64,000 nucleotides of DNA, taken from the NCBI GenBank assembly GCA_964427845.1, contig CAYRVP010000003.1, forward strand, positions 195 through 64,194, read 5' to 3'. Source of the DNA: an uncultured Caldilineaceae bacterium (lineage in GTDB: Bacteria > Chloroflexota > Anaerolineae > Caldilineales > Caldilineaceae). The notes under the pieces were generated by a model, which saw nothing but the letters and a program-made list of their open reading frames with translations, did not search any database and was not told the DNA's origin. How positions within the stretch are numbered: position 1 is the stretch's first letter; the number at the start of each line of letters is the position of its first letter. Made by a program: the position numbers and the translations under genes. Shown one piece after another: positions 1 to 64,000 of this stretch.

Positions 1-35
<35 letters not shown>

Positions 36-107
36 TCACTTATGCACAGCCTGCCGCTCAAACTCGCCGAAGCGATGCGTCACCGCCACGTGCGCTCGAC
101 TTTGGAG

Positions 108-181
<74 letters not shown>

Positions 182-195
182 CCACTGGCCCCTCA

Positions 196-280
<85 letters not shown>

Positions 281-305
281 GCAAGCACGCGTGCACGGCT
301 CCCGG

Positions 306-334
306 AGTGTACTACAGCCGCTCGGCGCCAGCAA
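306..334 (-). promoter_or_regulatory. sigma70-type promoter for the tRNA cluster (TTGCTG-17-TACACT)
   Basis: Minus strand: TTGCTG (334..329), 17-nt spacer, TACACT (311..306), about 25 nt upstream of the tRNA-Leu 5' end. Confidence 0.5.
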
Positions 335-374
335 ATTGCACGCCTTGCCGTGTGTGCTTCCTACCCCTGGTGAG

Positions 375-887
375 GCAGCGTAAGCCGGGGCGGAATCATA
401 CCCCCAATTCTGTCAGCCGGGCCGTTTCCGGCTCACGACTGCGCCGTCATCTATCTCGGCGCACCAGATTCCGGTTGCCCGGTCACCGCTTGCTGCGCCG
501 GCAGTTTGTGGCTTGCCGGGTGTAACCCGGCGTCACCCGCACCGCTGCGACGAGACCCAACATCATGCTCTTGCGAACATGAAGCCAAGCCCACTCGCCT
601 TGCTCCCAGTTGCACGCTCGCCTGGCCGGGCGCATTGCTGCACCCGCCGGTGGGCTCTTACCCCACCCTTTCACCCCTCACTGTATTTGCGCGATCGCCC
701 GAAGGCGATGGCGAAACACGGCGGGTCTGCTCTCTGTTGCGGTTGTAGTCAGTTGCCCGTTACCAGACAACCGCCCTCACTTGCTGTTTCGTGAGGCAAC
801 CTCGCCGGATCGCTCCGGCTGGGAGTCGGGAAGTTCCTCTGCAGATCATCTCTGCAGTGACGACAATTCCGCCCCGATCTTCGGCTG
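375..887 (-). ncRNA. rnpB: RNase P RNA, bacterial type A architecture (ends approximate)
   Basis: Minus strand carries the conserved blocks GAGGAA..CUCC, GGUAACG, GCAACAGAGAGCAGACC, GGGUGAAAGGGUGGGGUAAGAGCCCACCG, GGAGCAAGG, AGAUAGAUGAC and GACAGAA. P1 is CGGGGCGGAAU (876..866) paired with AUUCCGCCCCG (396..386). P2 is GUCGUCA/UGACGGC. P3 is the hairpin CUGCAGA-GAUGA-UCUGCAG. A P19-like hairpin AGCCGG/CCGGCU is also present. Confidence 0.85.
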
Positions 888-934
888 TTAAGTTGCGCCC
901 CCGCCGCATCGTGCGCGGCGCAGGCAGGACGATC

Positions 935-964
935 AGTATACCAGCGGCCGGGGGCGTGTGTCAA
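935..964 (-). promoter_or_regulatory. sigma70-type promoter upstream of rnpB (TTGACA-18-TATACT)
   Basis: Minus strand: TTGACA (964..959), 18-nt spacer, TATACT (940..935). Confidence 0.6.
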
Positions 965-1000
965 ACTTTTTGCGCCGGTTTCCCGTGCGCAAGCCGAATA

Positions 1001-1720
1001 TCATTCACCCGGCGCATCGATTTCCAGTTCGGGATTGCGCGGCCCCTCGACCCACACCTGCCCGTCGCTCCAGTTCTCCTGCTTCCAGATTGGCGTTACT
1101 GCCTTGAGGCGCTCGATGGCGTACTGGCATGCCTCAAAGCAACCGTCGCCGCGGTGCGGCGTCGCCACAGCAATCAGTACGCTCGGTTCGCCCACTTCCA
1201 GCCGCCCCGTGCGGTGCAGAATGCTCACGGCGCGCACCAGCGGCCAGCGCGCCTGAATCTCGTCGCCAATGGCCGCCATCGAGCGCTCGGCCATTTCGGC
1301 GTAGGCCTCATACTCGAGGAAGTCGGTGCCGCGCAGGCCGCTCTCCGTGGCCGTCTCTCCACGCACCATGCCTGCAAAAGTCGTAATGGCCCCACAGTCC
1401 GGCCGATTCACGCGTGCCGCAATGTCATCCAGCGAGAGGGGCGCTTCGGACAATGCAAAGAGCTTGCGCGGCTCGGCGCCACCTGAAACCGGTGGAAAGA
1501 TGCCCACCGTGTCGCCGTCGTGAAGCGGCCAGTCGCCCTTGGCATACTCTTCGTTCACCGCCGCATAGAAGGTGCGCTTGTGCAGTTCCAGTTCCGGTTG
1601 CTCGGCGTCTACAGCCGCCACCAGATCACGCAACGTTGCACTCTCACCCAGGCTGAAGGAGCGCTCTCTCCAGCCCGCCTGCTGGCGCAGCGTGGCAAAC
1701 AACCGCACAGATACATTCAT
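1001..1720 (-). CDS. Fused MoaD-MoaE molybdopterin synthase (small sulfur-carrier subunit plus catalytic subunit)
   Basis: N-terminal 81 aa is MoaD/ThiS-like and ends in IFPPVSGG. The rest is MoaE-like ([24 protein letters not shown]). The ATGA start overlaps the moaC stop. Confidence 0.85.
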
Positions 1721-2199
1721 GCCTCACTCCTCTGCCACGCGCCCGACTTGCCCCCCTGCTTTTCCAGGAGGCAAATTTCGCCTATCACCATGCTTTTCTC
1801 AATCGCCTTGGCCATATCGTAAATGGTGAGCGCGGCCACGCTTACAGCGGTCAGCGCCTCCATTTCCACGCCCGTCTGCCCCTGGCAGCGCACCGTCGCG
1901 GTAATCACCACACGGCTCTGCGCTTCGTCAATCGCGAACTCCACCGCCACTTTGGTGAGCAGCAGCGTGTGGCAGAGCGGAATCAGGTCGGGCGTGCGCT
2001 TGGCAGCCATGATGCCGGCAATGCGCGCGGCAGCAAGGACGTCGCCCTTGGGCACGGCGCCATCACGTATGGCAGCGAGGGTGGCGGGCAGCATGTGCAC
2101 CTCGCCACGCGCCACGGCCGTGCGTGTGGTCTCCGCCTTCTCGCTCACGTCCACCATGGTGGCGTGGCCTTGTTCATCGAGGTGGGTCAGGTTCGACAT
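1717..2199 (-). CDS. moaC: Cyclic pyranopterin monophosphate synthase MoaC
   Basis: [21 protein letters not shown]..., [31 protein letters not shown]. Start set at the ATG at 2199, because the longer ORF to 2301 would translate the repeat element. Confidence 0.85.
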
Positions 2200-2214
2200 G
2201 ACGAGTCCGTATTG

Positions 2215-2355
2215 TTGGCTGGTGGACTGGTTGAGTGGTAACTGGTAATTGATGACTGATAATTGATGACTGATAATCGCCACGTCGCGTGACGCTGCCA
2301 TACATCAATTACCAATTATCAGTCATCAATTTTCAGTTCACCCAGTCAGCCAGTA
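2215..2355. repeat. AT-rich imperfect palindrome built from tandem heptads (core TCART / AYTGA)
   Basis: Left arm units are GACTGGT, AACTGGT, AATTGAT, GACTGAT. The right arm is their complement. An 18-bp perfect helix pairs 2247..2264 with 2314..2331. Fills the moeA-moaC intergenic gap. Confidence 0.8.
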
Positions 2356-2364
2356 CCTTGCTCA

Positions 2365-3618
2365 TTAGTGCTCAAGCATCAACGCCCCCACGACGCTCCC
2401 CGCCGCCAATTCGCCCTCAGCCTGGGGCAATTCGAGCAGCGCATTGGCCCCGTGCATGCTCAACAGCCGGCTGCTGGCCTGGCTGCCGGTGCTGGTGGCC
2501 AGCCACCCGCCCGCGCCGCCGTTCAGCGTGTTCACCCACGATAGGTGCGCGCGATGGTACTCGGGCCGCATGGGGTCCAGACGAAGCGGCTCAGCAAGCA
2601 CGGCCTGGACGCGCGGCAGAGTGGGCCGCGCCCAGCCTGCCATGCGCCGCAGCGCGGGCAACGCCAGCAAGTAGAAGGTCACCAGGCTGCTGACAGGATT
2701 GCCGGGCAGGCCGAAGAGCAGGCGCGTTCGTTGTCCCTCGCCGCCGGGCAGCGTGGCAAAAGTGCAGGGTTTGCCGGGTTTCATGTTCAAGCGCCCAAAG
2801 TGCACTGTGCCCGCCGCGGCCGCAAGTTTCTTGATCAGGTCCAGTTCGCCCATGCTCACGCCGCCGCTGGTCAAGATGAATTCGCACGTGGCCAGCGCAC
2901 CGGCGAGCACCTCGCGCAACGCGGTCTCATTATCGGGGGCAATGCCCAGATCCACCACCTCGCCACCCGCCCAGGCCACAGCGGCACGCAGCGTCGGCCC
3001 GTTGCTGTCATAGATGTGTCCCGGCCCAAGCGGCGCGCCGGCGGGCGTCAGTTCGTCACCGGTGGAGAGGACGCCGACACGCGGTCTGGGATAGACGAGG
3101 ACTTCGGTGACGCCCACGGTGGCAATCAGCCCGAGTTCGGCGGGGCCCAGCCGCTCGCCTGCCGCCAGCACCTGTGCGCCGGCGGCAATGTCGTAGCCTA
3201 CGCGCCGCACATCTTCACCGCTGCGCACAGCGCGCAGGATTTCCACGGCGCCACCTTCAACCCGGCGTGTGTCCTCAACCTGCACCACGGCATCGGCGCC
3301 GGGCGGCAGCGGCGCGCCGGTTGTAATGTAGGCAACCTGACCCGCACCCAGCTCGAAGTCGGCCATGCTGCCTGCCGCGACTGCGCCGGCGATGGGATAG
3401 ATGCCCGGTCCGTCGGCTGCCACAACGGCGTAGCCATCCTTCACCGAGGCGGCAAAGGGTGGCAGCGGCGCGGCCGCAATCACAGCCTCGGCCAGAACGA
3501 GCCCCAGCGCAGCGTTTGCGGGGAGCGCGCGCGGCGGCAGCGGCTGCGCCTCGCGCAGCACAATCTCCAAGGCATGTGAGACCGGCAACATCGGGTAGTC
3601 GGACGAGAGCATGGTCAT
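2365..3618 (-). CDS. moeA: Molybdopterin molybdenumtransferase MoeA
   Basis: 417-aa ORF with SVKDGYAV, TGAPLPPGADAVV, LSTGDEL and TSGGVSMGE motifs typical of MoeA/gephyrin E domain. Confidence 0.85.
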   Translation of the reverse strand: MTMLSSDYPMLPVSHALEIVLREAQPLPPRALPANAALGLVLAEAVIAAAPLPPFAASVKDGYAVVAADGPGIYPIAGAVAAGSMADFELGAGQVAYITTGAPLPPGADAVVQVEDTRRVEGGAVEILRAVRSGEDVRRVGYDIAAGAQVLAAGERLGPAELGLIATVGVTEVLVYPRPRVGVLSTGDELTPAGAPLGPGHIYDSNGPTLRAAVAWAGGEVVDLGIAPDNETALREVLAGALATCEFILTSGGVSMGELDLIKKLAAAAGTVHFGRLNMKPGKPCTFATLPGGEGQRTRLLFGLPGNPVSSLVTFYLLALPALRRMAGWARPTLPRVQAVLAEPLRLDPMRPEYHRAHLSWVNTLNGGAGGWLATSTGSQASSRLLSMHGANALLELPQAEGELAAGSVVGALMLEH

Positions 3619-3651
3619 CGGTTATCAAGTGTCGCCGTAAATGCAAACGGC

Positions 3652-4014
3652 CTAGCGTTTACGGGCGACGGCCTCCAAAGGGACATCGCTGACGCGCACG
3701 ACGCTCTGCACGCCGGGGGCGCGCCTCAATTTACGCACGACACCCGCTGAGCATTCGATTGTGAAGGTGCCAAAGGCTGTCGGCTCGCTCGCACGTTTGT
3801 ACTGTCCCTCCACATCCTGCTGCTTGAGCCACGCCAGGACGCGGCTGCGCCCCTCTTTGGCGGCGGCGCGCATAGCCGCATGTTTGGAGACGCGGTCGTC
3901 CTCGCCGGCCGCGGCCTTGTCCATGCCGCGCAGCGCAACCATTACTTTGTAGCATGGGCCTTGCACGGCGGAGCCACGTACACTCTTGCGCGCAGAAGCC
4001 TGATTCATCGCCAT
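3652..4014 (-). CDS. Small protein (120 aa), possibly a stand-alone subtilase propeptide/inhibitor I9-like domain
   Basis: Its ATG lies 2 nt after the S8 peptidase stop, with GGAGG inside the last S8 codons, suggesting translational coupling. The beta-alpha-beta-like pattern (YKVMVAL..., FTIECSAGVVRKLRRAPGVQSVVRV) resembles an I9 domain. The fold call is inference only. Confidence 0.45.
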   Translation of the reverse strand: MAMNQASARKSVRGSAVQGPCYKVMVALRGMDKAAAGEDDRVSKHAAMRAAAKEGRSRVLAWLKQQDVEGQYKRASEPTAFGTFTIECSAGVVRKLRRAPGVQSVVRVSDVPLEAVARKR

Positions 4015-4016
4015 GG

Positions 4017-5297
4017 CTAGCCTCCGTAATTGATAAAGCGCGCCAGCCCTGCGCCGACACGGTCGCGGTCATCCCTGAGCGGCAGCGCACTGGAAATCAG
4101 ACGCCGGCGCAGGTCACCGCCCTGCAGATCCGGCCGCACCGACGCGTAGAGGGCGGCAATGCCCGCGACATAGGGGGACGCCATACTTGTGCCGCTCATG
4201 CGCACGTAGCGGCTGCGGTTGGCCAGTGTGCGCTCAAATGCGCTCACCACGTCGGTGCCAATCCCGGCGATGTCCGGCTTGCTCTTCCCCGAAAGCGGCG
4301 ACATGCCGCCGCCGCTATAATCCGCCACATTGTACTCGAAGTCCACCGCGCCCACAGCCAAACATTCCGGATAGAATCCGGGCGCACGCATTTTGCCTGG
4401 GCCGTCATTGCCGATTGCCACGACGGCGAGCACACTAAAGTCTTCCGTAAGCGTGCGCAGCACCCTGCGGAAAATGTCGGCGGCGCGGCGGTAGGCGGGC
4501 AGCTTGAGCGCCTCGGGCGGGAAGCCGAGCGACATGTTGATCACGATCGGCTTGGAGAGATTCTCGGGCTGGCTGAACTGGGAGAGCATCCAGTCAAGGC
4601 CGATAAGCACGCGGTCGAGCGATGTCTTGAGCGTTTCGCTTTCGAGCACCGAGGCAACCATGAGGTCGCAGTCGGGCGCGATGCCGATGTTCTCGCCGGC
4701 CAGGATGCCGCATACGTGCGTACCGTGGCCATCGACATCAAAGCCGCGCACGGCGCGCATGGCGTCGGTCACGGCATTGAGGGGCACATAGCGGAAGTTG
4801 ATGCGCTTGCTGCGGAATTCGATATGGTCGGCGTCGCAGCCGGTGTCCAGCACGCCCACAATCACGCCTTTGCCGGTCACCCCCTTGCTGTGCGCCAATG
4901 CAATCCCCGTGGATTCGGGCCAGCGTTTGGAGGGGTCCACCTCGCGCACCGTGGGCGTCCACGCTGTGGGGATGGGCATGCCCAGCGCGACATCCGGGGC
5001 GACTTCGTAGTCGTCCTCCAGGATCTCGCGGGCCTGTTCGGCGATGCGGCGGTCGATGGTCTCGACCACAAAGGCATCGACAAAGGGCAGCCGGTGAAAT
5101 GCGTTTTCAGCCTCGGGGTTGAAATCCTCGGGGTGGATATAGCTGAGCCCGATTGACGAGAGTCGCTCGGCGTCCTGGGCGTTCTCAAGAATCTCGATCG
5201 CCTCAATCGCAAGCAGCCGCCGCTCCTCAAGCGTGACGCCCGCCCTTTCCTGCACGCCCACAGAGGAGCGCTTACGCACGGCAACGAATTTGTTCAC
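4017..5297 (-). CDS. Subtilisin-like serine peptidase (family S8), no signal peptide
   Basis: Catalytic triad motifs GVLDTGCD (Asp), HGTHVCGILAG (His), SGTSMASPYVAG (Ser). The ORF is open to 5459. Start proposed at the GTG at 5297, preceded by GAGGA; this start is uncertain. Confidence 0.8.
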   Translation of the reverse strand: MNKFVAVRKRSSVGVQERAGVTLEERRLLAIEAIEILENAQDAERLSSIGLSYIHPEDFNPEAENAFHRLPFVDAFVVETIDRRIAEQAREILEDDYEVAPDVALGMPIPTAWTPTVREVDPSKRWPESTGIALAHSKGVTGKGVIVGVLDTGCDADHIEFRSKRINFRYVPLNAVTDAMRAVRGFDVDGHGTHVCGILAGENIGIAPDCDLMVASVLESETLKTSLDRVLIGLDWMLSQFSQPENLSKPIVINMSLGFPPEALKLPAYRRAADIFRRVLRTLTEDFSVLAVVAIGNDGPGKMRAPGFYPECLAVGAVDFEYNVADYSGGGMSPLSGKSKPDIAGIGTDVVSAFERTLANRSRYVRMSGTSMASPYVAGIAALYASVRPDLQGGDLRRRLISSALPLRDDRDRVGAGLARFINYGG

Positions 5298-5468
5298 AAT
5301 GATGTCCTCGATGAAACGCTGCTGTGTGACACATTCGATTGTAGCTTCAATTATGCCACAACGTGCCTGCAAATGCCATGAACGCGCAGAGAGCAGTCGA
5401 AAAGGCGTACGCAGTGGTGTGGCGCGATTTTCGCCAATAGCCAACTGCCCGCAGTGCACGTTTCACCC

Positions 5469-5497
5469 TTGCATTTGCACGCCGGCGCGCCGATAAT
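5469..5497 (+). promoter_or_regulatory. Promoter TTGCAT-17-GATAAT placed 6 nt before the SNF2 ATG (leaderless transcript predicted)
   Basis: TTGCAT 5469..5474, GATAAT 5492..5497, ATG at 5504. No Shine-Dalgarno is possible at this spacing. Confidence 0.5.
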
Positions 5498-5503
5498 TGC
5501 GCC

Positions 5504-7531
5504 ATGTTCTCACGCTTCAAACCCCAATCGCCCGCCGCCGATAGCGCCGGTGGCCGCTTTGAATGGCTCGAACTGCCAGACAGCGAGCCCGAGCGCACAT
5601 CCAGCAAGAAGGCAATTCGCACTGAGGCCGCACTGGGCAAACGTTGCCCCGACTGCAGTTGGCTCGATGACGAAACCGCGACGCGCTGTTTTCGCTGTGG
5701 CTACCGCTACAACGTGGACCAGGCCATGACTTCGCGCTTCAGCGACATGGGCATTGTCCTGCCGCCGCGCGTCATCGAAGCGCCGCAGAATCTGGAAAAC
5801 TTCTTTCGCATCAATGGGCGCATCCGCCCCGCGGAGCCGCTCGACGTCTACCAGTTGCGCTTGCAGGCGGAGGCCCTGCGCTTGAGCCGCGGCTTCGACC
5901 AGCTCCTCTGCCTCGATGAATTGGCCGTCGAACACTACGAGCACCAGATTGACGCCGCGCTGCGCGCCCTGCGCGATATGCGCGGGCGCGCCCTCCTCGC
6001 CGACGAAGTGGGGCTCGGCAAGACAATTGAGGCCGGCATCGTCATGAAAGAGCTCATCGTGCGCGGGTTGGTGCGCACCGTGCTCGTGCTTACGCCTGCC
6101 TCGCTCACCGAGCAGTGGCGCGAGGAACTCTCCGAGAAGTTCCACGAAGAGTTCACCGTCCTGGACCGCTCGAATGACTGGAAAGCACTGCAGGATGTGG
6201 AGGAAGGGCGCTGGATTGTCAGCCTGGACCGCGCCAAACTCAAGAAGTACGCGGACCCCATCCTGGCACGCGAGTACGACCTGCTCATCGTCGACGAGGC
6301 GCACAAACTCAAGAACCGCAACACGCTGGCGTGGCAATTCGTCAATCAGTTGCGCAAGCGCTACGTGCTCATGCTCACCGCCACGCCCGTACAAAATGAC
6401 CTGCTCGAACTTTACAGTCTGGTGACCATCCTCACGCCCGGCCAGTTGGGCACGGTGCGCGCCTTCCGTCGCCATTTTCTCGTACAATCCGACGTGCGCC
6501 AGCCCAAGAACTCGGGCACGCTGCGCCGCCTGCTCAACGATGTGATGATCCGCAACCGGCGCAGCAAGGTGGACATCACCTTCCCGCGCCGCCGCGCCGC
6601 CATTGTCCACCTGGACCTGAGCGAGCGCGAGTGGGAGCTCTACGCCGACGTCACCGACTACATTCGCCGCCGCTTTCGCGATGTGGACAGCAACAAGTCG
6701 CTACGCCTTACGTTGATTACGCTGCAAAAGGAGCTTTCCAGCAGCCCGCAGGCGCTGGCTTCCACCCTGCGCAAGATGACCGCCGACCGTGAGCATGGCG
6801 ACAGCGTGCGCGCCGAGCTGCAGCGCTTCCTTGCCCTGGCCGAGTCCATCGACACCGGGCGCAAATTGCTGGCCGTGCGCGACATCCTGATGACCTATCC
6901 CGGCAAGTTCCTGATATTCACCGAGTATCGCGAAACCCTGGAGGCGATTCTCGACCACCTGCGTGGCTGGGAGATTTCCTGCGTGGGTTTCCACGGTGGG
7001 CTCAGCATCCACCAGAAGGAAGCTGCCGTTGCTGCCTTCCGCGGCGATGTGGATGCCGAGGCAGGCGAGGATGACGACGAACCGGGCGTGCGTGTGATGG
7101 TAAGCACGGAGAGCGGCGCCGAAGGGCGCAATCTCCAGTTCTGCCATCAGCTCATCAACTATGATTTGCCCTGGAACCCCATGCGTGTGGAGCAGCGCAT
7201 CGGCCGCCTGCACCGCCTCGGGCAGGTGCATGAGGTGACCATCTACAACCTCTCCTGCAACGAGACCATCGAAGCGCACGTCATTGATCTGCTCGCCCGC
7301 AAGATTCGCATGTTTGAGCTCGTCATCGGTGAACTCGACCTGATCCTGGGCAGCATTGAGGGCGACAAGTCATTCGAGGATTTGCTGCGCGAGGCGTGGG
7401 AGACCGCCACCAGCGAGGCGGACCTGCGCAGACGCGTCGAAGATCTGGGTGACCTGCTCAGCCGCGCGCGTGAGCGCTACGATACCGTGCGCTCCAACAA
7501 CGAGCGGCTCGACTCGGCGCTCGAATCATAG
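5504..7531 (+). CDS. SNF2-family helicase/translocase (RapA/HepA-like) with N-terminal zinc ribbon
   Basis: CPDC...CFRCG ribbon, helicase motif I LADEVGLGKT, motif II LLIVDEAHKLKN, TATPVQN. The C-terminal helicase lobe has GAEGRNLQ and QRIGRLHRLGQ. Confidence 0.85.
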   Translation: MFSRFKPQSPAADSAGGRFEWLELPDSEPERTSSKKAIRTEAALGKRCPDCSWLDDETATRCFRCGYRYNVDQAMTSRFSDMGIVLPPRVIEAPQNLENFFRINGRIRPAEPLDVYQLRLQAEALRLSRGFDQLLCLDELAVEHYEHQIDAALRALRDMRGRALLADEVGLGKTIEAGIVMKELIVRGLVRTVLVLTPASLTEQWREELSEKFHEEFTVLDRSNDWKALQDVEEGRWIVSLDRAKLKKYADPILAREYDLLIVDEAHKLKNRNTLAWQFVNQLRKRYVLMLTATPVQNDLLELYSLVTILTPGQLGTVRAFRRHFLVQSDVRQPKNSGTLRRLLNDVMIRNRRSKVDITFPRRRAAIVHLDLSEREWELYADVTDYIRRRFRDVDSNKSLRLTLITLQKELSSSPQALASTLRKMTADREHGDSVRAELQRFLALAESIDTGRKLLAVRDILMTYPGKFLIFTEYRETLEAILDHLRGWEISCVGFHGGLSIHQKEAAVAAFRGDVDAEAGEDDDEPGVRVMVSTESGAEGRNLQFCHQLINYDLPWNPMRVEQRIGRLHRLGQVHEVTIYNLSCNETIEAHVIDLLARKIRMFELVIGELDLILGSIEGDKSFEDLLREAWETATSEADLRRRVEDLGDLLSRARERYDTVRSNNERLDSALES

Positions 7532-7611
7532 GCGCCGCCCGTGGCCAACGCTCAACGCAATCGCTCCTTCGCCAAGTCCGCACCAGCGTCGGCCACGGGC
7601 CGGCGCCTACC
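7528..7611. repeat. Inverted REP-like doublet (A/G)TAG-GCGCCG(G)CCCGTGGCC; the left TAG is the SNF2 stop codon
   Basis: ATAGGCGCCGCCCGTGGCC (7528..7546) and the reverse complement of 7591..7611, GTAGGCGCCGGCCCGTGGCC, are separated by 44 nt. They form a 16-bp stem with one bulge. Confidence 0.7.
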
Positions 7612-7639
7612 TAGACTGGTTCACACCTGAAGAGGCCCC

Positions 7640-8314
7640 ATGAGCGAAATCAGCGATACCGATCTGCGCGCCCGCCACTTCATCATCACCGAGCTGGCCG
7701 AAACGGGCCGCGCACCCATGCTCGAAGATGTCGCCATCGAGTTGGGCCTGCGCATGGATGCGCTGCGCGCCACGCTGCAGCGGCTGCATGATGCACACCT
7801 CCTCGTGCTGAGCGGCGACGGCACGCTGTTGATGATCCACCCCTTCTCGAATGTGCCTACGGGCTTCCGCGTCACCAGCGGAGGCACGGGTTATGACGCT
7901 AACTGCGCGTGGGATGCACTGGGCATTCTGGCCGCGCTGCGGCGGGACGGCGTCGCCTCGGCACAGGTGCCCGGTGAGCAGGGCAAGTTCCGCTGCCAGG
8001 TGCGCGACGGGCAGCTTGAGGCAGAGGAAGCCGTTGTGCACTTCCCGTTGCCGCTGCGCCAATGGTACGACGATATTGTTTACACCTGAGCGAACATCCT
8101 GCTCTTCCGGTCGGAAGAGGCTGCAAGTGCATGGTGCGCGGCGCGCGGAATGGCGCAGGGCGCGGTGCTGCCGCTGACCCAGGTGTGGGCGCTGGCGCAG
8201 GCATGGTATGGCAGCCGCCTGGACGCCGGCTATAGCGGCCGGTCGGCCGGCGATGTCGAGTCCATCCTCGCAGGCGTGGGCCTCAATGGCCCCTTCTGGC
8301 GCTTCGCCTCCTAA
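7640..8314 (+). CDS. MerB-like (organomercurial/alkylmercury lyase family) protein with in-frame TGA at codon 150; candidate selenoprotein (alternative: nonsense pseudogene)
   Basis: The 225-codon frame is interrupted only by TGA at 8087..8089. NCAWDAL matches the MerB C96-x-x-D99 motif. The downstream in-frame ANILLFRSEEAASAW...AVLPLTQVWALAQAW matches MerB CHVHFFASVPTAEDW...AIVSVHEAFGLGQEF. The TGA aligns with MerB Cys159. Confidence 0.7.
8102..8119 (+). promoter_or_regulatory. SECIS-like hairpin CUCUUCC-GGUC-GGAAGAG, 12 nt downstream of the in-frame UGA
   Basis: Perfect 7-bp stem with a GGUC tetraloop. Loop sequence and spacing resemble the apical part of the E. coli fdhF SECIS. Confidence 0.5.
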
Positions 8315-8483
8315 CGACAATAAGCCTCGACGCAAAGGCGCAGAAACGCAAAGGAGCGTAAAGAAAAGCAGGGACAAGGAAAAGCACCAAGTCAATGACC
8401 TGGTTATTCCTTGTCCCTGCTTTTCTTTGCGCTCCTTTGCGTTTCTGCGCCTTTGCGTCGAGGCTTGTTGTCGTTAGGAGGCG
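8305..8483. repeat. 179-bp palindrome (77-nt arms, 25-nt loop) spanning stop to stop between convergent genes
   Basis: Arms 8305..8381 and 8407..8483 differ at 2 positions (both T/C, G:U-compatible). Both arms contain GCC TCC TAA, so each flanking gene ends in Ala-Ser-stop encoded by the palindrome. Confidence 0.9.
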
Positions 8484-9265
8484 CCCACCATCAGGCTCAC
8501 CAGTTCGTCACCGTTGGTGTCCCCGGCCATCAGGTCACCCACCTTCTGGCCGCGCCGCATGACGATGATGCGGTCGGCCACCGCAAACACATCCTGCATG
8601 TTGTGGCTAATGATGATCACCGGCACACCCTGTTCGCGCAGCGTCAGCACCAGCTCCTGCACCTTGCGCTGCTCGGGCACACCCAGCGCGGCCGTCGGCT
8701 CGTCCATAATCACAAGTTGCGCGTTCCAGTAAACGGCGCGTGCAATTGCCACCGCCTGCCGCTGGCCGCCCGACATCTGGCGAATCGGGCGCTGCAAGTT
8801 GGGGATGACGATGTCCAGGCGATCGAGCACCTTGAGCGACTCGTCATTCATGCGCTTGCGGTCGACCTGGTTGAAAATCCCCAGATATTTGCGCATGGGC
8901 TCGCGGCCCAGGAAGATGTTGACTGTTGCATCCAGGTTCTCGCACAACGCGAGGTCCTGGTAAATCGTCTCGATGCCCAGTTCGCGCGCCTCCATGGGCG
9001 AGGCCATGGTGATCTCGCGCCCGCTCAGGAAAATCTTGCCATCGTCAGGTTTGTAGACGCCCGAAATCATCTTGATCAGCGTTGACTTGCCGGCGCCGTT
9101 GTCACCAACCAGCCCAAGCACCTCGCCGCGATACATGTCAAAACTTACGTCATCCACGGCAACCAGGCCGCCAAAGCGTTTGACCAGGTGCTCGGCATGT
9201 AGAATCATCTCGCCCCTGTGCTGAGGCGTCACGCGTGTGGAATCATCAATGCGTACGTCACTCAT
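8474..9265 (-). CDS. Sugar ABC transporter ATP-binding protein (single NBD)
   Basis: Walker A GDNGAGKST, signature MSGGQRQ, Walker B LVIMDEPT. GGGAGG lies 6 nt before the ATG. Confidence 0.85.
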   Translation of the reverse strand: MSDVRIDDSTRVTPQHRGEMILHAEHLVKRFGGLVAVDDVSFDMYRGEVLGLVGDNGAGKSTLIKMISGVYKPDDGKIFLSGREITMASPMEARELGIETIYQDLALCENLDATVNIFLGREPMRKYLGIFNQVDRKRMNDESLKVLDRLDIVIPNLQRPIRQMSGGQRQAVAIARAVYWNAQLVIMDEPTAALGVPEQRKVQELVLTLREQGVPVIIISHNMQDVFAVADRIIVMRRGQKVGDLMAGDTNGDELVSLMVGAS

Positions 9266-9278
9266 ATGCGCCTCCCGG

Positions 9279-10367
9279 CTAGCGAGCCAGCTTCTCGCGC
9301 GCCTGGTCGATCAGGACGGCGACAATGATGACGACACCCACGGAAATGAACTGCCAGTAGGGATCTACACGCGTGATGACGAGACCGTTGTTCAGCACGG
9401 CGATGATCAGCGCGCCGATGAAGGTGCCAATCACGGTGCCCGAGCCGCCAAAGAGGGACGCTCCTCCAATCACCACCGCAGCCACCGTGTCGAGCACCAT
9501 AGACTCGCCAGAGTTCGCCGCGCCATTGGTGAAGCGGACGTTGTAGACAAGCCCCGCCAGCGCCGCCATGGTGGCCGACAACATATAGATGAATATGGTT
9601 GTGCGCGCCACAGGGATGCCTGCGCGCAGCGCTGCCTCCTTGTTGCCGCCAATCGCATAGGTGTGCAGACCAAAGCGCGAGCGCGAAAGCACGAGGTGCA
9701 TGATGACAAGCGCAATCACCATCACGATCAACACATAGGGCAGAATATTGATGACGGCCCGCATCTGCGCCTGCTCCAAGCCTGTAAAGCGCTCGAAGAA
9801 GACGTATCCTTTTTCGGGCAGGTATTGCGCCACGTAGCCGTTGCCCAGTTCACCGATGCCGCGCACACGTACAGGTACAGGCAGCCCGCCCGAAAGCAGG
9901 AAGCCCACGCCGCGCGCAATGCCGAACATGCCCAGCGTGGCAATGAAGGGGGGCACATTCAGCTTGGCAACCAGCAGGCCATTGACCAGACCCGCGCCCC
10001 AGGCGGCCACCAGGCCGACAGCCGAGCCGGCCAGCACAATCACCAACATGGAGGTGCCGGGCGCAAAGTAATTCATGACAATGGCTGACACGACGGAGAC
10101 CATGCCCATGATCCAGCCCGCCGAGAGGTCAATGCCGCCCGAGATAATGACATAGGTCTGACCGATCGCAATGATCGTCAGAATGGACATGTTGGCCAGA
10201 ATGTTCTGGAAATTGGCGAGCGAAAAGAATGCAGTGCCGCCCGTCATGCTGAAGGTAATGATCAGCAGGGCGAGAAAGAGCCAGGCCCATATGGAGCTGA
10301 GCACTTCGAGGAAGGATCGTCTTGAGGCGGGAGGAGCCTCAGTCTGAGTCGTTGCAAGGGTTGCCAT
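9279..10367 (-). CDS. Sugar ABC transporter permease (RbsC/branched-sugar type)
   Basis: Polytopic membrane protein, operonic between the NBD and SBP genes. Start set at ATG 10367 (MATLATTQ...); the ORF is open to 10508. Confidence 0.8.
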   Translation of the reverse strand: MATLATTQTEAPPASRRSFLEVLSSIWAWLFLALLIITFSMTGGTAFFSLANFQNILANMSILTIIAIGQTYVIISGGIDLSAGWIMGMVSVVSAIVMNYFAPGTSMLVIVLAGSAVGLVAAWGAGLVNGLLVAKLNVPPFIATLGMFGIARGVGFLLSGGLPVPVRVRGIGELGNGYVAQYLPEKGYVFFERFTGLEQAQMRAVINILPYVLIVMVIALVIMHLVLSRSRFGLHTYAIGGNKEAALRAGIPVARTTIFIYMLSATMAALAGLVYNVRFTNGAANSGESMVLDTVAAVVIGGASLFGGSGTVIGTFIGALIIAVLNNGLVITRVDPYWQFISVGVVIIVAVLIDQAREKLAR

Positions 10368-10516
10368 GCGTGAGGTTTCCTGGACTTCGGCGAAGCGGTC
10401 GCACGTGCATGCGTCACCGAACAGCGCGCAGCGTGGCCGTATGGATGCGCAGGGCGCGCATGATTTGGAGAAGCGGGTGGGGAGCGATTGTGACCGCTCC
10501 CCACCCATGGACTCAA

Positions 10517-11566
10517 CTACTCACTCTTGTAGATAGCGTTCTGCGAGGCTTCGGTGTCCACGTTGTCACGTGTTATGACCTGATAGCCGGTCGGGTAGCG
10601 CTTCTGGATCTTGTCCATCTCGCCGGCCTTGGCAGCGACGGCGTAGTCGATGCAGGTCTGGCCCATCTCGTAGGGCAACTGGGCGATGACGAGGTCAACC
10701 ACACCGTCGCGCAGGTCCTGAATAGCGGCTTCCGGTGCATCGAAGGCGGCAACCTTCACCACGCCTGAGAGACCGGCATTCTTGACGGCCTGGGCTGCAC
10801 CTTCGGCGCTGAAGAGGTTGGCGCCGAAGACGCCGCCCAGGTCCGGGTGTACCTGAAGAAGGGCTGCGGTCTGCTCGGCGGCTTTGGCGGCGCTGTCTTC
10901 GTTATAGTCGACGCCCACCAGTTCGACTGCGCCACCGGTAGCCTCAACGGCCTCGCGACAACCCTGCTCGCGCTGGTCGGTGGTGCTGATGCCGGGGCGC
11001 ACATTCTGGATGTAAAGCTTGCCCGCACCACCCATGGCCTCGATGATAGCCGTGCAGGCGATCGTGCCGCCTTCAACATTGTTCGAGCCAATGTAGGAGA
11101 GCGGGAACTGGACGTCGCCGGTGGTGTAATCGCCGGCGGTGTCACCAATGAAGGTGTCGACGCTGAAGATGTTGATGCCCGCTTCGGAGGCGGCCTTCAG
11201 CGGCTCGATGAAGGCCTGCTTGTCGGTGGCGGCCACGCAGATCGCATCCGGCTTGGAGGCCACGACGGCATCCAGAATCGGGCGCTGCAGGACGGCATCG
11301 AACTGTGCAGGGCCATCGGCCGTGAAGTCGATATTACCCAACTCGGCGGCCCTGGCGCGCGCGCCGGCTTCCATGGTCACGTAGAAACCGTCACCCTTGA
11401 CGCCATAGACCAACGCGACCTTGACGGGCTCACTTGCGGCCGGGGCGGCTGCGGCAGCGTCTGCCGGGGCAGCGGCGGGCGCAACCGGCGCCACACATGC
11501 CGTGAAGAGCATGGCCAGAACTACGATCAAACCCAATACCGCAATACGCTTCATATCTCGTACCAT
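10517..11566 (-). CDS. Sugar ABC transporter substrate-binding lipoprotein (RbsB-like periplasmic binding fold)
   Basis: Signal peptide with lipobox (LAMLFTAC), Ala/Pro linker, then a type I periplasmic-binding-protein-like sequence. AAGGAG lies 9 nt before the ATG at 11566. Confidence 0.75.
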   Translation of the reverse strand: MVRDMKRIAVLGLIVVLAMLFTACVAPVAPAAAPADAAAAAPAASEPVKVALVYGVKGDGFYVTMEAGARARAAELGNIDFTADGPAQFDAVLQRPILDAVVASKPDAICVAATDKQAFIEPLKAASEAGINIFSVDTFIGDTAGDYTTGDVQFPLSYIGSNNVEGGTIACTAIIEAMGGAGKLYIQNVRPGISTTDQREQGCREAVEATGGAVELVGVDYNEDSAAKAAEQTAALLQVHPDLGGVFGANLFSAEGAAQAVKNAGLSGVVKVAAFDAPEAAIQDLRDGVVDLVIAQLPYEMGQTCIDYAVAAKAGEMDKIQKRYPTGYQVITRDNVDTEASQNAIYKSE

Positions 11567-11712
11567 GAGCTGAATCTCCTTTGACCTGCCGTATGGAATG
11601 ATGGGTTGGAGCTGATAAACAGTGGGTGCTTGCTTCACGCACAGCGCGCACAGATGCACGTCTCCAGAGGGGAGATCCATTTGGTGCAAACGATTGCGCT
11701 CGGTGTACGGGA

Positions 11713-11741
11713 AGAATAGCGCAGACGCTCAACAGTGTCAA
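11713..11741 (-). promoter_or_regulatory. Promoter TTGACA-17-TATTCT for the sugar ABC operon
   Basis: Minus strand: TTGACA (11741..11736), 17-nt spacer, TATTCT (11718..11713), about 140 nt upstream of the SBP start. Confidence 0.55.
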
Positions 11742-11827
11742 ACGCGGTTCCCGGGCTACTCGTGGGGTTTCTCGAGGGCACGGCGGCGGATGTGCCCAGG
11801 CTCCTGCACTGCACAATAGAACTGCCT

Positions 11828-11979
11828 CGACACAGAGATACTGTGCTTAAAGTCACAGAGGTAACGGAGAAACACAGAGAACAGCAACTGCGCAAATGTT
11901 TCCTCGCAGTTGCTGTTCTCTGTGTTTCTCCGTACCCTCTGTGATCTCTGTGTCGTAGTTCGCTCTGTGTCGTAGTTCG
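11828..11979. repeat. Long imperfect palindrome (purine-rich arm CGGAGAAACACAGAGAACAGCAACTGCG) followed by a perfect 17-nt tandem duplication
   Basis: Inner arms 11865..11892 and 11905..11932 are perfect. Outer arms CGACACAGAGAT (11828..11839) and ATCTCTGTGTCG (11944..11955) pair, with a 14-nt insertion in the left arm. CTCTGTGTCGTAGTTCG occurs twice in tandem (11946..11962, 11963..11979). Confidence 0.85.
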
Positions 11980-11989
11980 CTGTTCGTTG

Positions 11990-13474
<1,485 letters not shown>

Positions 13475-13501
13475 GAGCCGGCATTTCGTGGTTGTCTTTG
13501 G

Positions 13502-14791
13502 CTATGAGAGGTACTGGGAGTAGGGGTAGATCTTCCACTTGTCCAGCTCCTTGCCGTTGAGGTAAACATGCGTGTCGCTCCAGTTCATCGCATATTCCCA
13601 CAATTGCCAGAAGCGGCGCATCTCCGACTTCTTGAGGTGCACGCGATGGACCACATGGCGATGTTCATCGACGAGCGCACTGTAGCCGGGCAACCGCTGC
13701 GCCTGTTTGAGCGCAAACTCGAAGTATTCGGAGCGACTGTGGCCAAACTCGAGGATTAGCGTCCACGTGGCGGCCTCGGACTCGGACTCCTCGGCGCGAG
13801 GGGCTGCCGGCGCAACGGCCAACGGCACATCATCGAGCATTTCGACCAGCAAAGGCGCGAGCCAGGGCTGTACATCAGGCTGTGCAAAGGCGAGGCGCAG
13901 GTCGCGGTGGGCGCAGCGCCAGGGCTGCGCCATGCCTGCCAAGTCGGCGGCGCCTATCGTAGCAAGCGGCTCGGCGTCATCCTGTGCGTGCGGAGCGACC
14001 GTATCGCGCGGTGCACGCGGCGCAGGTGCGGCGGCGTGCAAGGCATGGACGAGCGGGTCCACGCCCAGGCTTTCGCACAGCGAGCGCAGGCGCAGCGCCA
14101 CAACGTTCTCATCCAGCTTCGCGTCGCTGATGCCCCACAAGCGCGCCACGGCCAGCACCTCGGCCGCGGTCAGCGGCGCGCCCAGCAACGCCTGCCATCC
14201 GAGCGCCACACCTGCCACCTCCGGCGGGGGCCGGCCTTCGACAAGCCATGCCGCGATCTGCGCGCCATCGCCCTGCAGCAAAAACGCAAGCAGCAGCGTG
14301 CGGGCGCGCTGTTCGTGGGCGAGCCAATGAGGCCACACTTCCAGCGCACGCAGGGCGGCAATTGTCTGCTCAAGTCGCGGGCGGCTATCGGTTGCCACGG
14401 CGTCAATCAGCGCGCTCTCGACTTGCGCAAGGTAGAGCGTCTGGAAGCTGGGCGGCGCAAGTTGCTCAGGACTCTCCAGCCAAAGCAGGAAGCGGCTGCG
14501 TGCCTCCGCGTTCAGCCCCACATAGCCCAGGCCGGCGGCTGGCCACTCGCTGGGCGGATAGGGGCGACCGGGCAGAAGGTCCGCAGGCACGCGCGCGAGT
14601 GCAGGGTCAATGAGCGCGAAATCCTCAAGTGGCGCCGTGCTCGCCGGGCGCAGCGAGATGCCACGCGCCGCAAGATGCGCGGCCGCCTTGGGCAGCAACT
14701 GCTGCAGCGGTGCATCGCGCCCGCCAATGCGCGCCAGTGGATTGGTCGTCAGCGGCTGAATGGATGGTGCGGGCGACTGCGTGGTTGCCAT
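13502..14791 (-). CDS. Hypothetical protein (about 430 aa), first gene of the operon with the Ycf46-like ATPase
   Basis: Ends 27 bp upstream of the AAA+ gene. Start set at ATG 14791, which lies 6 nt after a TACAAT -10 box. No recognisable motif. Confidence 0.55.
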   Translation of the reverse strand: MATTQSPAPSIQPLTTNPLARIGGRDAPLQQLLPKAAAHLAARGISLRPASTAPLEDFALIDPALARVPADLLPGRPYPPSEWPAAGLGYVGLNAEARSRFLLWLESPEQLAPPSFQTLYLAQVESALIDAVATDSRPRLEQTIAALRALEVWPHWLAHEQRARTLLLAFLLQGDGAQIAAWLVEGRPPPEVAGVALGWQALLGAPLTAAEVLAVARLWGISDAKLDENVVALRLRSLCESLGVDPLVHALHAAAPAPRAPRDTVAPHAQDDAEPLATIGAADLAGMAQPWRCAHRDLRLAFAQPDVQPWLAPLLVEMLDDVPLAVAPAAPRAEESESEAATWTLILEFGHSRSEYFEFALKQAQRLPGYSALVDEHRHVVHRVHLKKSEMRRFWQLWEYAMNWSDTHVYLNGKELDKWKIYPYSQYLS

Positions 14792-14797
14792 GGCCCC

Positions 14798-14826
14798 ATT
14801 GTACAAGAGCGCGCACACGCGCCCAA
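14798..14826 (-). promoter_or_regulatory. Promoter TTGGGC-17-TACAAT, 6 nt before ATG 14791 (leaderless)
   Basis: Minus strand: TTGGGC (14826..14821), 17-nt spacer, TACAAT (14803..14798). Confidence 0.5.
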
Positions 14827-14914
14827 TTGTCGGCGGCGCAAGCCGCGCGCCACCCGCTGCGGCGGCGTCAAAATTGCCCGGCGCGCCCTGTGTCTTTCCC
14901 GATTTCCCTCGAGA

Positions 14915-14923
14915 TGGTAGACT
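14915..14923 (+). promoter_or_regulatory. Extended -10 promoter TGgTAGACT, 7 nt before ATG 14931 (leaderless)
   Basis: TG at 14915..14916, TAGACT at 14918..14923. Divergent from the promoter at 14798..14826. Confidence 0.45.
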
Positions 14924-14930
14924 GGACACC

Positions 14931-16043
14931 ATGAACCTTTGGCTCGTCGTCCGATTTCTGGTCGGTTTGGTGTTGCTTGTCTTTGGCGCAGAACTGCTTG
15001 TGCGTCAGGCCGCGCGCATAGCCCAGAATTTTGGCATTGCTCCCGTTGTTGTGGGGTTGACGGTGGTCGCGTTCGGCACCAGTGCGCCCGAATTGGCCAT
15101 CGGCCTGCAGTCAACCCTGGCGGGTTCGGGTGACATTGCCATCGGCAACGTGGTCGGCAGCAACATCGCAAACATCCTTCTCATCCTGGGCATCTCCGCT
15201 ACAATCACGCCCATGCTCGTGGCACAGCAGCTGATCCGGTTCGACGTGCCCATCATGATCGGCGCATCGTTTCTCTTCTACTGGATGAGCTGGAACGGAA
15301 TCATCAGCCGCACGGAAGGGGTCATCCTGGCGCTGCTGCTGGTTGCTTACATCGCCTTTGTGGTGATACAGGCGCGCCGGTCGAGCTACATGGTCACGCG
15401 CGAATATGAAGAGAGCCTGGCGGAGACCGGCGCCGAGGTGCGCGGCGGCATTGTCACGCGCCTCGCAATCCTTGTTGCCGGCCTTCTCGTCATGGTTCTG
15501 GGTGCGCGCTTCCTCGTCGGCAGCGCGTCGGACATGGCGCGTTCACTGGGTGTGAGCGAACTTATCATCGGCCTGACGATTGTTGCCATCGGCACATCCG
15601 CCCCTGAACTGGCTACCTCGATCGTCGCTTCCTTGCGCGGCCAACGCGACATCGCAGTGGGCAACGTTGTGGGCAGCAACATCTTCAATCTGCTCTTTGT
15701 GCTGGGCGCAACGGCTGTGGCATCACCAAAGGCGCTGGTGGTATCGCCACCGGCACTGGCTTTCGACATTCCCTTCATGTGCGCCGTTGGGCTGGCCTGC
15801 CTGCCCGTCTTCTTCGCCGGCTCGGCCGTGCGTCGGCCCGAGGGGCTGATCTTCCTCGCCTACTATGCGGCCTACACCGCCTACCTGTACATGTCGGCCG
15901 CCAGCCTCGAGTTGTTGCCCCGCTTCAGTCGCGTGATGCTGGTCTACGTTGTTCCACTCACCGTGCTGGGGATTGGGCTGGCGGTTGCGGCTGAAATCAA
16001 ACGCCGCCGCGCGCCCGCCACGGCTACGGCGCAAACGAGCTAG
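14931..16043 (+). CDS. CaCA-family cation/Ca2+ exchanger (YrbG-like)
   Basis: Two alpha-repeats, each with GTSAPEL(A) and GNVVGSNI motifs; polytopic membrane protein. Confidence 0.85.
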
Positions 16044-16050
16044 CCCGCTG

Positions 16051-16689
16051 GTGACCGCTGCTCAGCGATATCCCATCCCTGCCCAAACGCATCGCGTCGA
16101 GGAAGAAATAGTGCGCAGCCGCTTCATCACGACGCTTGGCCACACACCCACACTCGAAGTGGCACGCGCGTTCATTGCGCATGTCTCGGCCGAGTTTGCC
16201 GATGCCTCGCACAGCTGTTGGGCCTATGTCGTAGGCCCGCCAGGCAGCACCGCACAGATCGGCATGAGTGACGCAGGCGAGCCCCACGGCACGGCCGGTC
16301 GCCCCATGCTCAACGTGCTGCTGCACAGCAACGTGGGCGATATTTGCGCCGTTGTGACGCGCTACTTTGGCGGCACGCTGCTGGGCAAGGGCGGACTCGT
16401 GCGGGCGTACAGTGGCGGCGTCGCACTGGCGCTCGCAAACCTGCCCACAAGTGAGCGCATTCCCAAGGCGACGCTGCGGCTTGTCATTGACTATGCGGCG
16501 ATCGCGCCGCTGCGACGGCTGCTGCCCGCATTCGAAGGCGTTCTGCTGGACGAGAACTTCGCTGCCGAGTTCACCTGCCGCATTGAACTGCCTGCTGCGC
16601 GCGTAGGCGACTTCACCGCCGCCGTCATCGACATGACGAGCGGCAACGCACTCATCGATCCACTTGCGCCCTTTGCCGGCGAATCCTGA
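16051..16689 (+). CDS. YigZ/IMPACT-family protein (UPF0029)
   Basis: [51 protein letters not shown]. Start proposed at GTG 16051, just after the upstream stop. Confidence 0.75.
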
Positions 16690-16704
16690 AAGACGAGACT
16701 ATCG

Positions 16705-17919
16705 ATGCAATCCGTCTGGCTCTTGCTCATTGCGCTGCTTGGCTACGTTGCGGGTGTGGCCATTGTCTATTCGCTCACAGGCAACGTGCACCACATCCGG
16801 CGCTACCAGGCGCTGGCGCTTGTGGCCGCGGTAGTGGCCCTTGTCTTTGCATTCAGCGCGCTCGCTGGGTGGCTGCGATTTGTGGGCCTGCTCCTGATCC
16901 CGCTTCTCGTCGTCGCAGGCTATCTGCTGCGTACACGCGCCCTCCTGCACAGCGAAGATACGCGCAATCTGCCTCCGCTTACGCGCACTGCAGGTGACGC
17001 CGGCGCAGGCTTCAGCGCGGTCATCTACCTCGCGCATGGCGAGCCGGAGCAGTATGACCCCACCGGGCTGATCAACGCCTATCGCGAGGCCGACGCTGCC
17101 GGGCTCCCCGCCGGGCCGGTGTGGGCGCGCCCGTTCGCCTTGGCCCAGTTGCGTAAGCAGTACATGGACGGCAGGCGCAGCGACCAGCGCACCGTCCACC
17201 GGCGCACCCTCAGAGCGCTGGAGAGTGCCCAGACAGCGGCGGACGGACCGCCCATGCGCTACTATCTGGCGTTTCTCGACGACGAGCCTCGCCCTGAGGC
17301 CGCAGTGGTTCAGGCGCTCAATGAAGGGGCGGACGCGCTGGTGGTGCTCGAAGTCTATACGGTGGACACGCCCCACTCGGCGGGCGGGCGGCAGCGCATG
17401 GTGGCAGCCGCCGCCCAACTGGAGAATGGCCCGCCGATTCGCTTCAGCGGGCCTTTGGCCGATTCGACTGCGCTGCAACAACTTGTCGCCCAACGCGTGG
17501 TTGCGCAGACATCGGTTGACGAACGCGCCACCACGGGCGTGCTGCTGGTCGCGTTTGCGCGCACGCCCACCTGGGTCGAGCTTTTGCCCGAGTCCGCTGC
17601 GGCCGAAGTGCGTTTTCTGGATGGCGTGCAAGCGGCGCTCGAGGCGGCAGGCTTCCCGCTTGTGCGCCAGGCGCGTTTGCACGGCGAACCGCCGCCCATC
17701 AACATGGCCGAGGCGTTGGCTGAGGCGGGCGCCGAGAGGGTGCTCTATACGCTTGTTACCGAGAGCGCCAATTCCGACCTGACACAGCGCGCCTTGCCCC
17801 AGGCGCTGGCGGGCGCGATGGCGCCGGACGGGGTGGCGCTTGTCAACCTGGGCGGCTGGAATGATGACCCGCAACTGGTGGCCGCACTCCAGCAGGCGTT
17901 GGCGACAACGCCGGCGTGA
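16705..17919 (+). CDS. Membrane-anchored protein with a class II chelatase (CbiX/ferrochelatase)-like two-lobed domain (tentative)
   Basis: Three N-terminal hydrophobic helices, then VIYLAHGEPEQYD and, in a second half, GVLLVAFARTP. The pattern resembles the duplicated lobes of CbiX/HemH. Weak, by-eye call. Confidence 0.35.
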   Translation: MQSVWLLLIALLGYVAGVAIVYSLTGNVHHIRRYQALALVAAVVALVFAFSALAGWLRFVGLLLIPLLVVAGYLLRTRALLHSEDTRNLPPLTRTAGDAGAGFSAVIYLAHGEPEQYDPTGLINAYREADAAGLPAGPVWARPFALAQLRKQYMDGRRSDQRTVHRRTLRALESAQTAADGPPMRYYLAFLDDEPRPEAAVVQALNEGADALVVLEVYTVDTPHSAGGRQRMVAAAAQLENGPPIRFSGPLADSTALQQLVAQRVVAQTSVDERATTGVLLVAFARTPTWVELLPESAAAEVRFLDGVQAALEAAGFPLVRQARLHGEPPPINMAEALAEAGAERVLYTLVTESANSDLTQRALPQALAGAMAPDGVALVNLGGWNDDPQLVAALQQALATTPA

Positions 17920-18003
17920 CGTTGGCTCGCGACGCAGACGGTGCATGCCAGGACAGCCCTGTCGGTGTAATCACTCAGGGCCGAAGCGCTTGCTGCACGC
18001 GCG

Positions 18004-18032
18004 TTGACAGCCACCGCGCGGCGCGTTACAAT
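18004..18032 (+). promoter_or_regulatory. Consensus-like promoter TTGACA-17-TACAAT, 7 nt before ATG 18040 (leaderless)
   Basis: TTGACA 18004..18009, TACAAT 18027..18032, ATG 18040. Confidence 0.6.
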
Positions 18033-18039
18033 ATTGACC

Positions 18040-20661
18040 ATGAGCGATCCATCGATGCCATCCTACACTGCCGATGCTCAAACCAGCCAAGCCACAGCCT
18101 CCCCTCAGGAGAGCGGCGCACCGTCCCCGGTGCAGGCTGGCCCGCACCCCGCATCAAGCCCTGCGCCGGGGTTGCGCCCCACCGTTGCCTACGTTTCCAG
18201 TGAGTCCGACCCGCACAGCCTGGGCACACGCGTCGTGGAGCCACCTGCCGAAACCAGGCAGGCGGTGCGCGGCAGCCTCTACGCCGTCGTCGAACTGAGC
18301 GGCAGCCCCGCACCGACCGATGTGACCGAGCGGCTGCTGAGTTTGCTGCAGCGCACCTACTACACAGCGCGCGGCAGCCAGTCGGCAGTGCTGAGCGAAG
18401 CTGTGCGCAGTGCTATGGGTGTGGTGCGTGAGCACAACGCACACAACCCCACCGCGCAGCTGCGCGTCTCGCTCAGCTGCGCCACCCTGGTCAACCAGAG
18501 GCTGCTGCTGGCCTGTTGCGGTGCGGCCTTTGCCATGCTGCGCTCGGGAGAGCGCATTGAGCTTTACCCGAACCAGCCCGACAAGGCGCTGCCGGCCAAC
18601 CCCGACGAGATGGACGCGATTGAGGTGCTCAAGTGGGAGATGGCGGCGAACGACGTTGCGTTGCTCTGCGGGCCGGGGTGGAGCGACAGGCTGCCCGTCA
18701 AGACGCTGGCTGCAACTGTCTACTACGTCACGGTCGACACGGTGGAAGACGCCGCCGAAGGGCTGCGCGAACAGGCGGGCGGCTCGGCAGGACCGGGGCT
18801 GCTGCTCGTCATGCAGCCGGCGCTGCCACCGCCGCCGCCTCGTCCGGCAACTCCCCTGACTGCGCCGCGCCGCAACGCACCTGCAGGGCTGACCACGTCG
18901 CTCTCCGCGCCGCCACCCGTAACATCCCCTGCCGCGCCCTTCACGCCGCCGCAGCTCGAAACCGAACTATCAAGCGACATTCCGGCCTTTCTGCGTCGCA
19001 GCGACATGGCCGCCGGCCTCTCACTTGAAGCGCCGTCTGCGCCGCTGGACAGCGACACTGCCACCCACTTTGAGCCGTTTCCCGTACTGGCTATGCAAGG
19101 CGCCGGCGATACGCTGGACGCGGCGCAATTTGGCGAAGGTGCATCCGGCGAGGACGAGGGCGATAAAGCGCCGTCGGCCACCGACCGCATTGTGATTGGT
19201 GCGAAGGAGGGGGCTGACCGTGCACGCTCCTTCTTCCGCCAGATGCTGCCCGAGAAGCGTACGGCCAATCCCGCCGACTTCGAGCTGCTCGAAGACGAAG
19301 AGAGCGCACACGCGCCAGATGTGCCCGCCATGGCCGACGCGACCGGCGCTGCATCTGTGCCGCGCAGCGGTGCTGCGACATCCGTGGCCGCGTCTGCGCA
19401 CCTTTCCTCGACCGCGTATGTCGGCGACCTAGCCCCCTTCGAACCGCCTGCGCCCGCTACGGGCAGCCGCGCGCGCCTCTTCATCACATTGGCAATCCTC
19501 GTGGCGCTGCTCGTCCCGGTCACCGTCGCCGCGTACAACTGGCGCATCGGCGCGATGAATCGCGAAGAGGCCGAGATGCTCGTTTCGCTGGCGCAGGCGC
19601 GCATCCTCAACGCACAGGACTCGCTCAACACCAACGATATGCGTAGCGCGCTCGATCTGGCGAGTGAAGCGCAGGACTACATCGACCGCTCGATCGAGCT
19701 CATCGGCCCCACCGACGCATCCAACGATCTGGGCGGCAAGGTGCGCTCCATCGAGCAGGAAGCCGCCAACACCAGACTGCTTTACGGCCTTGCATCGCCC
19801 CTCATCGTTTTCCCCGAGGGCGCTGCGCCGACACGCCTGCTGGTTGTGGATCAGGACATCTACGTGCTTGATCCCGGCCGCGGCCTCGTGGAGCGCTATC
19901 GCGTAGATGATTCGCAGGAGCAACTGGAGACCCCCGATGGCGTGCCCGTGCTGACCACCGGCCAGTCGCTCGGTGGTGCGATCGTGGGCGAGCTCATCGA
20001 CATGGCCTGGCAGCCGGTGGTGCCCGGCTATGATGACAAGGCCACGCTCCTCGTCCTTGACTCCAACAACCAGATCTACCGTTACGACCCAGTCGTGGAA
20101 GGCCCGTCGCGACTGGACATGGGTGGCGCCGCGGACTTCAAGTCCATCCGCCAGTTGGAGACTTTTGGCCGCCGCCTCTACCTGGCGGATGCCGGGCGCG
20201 GCCAGGTGCTGCGTTACCCCGAGGGTCTCTACGGCGAGGAACCGACCGACTGGTTCGCCGCGCCGGTCAACCTGGATGACATGAAGACCATGCGCATCGA
20301 CGGCGACCTCTGGATCATGCTCAAGAACGGGCAGATTCTGCGCTTCTTTGGCGGTGAGCAGCTCTCCTTCTCGCTTGACAATAGCGTGGGCCTCGTGCGC
20401 GAACCTGTGGATTTCACGATTGGCGACGGCACAAACCCCGACATCTACGTGGCTGACCGCGGCGGCGAACGCGTGTGGGTCTTCGATCGCGACGGCCGCT
20501 ACATCAAGCAGTTTGCTGCGCCCGAGGGCAACCCGCTGCGCGGCCTCAGCGCCATCGGCATTGAGGACGTGACGGACTCTCTCTACCTCATGACCCCGAC
20601 TGCGCTCTACAAGCACACACTGCCTCAGGACGACGCGCCGGAAACAACCACCACCGACTAA
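18040..20661 (+). CDS. Large membrane protein: N-terminal globular domain (degenerate PP2C-like?), Pro/Ala-rich linker, one TM helix, C-terminal beta-propeller-like repeats
   Basis: TM segment LFITLAILVALLVPVTVAAY. The C-terminal half has repeated IYVLD..G.V.RY / LYLAD.GRGQVLRY / IYVADRGGERVWVF blades. The N-terminal domain lacks the PP2C metal-binding Asp residues. Confidence 0.55.
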   Translation: MSDPSMPSYTADAQTSQATASPQESGAPSPVQAGPHPASSPAPGLRPTVAYVSSESDPHSLGTRVVEPPAETRQAVRGSLYAVVELSGSPAPTDVTERLLSLLQRTYYTARGSQSAVLSEAVRSAMGVVREHNAHNPTAQLRVSLSCATLVNQRLLLACCGAAFAMLRSGERIELYPNQPDKALPANPDEMDAIEVLKWEMAANDVALLCGPGWSDRLPVKTLAATVYYVTVDTVEDAAEGLREQAGGSAGPGLLLVMQPALPPPPPRPATPLTAPRRNAPAGLTTSLSAPPPVTSPAAPFTPPQLETELSSDIPAFLRRSDMAAGLSLEAPSAPLDSDTATHFEPFPVLAMQGAGDTLDAAQFGEGASGEDEGDKAPSATDRIVIGAKEGADRARSFFRQMLPEKRTANPADFELLEDEESAHAPDVPAMADATGAASVPRSGAATSVAASAHLSSTAYVGDLAPFEPPAPATGSRARLFITLAILVALLVPVTVAAYNWRIGAMNREEAEMLVSLAQARILNAQDSLNTNDMRSALDLASEAQDYIDRSIELIGPTDASNDLGGKVRSIEQEAANTRLLYGLASPLIVFPEGAAPTRLLVVDQDIYVLDPGRGLVERYRVDDSQEQLETPDGVPVLTTGQSLGGAIVGELIDMAWQPVVPGYDDKATLLVLDSNNQIYRYDPVVEGPSRLDMGGAADFKSIRQLETFGRRLYLADAGRGQVLRYPEGLYGEEPTDWFAAPVNLDDMKTMRIDGDLWIMLKNGQILRFFGGEQLSFSLDNSVGLVREPVDFTIGDGTNPDIYVADRGGERVWVFDRDGRYIKQFAAPEGNPLRGLSAIGIEDVTDSLYLMTPTALYKHTLPQDDAPETTTTD

Positions 20662-20692
20662 GTGTTGCATCCTGCAAGTACGTCGCGGATTC

Positions 20693-20716
20693 GTAGCGGC
20701 GGCTTCAGCCGCCGTT
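20693..20716 (+). repeat. REP-like hairpin GTAG-CGGCGGC-TTCA-GCCGCCG-TT
   Basis: Lies 32 nt after the stop of the 18040..20661 gene, nested inside a larger imperfect inverted repeat (GTTGCATCCTGC 20664..20675 / GCAGGATGCAGC 20785..20796). Same sequence family as 43078..43152. Confidence 0.75.
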
Positions 20717-21003
20717 CGTCTTTGTCACGGTGCAATTGGTCAGTACGGCAGCTAAAGCAGTCGCTACGAAAGACCGTCTCACTCGCAGGATGCAGCATTT
20801 AGTTGAAGTCACGATGGAGTTGGGAACTACAACCCAACGGCGCAAGTTGCGGGAAGTGGTGGTCCGCTGAAAGTGGACCAAAATCAGACTGGCAGTAGGC
20901 ATTTCGCCCATATTTGCTGCGAGCCCTGGCGTCCCGACGCGCCGCTCGTGCGCTACCTCCTGTATCGGCGCACCGCCAACGGCCACGCGCCGCCGCTGCG
21001 CGT

Positions 21004-21031
21004 TTGGGCCATGTGCGATGCGTGGTATAGT
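21004..21031 (+). promoter_or_regulatory. Promoter TTGGGC-16-TATAGT, 7 nt before ATG 21039 (leaderless)
   Basis: TTGGGC 21004..21009, TATAGT 21026..21031. Confidence 0.45.
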
Positions 21032-21038
21032 CTCGGGT

Positions 21039-22490
21039 ATGCAGAATCGCACGCCCTACGACCCCTATCTCTCGCTGCCGCCCACCCCGCAAGAGGCGGG
21101 CAACACGCGCAAGGCAGCCATTGGCACAATTGCCTATACAGTCGTCATTCTGCTGCTGGCGTTGTGGTCGGGATATGAATTGTTCGGCTGGTCGCGCGAT
21201 CGCATGGCAAGCAGCCTGCCGGCGTATGAGTCGCGCTTCACCGCAAACGCGCTTCCGGCAGCGGACGGGCAGACGGCCCTGGCTGCCGACGCGTCCGGCA
21301 GTGGGGCCGACACCGAGTCCCTCTCGGTTGCGCCGCGCACGCCTTCCATCAACATTTTGCTGTTGGGCACCGACGAACGCCCTGACGAAGGCGGCCCCCA
21401 GCGCACTGACACGCTGATCCTGACCACAATCGATCCCGACTCGCAGACCGCGGGCATGTTATCCCTGCCGCGCGATCTCTACGTCCCCTTCCCCACGCTG
21501 GGCTATAACACCAAGATCAACACGGCCTGGGGCATCGGCGAGCAAGAACGCTATCCCGGCGGCGGACCGCAGTTGGTCATGGACACGGTCAGCAGTTTTG
21601 TGGGGCAGTCGGTGCCCTACTATGTACGCATCAACTTCACCGGCTTCACCGAATTGGTCGATCTCATTGGTGGCATCGAAATTAACGTGCCCAAGACAAT
21701 CCACGACGAACAGTACCCCACCGTGGATGAAGGCGTGGAGACCTTCCATCTCGACCCCGGCCTGCAGCACATGGATGGCGAGACCGCGCTCAAGTACGCG
21801 CGCACGCGCAATGTGGACGATGACTACGGTCGCTCAGGCCGCCAGCAAGATGTCATTCGCGCCGTGATGAACAAGGTGCAGAGCGCCGGGATGCTGCCCA
21901 CACTGTTGGCGCGTGCGCCCCAGTTGCTCGCAACCCTGCGCAACAGCGTGGAGACGAACATCCCTGTCGACAAGCTGATCGAGCTGGCCACCTACGTCAA
22001 CGACAACCCGCCGCGCGAGATTCGCCAGCTTGTGCTCGACAACCGCTTTGGCGAGGAGACCTACAGCCCCGAAGGCATGTGGATTTTGCTGCCCGATCGC
22101 GCCAAGGTGCGCGCCGCCGTCAGCACCTTCTTCACGCCGCCCGCCGCCACAGCCTCGGCCAACACGGGGGCGGAGGCCATTGCCGCCGACTCGAGCACGG
22201 TGAATATCGAGGTTCTCAACGGCACGGGCGTACCTGGCATGGCCGCCAAGACGCGCGATTTGCTTGAGGCGAAGGGCTGGCAAGTGGACGCGATCGGCGA
22301 CGCAGATCGCGGCGACTATTCGCAGAGCATCCTCATCAACTATGGCGTCTCCGAGGCGGTCATTCAGGAAGTGAGCAGCGCGATGGGGATTTCGCCCTCG
22401 CTGGCCAGCGTGACCGGGCTCAACCCTGACACCCACGTGGAGTTGCGGTTGGTGCTGGGCCGCGACCTGCTGCCCATTATCGACCAGTAG
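21039..22490 (+). CDS. LytR-CpsA-Psr (LCP) family cell-wall glycopolymer transferase with C-terminal LytR_C-like domain
   Basis: TM anchor, then INILLLGTDERPDEGGPQRTDTLILTTID, LSLPRDLYV, ALKYARTR. The C-terminal part has NIEVLNGTGVPGMA. Confidence 0.85.
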   Translation: MQNRTPYDPYLSLPPTPQEAGNTRKAAIGTIAYTVVILLLALWSGYELFGWSRDRMASSLPAYESRFTANALPAADGQTALAADASGSGADTESLSVAPRTPSINILLLGTDERPDEGGPQRTDTLILTTIDPDSQTAGMLSLPRDLYVPFPTLGYNTKINTAWGIGEQERYPGGGPQLVMDTVSSFVGQSVPYYVRINFTGFTELVDLIGGIEINVPKTIHDEQYPTVDEGVETFHLDPGLQHMDGETALKYARTRNVDDDYGRSGRQQDVIRAVMNKVQSAGMLPTLLARAPQLLATLRNSVETNIPVDKLIELATYVNDNPPREIRQLVLDNRFGEETYSPEGMWILLPDRAKVRAAVSTFFTPPAATASANTGAEAIAADSSTVNIEVLNGTGVPGMAAKTRDLLEAKGWQVDAIGDADRGDYSQSILINYGVSEAVIQEVSSAMGISPSLASVTGLNPDTHVELRLVLGRDLLPIIDQ

Positions 22491-22537
22491 TATCACCTCG
22501 CACCGACCATACAACGTCCCATTGCAGAACAGAACCA

Positions 22538-23497
22538 ATGAAGCCATTGCCCCTGCTGGGCCTGGGCGCGGCCGTCGCTGCCGGCTGGGCAGCACTGCAA
22601 CTTGCGCCACTGCGCGATACACGCTTGCCACGCCCCGCTGCCGATTTCACGGCGGCGATTGGGCGCGTACGTGCGCTGCAGGCGGCCGATGACGCCGCAG
22701 TCAACCCGGCTTGCCGCACGCGCCTGTGGAGCCACGGCAGGCAAACGGCAACCGCATTTGTGCTGCTGCATGGCTTCACCAACTGCCCGGCGCAATTCAC
22801 TGAATTTGCTGAGGAACTGTACAAACGCGGTCACAATGTGCTTGCGCCGCGCCTTGCACACCATGGTCTTCGCGACCGCCTTGCGCCGGATATTGCGCGC
22901 CTTTCGGTAGAGGAGATGGTCGCGCTCGTGAATGCAAGCTGCGATGCGCTCCACGGCCTGGGCGAGCGGTGCGTTCTCATTGGCTTTTCGCTGGGTGGGG
23001 CCATGGCGACCTGGGCAGCACAGCAGCGCGCCGACCTCGATCACGTGGTCATCATCGCACCACCAATTGCGTTGCAGGGTGTGCCGATACCGCTGCGCCG
23101 TTTCTATGCAAGCGTGCTCACCTTGCTGCCCAACCGCTTCATTTGGTGGGATGCCGCAGCACGCGCAGCGCGCGCCGGGCCGCCCCACGCCTACCCCCGC
23201 TACAGCACGCGCGCCGCAGGTCAAATGCTGCGCCTCGGCGCGCTGCTGGATGCGCACGCACGCCGTTCCCTCTACGCCGCCGACAAGGTCACGGTCATCA
23301 CCAACCCGTGCGATGACACCGTGGACAACGCGGGCATTGCGCGCATTGTGGCGCAGTGGCGGCGCCAGGGCGCGACGGTGCACTCCTGGGCTTTCCCAGC
23401 GTCGTGGAATCTGCCCCATGATCTCTTCGACCCCACGCAGCCGCTGCAGCAGACGGCACGCGCCTACCCGCAGTTGCTCGAGTGGATTGGCGTTTAG
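22538..23497 (+). CDS. Secreted alpha/beta-hydrolase
   Basis: Signal peptide MKPLPLLGLGAAVAAGWA, oxyanion region VLLHGFT, nucleophile elbow GFSLGG. Confidence 0.7.
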   Translation: MKPLPLLGLGAAVAAGWAALQLAPLRDTRLPRPAADFTAAIGRVRALQAADDAAVNPACRTRLWSHGRQTATAFVLLHGFTNCPAQFTEFAEELYKRGHNVLAPRLAHHGLRDRLAPDIARLSVEEMVALVNASCDALHGLGERCVLIGFSLGGAMATWAAQQRADLDHVVIIAPPIALQGVPIPLRRFYASVLTLLPNRFIWWDAAARAARAGPPHAYPRYSTRAAGQMLRLGALLDAHARRSLYAADKVTVITNPCDDTVDNAGIARIVAQWRRQGATVHSWAFPASWNLPHDLFDPTQPLQQTARAYPQLLEWIGV

Positions 23498-23611
23498 CGG
23501 TCAAATTCCAGTACGCAGAAACAGCGGAAAAAGCGGAAACAACATGAAGCAACCAGTGCTCTTCATGTTGTTTCCGCTTTTTCCGCTGTTTCTGCGTACT
23601 GGAATTTACCG
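23498..23611. repeat. 114-bp palindrome (52/51-nt arms, 11-nt loop) filling the whole stop-to-stop gap
   Basis: CGGTCAAATTCCAGTACGCAGAAACAGCGGAAAAAGCGGAAACAACATGAAG (23498..23549) pairs with 23561..23611, with a single 1-nt indel. TAG stops abut both ends (23495..23497 plus strand; 23613..23615 minus strand). Confidence 0.9.
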
Positions 23612-23612
23612 C

Positions 23613-26600
23613 CTACCAGGCGATGTGCGTGATCTCCTCCGGCCGGTCGGTGCGGGAAAAGACGATGCCGCCGGCAAAGCCCTGCGCCGTAAACTCTCCG
23701 CTGACAAATTCGTGTGTCACCGGCAGCCCCAGCGCCACCGCGCGCGCATAGGCGGCCAGCACTGTCTCGTGGCTCGACTCAATCCCTACGCGCAGCCAGG
23801 CATCCTCGCGCAGCGTGCGCAACACAGGATCGTTGCTTGCGGGCTGCTGCGGTACAGTAGGCGGCGGCGCAGTCGGTTCGGGCGCGGCCGGCCCTCCCTC
23901 TTCGGGCGGAATCACCGGCGGCAGCGGCAACTCCTGCGACGGCCCGGCCACCCAGGGCAGAAAGACATTCTGGTCGCCCGGCAACGGCGGGTTGACAACC
24001 TGTTCCACCGCCTGCCACACCACAAAGAACGAAACGTGGTTGTTGGAGGGCATCCCGCCACCGCAGAAGACCTCCGCGGCGCCGTCAGGCGTCCAGCACC
24101 AGGGCCCCTGCTGCCCGCTCTCGGGGAAGTAGTTTGCCCCGCCATCCATGGGGATGTTGGCCCACCCCGACTGCGTCTTGGTGCGCCGGCTCACGTAACC
24201 TTGATATGCAGAATTGCCGAGCTGTGCAAAGCCGTCGGACCAGTAGCGAATCCCGAAATCAGGAATGGGCTTGCCGTCCAGCCCCAGCACGCATGCAAAG
24301 ATGTGGTGATCGGCGCCTGCGTCGTCAAAGTAGTCCGGCGCGCCCCATGGCTTGAGGTACGCCTCGCGCGCCCAGCCATCAACCGAACCCATCTTGTCCG
24401 AAGGCTCCCAACTGCCGTCACGCGTGGTGAAGACATCCTTGATGAGATAGGCGACGCTGCCTGAGGGCCTGTCAGGGCGCTCGTCGATACGCTTGATCGA
24501 TGGCTTCAGATACTCGATCCAACTCCCCAGACGGCGCAGTATCTCGGATGTTGGCGGCGTCGGCGCAACTGGTGGTACGACGGGTGGCTCGACCGGCGGC
24601 ACGACCGGCGGCTCGACGGGAGGCTCCTCTCCTATCTCCGCCGGCACGGCCTGCCAAACGACAAAGGTGGAGACATGGTGGTTGGCGGGCAGGCCGCCGC
24701 CCGTCATCACCTCGGCGCGGCCCGGCGGCATCCAGCACCATGGCCCCGATTCGCCGCGCTCCGGCACAAATGAACTGCCGCTAAAGAGCACCAGATTGGC
24801 CCAGCGCGAGTGCGCCTCCACAGGCAGATCGACGAAGCCGTCGTAGTCAGGGTTGGCCAGCGCGCCGAAACCATCCGACCAGTAGCGCATGGAGTGCCCA
24901 TCCATCAACTCGCCGTCGAGCCCCAGAACGGCGCCAAAGGCATGGTGGTCGGCCTCGGCCTCGCTGAACTCGGCGCGCAGGTAGCTGTCACGCGCCCACT
25001 GAGGGATGCTCCCCGGCTGATCGTTCGGTTCCCACGAACCATTGAGCGTGGTGAAGACATCCTTGATCAGGAAGAGCAAACCATCCTGCGCGGGCGGATT
25101 GTCGGCACGCTCGGCAATTGATTTGACAGCCATGTTGTAGGTAGCAAACCATGGGCTGATGCGGCGCTCGAGCACGGGAGTGGGGGGCGCAGGCGGCTCG
25201 GCCGGCTCGGCCGGCTCGGCCGGCTCGGTCGGCTCGGCCGGCGGCGGCGTAGGTTCTGTCCCCCCGGGGCCCGTCAAGCGGTCCGACTCGGCGGCATCGA
25301 GGCCGCCGCTTTCGGTATTCACCTGCGCCCACGTGCCTTGTTCCGATCTGTCAGCCAGCATGCCCGCCACCTCCCCGTCAATGTCATAGGATGCCCACGG
25401 GCCGGTAACGCCAAGGCTGTAAACCGCATAGCCGAGCACGCGGCCCGAAAAGCGCTCAAGATACCGCCCCGCGCGCAACAATCCATCCACATACGCCGGG
25501 GCGGTGGAAAGCGACTTCCAGCCCGCCGGGTCCGGTCCCTGCAACAAACCGTCCAGCCCGAATTCGGTGACGGCAAACTGTAGCTTCTTGTATGGGATAC
25601 GCCGCAGCACCTGATGCTCAAGGCGGTGGATGTGCCAGTCGATGGTGGGCCTGGTTAGGTCGGGCGCTGCGTATTGATGGACGGCGACACAGTGGCCGTT
25701 GCGCTCGGCACGCGCCAGCGCCGGATAGAGCAGCCGCCACGCGCCCATGCGATCGGCGCTGGGCAAGTCCGGGTTGCCAACGGCAAAGCCGAAAAGCGCG
25801 CAACGATACCCTGCGGTTTCGGCATGACCCATGCGCGCGAGTTCGAAATCGTTGAGCATGGGCAGGTCGGCGGTTGCCTGGTGCACCTCGTTGGCCACTT
25901 GCCAGAAGTCTACGTGGGGCGAAAGGTGCGCCAGCACGCGCTCGTGCGCCCACTGCGCAGCCGCGCGTGCGTCCGATTGGATCCGATCGGAGATTTCGCC
26001 GTCGGGGGCGTATACGCGGCCGAGGATTGTCGCCTCGGGGCATGTTTGCCTCAGCGTGCGCATCTCGTCGGGATTCGGATCCACCACCACAACCAAGCGC
26101 GGCTGCCACTTCTCGAGCAGCGGCAGGTGACGGTGTACGCCGCCAAGGATATGCGGCCCGATGATTGCGCCGCGCGGCTCCTGCAGGCGAGTCATGTAGG
26201 GCAGTGGATCGCAGTATCCGTACCAGCCATCTCCACCGCTGTAGGGAGTCACACGCAGGCCAAAGTGCAGATGCGCCACGTCATCGTCGCCCGCACCGCC
26301 GCTGAGCCCCACCTGCTGCGCTGCGTCCACCTCTTCGCCGCTGCGCACATGCACCTCGTCCAGGTGCGCGTAGAGGCTTTGCCCCCACACATGCTCAATC
26401 AGCACGGCCTGGCCAAAGCCCGGCGCATCACCTGCCCAAACGACAGCCCCTTCGTGAATGGCGCGCACGGGCGTGCCCGCGGGCAGCGCGAAGTCAATGC
26501 CTTCGTGGCCCAGCAGGCCTGTCGACGTACTGTTCCCGGCCACGCGCGGTGGTGCGTTCGCGCCACTCGACGTAGCGCCAAAGGGCCGGATGATGGGAAA

Positions 26601-26630
26601 GTCGCCCGCGAAGGGCATGCAGCGGAGCAT
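23613..26630 (-). CDS. Multidomain cell-wall hydrolase: M23 (LytM) peptidase + clan GH-A-like TIM-barrel glycosidase + two copies of an unknown ~175-aa module + C-terminal binding-like domain
   Basis: M23: GHEGIDFALPAGTPV ... HLHFGL. GH-A-like: QVANEV (acid/base NE) and AVTEFG (nucleophile E). Pro/Glu/Thr linkers. Duplicated module with LIKDVFTT.(N/D)GSWEP, ADHH, RYWSDGF, GPWCW, FVVWQAV. Start uncertain: ATG 26630 has a GGAG; ATG 26714 is also possible. Confidence 0.75.
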   Translation of the reverse strand: MLRCMPFAGDFPIIRPFGATSSGANAPPRVAGNSTSTGLLGHEGIDFALPAGTPVRAIHEGAVVWAGDAPGFGQAVLIEHVWGQSLYAHLDEVHVRSGEEVDAAQQVGLSGGAGDDDVAHLHFGLRVTPYSGGDGWYGYCDPLPYMTRLQEPRGAIIGPHILGGVHRHLPLLEKWQPRLVVVVDPNPDEMRTLRQTCPEATILGRVYAPDGEISDRIQSDARAAAQWAHERVLAHLSPHVDFWQVANEVHQATADLPMLNDFELARMGHAETAGYRCALFGFAVGNPDLPSADRMGAWRLLYPALARAERNGHCVAVHQYAAPDLTRPTIDWHIHRLEHQVLRRIPYKKLQFAVTEFGLDGLLQGPDPAGWKSLSTAPAYVDGLLRAGRYLERFSGRVLGYAVYSLGVTGPWASYDIDGEVAGMLADRSEQGTWAQVNTESGGLDAAESDRLTGPGGTEPTPPPAEPTEPAEPAEPAEPPAPPTPVLERRISPWFATYNMAVKSIAERADNPPAQDGLLFLIKDVFTTLNGSWEPNDQPGSIPQWARDSYLRAEFSEAEADHHAFGAVLGLDGELMDGHSMRYWSDGFGALANPDYDGFVDLPVEAHSRWANLVLFSGSSFVPERGESGPWCWMPPGRAEVMTGGGLPANHHVSTFVVWQAVPAEIGEEPPVEPPVVPPVEPPVVPPVAPTPPTSEILRRLGSWIEYLKPSIKRIDERPDRPSGSVAYLIKDVFTTRDGSWEPSDKMGSVDGWAREAYLKPWGAPDYFDDAGADHHIFACVLGLDGKPIPDFGIRYWSDGFAQLGNSAYQGYVSRRTKTQSGWANIPMDGGANYFPESGQQGPWCWTPDGAAEVFCGGGMPSNNHVSFFVVWQAVEQVVNPPLPGDQNVFLPWVAGPSQELPLPPVIPPEEGGPAAPEPTAPPPTVPQQPASNDPVLRTLREDAWLRVGIESSHETVLAAYARAVALGLPVTHEFVSGEFTAQGFAGGIVFSRTDRPEEITHIAW

Positions 26631-26827
26631 TCGATGGGCTCCAGGGCTGGGTTCCGCAGGTGCGGCAGGGTTGTGTTTGGCGCGCGGCGGGCCGGGCGGC
26701 CCGCCTGTGGACATGATAGTGCAATCGCCCGCACCAGGCAACCGTCGCTCGACGGCACAAAGACGGCGAGGCTCCGGTTGTGGAGGCCTCGCCGAACTGC
26801 CTGTCTCAACTTTGCCGGCGCGTGCGG

Positions 26828-27553
26828 CTAGCGCTTGCCGGACCTGCTGCCCGCGGGGCGCTGCTGTTCCGAAGGCCTGGCGGCAGGCGCCGTCGTCTTG
26901 TCTTCCACAGGATGCGCGGCCTTGAAGACGTAGGCCGCAACTGCGCCGGCGGCCAACTGCGCCACAAGAAACAGCCAAATGCCGGACCAGGTGGTGAGTC
27001 CCATCACCGAGATGCCAAATGCCACAGCCGGGTTGAAGGCGCCGCCCGTGATGGAGCCAAATGCGTAAGCCATCGCCATCACGGCCATGCCGATTGCCCA
27101 ACCATAGAAGGAGTTGCCTTCAGTCGCGCGCGCAGTGGCCACATTCAGCACTGTGAATGTCAGCGCAAAGGTGCCGATGAATTCAGCCAGCAGCGCCGGC
27201 AGAATGCGCGTGTTGACATCAATTGCGCTGATTGCGAGCGCGGCGCCCGCGGCCTGCGCCATGGCGCCCTTGATATAGAGTACGATGAAGCTCGCCACAA
27301 TGCCCGCCACAATCTGCACCGCCCAGTAGATGAGCATGTCATTGAGCGTTGACTTGCCGCGCAGGTAGACCGCGAGCGAGACGGCCGGGTTGTAGTGGCC
27401 ACCCGATACGTGGCCGCCGGCAAATATCATCACCGCCAACACGGTGCCGATGGCCAGTGGCGCCATGACGCCTGCACCGCCCGGCTCAATGACAACCATG
27501 CCAATCGTCATGACGAGAAAGAATGTGCCGATTGCCTCGTAAACGTACTTCAT
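26828..27553 (-). CDS. MIP-family channel (aquaporin/glycerol facilitator)
   Basis: Two NPA boxes (HYNPAVS, AFNPAVAFG), six TM segments, AGGAG 7 nt before the ATG. Confidence 0.9.
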   Translation of the reverse strand: MKYVYEAIGTFFLVMTIGMVVIEPGGAGVMAPLAIGTVLAVMIFAGGHVSGGHYNPAVSLAVYLRGKSTLNDMLIYWAVQIVAGIVASFIVLYIKGAMAQAAGAALAISAIDVNTRILPALLAEFIGTFALTFTVLNVATARATEGNSFYGWAIGMAVMAMAYAFGSITGGAFNPAVAFGISVMGLTTWSGIWLFLVAQLAAGAVAAYVFKAAHPVEDKTTAPAARPSEQQRPAGSRSGKR

Positions 27554-28005
27554 GGTGCGCTCCTGTAATATGGGTGGACGAACGGCTCAACCGTCACGCA
27601 AAGACAGCGCGCCTACGGCAGCACCACAACCGGTCCGCGCACCGCAATGAAGTCGCACCCGCTTCTGCAGGCGCCATTTCAATGATGCAAGGTGTATCGC
27701 CGTTGCAGCCATACCTGGCTGGAACGGCCGTAAAGGTCATGAGTGAAGGGTTTGCGCTGTGCCGGCGCAATGCGCCGACGAGCGTAGTCTACTCGATTGC
27801 ACGGCTGGCATACAAACGGAGTATTAGTGAATTGATGGCTGGCCGTCGAAGCGCACCTCGAGAGCTACGCTCGCAGCACCACGCGTTCCAGATCATCGCG
27901 TAATGAGCGGTCCGGCAGCGCGCATGTACAGGTACAGGGCAATGCGAATGGTGGGGATCAGGCAGTCGGCAAAGCGAATTGGTGCGGGGCTTCGCCGCAA
28001 ACACG

Positions 28006-28044
28006 CAACGCGCCACGCCTGCAGTGCGCAGGCGTGGCGCGTTG
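28006..28044 (-). terminator. Terminator-like hairpin after the ABC exporter operon (17-bp perfect stem)
   Basis: CAACGCGCCACGCCTGC / GCAGGCGTGGCGCGTTG with a 5-nt loop, followed on the minus strand by CGTGTTTG. Confidence 0.6.
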
Positions 28045-28065
28045 CCACAAAAGTCCTCCCGATTC

Positions 28066-29922
28066 CTAGTCCGCCGCCTGCATCTCCACGTCAGTCTGCT
28101 GGGCGCCGCGCGGCGCGTCGGCCCAGGGGTTGGCCGCCTGCTCCTTCTCCTGACGGAACTGGCGTGTGTACAGGCGATAGTAGTGGCCGCGCTGGTGCAG
28201 CAACTGGCTGTGCGTGCCCATTTCTGCAATGCGCCCGTTCTCAATCACCAGAATCCGGTCGGCATTGCGAATTGTGCTCAGGCGGTGCGCGATTACAAAC
28301 GACGTGCACTGATCCATCAGTGTCTCCATGCCCTGCTGGATCAGCGTCTCCGTCATCGTGTCGACGCTGCTTGTGGCCTCGTCCATGATGAAGATGTCGG
28401 GCCGTGCGAGTACGGCACGCGCCAGGCTGATCAATTGCTTCTGCCCGGTCGAGAGCAGCACTCCCCCTTCGCCCACAGGCTCCTCGTAGCCATTCTCAAG
28501 CATTGCGATGAAGGGGTGCGCGCCGGCCGCTCGCGCCGCCTCCTCCACCTCGTAGTCACTCGCTTCCAGCCGCCCATAGCGGATGTTCTCGCGCAGGCTG
28601 CCGCTGAAGAGATAGGGTGTTTGCAGCACCACACCAATGCGCGACTGCACTGCGTGCTGCGTCATGTCGGTGTAATCCATACCGCCAATCGTGATGCGCC
28701 CTTCCAGGGGCTCGAAGAAGCGACAAAGCAGGTTGACAATCGTGCTCTTGCCTCCGCCCGTCGGCCCCACCAGCGCAATCATCTCGCCCGGCTTGACGGT
28801 CAGCGAGAAGTCGCGCAGCACTTGCTTGCCGTCCTCATAGCCAAAGTCCACCTTGTCGAAGACGATCTCGCCGCGCATCGTGCCAGGATCGTGCGCACCC
28901 GGTTTGTCGATGATGTCGGGCACGGCATCCTCCAGCGAGAAGATGCGCTCGGCCGAAGCCACGGACTGCTGCATTTCGGCGAAGACTCGCGCCATCTGCT
29001 CAATCGGCCAGATCATGAAGAGGACGTAGGAGACGAAGGCCTGGATCGAGCCGACGGACATCGTATTCTGCGCCTCGGTGAGACCGGTGTAGACCACAAT
29101 GCTGCCAATCGCGAACGCGCCAATCAGTTGCACGGCGGGCATGAAGAGCGCCGAGAGCCATGCCGCCTTGTAGCCCGCCCTGTACATTTCGCTTGCCTGG
29201 TGCTCGAACTGCTCCAGGTTTTCCTGTTCGCGGTTGAGCGCCTTGATGACTCGCACACCCGTGATTGTCTCGTTGTAGCGCCCCGTGATCTTCGAGTTGA
29301 TCCTGCGCACCTGCCGGTACTCGGTGATAATGCGCTTCTGGAAGAAGACGGCCACCACGATGATGACCGGGATAATCGTCAGCACAATCAGCGCGAGATG
29401 CCAGTTGATGCGCATCATGAAGATGACGGCCGTGACGATGTTGATGGTGCTCCACGTCAGGTCCAGCAAGCCCCATGTCATGAGCTCGGCCACGCGGTCC
29501 GTGTCCGAAGTCACCCGCGAGATGATCCAGCCGATGGGCGTCTTGTTGAAGTAGGTGAGCGACAATTCCTGCAGGTGATCGAACATGTCGCGCCGCAGGT
29601 CATAGCGCACCCGCTCGCCCAGAATTCCGCAGATATAGATGAAGGCGAAGACCATGAGCGCCTGGAAGAGCGACAGCGCGCCGTAGATCGCGAACGTGCG
29701 CCAGAGTACGCTGGTGTTGCGCGCGATAATTGCGTCATCGACGATGATCATACTCAGGTAGGTGAAGACCGAGTCGAGCACGGAGACAATGGCTACGGCC
29801 CCGACAAAGCCAAACACCCGCCACTTGTATGGTTTCAGCAAGCCCGCAATGCGCTTTAGTGTGTGGCCGCTGAAACGACTTGTGAACTCTTCTTCTTCGT
29901 ACTCAAGCGTGTCCATTGTCAT
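28066..29922 (-). CDS. ABC exporter half-transporter (TMD-NBD), subunit with catalytic Glu but degenerate signature
   Basis: Walker A GPTGGGKST, signature LSTGQKQ (degenerate), Walker B IFIMDEATS. Overlaps the upstream partner gene by 20 nt. Confidence 0.9.
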   Translation of the reverse strand: MTMDTLEYEEEEFTSRFSGHTLKRIAGLLKPYKWRVFGFVGAVAIVSVLDSVFTYLSMIIVDDAIIARNTSVLWRTFAIYGALSLFQALMVFAFIYICGILGERVRYDLRRDMFDHLQELSLTYFNKTPIGWIISRVTSDTDRVAELMTWGLLDLTWSTINIVTAVIFMMRINWHLALIVLTIIPVIIVVAVFFQKRIITEYRQVRRINSKITGRYNETITGVRVIKALNREQENLEQFEHQASEMYRAGYKAAWLSALFMPAVQLIGAFAIGSIVVYTGLTEAQNTMSVGSIQAFVSYVLFMIWPIEQMARVFAEMQQSVASAERIFSLEDAVPDIIDKPGAHDPGTMRGEIVFDKVDFGYEDGKQVLRDFSLTVKPGEMIALVGPTGGGKSTIVNLLCRFFEPLEGRITIGGMDYTDMTQHAVQSRIGVVLQTPYLFSGSLRENIRYGRLEASDYEVEEAARAAGAHPFIAMLENGYEEPVGEGGVLLSTGQKQLISLARAVLARPDIFIMDEATSSVDTMTETLIQQGMETLMDQCTSFVIAHRLSTIRNADRILVIENGRIAEMGTHSQLLHQRGHYYRLYTRQFRQEKEQAANPWADAPRGAQQTDVEMQAAD

Positions 29923-31807
29923 GGTTGCTCCCCCCTTTCCGCTGCGTCTGCAGATGCGGCTGGGGCTCTACAAGCTCCAGCTCAAGTTCTTCTTCAATGC
30001 GCGTCTGCGCTTCGTAGATACGCCGGTACGGACCTGGCTCGACAACTAGGTCGTCATGCGTACCGCGCTGCACCACGCGCCCCTGGTCCAGGACCAGAAT
30101 CTGGTCGGCGTTCATCACGCTTTGAATGCGATGGGCGATAATGAAGGTCGTGCGGCCCTGCATGAGCCGTTCAAGCGCCTCCCTGATCTCGCCCTCGGTC
30201 TCGCTGTCCACCGACGAGGTGGAGTCGTCGAGAATCAGGATACGAGGGTCCTTGAGCAGCGTGCGGGCGATGGCCACGCGCTGCTTCTGCCCGCCCGAAA
30301 GCGTGATGCCCCGCTCGCCCACCATCGTCCGATAGCCCTCGGGCAGATTCTCAAGGATGACATCGTGGATGGAAGCCGCGCGCGCCGCTTCTTCCACTTC
30401 CTCGTCACCTACCGCCCGACCCACGCCATAAACGATGTTGTCGCGCACGCTCATTGAGAAGAGAAAAGGCTCCTGTTCCACAATCCCCACCTGGCTGCGC
30501 AGGAAGGCGCGCGGGTACTCGGTGAGTTCAATGTCATCGAGCGTCAGGCTGCCACCCGTGTACTCGTAAAAGCGCGGCAACAGATTGACGAGCGACGTCT
30601 TGCCCGAGCCCGTTGCACCCAGCAGTGCAATGCTCTGTCCCGGCTTGGCATCAAGGCTGATGCCGTTGAGCACCGCCTTGTCGCCGCTGGGATAGGTGAA
30701 GGTGACATCCTCGAAGCGGATGTGTCCATCCACCTGCAGCGGCTGCCCGTCAGCGCGCACGGTCGCCACGCTACCTTCGTTCACCGGCTCGCGCTCCTGC
30801 TCAATCACCTCGGCAATGCGACCGATTGAGACGAAGGACTCGGACATCTGGACTATCAGGCGGCCCAGATTGCGCAGCGGCCAGATAATGTATTGCACCA
30901 GCCCCGCGTAGGCCGTGTAAGTGCCCACGGAGATGGTGCCGTTGATGGCCATCATTGCTGCCGCGCCATAGCCCAGCAACAACTGCGCTACGCACATGAC
31001 GTCGGTAATCGGCCAGTAGAGGGCGTGCATCATCAGCAGCCGCTTGCCGCGCTGGAACTTCTCCCAGTTCACGTCATTGAATTTTCCACGCTCGAATTCC
31101 TGGCGGGCAAAGGCCTTGACAACCCGCACGCCCGTCAAGTTCTCCTGCAAGCGGCTGGAAACCACCGCCTCCTGGGCCTGATATTCACCGTATGACTTCT
31201 CAATCTTCCTGAAGAAGATCAAGGAGATCACCATGACCACCGGCAGGATGAAGATCGAGAGCCACGCCAGTCGCCAACTCAGCCATGCGATGGCAGCGAA
31301 GTTGACGATAAAGAGCAGGGCAATGCGCCCAGACTCAATGGCCTGATCTGCAAAGAAGCGGCGGATTGTCTCCACATCGCTGGTGGCGCGCTGCAGCAGG
31401 TCGCCCGTTTGCGTCTGGTCGTGATAGCGGAAGGGCAGCCGCTGGATGTGATCGTACAGAAAATTGCGGTTGCGCAAGGCAATGCCTTCGGCCGCCTGCG
31501 CCGCCAGCCTGCGCGCGGTGAAGGTGAAGAAGGCCTGCAGCAGCGCCAACCCCAGGAAGCCAGCGAGGATGCCCCACAGGCTTACAGCCGGTTTGGCCAC
31601 GCCCAGCCAGTTGTCAATGAAGTAGCGCAGCAGCAGAAAGACGCCCGTGTTCGCCAGCGCCGCCATCCCCGTGCTGAACGCAGCCACAGTGTAGATGCCG
31701 CGATAACCCGTCATCAGCAGCCACATGCTTCTGGCGCGATGCGGGCTGATTGTCTTTCTCAAGTCGTAATCCATTGCCTGCGGCAACGGGGCCTTTGTTT
31801 GCAGCAT
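29903..31807 (-). CDS. ABC exporter half-transporter (TMD-NBD), subunit lacking the catalytic Glu
   Basis: Walker A GATGSGKTS, canonical signature LSGGQKQ, Walker B ILILDDSTS (Asp replaces the catalytic Glu). Together with the partner this predicts one degenerate and one consensus ATP site, as in BmrCD/TM287-288-type heterodimers. Start set at ATG 31807. Confidence 0.9.
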   Translation of the reverse strand: MLQTKAPLPQAMDYDLRKTISPHRARSMWLLMTGYRGIYTVAAFSTGMAALANTGVFLLLRYFIDNWLGVAKPAVSLWGILAGFLGLALLQAFFTFTARRLAAQAAEGIALRNRNFLYDHIQRLPFRYHDQTQTGDLLQRATSDVETIRRFFADQAIESGRIALLFIVNFAAIAWLSWRLAWLSIFILPVVMVISLIFFRKIEKSYGEYQAQEAVVSSRLQENLTGVRVVKAFARQEFERGKFNDVNWEKFQRGKRLLMMHALYWPITDVMCVAQLLLGYGAAAMMAINGTISVGTYTAYAGLVQYIIWPLRNLGRLIVQMSESFVSIGRIAEVIEQEREPVNEGSVATVRADGQPLQVDGHIRFEDVTFTYPSGDKAVLNGISLDAKPGQSIALLGATGSGKTSLVNLLPRFYEYTGGSLTLDDIELTEYPRAFLRSQVGIVEQEPFLFSMSVRDNIVYGVGRAVGDEEVEEAARAASIHDVILENLPEGYRTMVGERGITLSGGQKQRVAIARTLLKDPRILILDDSTSSVDSETEGEIREALERLMQGRTTFIIAHRIQSVMNADQILVLDQGRVVQRGTHDDLVVEPGPYRRIYEAQTRIEEELELELVEPQPHLQTQRKGGSNHDNGHA

Positions 31808-31956
31808 TGTTGCATTCCCCTGGTCGTTAACCTGTATTGCTCGCGCTGCGCGCACTACTGCGCTGCCACCTGCGCAAACACAAAAGCGCAGGCTGCCCGC
31901 TGCCAGGCGACCTGCACTTTTCACCGCAGGGAGGCCACAACGGGCCCACCCTACCA

Positions 31957-32000
31957 AAATGAAAAGACCGCAGGCGCCTGGGAAGTGCGCTTGCGGTCTT
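31957..32000 (-). terminator. Intrinsic terminator between the leader ORF and the ABC exporter genes
   Basis: Minus strand: AAGACCGCAAGCGC-loop-GCGCCUGCGGUCUU (14-bp stem, one mismatch) followed by UUCAUUUU. It starts 19 nt after the leader-ORF stop. Confidence 0.75.
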
Positions 32001-32019
32001 GAGCGTCATGTCGACGGCT

Positions 32020-32172
32020 TCAACCGAAAATGGGCGCACCTCTCCCCTGGGCGGCATTGCCACCCGCCGGGCGATCGATGAAGAAGATGATGTTCCACAT
32101 GGACATCTCTTGCGCCTCTCCGTGCTGAATGTCGGTTACGAAACGCTGCTGTGGTGCGCCGAACGTGTTCAT
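32020..32172 (-). CDS. Candidate leader peptide (50 aa, MNTFGAPQQRF...GRGAPIFG; alternative 28-aa start at 32106 with GGAGAG)
   Basis: Located between a TTGACA-18-TATCTT promoter and an intrinsic terminator, upstream of the ABC exporter pair. Coding status not proven. Confidence 0.4.
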   Translation of the reverse strand: MNTFGAPQQRFVTDIQHGEAQEMSMWNIIFFIDRPAGGNAAQGRGAPIFG

Positions 32173-32258
32173 AATCAGTGCGACGCCGGTCCACGTTGCA
32201 ACCGCAGCGTCGTGCGCGCAAGCACTCCCGATGTAGGGGGGCGGTGCCTGACTTGTGT

Positions 32259-32288
32259 AAGATAGCATGCTGAGTGGTGCGCTGTCAA
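32259..32288 (-). promoter_or_regulatory. Promoter TTGACA-18-TATCTT driving the leader region
   Basis: Minus strand: TTGACA (32288..32283), 18-nt spacer, TATCTT (32264..32259). Confidence 0.6.
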
Positions 32289-32464
32289 GCGGCAAATCCA
32301 ACGAATTTCCTACGTTTGGCCTCGCGCCGGCGAGTGTGCTCCGCCCGCAATCGGGCCTTCTCAAGGCGCACCACGGTCATGCAGTGGCTGCGGGCGCCGC
32401 ATGACGAAACAGGGGTGAGCGCGGCGTGCCGCACCCACCCCTGTGGCTCCGTCTCAGCAATCGC

Positions 32465-34138
32465 CTACGCCTGTCTGGGGCGTACGTTGAGTTGCACCCT
32501 GGCGGTGCGGAAGACGCCGTCGGCGTCATACTCCACATCCTGCAGTTCGCCATCGAGACAGAGGTTGCGGCCATCCACTGCGAAGTGTGCGCCCTTGCGC
32601 GCCTCTACCGTGCCGGCGCCTGAGCCGTCACCGAAGGCCTGCGCCAGGTTGTGTGCGACCGCATAGGGGCTAAGCAGCACACGCGTCGAGTTGGCGTTGT
32701 CGCGCGGGTCCAGTTTGTCATACATCCACACGTCGAGCGCAATGACCTGATTGGGGTTGTCATGCAGGACGGGATTCTTGCCACTAACGCCCATGCCGCA
32801 CTCGCCGATGTACTTGCCTGTGGCGGGGTCGGTTATATTGTGCGCCTCGATGTAATCCGGCACGCCGGCGTAGTACTGCAACGTGAATGAGGCAATGGGC
32901 TTGGCTGCGGGCGCAACCACGGGAGCTGAGATGCTGCGTTCGCCTGCCACTGCCACACCAGTAGTGACAATGGTGGACGCCTCGGCGACAGTTCGGGCAA
33001 CAGTGGCGGTTGGCCCTTCGCTGCGTTTCGCGTTGGGTGCGCCTTTGCTTGTTGTGCTCCCCTTCTTGTCACCAGCCGCCCAACTGGGGGGCGTCAGCGC
33101 GTTGATATCCACGGGCGGCGCGTCGGCAGGCACGGGGCCGCCGCCGGGGCCACCCCCGACACGCACGGCGGGGGCTGCAGCTGCAGCCGGCTCATTCCGG
33201 GCTGCGGGCAGATCGGCGGGCACGGCATTGCCGTCGCTTTCATTGTCCGCGTCATCTGCCGAATCGTCATAACTTGAACCGCTGTAGGCGCCAAAGTTCT
33301 CGGCTTCGGCGCGTGCCGACGCATAGCGGGGCGTCTCCGGGGCGTCGTCATCGTCGGCATCCGGCGCGCCCATATCGCCGGATGCATCACTAAAACGGAC
33401 GGCCGGTTCTTCTTCGTCTTCAAAGCTGAGATCATCGTCATCAACTGCGTCGGCGGCGGAACCACTGTCGCCTTTGCCCCACGACGTTGTGCGCGTGGCA
33501 GGCGCCGTGCCGCCGGCAACCGGCTGCAGCGACCCTGGGGCTGCCGGATCCCTCATCGAGTCGGTGAGGTCGCGCGGCGCGCGCAGGCGCATCAGCAGGT
33601 AGAAGCCCGCGCCAATCAGCCCGGCCGAGAGTATCACGGCCAGGATCCAGGTAAAGATGCCCGCGCTGCCTGACTTCTCTGCGGGTGCGACTGCTGCGGC
33701 AGCAAGCGCCGCGGCCGCGTCGGGTTCGGCTGCGGACGCGCCCGGCTCGGCTGCCATCATGGCTGCGTCTACAGCAATGCCCAGGTCCGTCGCCAGCAGC
33801 GCGAGGTTGGCAACCATCACCTCGTCAGGCGTCGACAGGCCGCGATAGTACTCGATGGCATTGGTCAGTGCTTCGTCGGTATTGGCCCCAAAAGGAGCAA
33901 GGCGCGCCTCCATGCGGCGCGTGGCGGCCTGCGTGCCGTCGAAGTGGTACGCCTCCGCAACGGCGCCGACGTAGACCGCTTGCTGGCTGGGCGAAAGATC
34001 GACAATGGCGGCGTTGGTCCAACTTACTGGCCACCAAACCCAACCAATCAGCAGCCCCAGCACGAGCCCAATGATGAGCGCCACAACCAGCGGCACCCAC
34101 GGCAATATGCGTTTGACGGTAGGATTCATTGTGGACAT
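32465..34138 (-). CDS. Hypothetical membrane-anchored protein with long acidic/Ala-rich low-complexity region and C-terminal globular domain
   Basis: N-terminal TM helix (ILPWVPLVVALIIGLVLGLLIGWVWW), a second TM helix (IFTWILAVILSAGLIGAGFYLL), and a D/E/A-rich tract. GGAGGG lies 4 nt before ATG 34138. Confidence 0.6.
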   Translation of the reverse strand: MSTMNPTVKRILPWVPLVVALIIGLVLGLLIGWVWWPVSWTNAAIVDLSPSQQAVYVGAVAEAYHFDGTQAATRRMEARLAPFGANTDEALTNAIEYYRGLSTPDEVMVANLALLATDLGIAVDAAMMAAEPGASAAEPDAAAALAAAAVAPAEKSGSAGIFTWILAVILSAGLIGAGFYLLMRLRAPRDLTDSMRDPAAPGSLQPVAGGTAPATRTTSWGKGDSGSAADAVDDDDLSFEDEEEPAVRFSDASGDMGAPDADDDDAPETPRYASARAEAENFGAYSGSSYDDSADDADNESDGNAVPADLPAARNEPAAAAAPAVRVGGGPGGGPVPADAPPVDINALTPPSWAAGDKKGSTTSKGAPNAKRSEGPTATVARTVAEASTIVTTGVAVAGERSISAPVVAPAAKPIASFTLQYYAGVPDYIEAHNITDPATGKYIGECGMGVSGKNPVLHDNPNQVIALDVWMYDKLDPRDNANSTRVLLSPYAVAHNLAQAFGDGSGAGTVEARKGAHFAVDGRNLCLDGELQDVEYDADGVFRTARVQLNVRPRQA

Positions 34139-34316
34139 CCGGCCCTCCATTCTCTGGATAAACAGCGTTGGTAGCAGCGATGACGACAGAGAAGCAGTTG
34201 CGATAGCGATTGCGGCGATGTTCGGCAGCGCACACGGGCTGCACTGCCGCTGCACATTGATGGTCGGACGGATTCTTGCGGAGAAAGCCGTGACGCACTC
34301 GAGGCGGCCTGCACGC

Positions 34317-35396
34317 CTAAATCAATTCCTCGCGCCCCTGCGCGCGCAGCATGTCGACGATCTGGCGCACGCGCTGCATCTGATGTTTGTGCCCAATCAG
34401 CAGCGCATCGCCCTCTTCAACAATGACCAGGTCATCCACGCCGATCAGGGCCACAACGCGCTTTTCCGTGAAGACGATGTTGCCGTAGCTCTCCAGCGAG
34501 ACGGCGTTGCCCAGGGCAATGAAGTTGTCGTCCTTATCACGCTGCAATACACTCTCCAGCGCGTCCCAACTGCCCACATCATTCCAGCCGGCCTGGAGCG
34601 GCGTCATGGCCATGCGCCGGGCGCCTTCCATGATGCCCACATCAATGCTCACGGAGTCCATCTGCGCCCACTGTTCGGCCAGCACGGCGCTTGCAATGGG
34701 GCTCTCCAGCGCATTGCCAATGGCGCGCAACTGCGCGTACAGCGCAGGCAACTGGCGCTCCAGCTCGGCGAGCATCACATCGACGCGAAAGACAAATATG
34801 CCGCCGTTCCAGTAGTAGCCGCCGTCGCGCAGAAAGCCTTCGGCGGTGGCACGGTCAGGCTTCTCGAGGAAGCGCTCCACATCATAGACGGGCGGGCCGC
34901 CGCTCGCCAACTCCGCAACCGGCGCACCCCGCTTGATGTAGCCATACCCTGTGTGCGCGAAGCCCGGCTCAATCCCCAGCGTGACCACGTAGCCTGCCTG
35001 CGCCGCCTCACCTGCGCGCGCAAGCGCCTGGCGAAAGGGCTCGCTCTGTGGAATCACATGGTCGGCGGGCAATACGGCGAGAACGGCATCCGGCTGCCGG
35101 CGCGCCAGGTGCACACATGCCAGGCCGATTGCCGGGGCTGTATTGCGCCCGCTGGGCTCGGCAAGAATCTGCGATGCGCTGAGCGCAGGCAATTGGTGCG
35201 TCGCGAGGTCGGCGTAGGCATCCCCCGTGACAACCCAAATGCGGTCGGGGGGAATCAGTCCCTCCAACCGATCGACGGTGGCTTGTATCATCGTACGCCC
35301 GGCGCCGGTGATGTCGCTGAATTGTTTTGGGTGCGCCTGGCGGCTGCGTGGCCACAGTCGGGTGCCCACGCCTCCTGCGAGGATGGCTGCGTACAC
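34317..35396 (-). CDS. Mannose-1-phosphate guanylyltransferase (nucleotidyltransferase domain only)
   Basis: YAAILAGGVGTRLWPRSR, QFSD, NTAPAIG, LPADHVI. GTG start preceded by GAGGAG. Confidence 0.8.
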   Translation of the reverse strand: MYAAILAGGVGTRLWPRSRQAHPKQFSDITGAGRTMIQATVDRLEGLIPPDRIWVVTGDAYADLATHQLPALSASQILAEPSGRNTAPAIGLACVHLARRQPDAVLAVLPADHVIPQSEPFRQALARAGEAAQAGYVVTLGIEPGFAHTGYGYIKRGAPVAELASGGPPVYDVERFLEKPDRATAEGFLRDGGYYWNGGIFVFRVDVMLAELERQLPALYAQLRAIGNALESPIASAVLAEQWAQMDSVSIDVGIMEGARRMAMTPLQAGWNDVGSWDALESVLQRDKDDNFIALGNAVSLESYGNIVFTEKRVVALIGVDDLVIVEEGDALLIGHKHQMQRVRQIVDMLRAQGREELI

Positions 35397-35505
35397 GATT
35401 CGATCTCCTCAGTGGGGATTGTACGCGGCCTTTCGCTGAAACGCAACCTGCAAAATGGCCGGCGTTTCGCCAATGTGTACCGGCGCGTCAACCCACGCCC
35501 ATGTA

Positions 35506-36591
35506 CTACGTGCGCACGTAGTGCATGGGCGACGGCTGGCGCGCCAGGCCCTTGATTTCCATGACGACCAGCAGGCTGCTCACCTGCGCCGAAGGCAGGC
35601 CCGCTGCCCGCACTATCTCGTCCATGTGGCGCGGCTCGGTGGTCAAATGCGCCAGCACGCGCGCCTCGTCGGGCTCGGCGGGAATTGCGGCGCGCACGGC
35701 GCGCTGGTAGCCCACACGCTCGATGTCCAGGAAACTGAGCACGTCGTCGATCGACAGCAGCGGCGTGGCCCCGTCGCGGATCAGGTTGTTGCAGCCCACG
35801 CTGCCCGAATTCAGGATGCTGCCCGGCACGGCAAAGAGCTCGCGCCCCTGCTCTGCAGCAAACTCGGCGGTGATTAGCGCACCACTACGCGAACCAGCCT
35901 CGACGATTACCACGGCGCGGCTGAGCGCGCTGATGATGCGGTTGCGCGGCGGAAAGTTGCGCGCATCAGGCTTGGTACCCAGCGCATAATCGCTCACGAT
36001 CGCGCCCTGCGCGGCTATGCTCTCGGCCAGCGCCCGATTCTGCGCAGGATAGAGTTCATCCAGGCCGCTGCCGAGCACGGCAATCGTGCGGCCCCCCGCC
36101 TCGAGCGCGGCACGGTGCGCCACGGTGTCCACGCCAAGCGCGAGCCCGCTCACGACGGTGACGCCGTTCTGCGCCAGCGCCGTGGCTACATTGTGCGCCA
36201 CCTCGCGACCGTAGGCCGAGGCGTGGCGCGTCCCCACAACAGCCACGGCCAGTTCATCCTGCGGCGTCAACGCGCCCCGTACGTAGATCACGGGCGGCGA
36301 GCGGTCGATTGTACGCAGCCCCTGGGGATACTCCGGATCATCCCACGTGTAGGCCGTTACACCGCTGCGTTTGACGCGTTCCAACTCGCGTGACGGCTCC
36401 TCCGTGCGGCGCGCGTCGAGGAGCGCCTCGATCGTCGTACGGTCGAGGCGGGCAGCGCGCAGGTCCTGCACCGACGAGCGCCACGCGGCCTCAATTGAGC
36501 CGCACTGCTCGAGCAGGGCGCGCAAACGCGCCGGGCCAATGCCATTGACACGATTGAAGGCAATCCAGTAGCCCGTGTTGTCGGCGCACAT
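35506..36591 (-). CDS. dprA: DNA-processing protein DprA (Smf)
   Basis: VVSGLALGVDTVAHRAALEAGGRTIAVLGSGLDELYP, Rossmann-like core, and a C-terminal winged-helix-like tail. Start set at ATG 36591. Confidence 0.85.
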   Translation of the reverse strand: MCADNTGYWIAFNRVNGIGPARLRALLEQCGSIEAAWRSSVQDLRAARLDRTTIEALLDARRTEEPSRELERVKRSGVTAYTWDDPEYPQGLRTIDRSPPVIYVRGALTPQDELAVAVVGTRHASAYGREVAHNVATALAQNGVTVVSGLALGVDTVAHRAALEAGGRTIAVLGSGLDELYPAQNRALAESIAAQGAIVSDYALGTKPDARNFPPRNRIISALSRAVVIVEAGSRSGALITAEFAAEQGRELFAVPGSILNSGSVGCNNLIRDGATPLLSIDDVLSFLDIERVGYQRAVRAAIPAEPDEARVLAHLTTEPRHMDEIVRAAGLPSAQVSSLLVVMEIKGLARQPSPMHYVRT

Positions 36592-36639
36592 TGGGGGCGG
36601 GGGCGAGAGTGGATGGAGACTGGAGATTGCAGGTTGCGT

Positions 36640-36728
36640 ATTGAAGATTGACGATTGAGAATTGAAGACAGCGAACGCGCTCACACAGCGCCAGTCATCA
36701 ATCTTCAGTCATCAATCATCGCTGTCTT
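36640..36728. repeat. Heptad-repeat element (ATTGAAG ATTGACG ATTGAGA ATTGAAG ... CAGTCAT CAATCTT CAGTCAT CAATCAT)
   Basis: Two perfect helices: 36642..36651 with 36698..36707 (10 bp) and 36665..36673 with 36720..36728 (9 bp). They cross one another, so they are either pseudoknotted or mutually exclusive. Lies in the rimM-dprA intergenic region. Confidence 0.8.
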
Positions 36729-36772
36729 AGCGCCTCGGGTATGGAGAAGGAGCGTCCATGCCCTCTTGGCGC

Positions 36773-37423
36773 CTAGTCGATCAGGCCGGGGATTAGGTGC
36801 ACTGTCATGCGGCGGGCAGGGACGTCCACTGCGCGCACGACCTCGTCAATCGCGGGCAGCAGCACTTCGCGCCCAGTCGCGGCACGCACCACATACACTT
36901 CATTGGCGCCGGTGAAGAGCACGTCGTAGATTGTGCCCAACGACTCGCCTTCCTCGGTGATAACTTCCATGCCCATCAGGTCATGCACCCAGTAGGCGTT
37001 TTCGTCCAGCGCTGCGGCTTCATCTTCGGGCACGAGCAGCCACTGGCCACGCAACAACTCGGCAGCGCCGCGGCTGCTCAGCTCCGAAAGCATGAGCAAC
37101 ATGTTGCCCTTGTGCGGCCGCGAGGAGAGCACTTCGACCTCATCCAGGTCGTCGCCCAGCAGCAGTTGGCTGCCCACATCAAAGCGCTCGGGAAAGTCGG
37201 TGAAGGACTCCACCTTGACCTCGCCGCGCATGCCGTGTACGCCCACAATGCGCCCAACGGCCAGGTAGCCTGCGGGCGCTACATGCGCCAGACGCGGCGT
37301 AACGTCCATCGGCTTGGGGGCCGAAGGCTTAAGACCCTGCGCTTTGGGGCGCGACGGCTGCTTTGCTTTGCTTGCGGGCGCTTCCTGAGTCATCTCAAGC
37401 AATCTGCGGGGCGCGTCAGTCAA
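36773..37423 (-). CDS. rimM: 16S rRNA processing protein RimM (with N-terminal basic extension)
   Basis: VGRIVGVHGMRGEVKV, FPERF, and a PRC-barrel C-terminal half. The first codon of the ORF is TTG; the true start may be ATG 37393. Confidence 0.8.
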   Translation of the reverse strand: MTDAPRRLLEMTQEAPASKAKQPSRPKAQGLKPSAPKPMDVTPRLAHVAPAGYLAVGRIVGVHGMRGEVKVESFTDFPERFDVGSQLLLGDDLDEVEVLSSRPHKGNMLLMLSELSSRGAAELLRGQWLLVPEDEAAALDENAYWVHDLMGMEVITEEGESLGTIYDVLFTGANEVYVVRAATGREVLLPAIDEVVRAVDVPARRMTVHLIPGLID

Positions 37424-37643
37424 TCTCCAGCATCACGGGCTTCTCTTCATTGCGCGCCGCCACCTGCAACAGCACGCGCATGGATCCTGCCACACGTCCC
37501 TGCTTGCCAATGACGCGACCCGTATCCTCGGGCGCAACTTCGAGCTTGAGAATCGTCGAGCGACGCATCTCCTTGCGGTAGACACGCACCTGCTCGGGAT
37601 GCTCAACCAGCGACTGCGCCAGGTATTCGATCAATTGTTCCAT
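37416..37643 (-). CDS. KH-domain RNA-binding protein (YlqC/UPF0109 family)
   Basis: 75 aa with VIGKQGR. Sits at the conserved position between rpsP and rimM. Confidence 0.85.
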   Translation of the reverse strand: MEQLIEYLAQSLVEHPEQVRVYRKEMRRSTILKLEVAPEDTGRVIGKQGRVAGSMRVLLQVAARNEEKPVMLEID

Positions 37644-37778
37644 GCGAGCTCACTCCCTTTCCACGGGCATTGCGCCCGGTGTACCAGGTGGAAGCGCGGC
37701 CCGGCCGGCCCATGGCAAATCAATTGCCGCAGGCCCGCCGGAGCAGCCGTATCTCGACAGCGAATCAGCGACCCGTCG

Positions 37779-38054
37779 TCAGGCCACGGGGAGCGCAGGC
37801 GCAACGAACTTGCCCTGTTCGTCCGTCACCTTGATCATCTTGAAGAGGCGAGCTACGCTGTCGCTCGGCTGCGCGCCCTGGCTCATCCAGTGCGCCACGC
37901 GCTCGCTCTTGACTTCCACCTTGGAGCCATTGGGGTCATAGGTGCCGATGATCTCGATGAAGCGACCGTCGCGCGGCGACTGTTGGTCGGCAATCACAAT
38001 ACGGTAAAACGGGGACTTCTTCGCGCCCATGCGGCGCAGGCGAATACGTACCAC
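37779..38054 (-). CDS. rpsP: 30S ribosomal protein S16
   Basis: (M)[22 protein letters not shown] start at 38054 preceded by AAGGAG. The longer ORF to 38177 would translate the repeat element. Confidence 0.9.
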
Positions 38055-38127
38055 TTGGTCTTGCTCCTTACTGCAGAAATCGTTAGCGAAAGATTGACGT
38101 AAAATCGCAGATTCATGACTGACGATC

Positions 38128-38203
38128 GATAATTGAAGATTGATAATTGAAGATTGGCGATGCAGTGTGCACTTCAATCATCAATGATCAATCTTCAATA
38201 GTC
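38128..38203. repeat. Heptad-repeat hairpin (AATTGAAGATTGATAATTGAAGATTG / complement)
   Basis: An 11-bp perfect helix pairs 38133..38143 with 38188..38198. An inner 7-bp helix pairs 38146..38152 with 38172..38178. AT-rich. Lies in the ffh-rpsP intergenic region. Confidence 0.8.
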
Positions 38204-38246
38204 AATTACAGTTCGTCCGACTTTAGCACAAATCCCGCACATATCT

Positions 38247-39638
38247 TCAATTGCCCATGCCGCGGAACATGTCCATCATACCGCCCATGCCGCCGGGGCC
38301 CCCATTGCTGCCGCCGCGGCCCTTCTTCTTCCTGCCTTTGCCCCCGCCCATGATGCCCATCTGCTTCATCATTTTCTGCATGTCGCGGAATTGCTTCATG
38401 AGCTGATTGACGTCCTGCACCTCGACACCGCTGCCGGCCGCAATGCGGCGACGACGGCTGGCGTTGAGCAAGTCGGGCAGGCGGCGCTCGGCAATCGTCA
38501 TGCTGCTGATGATTGCTTCGGTGCGCTTGAGCGCTTTCTCGGTCTCGCGCGGGTCGACATCCTTGGCCACCTTGCTCATGCCGGGGATCATGCCCAGCAG
38601 ATCGCCCAGCGGCCCCAACTTCTTCACCTGCTTGAGCTGCTCCAGGAAATCCTCGAGGTCAAATTGTCCCTCGGTGAGGCGCTTTTCCATCGCCAGCGCC
38701 GAGTCCTCGGACATGTGCTCCTGCGCCCGCTCAATCAGCGAGAGCACATCGCCCATGCCCAGAATGCGGCCGGCGAGGCGGTCGGGCGCAAAGGGCTCGA
38801 GGTCGGCCAGCTTCTCGCCCGTGCCCAGAAACTTGATGGGCACGCCTGTAACCTGACGAATGCTCAGCGCTGCACCGCCGCGTGCGTCACCGTCAATCTT
38901 CGTCATAATCAGGCCAGTGAGTGGCACGCGCTTGTTGAAGCCCTCGGCCACATGCACGGCTTCCTGGCCGGTCATCGCATCCACAACCAGCAGGATGTCG
39001 GCCGGGCGCGTCACCATGCGCACCTGCTCAAGCTCCTGCATCATCGCGTCGTCAATTTGCAGGCGACCCGCGGTGTCCAGGATGACAACCGTGTAGGCCT
39101 TTTCGCGTGCAATGCGCAGCGCATTCTTGGTAATGGACGCAGCCGACACATCGGTGCCTTCGGCGTACACCGGAATGTCAATCTGCTTGCCCAGCAGTTC
39201 CAGTTGCTTGATGGCGGCAGGCCGGTAAATGTCGGCGGCGACCAACAAGGGACGCTGCCCCGCCTTCTTCAAGCGCAGAGCCAGCTTGGCGGCCATCGTC
39301 GTCTTGCCTGCGCCCTGCAGGCCCACGAGCATAATCGCGTGCGGCGGCTGTCCTGAGGTGTTGAGGGGCGCCGGCTTACCCAGCAGCTCCACCAACTCCT
39401 GGTTGACAATCTTGACAACCATCTGCGCAGGCGTGAGGCTCTCCATCACCTCGACGCCCACGGCACGCTGCTTGACGCGCTCGACAAAGTCCTTGACGAC
39501 CTTAAAGTTGACGTCGGCCTCGAGAAGCGCCATGCGCACCTCGCGCATGGCCACGGTGACGTCGCTCTCCGTCAGCTTGCCCTTGCTGCCCAGCCGCTCG
39601 AAGATTGCTTGCAGTTTGTCTGACAGATTCTCAAACAC
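38247..39638 (-). CDS. ffh: Signal recognition particle protein Ffh
   Basis: (M)FENLSDKLQ, GLQGAGKTT, DTAGRL, TKIDGDARGGAALS, and a Met-rich M domain with a GGG/K tail. GTG start. Confidence 0.95.
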   Translation of the reverse strand: MFENLSDKLQAIFERLGSKGKLTESDVTVAMREVRMALLEADVNFKVVKDFVERVKQRAVGVEVMESLTPAQMVVKIVNQELVELLGKPAPLNTSGQPPHAIMLVGLQGAGKTTMAAKLALRLKKAGQRPLLVAADIYRPAAIKQLELLGKQIDIPVYAEGTDVSAASITKNALRIAREKAYTVVILDTAGRLQIDDAMMQELEQVRMVTRPADILLVVDAMTGQEAVHVAEGFNKRVPLTGLIMTKIDGDARGGAALSIRQVTGVPIKFLGTGEKLADLEPFAPDRLAGRILGMGDVLSLIERAQEHMSEDSALAMEKRLTEGQFDLEDFLEQLKQVKKLGPLGDLLGMIPGMSKVAKDVDPRETEKALKRTEAIISSMTIAERRLPDLLNASRRRRIAAGSGVEVQDVNQLMKQFRDMQKMMKQMGIMGGGKGRKKKGRGGSNGGPGGMGGMMDMFRGMGN

Positions 39639-39806
39639 GAGTCACCACTTGGAACGCAGGCAAAAAGACCGCGCCTGTCTCGCAGGCGCAGACAACAGCA
39701 TAGTGTACCGTTCAAGTGGGTCTTCAGTCAACTTTGAGGCAGCGCGCGGCGGGTGCGGGCGCAACGGCGCAGCCGCTCGCATGCGGGACGAAACGAGAGG
39801 CTGCGC

Positions 39807-41168
39807 TTATGGCAGGGGCACCGTGCTGCCTGGCCCCGGTGTCAGCGTGGGGCCATCGGCAGGCGGCACTGTGGGCGTGGGCGGGATGCCCGCTTGCGGC
39901 AGATAAAGCAGTTGGCCGCGAATGATTACGTCTGAACCCAGGCAGTTGGCCCCGGCAATCTGCCGCACACTTGCGTTGCTGCGCACAGAGAGCGCAGAGA
40001 GCGTGTCGCCACGCTGCACGGTGTAGTTGCCCCAGCCGGCCGGGCGGCGCGGCGCACAGGGAATGGCCGTGGGCGCGGGGGCCGTGTCGGACTCGGCTTC
40101 CTGCACAACGGCGCGCACACCCTGCACTACATCGGCCTGCCCAGGCAGAATCTGCACGGTGAGCCACACCTGGTCGCCCGGTTGAAGGTCACCCTCAATG
40201 GTCATGGGCAGCGAGGCGGGGTCATTGGGGTTGGGCTGCCAGGAAGGCACGACGCGGATGTCGCCGAATTTGAGCAGGCGGCCGTCGTAACCCTCAAAAA
40301 CGAGGAAGACGCTCTCCTGATGAACGAGGGCGCCGAGAGCTTCGCCTGCCGCTTTGCGCTCCTCGGCGCGGCGTGCGCTTTCAGCAAAGTCGGCCTGAAT
40401 TGTCTCCGACGCGGCCGCCGAAACGGCGCCTACGCGATCAGGGTCCGACATGCTCAGATTCATCATCTTCACCCACGCCTTGATGGGGTAGGTGAGATCG
40501 CCCGGCAGCGAGGCATTTGTCGCCTGCCACAGCCCCAGCGACGACGTGAGCGCTATGCCCAGCGTCATGACGATGGGCGCAAGACGCATGTTGCCAAGGG
40601 TCAATGCATCCTGCAGGCGTCCCCACCAACCGAGCGGCCCCTGGTCGCGGTCCGCATTGGCTGTGCGGCCGTTGCGCTGTGGCCGACGCGCGCCGTCCAC
40701 CATACGATAGCCGGCCGGTGTGGCCGCGGCCTGCAGTTGCGGGCCCGCCAGCTCCTGGCGCGTGCGCTCGAGCAGAAGTTGATCCATAAACTGCTCGCGC
40801 CGCAGAGCCTGTCGCGCCGTGCTGCGGATGGGGAGGGGTGCATGCTGAATGGCTTCCATGGAGGCGCTGATGAGCAGCATGCCGCGCAGTTCATTCGCCT
40901 CTTGGGCGGTGTAGCTCGCCAGGATGGAGTCTATCAACTCGCCATCCTCAAGGCGCGCCACTGCATCGGCAAAGTGGTCTGCCATACGCTCTTCGAACAC
41001 GCTTTCGTATTGTTCGTCGTCTGGATACATCCGACTCGCCATATTCCCTGCGTGTGAAAAGCCCTCTTCAGCCATATGCATCCTGGCACTATCCTCTGCG
41101 GCGTCAATGAAGAGCGGCGGTGTGCGACGTGAATCAGCGGGTGTGAACAGCACGCTGCTGTTCAACAA
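39807..41168 (-). CDS. Probable anti-sigma factor: cytoplasmic N-domain, one TM helix, extracytoplasmic domain ending in LysM
   Basis: Immediately downstream of the ECF sigma gene. TM helix MRLAPIVMTLGIALTSSLGLW. C-terminal LysM YTVQRGDTLSALSVRSNASVRQIAGANCL. The first codon of the ORF is TTG; ATG 41081 or 41075 are alternatives. Confidence 0.55.
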   Translation of the reverse strand: MLNSSVLFTPADSRRTPPLFIDAAEDSARMHMAEEGFSHAGNMASRMYPDDEQYESVFEERMADHFADAVARLEDGELIDSILASYTAQEANELRGMLLISASMEAIQHAPLPIRSTARQALRREQFMDQLLLERTRQELAGPQLQAAATPAGYRMVDGARRPQRNGRTANADRDQGPLGWWGRLQDALTLGNMRLAPIVMTLGIALTSSLGLWQATNASLPGDLTYPIKAWVKMMNLSMSDPDRVGAVSAAASETIQADFAESARRAEERKAAGEALGALVHQESVFLVFEGYDGRLLKFGDIRVVPSWQPNPNDPASLPMTIEGDLQPGDQVWLTVQILPGQADVVQGVRAVVQEAESDTAPAPTAIPCAPRRPAGWGNYTVQRGDTLSALSVRSNASVRQIAGANCLGSDVIIRGQLLYLPQAGIPPTPTVPPADGPTLTPGPGSTVPLP

Positions 41169-41231
41169 CGGGTAGCAATGGTCAACAATGCTTCGGCAAT
41201 GGGTAGCGCGGGGCGGGGACGTGCCACGGCG

Positions 41232-41840
41232 CTACAGATGCAATTGTTCGTGCTCAAGCAGGTTTCGCAAGGTGGCGACTGCACGGTACTGCAGTGCCTT
41301 TATGGCCCCTTCGGTCTTGTTCATCATGGCTGCAACTTCAAATATGCTGTAGCCCTCGAGAAAGCGCAGGCTCAACACTTCCGACTGCTCATCCGTTAGC
41401 TGACGCATGGCAAAGCGAAGGCTCTCGGCAGTGAGCGCCTGTTCGGCACTTAGCGCCGGATTATCGTGTTCATTTGCGATATCCGGTGCGTCGTCCAGCC
41501 CGATTTGCGCATGACGGTCGCGCTGGCGGTACTGGTCAATCACCACGTTGTGGGCAATGCGGTAGAGCCAGCCCGAAAACGAACTGTGCCACGCCCGCCT
41601 GTCCCGAATTGCCTGCAGCATCTTGACAAAGACCTGCGCGGTCAAATCCTCCGCCAGCGGCTCATCACCAATCCGGCGATAAATGTAGCTAAAGATGCGC
41701 GCCTCGTAGCGATCATACAACTCGCCCAGGGCGACCTCATCATAGCCGGTTGCGGCCTCCAGGAGCTGTTCCTCGCTCCAGTCGGTCACAGGGCTGGGCG
41801 GCGCTTGCCGCAGTGGGTACACCTGCCCTCTGCTTAGCAT
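41232..41840 (-). CDS. ECF-type RNA polymerase sigma factor
   Basis: Region 2 (ALGELYDRYEARIFSYIYRRIGD, DLTAQVFVK, WLYRIAHNVVID) and region 4 (LTDEQSEVLSLRFLEGYSIFEVAAMM). Start set at ATG 41840. Confidence 0.8.
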   Translation of the reverse strand: MLSRGQVYPLRQAPPSPVTDWSEEQLLEAATGYDEVALGELYDRYEARIFSYIYRRIGDEPLAEDLTAQVFVKMLQAIRDRRAWHSSFSGWLYRIAHNVVIDQYRQRDRHAQIGLDDAPDIANEHDNPALSAEQALTAESLRFAMRQLTDEQSEVLSLRFLEGYSIFEVAAMMNKTEGAIKALQYRAVATLRNLLEHEQLHL

Positions 41841-42127
41841 GACGCAGCACCCGCCAAAAAAGTACGCCGAATTTCGCGCGGCGGGCAAACACGTGCCAAT
41901 TGCCCATCTGCGCAAGCGCCATCATCGGCCGCCGCGCAAGCTGCAGGCACGCGCAAAACACCGGTTTGCTCAAACCGGTCGCCAACTCGTAGATGGTGGA
42001 GTCTGTGAGACATGGACCTGCGCGACTCAAGCGCGGCGTGGCAGCGATGGACGATTCGACGTGTCGGCAATGAGTGTACGATGGCACTGCTGGCGCAACT
42101 TCAGGCTGCGGCGTTCCGGCAACATCC

Positions 42128-42769
42128 CTACGCGGGCTGCTTGTCCTTGGGCGCCGCCAGCACACCCTTGCCAAGCGCCCGCTCATTCTGCTGAATCTTC
42201 CAGTAGACCTGGTAGATGCGCTGCGCGGCCGTGAAATTCGTCAGCACGGCCATAATGAGCAGAACGGGCAGCATCCAACCAGTAAAAAGGCCAATGATGA
42301 GCAGCGCAATGCGCTCGGGGCGCTGCATCCAGCCCTCTTTGCACTCAATGTTCAAGGCCTCGGCGCGGGCGCGCGTATAGCTTACCATGAGCGAGCCGAC
42401 CACCGTGAGGAAGATCAGCATGAGCGGCCACTGCGAACCGACCACGCCTGAATAATTCCAGGCCAGTGCCAGAAAGGTGACGCTCTCCGAGTAGCGATCC
42501 AGCGTGCTGTCGAGAAACGCGCCAAAGGTGCTGGCTTGGGCCGTGGCGCGCGCCAGCGAACCATCGATCAAATCGAGCAGTGAGGCGACAAGGAGCAGCA
42601 CGCCACCCCACGCAAGCGCGCCCGTGGCCAGGACAATGGCGGTGATGATAGTCAACAGGAAGCCAGTATAGGTGACTGCGTTGGGCGTCACGCCGAGTCC
42701 ATACAAGCCATCGACGACCCACGCTACGGGCTTCTCCATCCATGCTCGGCCATACTTGGAAAGCCACAT
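42128..42769 (-). CDS. CDP-alcohol phosphatidyltransferase family protein
   Basis: D-x2-DG-x2-AR ... G-x3-D-x3-D motif: LLDLIDGSLARATAQASTFGAFLDSTLDRYSE. Polytopic membrane protein. Confidence 0.8.
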   Translation of the reverse strand: MWLSKYGRAWMEKPVAWVVDGLYGLGVTPNAVTYTGFLLTIITAIVLATGALAWGGVLLLVASLLDLIDGSLARATAQASTFGAFLDSTLDRYSESVTFLALAWNYSGVVGSQWPLMLIFLTVVGSLMVSYTRARAEALNIECKEGWMQRPERIALLIIGLFTGWMLPVLLIMAVLTNFTAAQRIYQVYWKIQQNERALGKGVLAAPKDKQPA

Positions 42770-43077
42770 GCAGCACTATCCTGTCACTCGACATCGCGCC
42801 CACACCGCACAACATGCTCAGGGTGGAGAAGCCTCGCGGCAAATCGATGGTTCGCCCACAGGCAGCGAGCCAGTCAACACATCTCCTGCAGTCATCTTAC
42901 ACGTCCGGCACGCGCACGTCAAGGAGGCGACACAGCGGCGCATTTCACTCTTGTGTCGTGACGAGATGCAAGCTGGTCCCCTTCCGGAACACCGGAGACG
43001 GGCGCAGCACAATTGCGCCATGCCCCAGACTTGACCTGCCAAGCCATTCGTGCGGCACGCAAGATTGCGCACATCTC

Positions 43078-43152
43078 GTAACGGCGGCTTGAGCCGCCGT
43101 TTTCATCCAGCGCCGCGGCATTGGTGAGAACGGCGGCTTAAGCCGCCGCTAC
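43078..43152. repeat. REPIN-like inverted pair of REP hairpins: GTAA-CGGCGGC-TTGA-GCCGCCG and (complement) GTAG-CGGCGGC-TTAA-GCCGCCG
   Basis: REP1 43078..43101 on the plus strand and REP2 43129..43152 on the minus strand, with a 27-nt spacer. Each has a 5' GTAR tetranucleotide followed by a GC-rich palindrome. Confidence 0.8.
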
Positions 43153-43202
43153 GATTTCGCTGTGAACTTGCGAGACGAATCACTTTGTGGCGTCGACACA
43201 AG

Positions 43203-43233
43203 GGGGCGGCGCTCCACGACCGAGCGCCGCCCC
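43203..43233 (-). terminator. Terminator-like hairpin after the FG-GAP gene (12-bp GC stem)
   Basis: GGGGCGGCGCTC / GAGCGCCGCCCC with a 7-nt loop, followed on the minus strand by CUUGUGU (weak U tract). Confidence 0.5.
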
Positions 43234-43266
43234 ATTCTCTTGTCACGCCTGCTCCGTCAGAGGGCC

Positions 43267-45276
43267 CTAGCGGGCAATCCGAGGCAGGTAGGTGATGCTC
43301 GCCGGGCAGACGCTGATGGGCACCTGGCGCACGTTGCCGGGGGCGGGGACCGCAGACGGGTCGGCCACCAGCAGCAGGGTCATGTCCACTGTCTCTGTCA
43401 GTGCGGCCGTGCGGCTCACTGTGAGCGTAATCGTGTCCGCAACGATGCCGGTGCCGGTCGAGGCCGTCAGCCAATCAACCGGCGAAGGCACGATGGCGGC
43501 CGGGCTGAACTGCGCCGCCGCAACCGCAGCCGCCGTGGGCGAGGCCGCAATCGCCGCAGAGTAGCGTGTACCCGGAGAGCCTATCACGTTGACGGTCACC
43601 GTTTCACTTACACCCGCTGTGCCTGTGCAGACCCCGGTGAAGAAGACAATGCCAGGCGATGTGTACACCTGCGGCGGGGTCACAACAAAGGTCACGTTCA
43701 CCGGGTAGGGTTGGTTCTCAACCTGCGCCGTACTCGTGATCAGCAGACGCGTGGTATAGCTGCCCTGTGCTAAGCCGGCGGCGCTGAAGTTGAGTATGAT
43801 GTCGGCAAAGGCGTTGCCCGCGGGCACACTGCCGGTGGCAGGATCGATGGTCAGCCAGCCTGGGTTGCCGTCCGCCGCGATAGCAAAGGGAATCGAAGCA
43901 TCCGTTGTACTGTTGCGCAGGCGCAGAATCACTTGCGCCGTCAGCGCTACAGGGGCGCTGGCCTGTACGTTCTGTGTATCCGCCTCAAAGACCGGCCCGG
44001 CCGTAAAGCCCTTGGCATCCAGGTTGCCCGTTGCCAGGCTGCGCCGGTTGAAGTTTACATTGTAGTCAACGCGCGCGTCGGGGCCTCGTTCGGGCTCAGT
44101 GTAGATGCGGATCTTGTCAGCGCGCCCGATCGCGAACTCGTCGCGCGAGTCGTTATCCAGGTTGCCGCCCACAATCGCGCGCCAGTCATTGTCTTCCAGC
44201 CGCTCCGCCCACTCATGGGAGCCGTCGCCACCCTCATTCAGACTCAGGAGGCGCGGCCTGTTATCGGGCGTGCTTCGCAGCATGTAGAGTTCGTCATCCC
44301 CGCTGCCGTTTGTGTCGGCAAAAGCCAGCCTGCGAAACCCGGGATCATAGGCCTCGGCCAAATCATCCTCGAACGCGCCGCTCGACCAGTCCATGATGAA
44401 GATGGTTGTCGCCTGGCCCGGGTCGTCGGAGACACTGCGCGACCATGCCACCTCGTCGGCGTCTTTGTCATCCCAGTCGCCCATGGCGGCATCCTGGGCG
44501 CGTTTCTTGGAGTCGCCCGCGCTGAAGAGGCGCCGCCAGCCGTCGTCGGTGCGGTAGATTTCGATCTTGCCGCCTTCCTCGTCTACAAGAGCCAGTTCGT
44601 CGCCACCGCCCTCAATGACGTCGCCCACGGTCACTCGCGTCCAGCGCTCCTCGGAGTAGCGGCCGGCAATGTGCGGCGTCCACTGTGTGCCGTCGGGCGT
44701 AGCTGTGGCGCTCTTGTATATGTCAATCTGGAACTTCTTCCTGGCGTCACCACTCGGGTCGGCATTGATTTCCTGGCCAACCAGGATTTCGTCACCCGGA
44801 ACGCCTGGGTCAAAGTTGCCCGCCGCCACAAGCGTGGGCCTGGAGTTTACATCAAGGGTGAAGAGGGTGACCCACGGAATGCCGTTGATTTCCTGACCTG
44901 GCACCGTTTTGCCCGATGCAACGGGGTCGTAGATGATTACCTTGCCGCTGCCGGCATCGCCCTTGACGCCGATGATTTCCATGTCGCCGTCGTTATTGAC
45001 GTCTCCCAGGGCGAAATCCCTGAAGTTGCTCTCGGGGCTAATCCAGCGCACCTCGGGCGATGCGCCTCCAAACAAGGGGTCAATCACGCGGATGAAGCCG
45101 TCGGCGCCGTCAATGTAGACAATTTCATCGCTGCCTTCAGGTTCGCCTGCGACTGCAGGCGCCACACCCTGCTGCGCAAGGGCGGGCTGCGCCGCCTGGG
45201 GAATAACCATCGCGGCGATAACCGCGAGTGCCGCCCACAGGGCAATTGCCCTGTAGCTGCGTCTTGTGCTTTGCAT
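43267..45276 (-). CDS. Secreted FG-GAP/VCBS-repeat (integrin-alpha-like beta-propeller) protein with C-terminal Ig-like region
   Basis: Signal peptide MQSTRRSYRAIALWAALAVIAAMVIPQAAQPALA. Ca-binding-like repeats DVNNDGDMEIIG, DTNGSGDDELY, GNLDNDSRDEFAIG. Start set at ATG 45276. Confidence 0.75.
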   Translation of the reverse strand: MQSTRRSYRAIALWAALAVIAAMVIPQAAQPALAQQGVAPAVAGEPEGSDEIVYIDGADGFIRVIDPLFGGASPEVRWISPESNFRDFALGDVNNDGDMEIIGVKGDAGSGKVIIYDPVASGKTVPGQEINGIPWVTLFTLDVNSRPTLVAAGNFDPGVPGDEILVGQEINADPSGDARKKFQIDIYKSATATPDGTQWTPHIAGRYSEERWTRVTVGDVIEGGGDELALVDEEGGKIEIYRTDDGWRRLFSAGDSKKRAQDAAMGDWDDKDADEVAWSRSVSDDPGQATTIFIMDWSSGAFEDDLAEAYDPGFRRLAFADTNGSGDDELYMLRSTPDNRPRLLSLNEGGDGSHEWAERLEDNDWRAIVGGNLDNDSRDEFAIGRADKIRIYTEPERGPDARVDYNVNFNRRSLATGNLDAKGFTAGPVFEADTQNVQASAPVALTAQVILRLRNSTTDASIPFAIAADGNPGWLTIDPATGSVPAGNAFADIILNFSAAGLAQGSYTTRLLITSTAQVENQPYPVNVTFVVTPPQVYTSPGIVFFTGVCTGTAGVSETVTVNVIGSPGTRYSAAIAASPTAAAVAAAQFSPAAIVPSPVDWLTASTGTGIVADTITLTVSRTAALTETVDMTLLLVADPSAVPAPGNVRQVPISVCPASITYLPRIAR

Positions 45277-45631
45277 GTTCCAATACCTTTCACATTGTGC
45301 GCATGACCGCCGGCGGTGGCGGTCAGCATGAATCGACTCGAAATACGGAAATGAACAGGGCGTCACGTCCGGGCGGCAGCAGAATCCCCGGCTAACCGCG
45401 CACCATGAGGCCGACGGGCGTTGCCGAATCACGCAGATGGCGCTACACTGCGGAACGTAGTTCAGGAGCCACGCGCGCTTCGCCGCGAACAGTAGCCGCC
45501 TGGCGGCACTTGCTCGTCCGAGTATACACCATGCGCCGCGGCCCGGGAACACCGTCCGCCTACGATTACAGTGCGCTATGCACTGCACACAATTGCCGTA
45601 CACACCCATTCCACCCAGGGAGGTTTCTTCT

Positions 45632-46615
45632 ATGACACAACCCATTCGTGTTGCCGTCACCGGCGCCGCAGGCAATATTGGTTACGCGCTGCTCTTCCGC
45701 ATTGCCAATGGCGACCTCTTTGGCCCCGATCAGCCCGTCATTCTGCAAATGCTTGAAATCACGCCCGCCATGCAGGCGTTCAATGGTGTGGCCATGGAAC
45801 TCGATGACTGCGCCTTCCCGCTGCTCAAGGGTATGGTCCTGAGTGATGTCCCTGAGGTGGCCTTCAGCGGCGTCAACTGGGCGCTGCTCGTGGGCGCACG
45901 ACCCCGCTCGAAGGGGATGGAGCGCAAGGATCTGCTGGGCGCAAACGCAGCCATCTTCAGCGTTCAGGGCAAGGCGCTCAACACCAGCGCCGCCGCTGAC
46001 CTGCGCGTGCTCGTTGTCGGAAACCCTGCCAACACCAACGCGCTGATTGCCATGAAGAATGCGCCTGACGTTCCCGCGGAGCGCTTTACGGCGATGACTC
46101 GCCTCGACCATAACCGCGCCAAGGCGCAATTGGCCAGCAAGGCCGGTGTGCCGCTGACCGACGTCGCCAAGGTGACGATTTGGGGCAACCATAGCGCGAC
46201 GCAATACCCCGACGCCTACCATGCCGAGATTGGCGGCAAACCCGCCGCCGCGGTCATCAATGACGACGCCTGGATTCGCAGCAGCTTCATCCCCACCGTG
46301 CAGAAGCGCGGTGCGGCGATCATTGAGGCGCGCGGTCAGAGCAGCGCAGCCAGCGCGGCCAATGCCGCCATCAACCACGTGCAGACCTGGCACAAAGGCA
46401 CACCAGCCGGCGACTGGGTGAGCATGGGTATCCCCAGCACAGGCCAGTACGGCTCGCCCGAAGGCGTCATCTTCTCCTACCCAGTCACCGTCAGGAACGG
46501 CGTCATCTCGGTGGTTGATGGCCTGGCACTGAGCGGCTTCGACAAGGAAATGATCGCCGCCACCGGCGCTGAACTGCTCGAGGAGCGCGACGGCGTGGCC
46601 GAGATGCTGGGGTGA
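45632..46615 (+). CDS. mdh: Malate dehydrogenase (NAD-dependent)
   Basis: [49 protein letters not shown] lies before the ATG. Confidence 0.9.
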
Positions 46616-46890
46616 CGGCGGGATGACCGGTTGACTGGTAGACTGGGTGACTGGTTGACTTGTGGACTAGTTGACTGGTTGACTGGTGGACTGAGAAGAC
46701 TACGCGATAGCGGCGCCCAGTGCTCAGTGCATGGCGCCGCTATCGCGTAGTCTATTCAGTCCACCAGTCCACCAGTCCACCAGTCAACCAGTCAACCAGT
46801 CAACCAGTCCACCAGTCAACCAGTCCACCAGTCAACCAGTCCACCAGTCAACCAGTCAACTAGTCCACCAGCCCCCCAGTCATCCCGCCG
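46616..46890. repeat. 275-bp palindromic element with 8-nt microsatellite arms (GTTGACTG/GTGGACTG and CAGTCAAC/CAGTCCAC) around a 21-bp perfect stem
   Basis: Central stem 46697..46717 / 46733..46753 with a 15-nt loop. The right arm has about 14 octamer units and the left about 9. Termini CGGCGGGATGAC(C/T)GG abut the mdh TGA and the ppk TAA directly. Confidence 0.9.
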
Positions 46891-49170
<2,280 letters not shown>

Positions 49171-49410
49171 ATGTTGGTTTCCCATGTATCCAGGTCCCGG
49201 CAATGCGAGTAGCGCACGGCCCGCGCCAACACCAGCGCGTGCTGCCATTCTACCCGACCCCGAGTGTGTTGTCGAGCAGTTCGCCTAAATCGGGCTCGTA
49301 TTGGCCAGGGCGCATGCCTTCAGTTTGGCGGCGTGCGTTGCGGGGCTTACACTGCTTGCAAGGCGCAGCGCACGCCTGCATCGTCCATCCTAAGCAAGCA
49401 CAAGGTCCCC

Positions 49411-50550
49411 ATGAGCGAACTTGCCGGTCTCGCCTTTACCTTTCTTCCGCTCTTCGTCATTCTGCTGCTTGCCAACGCAGCGGAACGCGCGCGCCGTCGC
49501 GACATGCAGACAGCCGCTCTGGCTTCTGAAGCGTACGCGGCCGACCCGCTCCGGGCTGCTCCAGCCACCCAACCGCAGGACGACACCGCCACCATCTTCA
49601 GGGTGATGGCCTATGTGGCCCTGGTTGCGCTCTACGTGGCGGTGATTTTCGGCGCGTTGGGGCTTCTGGCCTACACCACCCTCAGCCGCACGCAGCCACA
49701 TCTCTTTGCCGACAACCCACTGGGCACAATGGTCGACAATCCCTTGCTTGCGGCGTGGGGACTGCTGCTGCCCGGCATCATGGGCATCTTCCTGCTGCTG
49801 CCCGCCGTGCGCCGCCTCTGCGCCCGCTACATCCCCATTGACCCCAAGAGCCCCGTACACGCAGTTGCGCTCAGCATGACGATGCTCGTCATTATCAACA
49901 TACTGATCACGATTGGCGTAGGGCTCTCCAACTTGTCCACAATGATCGCGCAGGCGGAGGAGGCGGGCGCGCCTGTGACCAGTTTCGTTTCGATATGGGG
50001 ACAGCAGATTCTCATGGCGCTGTTGGCATTTGTGGGTGTGGGCTGGCCGCTGCGGCGTGGCTGGCGCGAAACGCTCAGCCGTCTGGGCCTGGTTTGGCCC
50101 ACCGTGCGACAGCTGTTGCTGGGGATTGGGCTGGCCTTCGTCATGGTCGGTGTCGTTTTCACCATTCAGGCTGTTGCCATGGCGCTGGGATTTGCCGCCG
50201 ATGCCGACGTGGAGGAACTGACCGAGCAACTATTGGGGCCGCTCTTCTCGTCTTGGTGGGGCATCCTCACCCTGGGGTTGGCCGCCGCGCTGGGAGAGGA
50301 GACGCTTATGCGTGGGGCCGCACAGCCCCGCCTGGGGCTCCTGTTGACGGCGGCACTCTTCGCACTCCTGCACAGCAACTATGGCATCACCCTCTCCACG
50401 GCGATTGTCTTCGTGCTGGGACTGGTGCTGGGGCTGGTGCGCATGCGCCAGAACACCTCCACGGCAATGGTGCTCCACGCCACCTACAACATCATCCTGG
50501 GCCTCATGGCCTACCTGAGCATCGATCTCTTGCAGCAGTTGAACAAGTAG
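49411..50550 (+). CDS. CPBP-family intramembrane glutamic endopeptidase (CAAX protease/Abi)
   Basis: EETLMRG, LFALLHS and HATYN motifs in a polytopic protein. Start set at ATG 49411. Confidence 0.8.
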   Translation: MSELAGLAFTFLPLFVILLLANAAERARRRDMQTAALASEAYAADPLRAAPATQPQDDTATIFRVMAYVALVALYVAVIFGALGLLAYTTLSRTQPHLFADNPLGTMVDNPLLAAWGLLLPGIMGIFLLLPAVRRLCARYIPIDPKSPVHAVALSMTMLVIINILITIGVGLSNLSTMIAQAEEAGAPVTSFVSIWGQQILMALLAFVGVGWPLRRGWRETLSRLGLVWPTVRQLLLGIGLAFVMVGVVFTIQAVAMALGFAADADVEELTEQLLGPLFSSWWGILTLGLAAALGEETLMRGAAQPRLGLLLTAALFALLHSNYGITLSTAIVFVLGLVLGLVRMRQNTSTAMVLHATYNIILGLMAYLSIDLLQQLNK

Positions 50551-50613
50551 CGCACCCGCCACGCGCTGTGCGCAGGTGACCGGCCCGATGGCCGGCTGGC
50601 AGCGAGTTACCTC

Positions 50614-51861
50614 ATGCACGCGCAGCACCCTACGCAGGTCAATTGGAAACGCAACCTCGTTGTGCTGACCGTTGTGCAGTTCCTCTCCACAGCCGGATTC
50701 AGCCTCGTATACCCCTTTCTGCCTCTCTATGTACGCGAGCTTGGCATTGCCACACGCGGTTCGCTCGAATTCTGGGCGGGAATGGTCTTCTCCGCGCAGG
50801 CAGTGACGATGATGGTCGCCGCCCCTATTTGGGGAACAGTGGCCGACCGGCGCGGCCGCAAGCTGATGCTGGCGCGCGCCACGATTGGCGGCGCGCTGAT
50901 TATGGCCGCGATGGGCATGGTGCAAAGCGCCGAGCAGCTGGTCATCCTGCGCGCGCTGCAAGGGGCCGTCACAGGGGTGATTGCCGCCACGAATGCACTG
51001 GTGGCGGCATCGACGCCGCGGGAGTATATCGGCACGGCGCTAGGCACATCCAACATGGCGCGCTGGGTGGGTGTGGCCGGCGGCCCCATCATCGGCGGGC
51101 TGCTGGGCGAAGCCTTTGGATTTCGCGAGAGCTTCTGGATTACGGGCGTACTGCTGGGGTTGGCGGGGCTGGCTGTTGTCTTTCTGGTGCAGGAGGAATT
51201 TGTGCCCGTTACGCGTGCGCAGCGCGAGGGCTTTTGGGAGGGTTATCGCCACATCATCGGAACGCCGGGGATGTTCGGCCTCTACGGCCTCACCTTCCTG
51301 CGCAGCCTGGGCGCCACGCTGATAACGCCAATTCTGGCCCTCTTTGTGCTTGGGCTGAACAACAGCGTAGAGGCCGGCGCCGCGGCGCTCACCGGCGTTG
51401 CGATCGGCGCCGCAGCTTTCACCAGCGCACTCAGCGCCGTGTTTCTTGGGCGCGTGGGCGACCGCTACGGCCACAATCGCGTGCTGATCGGCGCAGCTAT
51501 CGCCGCCGCCGTCCTCCAAATTCCGCAGATCTTCGTCACCTCACCGCAGCAGCTCATCTTCTTCCAGGCGCTGGCAGGCGTCGCCATGGGCGGGCTGATC
51601 CCCGCCACAGCTGCGCTCATGAGCCTTTGGTCGCCCCAGGGCAGTCAGGGCGCGACCTACGGGCTGGAGAACAGCGTGCAGGCATCGGCGCGCACGGTGG
51701 CCCCCATGATCGCCGCTGCGATTGCCGCCGGTGCGGGTTATCGCGGCGTCTTCGCCGGGACGGCTGTCATTTACGCGCTGGTGGCCGTCGTGGCAATTGT
51801 CGTAGTGCGGGCGCAGCGCACACGCGACGCCCTGGTCCTCGGCAGCGCCCCTGCCGACTAA
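50614..51861 (+). CDS. MFS transporter
   Basis: 12 predicted TM segments; loop 2-3 motif [13 protein letters not shown]. Confidence 0.85.
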
Positions 51862-51926
51862 GAGCAGCCCGTGCATACAGATTCATGCCTTATCTGCACA
51901 GCGCAGGATGAAAACGAAGCGACAGC

Positions 51927-52008
51927 GTAGCGGAAGGCCTCCCGGCCTTTACTTTGGTGGCCGCGCATTCCGACGCCGCAAAGTAAAGGCCGGGAGGCCT
52001 TCCGCTAC
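51927..52008. repeat. REPIN-like perfect inverted repeat GTAGCGGAAGGCCTCCCGGCCTTTACTTTG (30-nt arms, 22-nt loop)
   Basis: Arms 51927..51956 and 51979..52008 are perfectly complementary. GTAG/CTAC sit at the outer ends. Lies between convergent genes. Confidence 0.9.
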
Positions 52009-52040
52009 AAAGAGCGCTGTAATTCTGTGGACGGTTTTGT

Positions 52041-54806
52041 TTACTCGCCGCGCACTGTCGTCTGCTGCGGCTCACGCACTTCCTGTTCCAGGTGCGTGCG
52101 CACCGGCGGGCTGGACTCGGATCCGCCAGTGTGCGCCACGCGCCGCAGAAGTCCCTCGGCGCGCCGCACAAACTCGGGGTCGGCGAGCACCGCCTCCACA
52201 TCGTCCAGGCAAATCAGCGAATCCCCCTGCCGCTGCGCCGCGTGGTGATTGAAGCGCTCCACCACCGCATTGCCCAGCAGTTGCACAAGATAGGGATGGC
52301 CACCGGTCGCATCGACCACAGTGGCGGTCGCGCCATCATCAAAGTAGAGTGCAAAGCCGGGCGGACGCAGCAGGCGCGCGACCTCGGCAGCACCCATTGG
52401 CCCGAGCGAAATAGTGCGCAGCGACTCGGCGAAAGCCCCTGTCATCTGCTGCGCCGAAGCCTCGGGAGGTCGTGCGTAGACGAAGACAATGGAGAAGTTG
52501 GTAATCGTTTGGAAGAGGTGGGCGAGAAAATCAAGGAAGGCGGGCAGCGCGACTTCACTGCGCAGCGACGTGGCAGCGGCGTCGAAATCATCGAATACGA
52601 GCACCATGTTGCGCGGCTGTAGCAGCGCGCAGCCACGCCGCACGATGCGCTCGGCGTCGGCATAGACATCAACACCGGCGGTGGCCAATGAGGCTGCGGG
52701 CGCAGCGCGGCCGGGCGCTAAACTCGCCAGTTCAAGGACGGAGGTGTGGCGCACCGCCTCTTCGACAGCGGCCAGCACCTGGGGTAACGCCATGCGCTTG
52801 CGGTCGGTGTGGCCCAGATGGAACCAGGCCAATTCAACAGAGGGCATGGCGCGCTCGGCGGCGAATAAAAGTGACGTCTTGCCGATGAGAGGGCCGCCGT
52901 GCAGCAGCACGGGCTGCAGGTTGCCGCTCTGCCACGCCTGCCCTAGCGCCGCCAGTTCGCGCGCCCGGTTGACAAACATCCGTCCCGAGCGCAGCGGCTC
53001 GGCGTAAAGGAAGGGGTTTTCCACGGGGCCTTGCGGTTCGGGCGGGGTCGCGCTCTCCATCCAATCCTCAAGGTCCGCTGCCCACAGATCTGCCAGTTGC
53101 TGCACATAGCGCACCTCAGCCGTTACGGGCGGCTTGGGTTCGCGCAGCGCCTCAAGTTCGCGCATGGCCCGCTGCGCCGCCACCGTGCGCCGCGCAGGCG
53201 TAACCGCCTGGCGGGCCAGCGTGGCAAAGCGCACCACTTCGCTTACGCCGTCAAGCGCCTGCCACGCGGCCGGCCGGAATGGCTTGAACGGTCGCTGCGG
53301 CAGCGGTCGCGGTGCATTGGACAGCAGATTCTCCTGGCTACCCAGTTCGTGCAGTGTCTGCACAATCGTGACCATCTCGTTGCTCTGTGGCCCCGGCGGC
53401 ACCTTGCGGAACGCGGCGAGCGCATCGGGCAGGGCACCGCGCCCCAGGTACCAGAAGCCGGCCACCAGCGCCTGTTCGGGCGTCTCCACCGGCTGTGGAC
53501 GCACAAGCCCGCGCTGCGCAGCGCCCTGGCGCAGTCTCTGACGCTTTAGCCGACGCTGCACGGAGGGCGACGCGGCGACGGCTGCGCCCATTTCACGCAG
53601 GCCCCTGCCCGCCAAGACACCATGCATCAGGTCGGGGAGATTGGTCGGCGCGTAGGAGAACATGGCGAAAGGATAGCGCGCCGGCTCGTCGGCGGCGCGG
53701 GCTACCATGGCCAGGGAACGCGCTGCCTGTTTGTCTGCCGCGACTTCAAGCTTGATGGCTGGGTCAGGCGGCGCAGCCACAGGATGGTCGCCACGCAGCA
53801 ATTCGTGCATGGCTCCGCGCACACTCCCCTGCTGACCCGTGAACCACCACAACGAGACGCAGTTGTCAATGCCCTGCTGCCACTCAAAATCGAGCCAGGC
53901 GGTCATGTGGCCGTGCAGATGGGGCAGCGGCAGCGGCGTCACACGCGCGATTGCCAGCCAATCTTCGGGCGCAGGGTTGGCGCCGGGGTAGCGCACGTGC
54001 AGCAGGTAGTCGTCTACACGAAGAGCACCGGCGACGTAGCCAAGCGCGGCCAGCAGCACGAGGCCCAGCAAATCGCCCAGCAGCGGACCGGCACGGCGCG
54101 TTTCCACCGCGGCGGGCCACACTGTGACGCCCACAGCCACGGCCAGCAGCAGCGCAACGATGGTTGCCACGGCAGCATGTGTCCAAATGCCATTGACGCC
54201 CACAGACGCTGTTGCGCAGAGCGCGGCCGCCGCAACGCCAAAGGCAAGCGCCGCCACAATCACAAGTAGCGCCACACCAGCGAAGCCCGCACCAATGTCG
54301 AGGGTTGGGGCGGCGGCGGCGGCGAGCCATGCCAGCCCCAGCGCCAACGCCGCAGGCAGTGCAAATGGGGCCAGCGCGCCCGCCTCATCGCCCACAACGC
54401 CAATCGCCAGCATGATGAAGAGGGAGACGATCGCGAGCAGCATGGCCCATGCCATCGCACCCAGAGGCACAGCCGACGACGCCAGCGCCGCTGCCACCAA
54501 ACCAGCAGCGTTGATAGCCACGAGGATCAGCAGCACGCCAAGCAGCGCCACCATCCACAGGAAATCAGTCTGGACGGGGTTGTCGCGCAGCCATGCACCC
54601 CATGCGCCGGGCGCACGCGTACGGGGTGGGCTGCACTCGCTGCGCAGTGCGCGCGCATAGCCGCGCACGTAATCGCGCACGGCCTGGGGAAAATAGAAGA
54701 GGTCGCCGAGCAGGCGCAGATAGTCCCTCACAGCGAAGGGGCTGTAGGGTGGGTCGCTGAATTCGGGCGAGAGGTCAATCTGTGGGACGCGTTCGTAGAG
54801 GCTCAT
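52041..54806 (-). CDS. Large membrane protein with multi-pass N-terminal region and C-terminal P-loop NTPase (STAND/ORC-like AAA_16-type) domain
   Basis: About 6 hydrophobic helices in residues 100-290. ENPFLYAEPLRSGRMFVNRARELAAL, Walker A LHGGPLIGKTSL, Walker B MVLVFDDFD. The first codon of the ORF (54866) is GTG; ATG 54806 is used here. Confidence 0.6.
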   Translation of the reverse strand: MSLYERVPQIDLSPEFSDPPYSPFAVRDYLRLLGDLFYFPQAVRDYVRGYARALRSECSPPRTRAPGAWGAWLRDNPVQTDFLWMVALLGVLLILVAINAAGLVAAALASSAVPLGAMAWAMLLAIVSLFIMLAIGVVGDEAGALAPFALPAALALGLAWLAAAAAPTLDIGAGFAGVALLVIVAALAFGVAAAALCATASVGVNGIWTHAAVATIVALLLAVAVGVTVWPAAVETRRAGPLLGDLLGLVLLAALGYVAGALRVDDYLLHVRYPGANPAPEDWLAIARVTPLPLPHLHGHMTAWLDFEWQQGIDNCVSLWWFTGQQGSVRGAMHELLRGDHPVAAPPDPAIKLEVAADKQAARSLAMVARAADEPARYPFAMFSYAPTNLPDLMHGVLAGRGLREMGAAVAASPSVQRRLKRQRLRQGAAQRGLVRPQPVETPEQALVAGFWYLGRGALPDALAAFRKVPPGPQSNEMVTIVQTLHELGSQENLLSNAPRPLPQRPFKPFRPAAWQALDGVSEVVRFATLARQAVTPARRTVAAQRAMRELEALREPKPPVTAEVRYVQQLADLWAADLEDWMESATPPEPQGPVENPFLYAEPLRSGRMFVNRARELAALGQAWQSGNLQPVLLHGGPLIGKTSLLFAAERAMPSVELAWFHLGHTDRKRMALPQVLAAVEEAVRHTSVLELASLAPGRAAPAASLATAGVDVYADAERIVRRGCALLQPRNMVLVFDDFDAAATSLRSEVALPAFLDFLAHLFQTITNFSIVFVYARPPEASAQQMTGAFAESLRTISLGPMGAAEVARLLRPPGFALYFDDGATATVVDATGGHPYLVQLLGNAVVERFNHHAAQRQGDSLICLDDVEAVLADPEFVRRAEGLLRRVAHTGGSESSPPVRTHLEQEVREPQQTTVRGE

Positions 54807-55023
54807 GGCGGCGGCGTTCTGCGCAAGCGCAGCAGGAACGATGATGGGCGACGAACGGCAGGTCACTCACCGCGCGTGCGCGCGGCGTGGCTACAGTATA
54901 GCAGGGTTGGGGGCGCGGGGGAAGGGGGGATCGTGCGGTGCGCCGGCCACGGGCCGGCGCACTACACATGCACGCATCGTTTCGCTGTGGGAGAGCGCCG
55001 GCTCGTGGCCGGCGGCTACGGAC

Positions 55024-56190
55024 CTATACCTTTGCCAGCGCATCCCTCATGCGCGTCAGCCCCTCAACCAGCGTGGCGCGTGGGCAGCCGAAGTTGAGGC
55101 GCACAAAACCTTCACCGCCTGCGCCGAACCACGCGCCGTCATTCAGGGCCACTTTCGCCTGCTCGCGGAAGAACTTTTCGGCCGAGATTGGCAGCCTGGC
55201 GGCGCGGCAATCAATCCACAGCAGGTAGGTTGCCTCGGGGCGCGTGCAGCGCAATTGCGGCATCTGCGTCTGGATGAACTCCACGGCAAAGTCGCGGTTG
55301 GCGCGCAGATAGACCAGCAACTCGGCCAGCCAGTCGTCACATGCGCCATACGCCGCCTCCATGGCGTGCGCGCCCATGAGGTTGAGGTGAGGCACAATCC
55401 CGCCGCCGGCGCGCTCCATCTGCTTGCGCAGCGCCGCGTTTTGCACAATCGCCAGGCTTGCGCCCAGCCCCGGCATATTGAAGCTCTTGCTGGGGGCCAG
55501 CAACGTGATTGTGCGTTGCGCAACCTCGGGCGAGAGCGTGGCCACGGGAATGTGCGGGCCGTCGTCAAGCAGCAGGTCACAATGAATCTCATCGGAGCAG
55601 AGCACGAGATCGTGGCGCTCGGCGAGGCCGGCAAAGCACTCGAGTTCGGCGCGCGTCCACATGCGCCCGGTGGGATTGTGCGGGCTGCACAGGTAGGCCA
55701 GACGCGTGGCCGGCTCTATCGCCGCCTCGAGAGCGTCAAAGTCCACCTCGTAATGCAGCGTGCCGTCTTTGCGTTGAACGAACGTCTGCTGCGCGGTTTG
55801 CAGCGTGCGCTTCTGGTTGGCAGGTGCGCTGAGGAAGGGGCCATAGACAGGCGTGTTCGCCAGCACGCCGTCGCCGGGCGCACCGACGGCGGACGCGATC
55901 ACATTCAGCCCCGAGACGAGGCCGGGCAGCAGCACAATCTCCTCCTGCGTCACGGACCAGCCGTAGAGGCGCTGCAGGCGCGCACGAATCGTCTCGTAAA
56001 GGGCGGGGAAGTGCGAAGCATAGCCAAAGACGCCCGCGGCGGCGCGCCGCTGCAGCGCCTCGACAATGGGGGGCGGCGAGTAGAAATCCATGTCAGCCAC
56101 CCACATGGGCAGCACATCCTCGGCCACGTAGTTCCACTTGGCGCTGTCCGAGTTGCGCCTGTCAATGATCACATCAAAGTCGAAAGCCAT
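55024..56190 (-). CDS. PLP-dependent aminotransferase class I/II, MalY/PatB-type C-S lyase
   Basis: MAFDFDVIIDRRNSDSAKW, LAPSKSFNMPGL (PLP lysine). GAGGA lies before the ATG. Confidence 0.8.
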   Translation of the reverse strand: MAFDFDVIIDRRNSDSAKWNYVAEDVLPMWVADMDFYSPPPIVEALQRRAAAGVFGYASHFPALYETIRARLQRLYGWSVTQEEIVLLPGLVSGLNVIASAVGAPGDGVLANTPVYGPFLSAPANQKRTLQTAQQTFVQRKDGTLHYEVDFDALEAAIEPATRLAYLCSPHNPTGRMWTRAELECFAGLAERHDLVLCSDEIHCDLLLDDGPHIPVATLSPEVAQRTITLLAPSKSFNMPGLGASLAIVQNAALRKQMERAGGGIVPHLNLMGAHAMEAAYGACDDWLAELLVYLRANRDFAVEFIQTQMPQLRCTRPEATYLLWIDCRAARLPISAEKFFREQAKVALNDGAWFGAGGEGFVRLNFGCPRATLVEGLTRMRDALAKV

Positions 56191-56201
56191 GAACGGGGTC
56201 C

Positions 56202-56645
56202 TCAGGATTGGGCGGGCTGGGCCGCCGGATTGTCTGGTGCGGATGGGGCAGGATCTGCCGTCACCTGCAGGGTGTCGCCGCCGTCCGCCTCGCGCGCCGC
56301 ATAATCTGGCGTATAGGCAGGATCGGCCATGTCGTCATGCAGAAGGTAGGCGTGCGTGGTGTGGGGCAGGCGCCTGTAGGCTGCACGCGCCATGGCCGTG
56401 GTGGCAATCGGGCTGGTGACGGCAAAGAAGATGATGAGCAGGATCATCAATCCCATCTCAGCCGAGGCGATGAAATGGATTCCTGCGCTCAGCAGCAGCA
56501 GCGTAATGCCCAGCGCCGTACCCACGCTCGCCGCCTGCATGCGCTGGTGCACGCCCTGCAGGCGCACCGTGCCGACTGCGCTCACCAGCAGCAGCAGTGC
56601 GCCCAGCGCCGCGAGGATGAGGACGATGAAATCGCTCACAGCCAC
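56202..56645 (-). CDS. mnhG: Na+/H+ antiporter subunit G (with ~45-aa acidic/Pro-rich tail)
   Basis: Last gene of the seven-gene Mrp/Mnh operon; three TM segments. GTG start after GAGGAGG. Confidence 0.8.
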   Translation of the reverse strand: MAVSDFIVLILAALGALLLLVSAVGTVRLQGVHQRMQAASVGTALGITLLLLSAGIHFIASAEMGLMILLIIFFAVTSPIATTAMARAAYRRLPHTTHAYLLHDDMADPAYTPDYAAREADGGDTLQVTADPAPSAPDNPAAQPAQS

Positions 56646-56648
56646 TGC

Positions 56649-56930
56649 CTAATCCTCCTCGTCGCCCGAGGGCGACTGCTCGATGAAGTGCGCGAACATC
56701 ACCGTGCCCAGGAAACCGAGGATCGCCGTAATCAGCGCTGCATCCAGCAGCACTTGGTCCTCGAAGCGCATGGACGCCAGCACAAGCAGCCCCACCGCGT
56801 GCACCGAAATCAGGTCAAATGCCACCGTGCGGTCGGGCGTGGTTGGCCCCATATACAGGCGCACAAAGCAGATGAACATCGAAACACTGACGACGGCCAT
56901 CAGCGTTTCGGCCCACATTGCGAATGTCAT
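56649..56930 (-). CDS. mnhF: Na+/H+ antiporter subunit F
   Basis: 93 aa, three TM segments; ATGA overlap with mnhE. Confidence 0.8.
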   Translation of the reverse strand: MTFAMWAETLMAVVSVSMFICFVRLYMGPTTPDRTVAFDLISVHAVGLLVLASMRFEDQVLLDAALITAILGFLGTVMFAHFIEQSPSGDEED

Positions 56931-57439
56931 TGTGCACCGCTCTCCCTGCCCACGCGCACCCCGTCGCGCATGAAACCGAGGATGCGCGTCTCGAAATCCG
57001 CCTTGATCGACTGGCGCAGAGCCGCAGGGTCGCCCATTTCCAGCGCATGCACGAAGAGCACAATCCTGCCCTGGGTGTCGGTGCCGGTCTCAACCGAAAT
57101 TGTGCCCGGTGTGAGCGTAATCACCGTGGCGAGGATCAATACTTCAGCGCGGCTGCGCAAGACGAGCGGGATGGCGACGATGCCCGGCTGCACGCGTCCC
57201 TGCGGGCCAAGGATCACACGCGTTACGCGCACGGCGCTCAGTACAATTTGCCACGTTACGAAAAAGACAAACGCAAGCGCGCGCAGGCTGCGCGTGCCAT
57301 AGCTGGGGCTGACCAGCCACGTGACCAGGAACGAGAGGATGAAGCCTACGAGAAACCCCAGAACGGAGGTCGTTCCCTGAAGCAATCCCCATGTGATCGT
57401 CAGCAATAGATTGATGCTGAAACTCTGCCACATCTTCAT
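56927..57439 (-). CDS. mnhE: Na+/H+ antiporter subunit E
   Basis: 170 aa; operon position; ATGA overlaps on both sides. Confidence 0.8.
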   Translation of the reverse strand: MKMWQSFSINLLLTITWGLLQGTTSVLGFLVGFILSFLVTWLVSPSYGTRSLRALAFVFFVTWQIVLSAVRVTRVILGPQGRVQPGIVAIPLVLRSRAEVLILATVITLTPGTISVETGTDTQGRIVLFVHALEMGDPAALRQSIKADFETRILGFMRDGVRVGRESGAQ

Positions 57440-59061
57440 GGGTGCGGCTCCGCACTCTCTGACCCAACAATATGTGGCTCAATCGGGGTGTCAGCCATGG
57501 GCGCAACTGCGGCAATGTAGCCGTCGCGATCAAGGACCTGCCGTGCCGCAGTCTGCGCGATGTCTAGCACGGGGCGAAAGAAGATGCCCAGTGCCAGGCT
57601 CAGCGCCACCAGCACAGTCATTGGCCCCTGCGTGAGCCAGGTGGCATGGGCCTTGCGCAGGGGTGTCCACTGCGCGTGGCCACTCGAGAATTCGCCCCAG
57701 AAGATATATTGCCAGAGGCGAATCATCACCATCGTTGTCAACAGACTTACAAGCAGACTGATGCCGGCAATCCAGTATTGATGGACGCTGAGGCTGGCTT
57801 GCAGCAGGCTCAGCTTGCCTACGAAACCACTCGACGGCGGAATGCCGGCCAGCGAAAAGGCCGCGACGAAGAATATGCCCGCCAGATAAGGCCGTTTGGC
57901 GGCGAGCCCTCCAATCGCGCCCAGGTTGCCGCTCCCCATTTCCAGTTCGGCCAGGCCACCACCCATGAGCAGCGCGGTCTTGACGAGCATGTTGTGAATG
58001 ATGAAGATGATGCCCGCCGCCAGCGCAAAGCCCGGGACGGGCGCGTCAGGATCCAGCGCAATCCCCAGCGCCAGCAACATGAAGCCAACCTGGCTGATGA
58101 TGTCGAAACTAATCAGCCGGCGGATTGTTGGCTGGACTAACGCGCCCAGCACGCTAATGAGCATGGTGAGCGCGGCGATTGTGAGAATGAGGGGCTGCCA
58201 CGCCACCAGCAGGCCAGGGAAGAAGAGGGGGAAGAGGCGGAAGAGCGTGTAGACACCCACCTTGGTGAGGGTGCCGCCAAAGAGCACCGTCACCACAGGG
58301 TGAGGTGTGTGATACGAGGCGGGCAGCCAGAAGAAGAACGGGAAGATCCCCGCCTTGCTGCCAAAGGCCACCAGCATGAGACCTGCCAGCAGCAGGCGCA
58401 CCTCTTCGGGCGCGATGTCCAGCCGCTGCGCCATCTGCGCCATGTTCAGCGTGCCCAGTGTTCCGTAGGCAACGCCCGCCGCCGACAGAAACACGAGCGA
58501 TGCCATGAGATTAAGCACCACATAACGGATGCCGCCGTTAATCTGCCCAGGCGTGCCGCCCAGCGTGAGCAGCACGAAGCTCGAAGTGAGCAGCACTTCG
58601 AAGAAGACGTACAGATTGAATAGATCACCCGCGAGATAGGCGCCGTTCATCCCCATGAGCAGCAGCAATGTGAGAGGGTAAAAGCCCATGCTCTCGCGAT
58701 GCTGGTCAAGCGTGCCAGCAGCAAAGGGTACTACGGCGACCACGAGAATGGCCGTCATGAGGAGCATAATCGCCGTAAAGCCGTCGGCAATCAGGGTGAT
58801 GCCAAAGGGCGCCGGCCAGCCCCCCATCTGATACACAATGCGTGCACCTTCGTCACCTGCCGTCGTGTGGGCAAGGACGAGAAGCGCAACCAGGACACAG
58901 AGCGCGGCCGCAATGCCCGCCAGCCAACGCTGCAGTTCGAAGCGCTGTCCAAAGCCAAGGCGCGCCACCAGCAACAGCAAGCCGGCTGTAACCATTGGCA
59001 ACGCCACGGGCAGCGCCAACCATGTGGGTGCAAAGGGGATGGTGCGCAGCAATTCCAGCAA
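57436..59061 (-). CDS. mnhD: Na+/H+ antiporter subunit D (NuoN/NuoM-like)
   Basis: 541-aa polytopic proton-pumping-subunit-like protein. TTG start 9 nt after GGAG. Confidence 0.85.
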   Translation of the reverse strand: MLELLRTIPFAPTWLALPVALPMVTAGLLLLVARLGFGQRFELQRWLAGIAAALCVLVALLVLAHTTAGDEGARIVYQMGGWPAPFGITLIADGFTAIMLLMTAILVVAVVPFAAGTLDQHRESMGFYPLTLLLLMGMNGAYLAGDLFNLYVFFEVLLTSSFVLLTLGGTPGQINGGIRYVVLNLMASLVFLSAAGVAYGTLGTLNMAQMAQRLDIAPEEVRLLLAGLMLVAFGSKAGIFPFFFWLPASYHTPHPVVTVLFGGTLTKVGVYTLFRLFPLFFPGLLVAWQPLILTIAALTMLISVLGALVQPTIRRLISFDIISQVGFMLLALGIALDPDAPVPGFALAAGIIFIIHNMLVKTALLMGGGLAELEMGSGNLGAIGGLAAKRPYLAGIFFVAAFSLAGIPPSSGFVGKLSLLQASLSVHQYWIAGISLLVSLLTTMVMIRLWQYIFWGEFSSGHAQWTPLRKAHATWLTQGPMTVLVALSLALGIFFRPVLDIAQTAARQVLDRDGYIAAVAPMADTPIEPHIVGSESAEPHP

Positions 59062-59121
59062 GAAGGGACTCCAGATAGGTGAAAAGTGAAGCGCGCTCGA
59101 AAGAAACCTGTACCGAACTGA

Positions 59122-59658
59122 CTACTCGGGTGTGGATGATTCGACAGTCGTGTCGGTGGCTTCGGCGGGCAGCGGTTCATTCAAGTCGTAAATCTCGTCC
59201 AGTTCAAACTGAAGAATGTCATAGTCATCCGACACGTCGGAAAAAAGAAGATCCAGAATCGGCTCGCGGCTGGTGGTGTGGAAAGGGTCTTCAGCATTGA
59301 CGTAGCGAGCCAACTCACCGGGAACAACGTCCGTACCGGTCAGCGCATCACGGCGGCTCACCAGCACAACAATGAAGGCAGTGAGGCCAAAGCTGATGAC
59401 GATGGCTGTCAGGATAAGCGCCTGGGGCAGCGGGTCGGCAAAGGGGCGGGTGGCCAGTGCAATCGCGAAGTTCTCTTTGTCCTCGAAAATGGGCGTGGCG
59501 CCGCGCAGGAGTACGCCCGAACCGAAAAGCATGAGGTTGATACCGTGGCTCAGAAGCGCAAAGCCCAGTATCAGCTTGACCTGATTGCGGCGCATCACCA
59601 TGAAGCTGCCGGTGGCAAGCAGTACGGCCACAAGGAACGCGAGTACGATCGAGGTCAT
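59122..59658 (-). CDS. mnhC: Na+/H+ antiporter subunit C (NuoK-like) with ~65-aa acidic C-terminal extension
   Basis: N-terminal 110 aa is NuoK-like (three TM segments). The tail is rich in D/E (DVSDDYDILQFELDEIYDLNEPLPAE). Confidence 0.8.
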   Translation of the reverse strand: MTSIVLAFLVAVLLATGSFMVMRRNQVKLILGFALLSHGINLMLFGSGVLLRGATPIFEDKENFAIALATRPFADPLPQALILTAIVISFGLTAFIVVLVSRRDALTGTDVVPGELARYVNAEDPFHTTSREPILDLLFSDVSDDYDILQFELDEIYDLNEPLPAEATDTTVESSTPE

Positions 59659-60152
59659 TGCGCCTCCTCGTGCCCGCTGCCCAGCTGGCTGGTCGGATTA
59701 AGCGGCGGTCTGCCGAGGCGTGGTTCGTCTACCGTCTCCAGCACATTCGCACTCAAACCCAGGGTGAAGGAGACCGTTGCGCCCGTAACGGCCAGGAAGA
59801 CGCCCAGGTCAAAAGTCACGGGCGTGCCAATCTTGTAGTGAATGGGGCCAAGTTCTATCGTCCACCAGATGGCGTGGAAGAAGCCCAGGCCTGTGAACAA
59901 CCCCAGCAGCGCCGAGCCAACCCCAAGCAGGATGCCCAATGCGATCATCGTCTGCAACGTGCGCCCGATACGATCGCGCATCACCTTCGCACCATTGGCA
60001 AGGATCTGCAGGACAAAGGCCGACGAAACCATGAGCGCGGCAATGAAGCCGCCGCCTGGCGCATCGTGGCCGCGCAGCAAGAGTACGATGCCAATCAGCA
60101 GCAGCAGTGGCGTCAGCACGCGGTCAAGCAGCCGCAGGTAGAGTTCTATCAT
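59655..60152 (-). CDS. mnhB: Na+/H+ antiporter subunit B
   Basis: 165 aa, four TM segments; ATGA overlaps with mnhA and mnhC. Confidence 0.8.
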   Translation of the reverse strand: MIELYLRLLDRVLTPLLLLIGIVLLLRGHDAPGGGFIAALMVSSAFVLQILANGAKVMRDRIGRTLQTMIALGILLGVGSALLGLFTGLGFFHAIWWTIELGPIHYKIGTPVTFDLGVFLAVTGATVSFTLGLSANVLETVDEPRLGRPPLNPTSQLGSGHEEAQ

Positions 60153-62608
60153 GGGGCTGCCCGCTCCTGTTCAGCAACCGCAACAACTGCACTGACCCCA
60201 CCCTCGGTGGCAGGGCCGTCACGGCTGAGGCGGCGCAGCAAGCGGCGCTGCAGGGCTGCCATACGCGGTGCGCGCAGCAGTGCGAAGCCACCTACCGCCG
60301 CAATCGCCAGCACAGTCATCTCGCCCAGGGTGTCATAGCCACGGAAATCAACCAGAATCACATTGACAATGTTGCCGCCATTGCCGTATGGGACGGAGAA
60401 GCGCTCGTAATAGTCTGATATCGAGGGTGCAACCTGGATGACGGCATTGAGCAGCACCAATGTGAAGCCGAATACCCCCATGGCTACAGCGACGAAAATC
60501 TGGTATGCCATCACCCGACGCGGCGCAGGCGGCAGGCGATCGGGCTTGAGGCGAAAGAAGACGAGCACCAGCAGTACTACCGTCAGCAATTCGATAAGCA
60601 ATTGCGTCAGCGCCAGGTCGGGCGCGCTGAAGAAGATGAAATAGAGAGTCACCGTAACGCCCACCACGCCCAGGCTGATGATAGCGCTGAGGCGGTTGCG
60701 CGCCCGCACGGTGACCACAGCCGCGATCATCGCCATGATCGCCAGCACGACCTCGGGTATCGAGGGCAGCGTGCCGAAGATTAGTTGCTGATAACGCACC
60801 GATTCGGCGCGCGCGAGCGCCAGCGCGGCCACGCCGGCGGCCGCAAGCAGCGTGACGCTAATTTGCGAAGCCATTGTGCCACCCTGCACCCTGCGCGTAA
60901 GCCAGCGGGCGAAGTCGACGATGGCCTGATTGGTGCGGTTGAAGGCTGCCAGCCCACTGAGCATTGCGGGCGCACGATTGAGCCACCCGTAGATCGCATG
61001 GCGCAGCAGGAAGAAGCCAAGTCCCAGCGTCAGTGCAACCATGCTCACGGTGAAGACGAGGTTGAAGCCATGCCATAGTGCCAGCTCCACACCTGTATCG
61101 CTACCCGCAATCGCGTTGGCCGCAGGCGCCAGCACATACTTGCCCAGCGGTTCCAGGAAAAAGGGCAGCAGCGCGCCGAGCGAAGCAATCATCAGCGCAG
61201 GGAACACAAACGCGAAGCGCGGCTTGTGGTGCACACGGAGAGGCGCGAGCGCCTCATCGCTCTGCGGCGGCAGCGCATTCTCGCTGCGCACAAAGGGCTC
61301 CCAGGCCAGTTTGAGTGCGACTGCCACCGTCAGCGCGGCCACGATCACAATTGCCACCAGCGCCGTCCACTCGCCGGCCGCGCCGTAGACTTCACCCAGC
61401 TTGTGCGCGCTCTCCAGCAGCAGCTCCTTGGCAACAAAGCCGAGCAGTGGAGGCACACCCGCCATGCTCAGCGCGGCGATGAAGACCACCGCCGCGACCC
61501 ACGGCAGCGGCCGCATGAGGGCCGAGAGGCGGCGCAGGTCGCGCGTGCCTGTTGCATGGTCCACAATGCCCGCCGCCAGGAAGAGCGGCCCCTTGTAGAG
61601 CGCATGTGCCAGCACTCCCATCGCCACCGCCATGGGTGCGTAGGTGACGGGGACGCCGAGCAGCATCGTCAACACGCCCAGCCAACTCACCGTCGCGTAT
61701 GCCAGCAGCGCCTTCATGTCGGAGTAGCGCAGCGCGCTCACCGCGCCCAACAGCATGGTGATGCCGCCAACGGTGATCAGCGTAGGTGTCCACAGCGGCG
61801 CACTGTGGAACGCCGGGTGCAGGCGCGCGAGCAGGAATATGCCCGCCTTGACCATCGTGGCCGAATGCAGGTAGGCGCTGGCCGGCGTGGGCGCCGACAT
61901 TGCACCGGGCAACCAGAAGTGAAAGGGGAACTGCGCCGACTTGGTAAATGCGCCCAGCATAACCAGAATCAGCGCAGGCGTGATGTAGGGGTGGCCAAGC
62001 AGCGCGCCCCCCTGCCCGGCTGCGAGAATGCCGCTGATCGAATAGGTGCCCGCCGCTGTGCCCAGCAGGATCATGCCCGCGAGCATGGCCAAACCGCCCA
62101 GCCCCGTTACGATGAACGCACGGCGACCGCCCTCACGCGCCGACCTTGAAGTTGTCTTGAAGGCAATCAGCAGGTAGGAGGTGATGCTCGTCCCCTCCCA
62201 AAAGCAGAAGAGACCCAGCAGATTATCCGAAAGCACCAACCCCAGCATGGAGGCCATGAAGAGGAAGAGGAGCACGTTGAAATAGGCGAGGCGCTTGTCG
62301 TCCTCAAAGTAGTAGCCCGTATAGACGGCAATGCCCGCGCCTACGCCCGTCACGATCAGCGCGAAGAGCAGCGACAGGCCATCAAGCCGAAAACTCAGTT
62401 CGAGGCCGAGTTCAGGCACCCAGCCATGGCTCTCGGTGAGCGCGTTGCCGGCCGCTATCGCAGGGGCCTGCAGCAGCAGCCAGCCAAAGACCACGGCGGG
62501 CACAAGCGCGGCAAGCCAGCCGCTATGGCGGTAACGATGGGGCCTCAGCGCCGCCATCAGTGGCCCAACCAGGGCAATGAGTATCAAGCTCAGGGCAAAT
62601 ACGGGCAC
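60149..62608 (-). CDS. mnhA: Na+/H+ antiporter subunit A (NuoL-like plus MnhB-like C-terminal domain)
   Basis: About 819-aa polytopic protein. Start proposed at GTG 62608 (MPVFALSLILIAL...). The ORF upstream to 63391 runs antisense to the HAD gene and is not credible. Confidence 0.85.
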   Translation of the reverse strand: MPVFALSLILIALVGPLMAALRPHRYRHSGWLAALVPAVVFGWLLLQAPAIAAGNALTESHGWVPELGLELSFRLDGLSLLFALIVTGVGAGIAVYTGYYFEDDKRLAYFNVLLFLFMASMLGLVLSDNLLGLFCFWEGTSITSYLLIAFKTTSRSAREGGRRAFIVTGLGGLAMLAGMILLGTAAGTYSISGILAAGQGGALLGHPYITPALILVMLGAFTKSAQFPFHFWLPGAMSAPTPASAYLHSATMVKAGIFLLARLHPAFHSAPLWTPTLITVGGITMLLGAVSALRYSDMKALLAYATVSWLGVLTMLLGVPVTYAPMAVAMGVLAHALYKGPLFLAAGIVDHATGTRDLRRLSALMRPLPWVAAVVFIAALSMAGVPPLLGFVAKELLLESAHKLGEVYGAAGEWTALVAIVIVAALTVAVALKLAWEPFVRSENALPPQSDEALAPLRVHHKPRFAFVFPALMIASLGALLPFFLEPLGKYVLAPAANAIAGSDTGVELALWHGFNLVFTVSMVALTLGLGFFLLRHAIYGWLNRAPAMLSGLAAFNRTNQAIVDFARWLTRRVQGGTMASQISVTLLAAAGVAALALARAESVRYQQLIFGTLPSIPEVVLAIMAMIAAVVTVRARNRLSAIISLGVVGVTVTLYFIFFSAPDLALTQLLIELLTVVLLVLVFFRLKPDRLPPAPRRVMAYQIFVAVAMGVFGFTLVLLNAVIQVAPSISDYYERFSVPYGNGGNIVNVILVDFRGYDTLGEMTVLAIAAVGGFALLRAPRMAALQRRLLRRLSRDGPATEGGVSAVVAVAEQERAAP

Positions 62609-62836
62609 GCGGGAATAGACTCTTTCATGCGTGGGATTGCGAGGCTTGCTGAACCGCAGGCTGCGTACGCATCGAGCGTTGCACGCTGCGGCTGTACGTG
62701 CGCCGGCGGCGCGGAATCCACGGCAATTGCCCAAGCGCGCGGCGCGGTGGTAGGATACATGAGGCTGCACGTTTCGACAATTCGCCATCGTGAATACCCT
62801 TATCTCACCGCATCGCGCACGCATATCCGCATCCCT

Positions 62837-63445
62837 ATGAAGGCGATTCTCTTTGACCTGGGCCGCGTCCTCATTGGCTATGAGCACGCACAAACCATAG
62901 CCGGCCTGGCCGCCATATGCAGCAACGGCCAGAGTGCGCGCGGAGCCGGCGGCGCACTCCTGCATAACCTGGAGAGTGATCTCACGGCGGGGCGCATGGG
63001 CGCCGAAGCACTCCATGCCCATTTCCGCGCGTTTGCCGGGGCGACAGCCGATGCAAGTGCGTTTTTCGCAGCCTTCACCCCGGGCATCAGACGCGACGAA
63101 GCCGCGCTCGCCTATGCACTGGAACTTGAACGCCGCCCGGATCTCCTTGTTGCGGTCATCAGCAACACCAACGAGGCGCACGTACGCTGGCTCGATGCGC
63201 GCGTCCCCGAGTTGCGCAGCTTTGACCTTGTGATGATGAGCAGTGAACTTGGCGTGGGCAAACCCGACCCGGCCGTCTATCGTCTGGCGCTGGAATTGCT
63301 GGATGTCGATGCGCGCCACGCGCTCTTCGTGGACGACGTTCTCGAAAATGTCGAAGCGGCGCAGGTGCTCGGCATCCACGCGATTCAGCACTTCGACTGG
63401 GCAATCACGCGTGCGCAGATTGAGGCGTGGCTGCAGACCGCATGA
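62837..63445 (+). CDS. HAD-superfamily hydrolase, subfamily IA (YihX-like FDLG motif)
   Basis: ILFDLGRVL (motif I), ISNTN (motif II), GVGKPD and FVDD (motifs III/IV). Confidence 0.75.
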   Translation: MKAILFDLGRVLIGYEHAQTIAGLAAICSNGQSARGAGGALLHNLESDLTAGRMGAEALHAHFRAFAGATADASAFFAAFTPGIRRDEAALAYALELERRPDLLVAVISNTNEAHVRWLDARVPELRSFDLVMMSSELGVGKPDPAVYRLALELLDVDARHALFVDDVLENVEAAQVLGIHAIQHFDWAITRAQIEAWLQTA

Positions 63446-64000
63446 TCGCTCTGCCGCTGCATCATGCCCACGCGTGGAATGTGACGCCTGCGCAGGCCGT
63501 TGACATTCAGCGCAAACTGGCCGCGCTTGTGCGGCCGCTACCCTTGCATGGCCCGCCGCGCACCGTGGCCGGGGTCGACGTCAGCGTGCAGCGCGGCGAG
63601 GTGCAGGCCGCTGTCGTGGTGCTTGACTTTGGATCCCTTGAGCTTGTCGCAGAGGCGCGCTGGCGCGGCCCGGCTGCGTTCCCGTACGTGCCCGGCCTGC
63701 TGAGTTTTCGGGAAATTCCCGCCGTGCTGCGCGCGCTCGAGAATCTTGATGCGCTGCCCGACTTGATCATGGCCGATGCGCACGGGGTGGCGCACCCCCG
63801 GCGCATGGGGATGGCCGCGCACCTGGGCGTGTTGCTCGACGCACCCGTGGTGGGCGTAGCCAAGTCGAAATTGGTGGGCGCCTATGCGCCGCCCGCCGAC
63901 ACGGCAGGCGCGCAAACACCGCTTTACGACGGCCTCGAGCAGATCGGCGTGGTGCTGCGCACACATGCGGGCGTCAAGCCGCTCTTCGTGAGCGTTGGCC
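63442..64000 (+). CDS. nfi: Endonuclease V (3' end outside the window)
   Basis: ATGA overlap with the HAD stop. VAGVDVS, LLSFREIP, DAHGVAHPRRMGMAAHLGV, VGVAKS. Confidence 0.85.
   Translation, partial: MIALPLHHAHAWNVTPAQAVDIQRKLAALVRPLPLHGPPRTVAGVDVSVQRGEVQAAVVVLDFGSLELVAEARWRGPAAFPYVPGLLSFREIPAVLRALENLDALPDLIMADAHGVAHPRRMGMAAHLGVLLDAPVVGVAKSKLVGAYAPPADTAGAQTPLYDGLEQIGVVLRTHAGVKPLFVSVG

Follow-up and report, generated by a model that had tools for sequence, protein, structure and literature searches.

A MerB-like gene family with a conserved in-frame UGA at the third active-site position: candidate selenoproteins of Chloroflexota and other bacteria, distinct from SaoL

The organomercurial lyase MerB (EC 4.99.1.2; PDB 3F0O/3F0P) cleaves the mercury-carbon bond of its substrates with an active site formed by Cys96, Asp99 and Cys159, and its fold is shared by MerB2 of Bacillus megaterium (5C17). 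A selenium-containing relative is described under the name SaoL (NCBIfam NF040728), a MerB-like 'selenocysteine-assisted organometallic lyase' from Clostridioides difficile and other anaerobes (Haft & Gwadz, bioRxiv 10.1101/2022.07.06.499078; J Bacteriol 2023). Cys99, Asp102 and Sec162 of SaoL correspond to Cys96, Asp99 and Cys159 of MerB (Haft & Gwadz, 10.1101/2022.07.06.499078). In a 2026 review and database, SaoL is the sole entry of the MerB fold. As SaoL is known and carries Sec at the same active-site position, the idea of a Sec-containing MerB is not new; the clade of MerB-like candidate selenoproteins presented here is distinct from SaoL and appears to be new.

The gene is located in a 64-kb stretch of DNA from an uncultured Caldilineaceae bacterium, which was analysed as a whole and is referred to as the window. 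It consists of a single frame of 224 sense codons with one in-frame TGA and without any frameshift, exactly at the coordinates proposed in an earlier sequence-only reading of this DNA. The features discussed below are the following, given in window coordinates.

7640..8314, + strand: read-through coding sequence of the candidate MerB-like selenoprotein, from ATG at 7640 to TAA at 8312-8314; 224 aa, with U as residue 150.
7904..7915, + strand: codons for Cys89-Ala-Trp-Asp92 within N-C-A-W-D (Cys89, TGC 7904-7906; Asp92, GAT 7913-7915), which correspond to the metal ligand Cys96 and the proton donor Asp99 of MerB.
8087..8089, + strand: in-frame UGA, predicted to be read as Sec (U150); equivalent to MerB Cys159 and, via MerB, to SaoL Sec162.
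8102..8119, + strand: SECIS-like hairpin beginning 12 nt past the TGA, with stem CTCTTCC (8102-8108), loop GGTC (8109-8112; GGUC in the RNA) and return GGAAGAG (8113-8119).
8090..8311, + strand: C-terminal 74 codons 3' of the UGA, which supply the remainder of the MerB fold and which annotated products lack.

Public gene calls end at 8089 and code-11 gene finders likewise give a 149-aa ORF, so that the databases store the MerB-like gene as unnamed 149-aa truncations, one of which (P0003) is 100 % identical to the N-terminal part of the window protein.

Membership of the read-through product in the MerB family is evident from the Pfam model PF03243, which scores 87 bits against a gathering cutoff of 27 and matches residues 69-191 over its full length (1-126 of 126), running across the TGA. 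When a profile of 28 read-through sequences was compared to the PDB, it retrieved MerB2 (5c17) with E = 1e-21 and MerB with 3e-11, and the profile alignment lays Cys89, Asp92 and U150 over Cys96, Asp99 and Cys159 of MerB. In the alignment to PDB MerB (3f2g) and MerB2 (5c17), ANCAWD comes to lie over YAWCALD, and the segment past the UGA aligns with the MerB/MerB2 C-terminus. The sequence-only reading had assigned the gene to this family, had recognized the MerB Cys-x-x-Asp motif in N-C-A-W-D and, aligning the downstream part to the MerB C-terminus by eye, had placed the TGA at the position of Cys159; all of these assignments are upheld by the profile comparisons. Two residues of the active-site triad are therefore present as Cys89 and Asp92, while the third, encoded by UGA, would be a conservative replacement of Cys by Sec.

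Further support for the fold comes from an AF2 model of P0001, a natural Cys form with 78 % identity on which the fold prediction rests in place of the window protein with U. The model is confident throughout (pLDDT 95.8), and its sole significant PDB matches in a Foldseek search are MerB2 and MerB (probability 1.0, E 1e-9 to 2e-6, TM 0.6-0.71). Over its first 60 residues the protein resembles winged-helix metal regulators, with matches to MntR/DtxR in the structure search. Despite the common fold, identity to MerB and MerB2 is only about 20 %, and the third ligand is Cys in both of them and predicted to be Sec here. MerB2 is the nearest solved relative and shares a T-C context followed by an FxSxE-like segment, but features Ser where MerB and the MerB-like selenoprotein family have Asp. 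The canonical MerB equivalog models NF033555 and PRK13239 score below their cutoffs, with 20.6 versus 200 and 26.6 versus 193 bits; the best E-values among the 28 members on these models are 7e-15 and 1.4e-20, which we take to fall well below the cutoffs as well. Some relatives of the MerB-like domain are found fused to LuxR/GerE-type DNA-binding domains.

Conservation of the UGA codon was assessed in the 80 best species-level relatives, which are 35-87 % identical and belong to Chloroflexota, Gemmatimonadota, Myxococcota, NC10, Planctomycetota, Acidobacteriota and other phyla. TGA is found at the exact U150 column in 80 out of 80, in each case as the single in-frame stop and followed by a conserved downstream frame, which contradicts the natural termination with an unconserved downstream frame that the sequence-only reading had weighed against its own proposal. 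Among the top 150 representatives in a library of 1.84 billion proteins, about one third terminate exactly at residue 149, and around 80, which are more distant homologues, have Cys at the U150 column. Cys is also present in P0001 (TGC, 78 % identity), the syntenic P0002 (TGT, 70 %), P0010 and P0015, so the question whether homologues carry Cys or TGA at this column is answered by the occurrence of both. Tryptophan also appears at this column, in P0007 and P0009, but was rejected as a third type of residue: the DNA of P0007, the one W form checked at this level, reads TGA and had been translated with code 4. P0009 and the remaining W forms are presumed to be of the same kind.

Thr immediately precedes the UGA in 81/81 sequences, giving rise to a T-U motif, and within the family Cys89 and Asp92 each show a conservation of 90 % or more. 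Downstream of the UGA, a set of 28 diverse full-length sequences shows F156, W165, L185, W189, L215 and W220 to be invariant and R157, G174, Y190, R193 and F219 to be nearly invariant.

Single-sequence folding of the hairpin yields an MFE of −10.5 kcal/mol with z = −1.28, and 21 of 200 shuffled sequences are as stable, which is unremarkable on its own. Its significance stems from the fact that 81 sequences keep the hairpin, with covariation and frozen synonymous sites. The conserved core comprises five pairs (8104-8108 with 8113-8117) that are formed in 404 of 405 cells, and compensatory double changes from C-G to U-A are seen at two of them, in 3 and 8 sequences. The loop, which begins 19 nt past the UGA, reads [G/A]GUC in nearly all of the 81 sequences. 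Synonymous-site entropy amounts to 0.00-0.26 bits within the hairpin as opposed to 1.4-1.8 at flanking four-fold sites; the four-fold-degenerate codons in the hairpin are fixed as TCG for Ser (79/79) and CGG for Arg (64/65), whereas the flanking four-fold sites use all bases and Arg codons upstream favour C. In the orthologues with TGC or TGT (P0001 and P0002), the loop has decayed to GTTC or GCAC. A search of positions 8040-8180 against Rfam at E ≤ 10, which may hold no suitable bacterial SECIS model, gave no SECIS match and just a chance IRES match.

Comparison to the E. coli K-12 DNA confirmed the likeness to the fdhF SECIS that had been suggested together with the 7-bp stem and its GGUC loop: the apical tetraloop is identical in both genes with an offset of 1 nt, as counting from the U of the UGA places G22 G23 U24 C25 in fdhF and G23 G24 U25 C26 in the MerB-like gene. 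The G-U dinucleotide accordingly sits at +23/+24 in fdhF and at +24/+25 here. Both structures are part of the coding region and follow closely on the UGA. The fdhF SECIS features a bulged U17, whereas the MerB-like hairpin is a short perfect helix of 5-7 bp with neither a bulged U nor a conserved lower stem. The bacterial SECIS consensus described in the literature asks for G at the first or second loop position, and the MerB-like hairpin has it. Its distance to the UGA, the GGUC loop, the covariation, the synonymous-site constraint and the decay in Cys-codon forms support that the hairpin behaves as a SECIS. As far as can be judged from sequence, the conserved TGA, the Cys homologues and this SECIS-like constraint lend strong support to the earlier proposal that the UGA is read as Sec.

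Chloroflexi are described in the literature to have the Sec trait, with 8/4-type tRNA-Sec and rich selenoproteomes. In the window itself, ARAGORN and Rfam detected tRNA-Ala and tRNA-Leu only and no tRNA-Sec, and none of selA, selB, selD and tRNA-Sec was found by ARAGORN and tblastn in the window plus 80 flanking regions (1.39 Mb), using approximate E. coli SelA, SelD and SelB sequences as tblastn queries. The single tblastn match, in locus L055, was rejected, being a LepA-type GTPase by sequence and not part of the Sec machinery. Having no match in the window and the 80 loci, the Sec machinery is not linked to the MerB-like gene. A relaxed scan, which at its coding-signal threshold missed the known UGA site too, revealed no further selenoprotein genes in the window. 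The complete genome of a Ktedonobacterales carrier (L067), however, harbours another gene with an in-frame TGA, of the AhpD/CMD CxxU type, that matches TIGR01926 across the TGA with 92.8 bits versus a cutoff of 81.8 and thus represents a second candidate selenoprotein in a carrier genome.

Carriers of the MerB-like gene are mostly Chloroflexota (Caldilineaceae, Anaerolineales, Thermomicrobiales, Ktedonobacterales), accompanied by Gemmatimonadota and others. The gene is surrounded in the window by genes for an SNF2 helicase, a sugar-type ABC transporter, a subtilase, MoeA and MoaC, while in the 80 loci it most often neighbours genes for HMG-CoA reductase, DnaA, ribosomal protein S2, EF-Ts and similar proteins. 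No neighbour cluster occurs in more than 23 of the 81 loci, and the recurring ones consist of housekeeping genes. A conserved-neighbourhood analysis of the loci for a functional partner such as MerA, transporters or Sao genes found none, and the mer operon (merR, merT, merP, merA) is absent near the gene in the window and the 80 loci. Unlike merB, the MerB-like gene lies outside the mer operon and off mobile elements, without a MerA partner; it is a standalone chromosomal gene that is inherited together with its neighbours and is part of neither a mer nor a SAO operon. For this reason, the natural substrate of the encoded protein may be a compound other than an organomercurial.

The same standalone position among housekeeping genes sets it apart from SaoL, which belongs to a nine-gene SAO locus (SaoB, SaoP, SaoT, SaoC, SaoE and others). 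Both proteins fall into PF03243 with Sec, known in SaoL and predicted here, at the position of MerB Cys159, an equivalence that is drawn via MerB. The SaoL HMM, however, gives just 28.5 bits for the window protein against a cutoff of 140, with a best E-value among the 28 members of 2.9e-15, and the metal-site dipeptide is C-U in SaoL as compared to T-U in the MerB-like family (Thr in 81/81). While SaoL is carried by around 50 strictly anaerobic Firmicutes, spirochaetes and deltaproteobacteria, the MerB-like family resides mostly in Chloroflexota, and a relative is present in at least 545 species, compared to 45 SaoL loci.

With high confidence, we propose that the gene encodes a 224-residue MerB-fold protein with an active site of Cys89, Asp92 and Sec150, whose UGA would be decoded via the SECIS and which, by analogy to MerB, would act as a lyase. 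The UGA at 8087-8089 would not be read as a stop in translation. Instead, the hairpin 12 nt downstream, exposing its GGUC loop 19 nt past the UGA, would act as a bacterial SECIS and recruit SelB carrying Sec-tRNA(Sec), leading to Sec insertion where MerB has Cys159. The resulting selenolate and the Cys89 thiolate may then bind the metal of an organometallic substrate as in MerB, and Asp92 may protonate the leaving carbon, whereby the carbon-metal bond would be cleaved. A Hg-Se bond should hinder product release more than the bonding in MerB does, and this harder release, together with the lack of MerA or any mer gene nearby in the loci, argues against a simple role in mercury detoxification.

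All public gene calls take the TGA for a real stop, in line with the 149-aa code-11 ORF. On that reading, which we regard as scarcely credible, the product would have 149 residues, and the downstream frame would either be a remnant in decay or be translated separately as a peptide. A remnant would not retain its open frame together with protein-level conservation over 80 species from several phyla; on the conservation of the TGA in 80/80 relatives, a pseudogene and a sequencing error are rejected as well. The family has no conserved start codon 3' of the TGA from which a separate peptide could begin, the Cys-form homologues are single polypeptides, and the part past the TGA contributes both strands and helices to the MerB fold, following on the third catalytic residue. 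It is also improbable, if somewhat less so, that the UGA is translated by other means than Sec, as Cys through a SelB-dependent selC*/tRNA-ReC or as Trp or Cys through near-cognate read-through stimulated by the hairpin. Species of tRNA-Cys that mimic tRNA-Sec and are possible opal suppressors are described in the literature, which also counts selC* in genomes with Sec-type hydrogenases, Chloroflexota included; the window holds no Sec-synthesis genes, and Cys is clearly tolerated at U150 in homologues. A TGY codon would, however, give Cys without any cost of recoding, yet all 80 relatives keep TGA and hairpin, the loop is the one bound by SelB in a genuine Sec gene, and the L067 carrier genome contains its second, CxxU-type candidate. 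To our knowledge, all reports of selC* so far describe it alongside the normal Sec system and not in its place.

More weight has to be given to a MerB-fold selenoprotein that is no lyase, being instead a protein for binding or trafficking soft metals (Hg, Cu, Cd, Ag) or selenium, or a sensor, although we still consider this rather unlikely. The housekeeping synteny without any mer, SAO or other metal-handling neighbour would suit such a role, as would the N-terminal likeness to MntR/DtxR-type regulators; the LuxR/GerE fusions suggest ligand sensing in some relatives, so that some MerB-like members may bind or sense and not catalyse, and both MerB mutants and MerB2 bind copper. On the other hand, C and D are present in 53/53 truncated, Sec-type representatives, so that these keep the full triad including the proton-donating Asp, for which binding alone would have no need, and Sec is usually retained at catalytic and not at purely structural sites. 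In the syntenic Cys-codon orthologue P0002, moreover, the change from U to C is accompanied by the loss of Cys89 and Asp92, as though the three functioned together, which again favours the lyase.

Regarding its wider role, we tentatively suggest that the family constitutes a second MerB-type selenoenzyme lineage, which may have arisen independently and whose gene would be inherited vertically as a core gene of the chromosome in hundreds of Chloroflexota and other bacteria of soil, sludge and sediment, most of them aerobic or facultative. It might serve a mer-independent carbon-metal(loid) cleavage, for example the demethylation of trace methylmercury or the turnover of another organometal(loid), which would have stayed unseen in merB-based environmental surveys because gene callers truncate the gene.

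Annotating the read-through would restore a complete enzyme, as we propose it to be, from an unnamed 149-residue fragment in hundreds of species and extend the bacterial selenoproteome by a large family. As the GGUC loop is the same as in E. coli fdhF, it may be possible to express the gene in E. coli with native Sec insertion. If the assignment is true, two MerB-type lineages carry selenium at one metal-binding position, in a CU and a TU context, respectively, and this contrast would offer a natural comparison for the part of selenium in carbon-metal cleavage and product release. Carriers such as Anaerolineae, Caldilineae, Thermomicrobia and Gemmatimonadota occur in abundance in soils, sediments and wastewater sludge; should the enzyme remove methyl groups from methylmercury or a related compound in the absence of a mer operon, surveys would have overlooked a route of demethylation.

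The MerB-like gene of the window is one frame of 224 sense codons whose sole interruption is an in-frame TGA, and which, in the code-11 ORF list, is broken up into an ORF of 149 aa and the rest of the frame. Re-reading of the window sequence confirmed the sequence-only reading, whose coordinates for the frame, the TGA, Cys89, Asp92 and the hairpin were all correct:

7640-8314, + strand, read-through CDS of the MerB-like gene, 224 sense codons in one frame
7904-7906, + strand, Cys89 codon, inside N-C-A-W-D
7913-7915, + strand, Asp92 codon, inside N-C-A-W-D
8087-8089, + strand, in-frame TGA, codon 150
8102-8108, + strand, 5' arm of the hairpin (CTCTTCC), 12 nt past the TGA, pairing perfectly with the 3' arm
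8113-8119, + strand, 3' arm of the hairpin (GGAAGAG), closing around a GGTC loop
8312-8314, + strand, stop TAA, end of the frame

A homologue search returned 53 proteins, the majority of 131-160 aa and every such one ending at ...DDIV[FY]T in the same column, while the few full-length proteins carry C or W at the TGA column. When one genome per species (GTDB) was scanned, the number of relatives came to at least 545, and the 80 that matched best share 35-87% identity with the window gene. The nearest of these is from Caldilineaceae (locus L001, 87%), and they extend to further Chloroflexota (Anaerolineales, Thermomicrobiales, Phototrophicaceae, Ktedonobacterales and Thermoflexus) as well as to Gemmatimonadota, Archangium, NC10, Phycisphaerae, Eisenbacteria and Vicinamibacterales. 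TGA stands at query column 150 in each of these 80 best relatives, followed by a frame that is open to about residue 220. A selection artefact could be ruled out, as the codon was not part of the retrieval patterns and tblastn would have given a Cys codon the higher score. Residues F156, W165, L185, W189, L215 and W220 past the TGA are invariant in an alignment of 28 diverse sequences. Natural termination of orthologues at this point, which had been considered from the sequence alone, was thus not seen in the 80 relatives or the 28-sequence alignment, where the downstream frame is kept at the protein level; other homologues have Cys in the TGA column, for example the natural Cys forms P0001 (78% identical) and P0002 (70% identical).

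Searching P0001 against 1.84 billion cluster representatives gave 1729 matching proteins (E <= 1e-3). Among the best 150 of these, about 53 end at residue 149 with Cys89 and Asp92 and represent Sec forms, 29 are full-length C-D-C forms, 41 show a C-C-C variant and 5 have W at the TGA column. The C-C-C proteins (e.g. P0056, P0059, P0060, P0063) form a large sister group with Cys for the Asp99-equivalent and the motif NCAWCSLG, none of which is known to have been characterised. The public metagenome calls P0007, P0009, P0058, P0090, P0114, P0175 and P0200 have Trp at the Sec column. For P0007 it was rejected as a genuine residue, since the DNA reads TGA and the metagenome caller used code 4. W forms of this kind are an artefact of general occurrence, by which selenoproteins can be masked in metagenome protein catalogues.

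The hairpin does not stand out when only the window sequence is considered (-10.5 kcal/mol, z = -1.28, 21/200 shuffles equally stable), so that the case depends on comparison with relatives. In a gap-free RNA alignment of 54 nt from the TGA onward, comprising 81 sequences, the inner part of the stem (five pairs, columns 18-22 against 27-31) is formed in 404/405 cells and the loop consensus is [G/A]GUC. At two of these pairs C-G is replaced by U-A, in 3 sequences at one and in 8 at the other; the latter replacement turns Glu into Lys, so here the protein yields to the RNA. Counting only sequences that bear the consensus amino acid, the synonymous third positions of the hairpin hardly vary (Ser TCG 79/79, Arg CGG 64/65, Leu CTC 66/69), whereas at four-fold sites to either side (Ala, Thr, Leu, Val, Arg) entropy is 1.4-1.8 bits and Arg codons upstream of the hairpin favour C. 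The proposed likeness to the fdhF SECIS was borne out by the E. coli K-12 gene sequence, which we read directly: its apical loop, counted from the U of UGA, is G22 G23 U24 C25, the same GGUC tetraloop that the window family has at 23-26, offset by one nucleotide. The loop is gone in both close Cys-codon orthologues, with GTTC and a broken stem in the P0001 gene (TGC) and GCAC in the P0002 gene (TGT); the RNA constraint is limited to genes with TGA. The hairpin had no match in Rfam, which may hold no suitable bacterial SECIS model; judged by these comparisons, it behaves as a SECIS. On the same comparative grounds, the recoding is demonstrably conserved, with an RNA element tied to the TGA. The UGA is almost certainly translated, and the residue inserted is very likely Sec.

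With C replacing the stop, the window product matches Pfam MerB (PF03243) with 87 bits over residues 69-191, spanning the TGA. A profile made from 28 full-length sequences of the family, both read-throughs (U written as C) and natural Cys forms, retrieved MerB2 (5c17, E = 1e-21) and MerB (3f2g, E = 3e-11) from PDB sequences. It places ANCAWD over MerB YAWCALD, so that Cys89 is the counterpart of Cys96 and Asp92 that of Asp99, and aligns the U column with Cys159 of MerB "SFC" and with MerB2 "GGTC", in agreement with the earlier by-eye alignment of the TGA to Cys159. The AlphaFold2 model of P0001 (pLDDT 95.8, pTM 0.92) gave MerB2 and MerB as the only significant Foldseek PDB hits (probability 1.0, TM 0.6-0.71). 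The protein shares the fold of MerB, its three catalytic positions being taken by Cys, Asp and U, and a function as carbon-metal(loid) lyase is somewhat favoured. SelB and Sec-tRNA(Sec) would put Sec at U150; its selenolate and the Cys89 thiolate would ligate the metal atom of an organometallic substrate, while Asp92 would protonate the substrate carbon, as in MerB. Sec is softer than Cys and its pKa is lower; tighter binding of Hg or similar metals, at lower concentrations, would therefore be expected, with less ready product release.

P0002 is encoded by a syntenic orthologue:

L083 (ENA ERZ25039483 contig_15787) 10001-10675, P0002 gene, 70% identity

Here U is replaced by Cys (TGT) and Cys89 and Asp92 are gone too (ANCAWD to VPSVFE), which looks like lost activity or changed function after Sec loss. 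This joint loss suggests that Cys89, Asp92 and U150 act as one unit. Distant relatives fuse the MerB-like domain to a C-terminal LuxR/GerE DNA-binding domain (P0104 and P0113; P0108 and P0120 by eye only) or, in P0060, P0074 and P0131, to a GNAT acetyltransferase or glyoxalase/VOC domain at the N-terminus or a PhzF-like domain at the C-terminus. These fusions suggest that the MerB fold also serves sensing and small-molecule metabolism outside mercury resistance.

The only tRNA genes in the 64-kb window are tRNA-Ala and tRNA-Leu, and neither tRNA-Sec nor selA, selD or selB was detectable in the 1.39 Mb made up by the window and 80 flanking regions, where ARAGORN may overlook tRNA-Sec of the 8/4 type. 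The lone SelB-like match proved by sequence to be a LepA-type GTPase. The literature describes a Sec-decoding trait, an unusual 8/4 tRNA-Sec and large selenoproteomes in Chloroflexota. In the complete Ktedonobacterales genome CP126532.1 (L067), a second gene with in-frame TGA lies about 9 kb from the MerB-like gene:

L067 19303-19899, - strand, candidate AhpD/CMD-like selenoprotein gene, SHCHY-TGA-LSNH, TGA at the second Cys of CxxC

The sequence represents the AhpD/CMD redox motif in its CxxU form, and a published review recognises the CMD-like CxxU family as a selenoprotein type. The read-through product matches TIGR01926 at full length (92.8 bits, cutoff 81.8), and a hairpin CCUGC-AGUU-GCAGG follows about 20 nt past the TGA. 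Together with the published trait, this gene lends indirect support to Sec use in carriers.

The window gene stands alone, outside mer and SAO clusters (SAO being the nine-gene neighbourhood of SaoL, a published Sec-containing MerB homologue), in the following surroundings:

1717-2301, - strand, moaC, 4-6 kb upstream of the MerB-like gene
2365-3618, - strand, moeA, 4-6 kb upstream of the MerB-like gene
5504-7531, + strand, SNF2-family helicase gene, upstream neighbour
8305-8381 / 8407-8483, inverted repeat, 77-nt arms, 97% complementary, 25-nt spacer
8474-11689, - strand, sugar-type ABC transporter, convergent downstream neighbour

A subtilase gene is also located farther upstream, with the MoeA and MoaC genes. 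The gene order is also present in L083, whose molybdenum-cofactor genes are accompanied by moaE/thiS; of the window ORFs examined, none was recognised as encoding a molybdoenzyme or formate dehydrogenase. Across the 80 loci and the window, the commonest neighbour cluster occurs in at most 23/81 sequences, recurrent neighbours are housekeeping genes (HMG-CoA reductase, DnaA, ribosomal protein S2, EF-Ts, M20 peptidase), and mer or SAO genes were not found among the neighbours. As MerA is absent nearby and inheritance is vertical and housekeeping-like, a classical role in mercury resistance is doubtful. The inverted repeat, which occurs once in the window, spans the gap between the MerB-like and ABC ATPase genes and reaches into both stop codons, both genes ending ...Ala-Ser-stop. 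Long inverted repeats lie at the equivalent site in the syntenic L001 (70-nt arms), L003 (67-nt) and L083 (34-nt), and the window repeat is probably an unusually long bidirectional terminator.

SaoL (NF040728) was found truncated at a CU dipeptide, carries Sec162 at the MerB Cys159 position and belongs to the nine-gene SAO locus of about 50 strictly anaerobic species (bioRxiv 10.1101/2022.07.06.499078). Fold and Sec position are common to both families; however, the window protein stays below the SaoL model cutoff (28.5 bits vs 140), its family has T-U in 81/81 sequences instead of C-U and no SAO locus, and the taxonomic range differs. Canonical MerB models are likewise missed (26.6 bits vs 193 and 20.6 vs 200). 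SaoL is the sole MerB-type selenoprotein entry in a 2022 review, a 2026 review and, going by its text, the 2026 BSepDB paper too, and MerB is unmentioned in the main text of the GOS survey, a 2016 comparative-genomics paper and deep-Sep. NCBI, ENA and JGI records hold the family as unnamed or "hypothetical" 149-aa proteins. As the concept of a Sec-containing MerB-type lyase has already been published with SaoL, the surprise is limited; the finding is real and useful. Given the missed cutoffs, the T-U pair, the lack of an SAO locus and the unnamed records, the window family seems to represent a second clade of MerB-type selenoproteins apart from SaoL, and one that seems undescribed so far, though an earlier mention is possible.

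Follow-up and report, generated by a model that had tools for sequence, protein, structure and literature searches.

The 179-bp palindrome at positions 8305–8483 of the window (the 64,000-nt stretch of DNA analysed here, which is part of contig C3 of genome G000) is probably a resident member of a family of long, lineage-specific hairpins, located at gene 3′ ends with the purine-rich arm first, whose arms would be kept complementary at the DNA level, which would have overwritten the end of the neighbouring MerB-like gene, and which likely work as terminators. Genome comparisons suggest that the family is found mostly between convergent genes and in one subclade of a single genus of Caldilineaceae (Chloroflexota). 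Long perfect palindromes are usually held to be unstable and rare in bacteria, and here hundreds of them persist at their sites from species to species even as their sequence changes.

A repeat finder places the palindrome between two convergent genes (Table 1) and recovers two arms of 77 nt each, 97% complementary, just as the sequence-only reading had described them; they pair at 75 of 77 positions across a spacer of 25 nt. The RNA of either strand folds at about -167 kcal/mol (z of about -24), and none of 200 shuffled sequences was as stable. The two mismatches of the arms, T8321/G8467 and T8359/G8429, had been regarded as G:U-compatible in RNA, which holds for the plus-strand transcript of the MerB-like gene but not for the minus-strand ABC transcript, where both become A.C. 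According to BLASTN searches against the own genome, the outer 20 nt of each arm, with the codons and stops inside them, are peculiar to this locus, outside the core shared by the family, and the palindromic symmetry thus runs 20 nt past that core on each side, into both ORFs. At the centre, an inner GC-rich stem of 14 bp (8368–8381/8407–8420) is followed on either strand by TTTTCTTT, an arrangement missed by a simple terminator scanner, which accepts loops of no more than 8 nt. The arms show a loose periodicity, CGCA recurring every 8–10 nt, and Tandem Repeats Finder reported no array within 8290–8500, so this copy is not classed as a microsatellite palindrome. An Rfam search of the palindrome gave no family at the gathering threshold; the sub-threshold matches were solely plant and animal microRNA-precursor models, which any long hairpin gives, and were discarded.

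Table 1. Features of the palindrome and its two flanking genes (window positions)
Feature	Position	Strand	Evidence or remark
MerB-like gene, 224 codons, with in-frame TGA 8087–8089 (candidate selenocysteine)	7640..8314	+	
Purine-rich left arm (69% purine); its first 10 nt close the MerB-like ORF	8305..8381		Repeat finder, composition
MerB-like final two codons and stop: GCC TCC TAA, Ala-Ser-stop	8306..8314	+	Ser-stop derived; mirrors ABC end
Core homologous to other CGCAAAG-type copies, starting CCTCGACGCAAAGG	8325..8463		BLASTN (query ~21–159) and arm alignments
Terminator-like core: 14-bp stem GCAGGGACAAGGAA/TTCCTTGTCCCTGC, then TTTTCTTTG (plus) and TTTTCTTTA (minus)	8368..8429		Read from the sequence; putative function
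Central spacer, 25 nt, itself a quasi-palindrome CCAAGTCA-A-TGACCTGG	8382..8406		
Pyrimidine-rich right arm; its last 10 nt, read on the other strand, close the ABC ATPase ORF	8407..8483		Repeat finder
ABC ATPase final two codons and stop: GCC TCC TAA, Ala-Ser-stop	8474..8482	-	Ancestral at protein level
ABC transporter ATPase, final gene of its importer operon	8474..9265	-	Pfam ABC_tran 2e-32

The permease of the ABC importer operon follows at 9279–10508. The two genes do end in the same codons within the arm tips, as had been noticed, and in the case of the MerB-like frame this requires a read-through, since the frame opened at 7640 reaches GCC TCC TAA only if its TGA codon is decoded. Such a read-through is a reasonable assumption, because the Pfam MerB match (residues 69–191) crosses the TGA codon, the orthologue in the congeneric genome G004 has TGT (Cys) at that position, and a selB gene is found in the genome above the curated cut-off.

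The two identical ends have different histories. The ABC ATPase terminates in Gly-Ala-Ser-stop in genomes G000, G002, G005, G001 and G004, as well as in L007, which belongs to another genus and keeps this ending without any palindrome, and in Gly-Val-Ser-stop in the metagenomic contig L082; the Ala-Ser-stop of this gene is ancestral. MerB-like proteins end in FAS (G000), FTS (G002), FAAD (G005), FADN (G001), FAV (G004) and FENEP (L082), and more distant homologues show other short tails after a conserved GxxGxFW motif. An (A/T)S-stop is seen only in the two closest genomes, G000 and G002, and the C-terminus of the MerB-like protein is the derived one. Since the ABC end is ancestral and the MerB-like tail is variable, the MerB-like Ser-stop was most likely copied as a mirror image from the ABC end, a direction also preferred because the reverse would need a prior, fortuitous Ala-Ser-stop on the MerB-like tail. 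The sequence-only reading had proposed that the element captured or replaced both gene 3′ ends, which is not supported: the ABC ending is kept in L007 and in four congeners whose palindromes are unrelated, so one gene end was rewritten and not both. An Ala-Ser end without any palindrome, which that reading had named as a refutation, is seen for the ABC protein but not for the MerB-like one. In short, the palindrome appears to have changed the final residues of the MerB-like gene, a side effect or cost of such elements being that the facing gene can impose its mirror image on a neighbour's tail and stop.

Similar gene ends occur elsewhere in the genome. At 19 of 93 convergent hairpin loci both stops are equidistant from the axis, against a permutation mean of 2.5 (maximum of 10 in 5000 permutations), and at about nine loci the stops, sometimes with codons, lie within the arms. 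Mirrored ends between Pfam-confirmed genes were found at C152 (both Gly-Gln-stop), C54 (Arg-Pro-stop) and C13:43692 (Glu-stop), and another candidate with five shared codons, at C31:33662, was left out as an artefact of the home-made ORF caller. Moreover, TAA accounts for 44% of the stops beside hairpins, compared with 22% genome-wide. When the C152 locus was compared in relatives, no clean donor and recipient emerged: G005 has there a hairpin of only 12 bp, yet both of its genes end in Leu-Gly-Gln-stop, so shared ends are not always later than the long palindrome, and in G004 the YceG gene runs about 25 codons into the hairpin. In any case, the hairpins clearly reshape gene tails.

The genome of the window (4.45 Mb in 270 contigs, 63.5% G+C) comes from a short-read metagenome assembly. 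The suspicion that the palindrome belongs to a dispersed element was confirmed by genome-wide BLASTN, which detected related palindromes on dozens of its contigs and in five related genomes, so that the sequence is not unique. Our own k-mer and extension scan (pairing of at least 85%) gave at least 429 hairpins with stems of at least 25 bp genome-wide, 263 of them purine-first, 16 pyrimidine-first and 150 mixed, and among stems of at least 40 bp the purine-first order prevails by 144 to 1. A palindrome gives the same reading from either strand, which makes the arm order intrinsic to the element, and any transcript arriving from either side meets first the purine arm and the loop, and then a 3′ arm with 45% U, 30% C and 7% A. 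Several sequence flavours coexist: the CGCAAAG-type to which the 8305–8483 copy belongs, the CACAGAG-type, the CGGAAA-type, GACTGGTG octamers, and TTGATGA and GGGNAGT heptamers. Two other sites of the window, at about 11865 and 23515, had been thought to resemble the arms described here; the likeness is one of architecture, both being purine-first palindromes, and not of sequence, since they belong to other sub-families.

With genes called by a home-made codon-usage caller (3011 genes, 82% coding), hairpins are present in 134 of 357 convergent gaps (38%), as compared to 164 of 2077 tandem gaps (8%) and 22 of 307 divergent ones (7%). Within tandem gaps they lie at a median of 16 nt from the upstream stop versus 47 nt from the downstream start, and in convergent gaps the stop and the arm are separated by a median of about 12 nt. 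Family motifs appear at 14% of the contig ends against 1% of random 80-mers, which indicates that the hairpin counts are underestimates; these hairpins break short-read assemblies and can mislead gene callers at 3′ ends. The best paralogue of the 8305–8483 copy is about 90% identical over 54–58 nt, and copies at non-orthologous sites are 85–90% alike. The same genome harbours a true MITE of 225 bp (13 copies, 97–98% identity) whose body is a similar hairpin, as well as a Y1_Tnp (RAYT-like) gene (G000 C42:13393–13977) flanked by GTAGCGGGGGGCTTCCCAGCCCCCC arrays, which are GC-rich GTAG REPs.

Among related organisms, CGCAAAG-type sequence abounds in five of the six genomes of the genus and is hardly found in 35 further genomes from the family and class. 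Counted independently of sequence, long hairpins reach 21 per 100 kb in G004 (a 10-contig assembly with perfect stems of up to 110 bp), 9 in G000 and 5.5 in G001, versus 1.4, 0.7 and 0 per 100 kb outside the subclade (two other genera and another family). The order of the MerB-like and ABC genes is conserved in the relatives compared, and a hairpin is kept at their junction in five genomes despite sequence divergence: G002, with an ABC ATPase 95% identical, has a homologous palindrome, and G005, G001 and G004 each show a long palindrome of a sequence type other than that of G000. Contig L082, with the same gene order and a MerB-like protein 78% identical, has only an 18-bp GC-rich hairpin with a T-run, which would be an ordinary small terminator. 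A recent insertion finds no evidence in these comparisons, as all nine hairpin loci spanned by a contig of G002, the closest relative, carry an orthologous hairpin, with neither gain nor loss, while eight further loci examined coincide with G002 contig ends. A 1.5-kb difference beside one G002 hairpin was considered as an insertion sequence and discarded, as it corresponds to two ordinary genes. However, copies at non-orthologous sites are more alike than orthologous sites of distant congeners, so evolution in situ alone is insufficient and, to judge from these identities, there must also be some dispersal or ectopic conversion over longer times.

The two arms evolve together. Between G000 and G002, the pairs of the 8305–8483 palindrome comprise 58 unchanged, 11 one-sided changes, five compensated doubles and no uncompensated one (hypergeometric P = 0.005), and the five doubles cluster within 19 nt. 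Over nine orthologous hairpins there are 279 unchanged, 37 one-sided, 18 compensated and three uncompensated pairs, where per-site divergence predicts 4.6 doubles (P = 2e-8); leaving out the most extreme locus, 12 are observed against 3.0 expected (P = 8e-5). Arms diverge at 11.7% per site versus 17.8% at four-fold degenerate sites of the flanking genes, and the 37 one-sided changes compare with about 99 expected at the four-fold-site rate, from which it follows that the arms are mildly constrained in sequence and strongly in complementarity. In terminators of Bacillus cereus, where selection operates on the RNA, the G:U pair is the favoured intermediate (PMC5381666). In tandem contexts of G000, the transition mismatches on the sense strand are 97 of the G:U type versus 102 of the A.C type, with no preference for G:U, so that the idea of G:U pairs as an RNA-level constraint fails genome-wide. 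This lack of bias argues that mismatches are removed by a process that acts on DNA and is blind to the difference between G:U and A.C. Moreover, the spacer at 8382–8406 is inverted in G002: the inverted alignment has 20 of 25 identical positions with a perfect run of 17 nt, while the direct one has 16 and needs gaps. Of the three other scorable spacers, those at C13:43692 and C31:29357 are inverted and the one at C13:42223 is direct, that is, three of four inverted in total, an orientation read from metagenome assemblies that should be anchored by arm mismatches no more than one k-mer away from the spacer and from one another. Template switching at inverted repeats is a known way of creating stems, repairing them and flipping spacers (PMC8794818, PMC8604942), and the homogenised arms together with the inverted spacers constitute its described signature (PMC8604942, PMC8794818). 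Altogether, co-evolution, spacer flips and the lack of G:U bias point to a DNA-level arm-to-arm conversion rather than to RNA-level selection, and the absence of that bias and the spacer flips make the family a natural data set in which arm conversion in DNA can be separated from compensatory selection on RNA.

A likely pathway can be proposed from these data. Arm complementarity would be held by template switching within the palindrome during replication, or by arm-to-arm recombination or repair, and not by selection acting on individual RNA base pairs. The same process would have pushed the symmetry outward in the common ancestor of G000 and G002, so that the reverse complement of the ABC ...GCC TCC TAA would have been copied onto the unconstrained tail of the MerB-like gene, leaving both proteins with an Ala-Ser end. 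The resulting element would act as a bidirectional transcription terminator and 3′-end hairpin, which is the most likely function of the palindrome. Such a role is suggested because several features fit it: the location behind stop codons, the scarcity in divergent gaps, the GC-rich core and the purine-first order; with the purine arm first, U-rich sequence lies 3′ of every nested stem. Hairpins as a stand-in for a lost Rho factor can be rejected, since Rho was found in every genome of the subclade. A second Rho-like paralogue is absent from the five hairpin-rich genomes, and 15 of 20 other members of the family carry one, but its loss would be a single evolutionary event and is only a lead. 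As for the tolerance of such long palindromes, canonical SbcD is missing, or represented only by a sub-threshold relative, across the family Caldilineaceae; its loss was rejected as the cause because the same state is common to genera without hairpins, and it would be at most permissive.

Other explanations of the palindrome have to be considered. It could be a mobile miniature element of the MITE or REP kind, inserted between the genes, which brought terminal stops and replaced both gene ends. The dispersal of the family on dozens of contigs within one lineage would agree with this, as would the similar hairpin body of the true 225-bp MITE in the same genome, the closer likeness of non-orthologous copies than of orthologous sites in distant congeners, and the enrichment of TAA beside hairpins. 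However, the codons and stops lie in the locus-specific outer 20 nt of each arm, outside the family core, and the ABC ending is ancestral; copies are at most about 90% identical, their ends vary, and a listing of 148 elements shows, on plain inspection, no visible target-site duplication or direct repeat at the arm ends. Moreover, G000 and G002 both have a hairpin at each of the nine loci open to comparison, with no presence/absence polymorphism at a neutral divergence of 18%, and the RAYT-like transposase adjoins GC-rich GTAG REPs instead of purine-first hairpins, all of which makes a mobile element unlikely. Somewhat less likely still is an ordinary bidirectional intrinsic terminator under RNA-level compensatory selection, whose identical gene ends would result from coincidence or codon convergence. 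The location after two convergent stops, the GC-rich core stem followed by T-runs and the compensated changes, as described for B. cereus terminators (PMC5381666), are those of a terminator, but the sense strand has no G:U excess, the double changes are clustered, the spacers are inverted, the 77-bp arms far exceed what termination needs, and a 10-nt identity that extends an otherwise perfect palindrome is not a matter of chance. Other genera of the family manage without such hairpins, and L082 has an 18-bp hairpin at the very same site. The opinion expressed in the sequence-only reading, that this is more than an ordinary terminator, is therefore supported.

A structural site in the DNA, either a cruciform or an array of CGCAAAG-like protein-binding motifs, could also serve in chromosome organisation, replication or recombination, with the position at gene ends reflecting mere tolerance. 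The loose periodicity of the arms, an arm-order bias that is identical on both strands and maintenance signals at the DNA level would all be expected of it, and the lack of canonical SbcD in Caldilineaceae might permit long palindromes. Nevertheless, no candidate binding protein was found, the purine-first order has a ready explanation at the RNA level in the U-rich 3′ side, the hairpins stay near stops and avoid the divergent gaps where promoters lie, and the divergent SbcD state is shared with genera that have no hairpins, so we regard such a site as improbable. A fold-back artefact of the assembly might be feared from the short-read metagenomic source and from the family motifs at 14% of contig ends, yet four assemblies made independently, two of them near-complete (7 and 10 contigs), show homologous or analogous palindromes at this site, which leaves this explanation with a negligible probability.

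Returning to the resident, DNA-maintained hairpin family as the preferred reading, a bolder version of it may be put forward, although we hold it as rather doubtful: self-homogenising 'flip-flop' palindromes would have replaced ordinary terminators at about one third of the convergent junctions, growing outward until coding selection stops them and routinely rewriting C-termini and stops. This process may be linked to the loss of the second Rho-like paralogue in the same lineage. If true, flip-flop palindromes would represent a systematic, structure-driven route of protein C-terminus evolution.

Regarding known systems, the palindrome resembles bidirectional intrinsic terminators in its location between convergent stops and in being the same on both strands, with a GC-rich stem whose A-rich 5′ and U-rich 3′ flanks are able to pair; a GC-rich stem-loop followed by a U-rich tract is present on both strands, as bidirectional terminators have it. 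However, intrinsic terminators have stems of about 5–15 bp and loops of 3–8 nt, so that arms of 77 bp (up to 110 bp in a congener) and a spacer of 25 nt fall far outside the canonical size, and, unlike them, the palindrome belongs to a dispersed sequence family, enters both ORFs and shows no G:U bias. MITE identity is not demonstrable for the family, with copies at most about 90% alike, variable ends and no presence/absence polymorphism. The palindromic elements of Rickettsia and the Correia elements of Neisseria are MITE-like insertions with defined ends that can add codons, terminate transcription or be substrates of RNase III, whereas neither insertion polymorphism nor defined ends were found for the hairpin family.

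REP, BIME and REPIN sequences (PMC3733652) are, like the hairpins, abundant, intergenic, palindromic, lineage-specific, often located at 3′ ends and grouped in fuzzy families. REPs span 20–40 bp and have an unpaired GTAG/CGTC head, the GTAG type being associated with a RAYT transposase (PMC3733652), whereas the hairpin elements measure 100–230 bp, are purine-first and lack an unpaired tag; the GACG/CGTC of the 179-bp palindrome lies within the paired stem. An association with REP/RAYT was rejected, as the RAYT-like gene is flanked by the other, GC-rich GTAG REP. On the side of mechanisms, quasipalindrome correction and template-switch mutation (PMC8794818, PMC8604942, PMC5941160) share with our loci multi-base compensated changes, spacer inversion and altered coding sequence where it overlaps an arm, and arm-to-arm gene conversion in large palindromes (PMC1803023) shares the homogenised arms, but those are processes and not elements, and here the process is deduced from the comparison of two genomes.

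The closest published class is that of the inverted heptamer-array pairs of Xanthomonas (PMC4692102). In Xanthomonas and Nostoc, inverted pairs of perfect or near-perfect G-rich heptamer arrays are able to form stem-loops, and such pairs are over-represented in non-coding DNA close to stop codons (Rehm et al. 2015, PMC4692102). As a separate observation, the hairpins at 46609–46891 of the window, built of GACTGGTG octamers, fit this class well (PMC4692102). The 8305–8483 palindrome differs from it in lacking a true tandem array and the GGG tracts needed for quadruplexes, its arms being A/G-rich instead of G-rich, and agrees with it in having two convergent arms in non-coding DNA near stop codons (PMC4692102). 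In any case, the element is a poorly characterised kind of bacterial palindromic 3′-end repeat.

The origin of the 179-bp palindrome that separates the convergent MerB-like and ABC ATPase genes (8305-8483) can be approached through L082, a metagenomic contig of a palindrome-free relative. In this contig, ACAACAAAGCC precedes a short terminator (L082 2240-2300), and the palindromes of both the source genome (G000) and its closest relative (G002) carry ACAA(C/T)AAGCC in their outer arms, right before the family core (8325-8463). Therefore, the long palindrome may have arisen inside an ancestral small terminator, or by displacing its centre.

The window contains additional long palindromes of sub-families other than that of the main one, as well as GC-rich REP-like doublets (see the table). 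In the case of the palindrome at 11853, comparison with the G002 orthologue revealed 8 compensated doubles, in which both bases of an arm pair have changed and pairing is kept, and only 1 single change. For the palindrome at 23503, TAG provides the stop of both flanking genes, and the two stops are equidistant from the axis. A further example of a C-terminus reshaped by a hairpin is the YceG orthologue of the congener G004 (contig C10, locus L085), whose usual stop is gone, so that the frame runs about 25 codons into the adjoining hairpin and ends in ...ARVPRRVGKQIKYAKRNETTVHRFHRCDR-stop. Gene content can also differ immediately beside a hairpin: two extra genes of G002 (C67; L078 1415-2769), absent from G000, adjoin the orthologue of the hairpin at C13:31521, and correspond to a zinc-finger glycosylase-like ORF of 276 aa and a flavodoxin-like ORF of 158 aa.

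Coordinates of the features in the window
Feature	Positions	Part of
REP-like doublet, GC-rich	7528-7611	
REP-like doublet, GC-rich	20657-20803	
REP-like doublet, GC-rich	43053-43177	
Additional long palindrome	11853-11944	
Additional long palindrome	23503-23607	
Additional long palindrome	46609-46891	
Additional long palindrome	2229-2342	
Additional long palindrome	51927-52008	
MerB-like gene	7640-8314	
In-frame TGA	8087-8089	MerB-like gene
Hairpin	8102-8119	MerB-like gene
tRNA	110-181	
tRNA	198-280	

The in-frame TGA of the MerB-like gene falls at the site of the MerB catalytic Cys pair and is followed, 12 nt 3′, by the hairpin CUCUUCC-GGUC-GGAAGAG. This codon is retained in G002 and the congener G001, Cys occupies its position in G004 and P0001, and many database homologues have an annotated length of 136-155 aa, that is, ending at the TGA. 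selB was found in the genome carrying this gene. The local RNA fold around the TGA showed no greater stability than shuffled sequences. The MerB-like protein is a candidate selenoprotein. A whole-window Rfam scan at the gathering threshold returned only the two tRNAs, with no match for an RNase P RNA at 375-887.

SbcD and Rho were surveyed in whole genomes (G000-G040). Canonical SbcD scored above the cut-off in the other families of the class, its place being taken in all Caldilineaceae by a sub-threshold relative. A single Rho occurs in each of the five genomes rich in hairpins, and none of these carries the second Rho-like paralogue present in 15 of 20 other family members.

Outside the window, G000 harbours a true MITE of 225 bp with termini CTAAACCGA...TCAGTTTAG, present in 13 copies that are 97-98% identical (C14:29095-29320 and 12 other contigs). 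A CAACGCAAGG-type hairpin with the purine arm first makes up the body of this MITE. The same genome encodes a RAYT-like Y1-transposase (C42:13393-13977, L030) with GTAGCGGGGGGCTTCCCAGCCCCCC repeat arrays on either side of the gene, which is the classical REPtron layout.

Follow-up and report, generated by a model that had tools for sequence, protein, structure and literature searches.

The spacer between the convergent mdh and ppk genes of an uncultured Caldilineaceae bacterium is filled, from one stop codon to the other, by a single palindrome whose arms are tandem 8-nt repeats. This element belongs to a dispersed octamer family that is restricted to part of one Caldilineaceae genus. The reading favoured here, which we regard as reasonably probable, is that the element is a gene-less and slippage-prone solo form of the hairpin cassettes known as intervening sequences (IVS), that it occupies a former terminator site, and that it is tolerated as a by-product. 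It resembles the STRR repeats of heterocystous cyanobacteria, which Mazel et al. are said to have described in 1990. The preliminary description of this DNA had recognised the palindrome and had linked it to heptad elements at other sites; it missed the genome-wide family, the plain terminator in relatives and the link with S23p/IVP cassettes.

Within the window (the whole stretch of DNA that was analysed, 64,000 nt), the spacer extends over 46616-46890 and is 275 bp long. The flanking genes and the parts of the element are as follows.

45578..46615, plus strand: mdh (malate/lactate dehydrogenase family; Pfam Ldh_1_N 2.9e-29, Ldh_1_C 1.1e-44), with its stop TGA at 46613-46615
46616..46627: left terminus CGGCGGGATGAC, locus-specific and adjoining the mdh stop, read from the sequence
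46624..46693: 5' arm of about 9 tandem octamers GTKGACTG (TRF period 8, 8.8 copies, 82% matches, score 91)
46697..46717: 5' strand of the central stem, 21 bp, perfect and GC-rich, read from the sequence
46718..46732: loop CAGTGCTCAGTGCAT, 15 nt, from the sequence and the folds
46733..46753: 3' strand of the central stem, 21 bp, exact complement of 46697-46717, read from the sequence
46757..46881: 3' arm of about 15 tandem octamers CAGTCMAC (TRF period 8, 15.6 copies, 88% matches, score 180)
46879..46890: right terminus GTCATCCCGCCG, reverse complement of the left terminus and adjoining the ppk stop, read from the sequence
46891..49248, minus strand: ppk (polyphosphate kinase 1; Pfam PP_kinase_N, PP_kinase, PP_kinase_C_1, PP_kinase_C), with its stop TAA as the complement of 46891-46893

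The stop-to-stop palindrome, the unequal arms of 8-nt repeats and the perfect 21-bp stem around a 15-nt loop had all been proposed in the preliminary description, and every one of its coordinates holds in the sequence, in TRF and in an inverted-repeat search. Upstream, the minus strand carries an 802-aa ORF (43267-45675) that has no Pfam match and overlaps the start of mdh over about 100 nt; the TTG given as its start has probably been called too far upstream.

The two arms preserve traces of a common history. In the 5' arm the inner units are perfect and the outer units degenerate, and the left terminus closes with a degenerate outermost unit, GGGATGAC. This rare unit is common to both arms, as is a GTGGACTA block followed by units of the T, T and G variants. 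The block adjoins the centre in the left arm and lies near the outer end of the right arm, where about 10 more units follow it, and this difference in position indicates that both arms have gained or lost internal units since a mirror-image state. The arms are complementary in 17 slipped registers, for example over 93 nt (89%, with a 15-nt gap) and, in an outer register, over 79 nt (86%); the inverted pair 46615-46693 / 46813-46891 spans both termini.

As a single strand, the spacer is predicted to fold at -186 kcal/mol (plus strand) and -220 kcal/mol (minus strand), with z-scores of -20 and -23, and none of 200 dinucleotide shuffles was as stable. Structure prediction had been suggested in the preliminary description, and both strands thus fold well beyond shuffled sequence. 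The centre is a 57-nt hairpin without an ORF, and a BLAST search with the stem centre against its own genome returned itself alone. Across the genome, the terminus motif is present in both orientations at this locus alone, and otherwise at two unrelated sites. In Rfam, the best match to the element reached 42.6 bits against a gathering threshold of 380. The possibility that the element is an assembly artefact was rejected, since G001, a 7-contig long-read genome of the same genus, contains elements of this type in fully resolved form.

The genome of origin (G000) comprises 4.45 Mb in 270 contigs, with 63.5% G+C. When an octamer locus is defined as a cluster with at least four GACTGG/CCAGTC cores, about 93 such loci are found, 45 of them two-armed; these copy counts are lower bounds, as the assemblies of G000 and of its sister species G002 (Caldilineaceae MAG ERP124720_co1_198) are fragmented exactly at octamer repeats. 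In G000, 42 of 540 contig ends (8%) lie inside octamer arrays. The preliminary description had proposed a genome-wide search and had held that a lack of other copies would argue against a dynamic element; the search shows that further copies are abundant. Only the octamers are common between loci, and both the centres and the outer flanks differ from one locus to the next, the centres ranging from 4-nt loops to nested hairpins. Two unit variants dominate in nearly equal measure (137 TT versus 141 TG junctions). At one locus (G000:C67:17423-17995), octamer arms of 11 and 7 units surround a series of smaller nested hairpins, about 420 nt in all, in which no gene could be recognised; this may be a decayed cassette.

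The octamers are also connected to heptad repeats. Three heptad palindromes in the window, at 2215-2355, 36624-36720 and 38109-38206, share the architecture of the mdh-ppk element; their units are ACTGATA/ATTGATG, ATTGAAG and TCAATCA. The element at 2215-2355 carries octamer-type units, GGTGGACTGGTTGAGTGG and their mirror CACCCAGTCAGCCAGT, outside its heptads, and several loci elsewhere in G000 run seamlessly from ATTGAAG heptads into octamers. Together with the exchange of heptad and octamer palindromes between species described below, this bears out the connection drawn in the preliminary description. A fixed layering with heptads outside octamers was considered as a rule and rejected: it is seen at six of seven genomic loci, but the element at 2215 has the order reversed.

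Octamer loci have a strict polarity. The G-rich array always lies 5' of the centre and the C-rich array 3' of it, the reverse order being absent (34:0 among two-armed loci). Since both orders would fold equally well, this polarity points to a real constraint. Palindromes in G000 overall lean the same way, with a G-rich 5' arm in 204 of 369 clusters and a C-rich one in 42 of 369. Candidate causes include avoidance of an exposed C-rich RNA segment that could load Rho, the presence of stop codons and an SD-like sequence on the entering side, and a directional mechanism of synthesis. As to genomic context, octamer loci are intergenic and start near the upstream stop codon, at a median distance of about 10 nt, both according to gene calls from our own crude codon-usage caller. 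Apparent cases of arrays inside genes were rejected as 5' ORF over-extensions by this caller. None of the three frames of (CAGTCMAC)n contains a stop codon, so octamer arrays give rise to spurious long ORFs.

Across genomes, the family has a narrow distribution. Counts of 3-unit pattern windows within the genus are 423 in G000, 76 in G002, 57 in G001, 20 in G005, and zero in both G003 and G004; a reversed-pattern control gave zero everywhere. Among 400 other Chloroflexota genomes, sampled evenly, one matches the pattern, with one single array. A four-unit scan of a contig collection found at least 73 loci in many phyla, and the matches outside the Caldilineaceae group are mostly single one-directional arrays, which fit a low background of octamer microsatellites. 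A pan-bacterial octamer element was rejected on these grounds and on the phylum base rate of 1/400. A MAG with the NCBI label 'Chloroflexia' (MFD04716.bin.1.82) first appeared to be a carrier in another class; it is G001 itself and belongs to the same genus.

Some arrays met in these scans are of separate interest. A Polyangiaceae MAG (Fred_18-Q3-R57-64_MAXAC.407; L006, L018, L009, L035, L042, L045) carries a (GGTTGACT)n array of variable number, which is a different element with a coincident unit, located within a larger conserved dispersed repeat with fixed flanks. In G001, locus L129 (G001:C7:470600-471500) holds arrays of CCAGTCAA and GGGAGTC three times at intervals of about 350 nt, within apparent coding linkers between tandem acyl-carrier-protein domains, where the units are translated in frame. 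A Metamycoplasmataceae MAG contig (L033) carries a compound microsatellite of more than 600 nt with the units TGATTGCT, TGACTGGT, TGACTGGC, TGACTGAT, TGAT and TGAC.

The arms turn over rapidly between closely related species. Across 12 orthologous locus pairs of G000 and G002, with flanks 90-97% identical, nearly all pairs differ in unit number or unit variant. Unit numbers differ, for example, as 3 versus 8 and as 1+3 versus 21+7 (C1:23502-23855), and at a locus with 5+3 versus 4+7 units a whole arm has switched from the G to the T variant. At two of the orthologous sites (C12:8059-8188 and C219:4104-4223), a heptad palindrome in G000 is matched by an octamer palindrome in G002. Within G000, copy number in one arm does not correlate with that in the other (Spearman 0.03, n=34 internal two-armed loci); 5 of these loci have arms of equal length, and in 17 the difference is at least 3 units. 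In the long-read genome G001, arms of 20-22 units face arms of 0-5 units, sometimes of the other variant, which gives one mismatch per unit. Arms that are uncorrelated, unequal and mismatched point to slippage that acts on each arm independently, and they speak against a defined stem kept by selection. The slippage-driven change in length put forward in the preliminary description is thus supported at the level of species. A metagenome scan with the unique mdh-ppk centre returned chance matches alone, inside unrelated coding DNA.

The synteny of mdh and ppk is kept across the family. G002 has an octamer element at the site, with outer units that differ from those of G000 on both arms, and both of its contigs end inside the element. 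In G003, G010, G011, G012 and G021 the site holds a GC hairpin, which in G003, G010, G011 and G021 is followed or flanked by T runs (in some cases A runs); judged by its sequence, the hairpin with T runs is an ordinary (bi)directional intrinsic terminator. The presence of a plain terminator in relatives implies that the octamer hairpin is a recent occupant of a terminator site. Other changes have also taken place here: another hairpin (CAACGGGAGGCC / GGCCTCCCGTTG) is present in G004 and G005, about 680 nt are inserted between the two genes in G004 (L077), and in G001 (L126) the insertion is about 2 kb long and contains two additional genes on the minus strand. The mdh-ppk gap is a hot spot for change across the genus.

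It could be argued that the element is itself a selected device, either a bidirectional terminator or a regulatory RNA hairpin, and that selection keeps its long stem for a role at the 3' ends of both genes. It lies at the same position as the relatives' terminator and has a GC-rich central stem, which is perfect over 21 bp; the family as a whole hugs upstream stop codons (on the crude gene calls given above), and STRR hairpins have been proposed to act as transcript stabilisers (PMC2670836). However, no T-tract follows the stem in either direction, a terminator scan of the spacer found no site, and some 70-125 nt of repeats extend the stem on each side, unlike in an intrinsic terminator with its U/A tract. 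Grossly unequal and uncorrelated arms, the regular mismatches introduced by T and G variants, and shifts in unit number between sister species also speak against a stem under selection. Furthermore, elements are not enriched between convergent genes: by the same crude gene calls, complete elements between genes number 32 co-directional, 6 divergent and 6 convergent, compared with 77%, 12% and 12% genome-wide. A selected terminator or regulatory hairpin is therefore quite improbable.

Even less probable is a role at the DNA level, in which TTGAC-like octamers would form an array of promoter -35 boxes or of sites for a nucleoid, partition or regulatory protein. Each T-variant unit does contain TTGAC, and heptamer repeats in Nostoc have been proposed to bind an unknown protein (bioRxiv 10.1101/2022.06.06.494920). 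Half of the units, however, are of the GTGGACTG variant and lack TTGAC, the 8-bp period is out of helical phase, and copy number is unconstrained. A promoter scan of the spacer found no promoter-like site, and the mdh-ppk copy sits at the 3' ends of two genes. Taken together, these points make a protein-binding array a very poor candidate.

A link to a known type of selfish element comes from S23p/IVP genes. G000 has three genes with PF05635 (23S_rRNA_IVP; NCBIfam TIGR02436, 'four helix bundle protein'), and two of the three, on contigs C26 and C70, are bracketed by octamer arms of the same polarity as the gene-less loci. The C26 arms are 30 nt long, 100% complementary and 509-525 nt apart, while those at C70 are 38 nt long, 89% complementary and 510 nt apart. 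The third gene has arms of a GGTTTAA type, and both PDDEXK_3/GxxExxY genes of G000 (C40 and C258) are accompanied by other inverted repeats, not octamers. In five congeners, all 11 IVP loci are bracketed by inverted tandem arrays of 7-8 nt, each with its own unit. G003 and G004 have IVP genes without octamers, which shows that the gene does not specify the unit. A PDB sequence search with the C26 IVP protein found no match at E <= 0.001, and no 23S rRNA (LSU) gene is assembled in G000.

This association extends beyond the genus. In a class-wide sample, PF05635 was found in 48 of 81 genomes, and 28 IVP loci with both flanks entered the arm statistics: 21 of the 28 score above the 95th percentile of a null built from shuffled pairs, 24 have a period of 7, and 25 have the G-rich arm on the 5' side. 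The C26 site (G000:C26:9258-9838, L162) allows a closer comparison, as it has orthologues in G002 (L114), G004 (L113) and G005 (L112). Across the four species, the flanks are 88-97% identical in DNA, the IVP proteins share 51-60% identity and the arms consist of unrelated 7-8-nt units. Conserved flanks combined with divergent proteins and arms show that one complete cassette has taken the place of another at a fixed site. Since octamer arms also enclose S23p/IVP genes, the gene-less hairpins are best read as a solo form of the IVS cassette. Alternatively, tandem arrays might arise at any hairpin, including those that flank IVP genes.

The last possibility is part of a more general alternative, in which the octamers are a purely local by-product that grew inside pre-existing palindromes site by site, with no mobility and no kinship to S23p/IVP cassettes. 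Several observations would sit well with it: centres and termini are locus-specific, the arms vary independently, and the presence of GGGATGAC and of GTGGACTA-T-T-G in both arms fits internal expansion of an older palindrome. Yet one octamer in two variants occupies about 93 loci of one lineage and is almost absent from 400 other genomes, which makes independent origins implausible; between conserved flanks, one whole element or cassette has given way to another; and the association with IVP genes is far above chance. Local growth without mobility thus has some standing as an explanation, and we judge it unlikely.

Mobilisation of another kind can also be considered. REP/BIME and REPIN-RAYT elements (PMC3116915, PMC3733652) are likewise palindromes that occur in large numbers between genes, frequently at gene 3' ends; they affect mRNA ends and fragment assemblies. 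A REP/REPIN that depends on a RAYT (Y1) transposase for its movement, or a MITE of the classical kind, would account for a dispersed intergenic palindrome, and G000 has two weak Y1_Tnp matches. These genes (C26:1401-1664 and C42:13600-13869) are nevertheless not near any octamer array. Moreover, octamer arms are microsatellites: the family lacks a GTAG/CGTC head, a conserved palindrome unit of 20-40 bp and an association with RAYT. It likewise has no conserved terminal inverted repeats or internal sequence of the kind expected of a MITE. Locus comparisons revealed neither a target-site duplication nor a pair of empty and filled sites. An octamer insertion in G002 (L086) appeared to have a 31-nt duplication on either side; the duplication borders an N-gap, probably arose in scaffolding and was discarded. 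A RAYT-driven or MITE origin is contradicted by these features and appears extremely improbable.

Under the preferred reading, that of a solo IVS-type hairpin, each copy consists of a (GTKGACTG)n array, a locus-specific centre and a complementary (CAGTCMAC)n array. Slipped-strand mispairing would lengthen and shorten the arms independently, and whole elements would be swapped at fixed intergenic sites. Mobility is here suggested by replacement at fixed sites rather than by insertion footprints, and the gene-less copies may derive from gene-carrying cassettes. Between mdh and ppk, an octamer element would have taken over the site of a bidirectional intrinsic terminator, so that both convergent mRNAs would carry a hairpin of about 100 bp at the 3' end. 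Such a hairpin could serve as a substrate for RNase III, block exonucleases or hinder read-through; both RNase III and Rho are encoded in G000. The element probably serves only as a 3'-end RNA hairpin of this kind, and we read it as a tolerated by-product and not as a tuned device.

A bolder proposal is that the repeat arms are left behind by an active process of defined polarity that is linked to S23p/IVP (and GxxExxY) cassettes, which would home to hairpin sites and have their arms written by templated addition. The targets would be pre-existing hairpins, such as terminators or the tips of rRNA helices, and G-rich units of 7-8 nt would be added 5'->3' towards the centre on both strands. Homing of this type would explain the invariant polarity (34:0 and 204:42) and the replacement of whole cassettes between conserved flanks. 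It would also explain why each species has a different 'current' unit, as well as the unexplained STRR repeats of cyanobacteria. We consider it speculative and rather unlikely.

Comparison with known systems clarifies where the solo-cassette reading places the octamer family. Both STRR hairpins (for example that of hupS-hupL, PMC2670836) and octamer elements consist of short tandem units at many intergenic sites, often as two inverted arrays that form a hairpin, with variable copy number. They differ in their unit, which has 7 nt in STRR and 8 nt (GTKGACTG) in the octamer family, although heptads here grade into octamers. The hosts also differ: STRR belong to heterocystous cyanobacteria and the octamers to a member of the Caldilineaceae (Chloroflexota), outside the original definition by host. 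In addition, a link to S23p/IVP genes is seen for octamer arms, and we found none described for STRR.

The IVS of Coxiella burnetii is regarded as selfish; its terminal stem is 28 bp long, and its loop contains an S23p ORF (PMC4990558). Strains differ in how many tandem GACAGAT heptamers this IVS carries in the region of the stem, and RNase III excises the IVS (PMC4990558). The mdh-ppk element resembles such a cassette in its long terminal inverted repeat, which forms a stem. In contrast, its arms are much longer arrays than those of the Coxiella IVS, and its loop has no PF05635/TIGR02436 ORF of the kind present at C26 and C70 in G000. It also sits between protein genes, whereas IVS are found in helix 25 or 45 of 23S rRNA.

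In practical terms, octamer arrays break short-read assemblies and yield long spurious ORFs, effects that are relevant to genome analysis in this lineage. Within this one genus, the number of three-unit windows per species is variously 0, 20, 57, 76 and 423 for a single octamer family. To our knowledge, repeats of the STRR type have had no explanation since 1990. The presence of octamer arms around S23p/IVP genes connects these hairpins between genes with the selfish IVS of 23S rRNA, and the combination of strict polarity, replacement at orthologous sites and a gene link makes the origin and mobility of such elements testable by comparative genomics and reporter assays.
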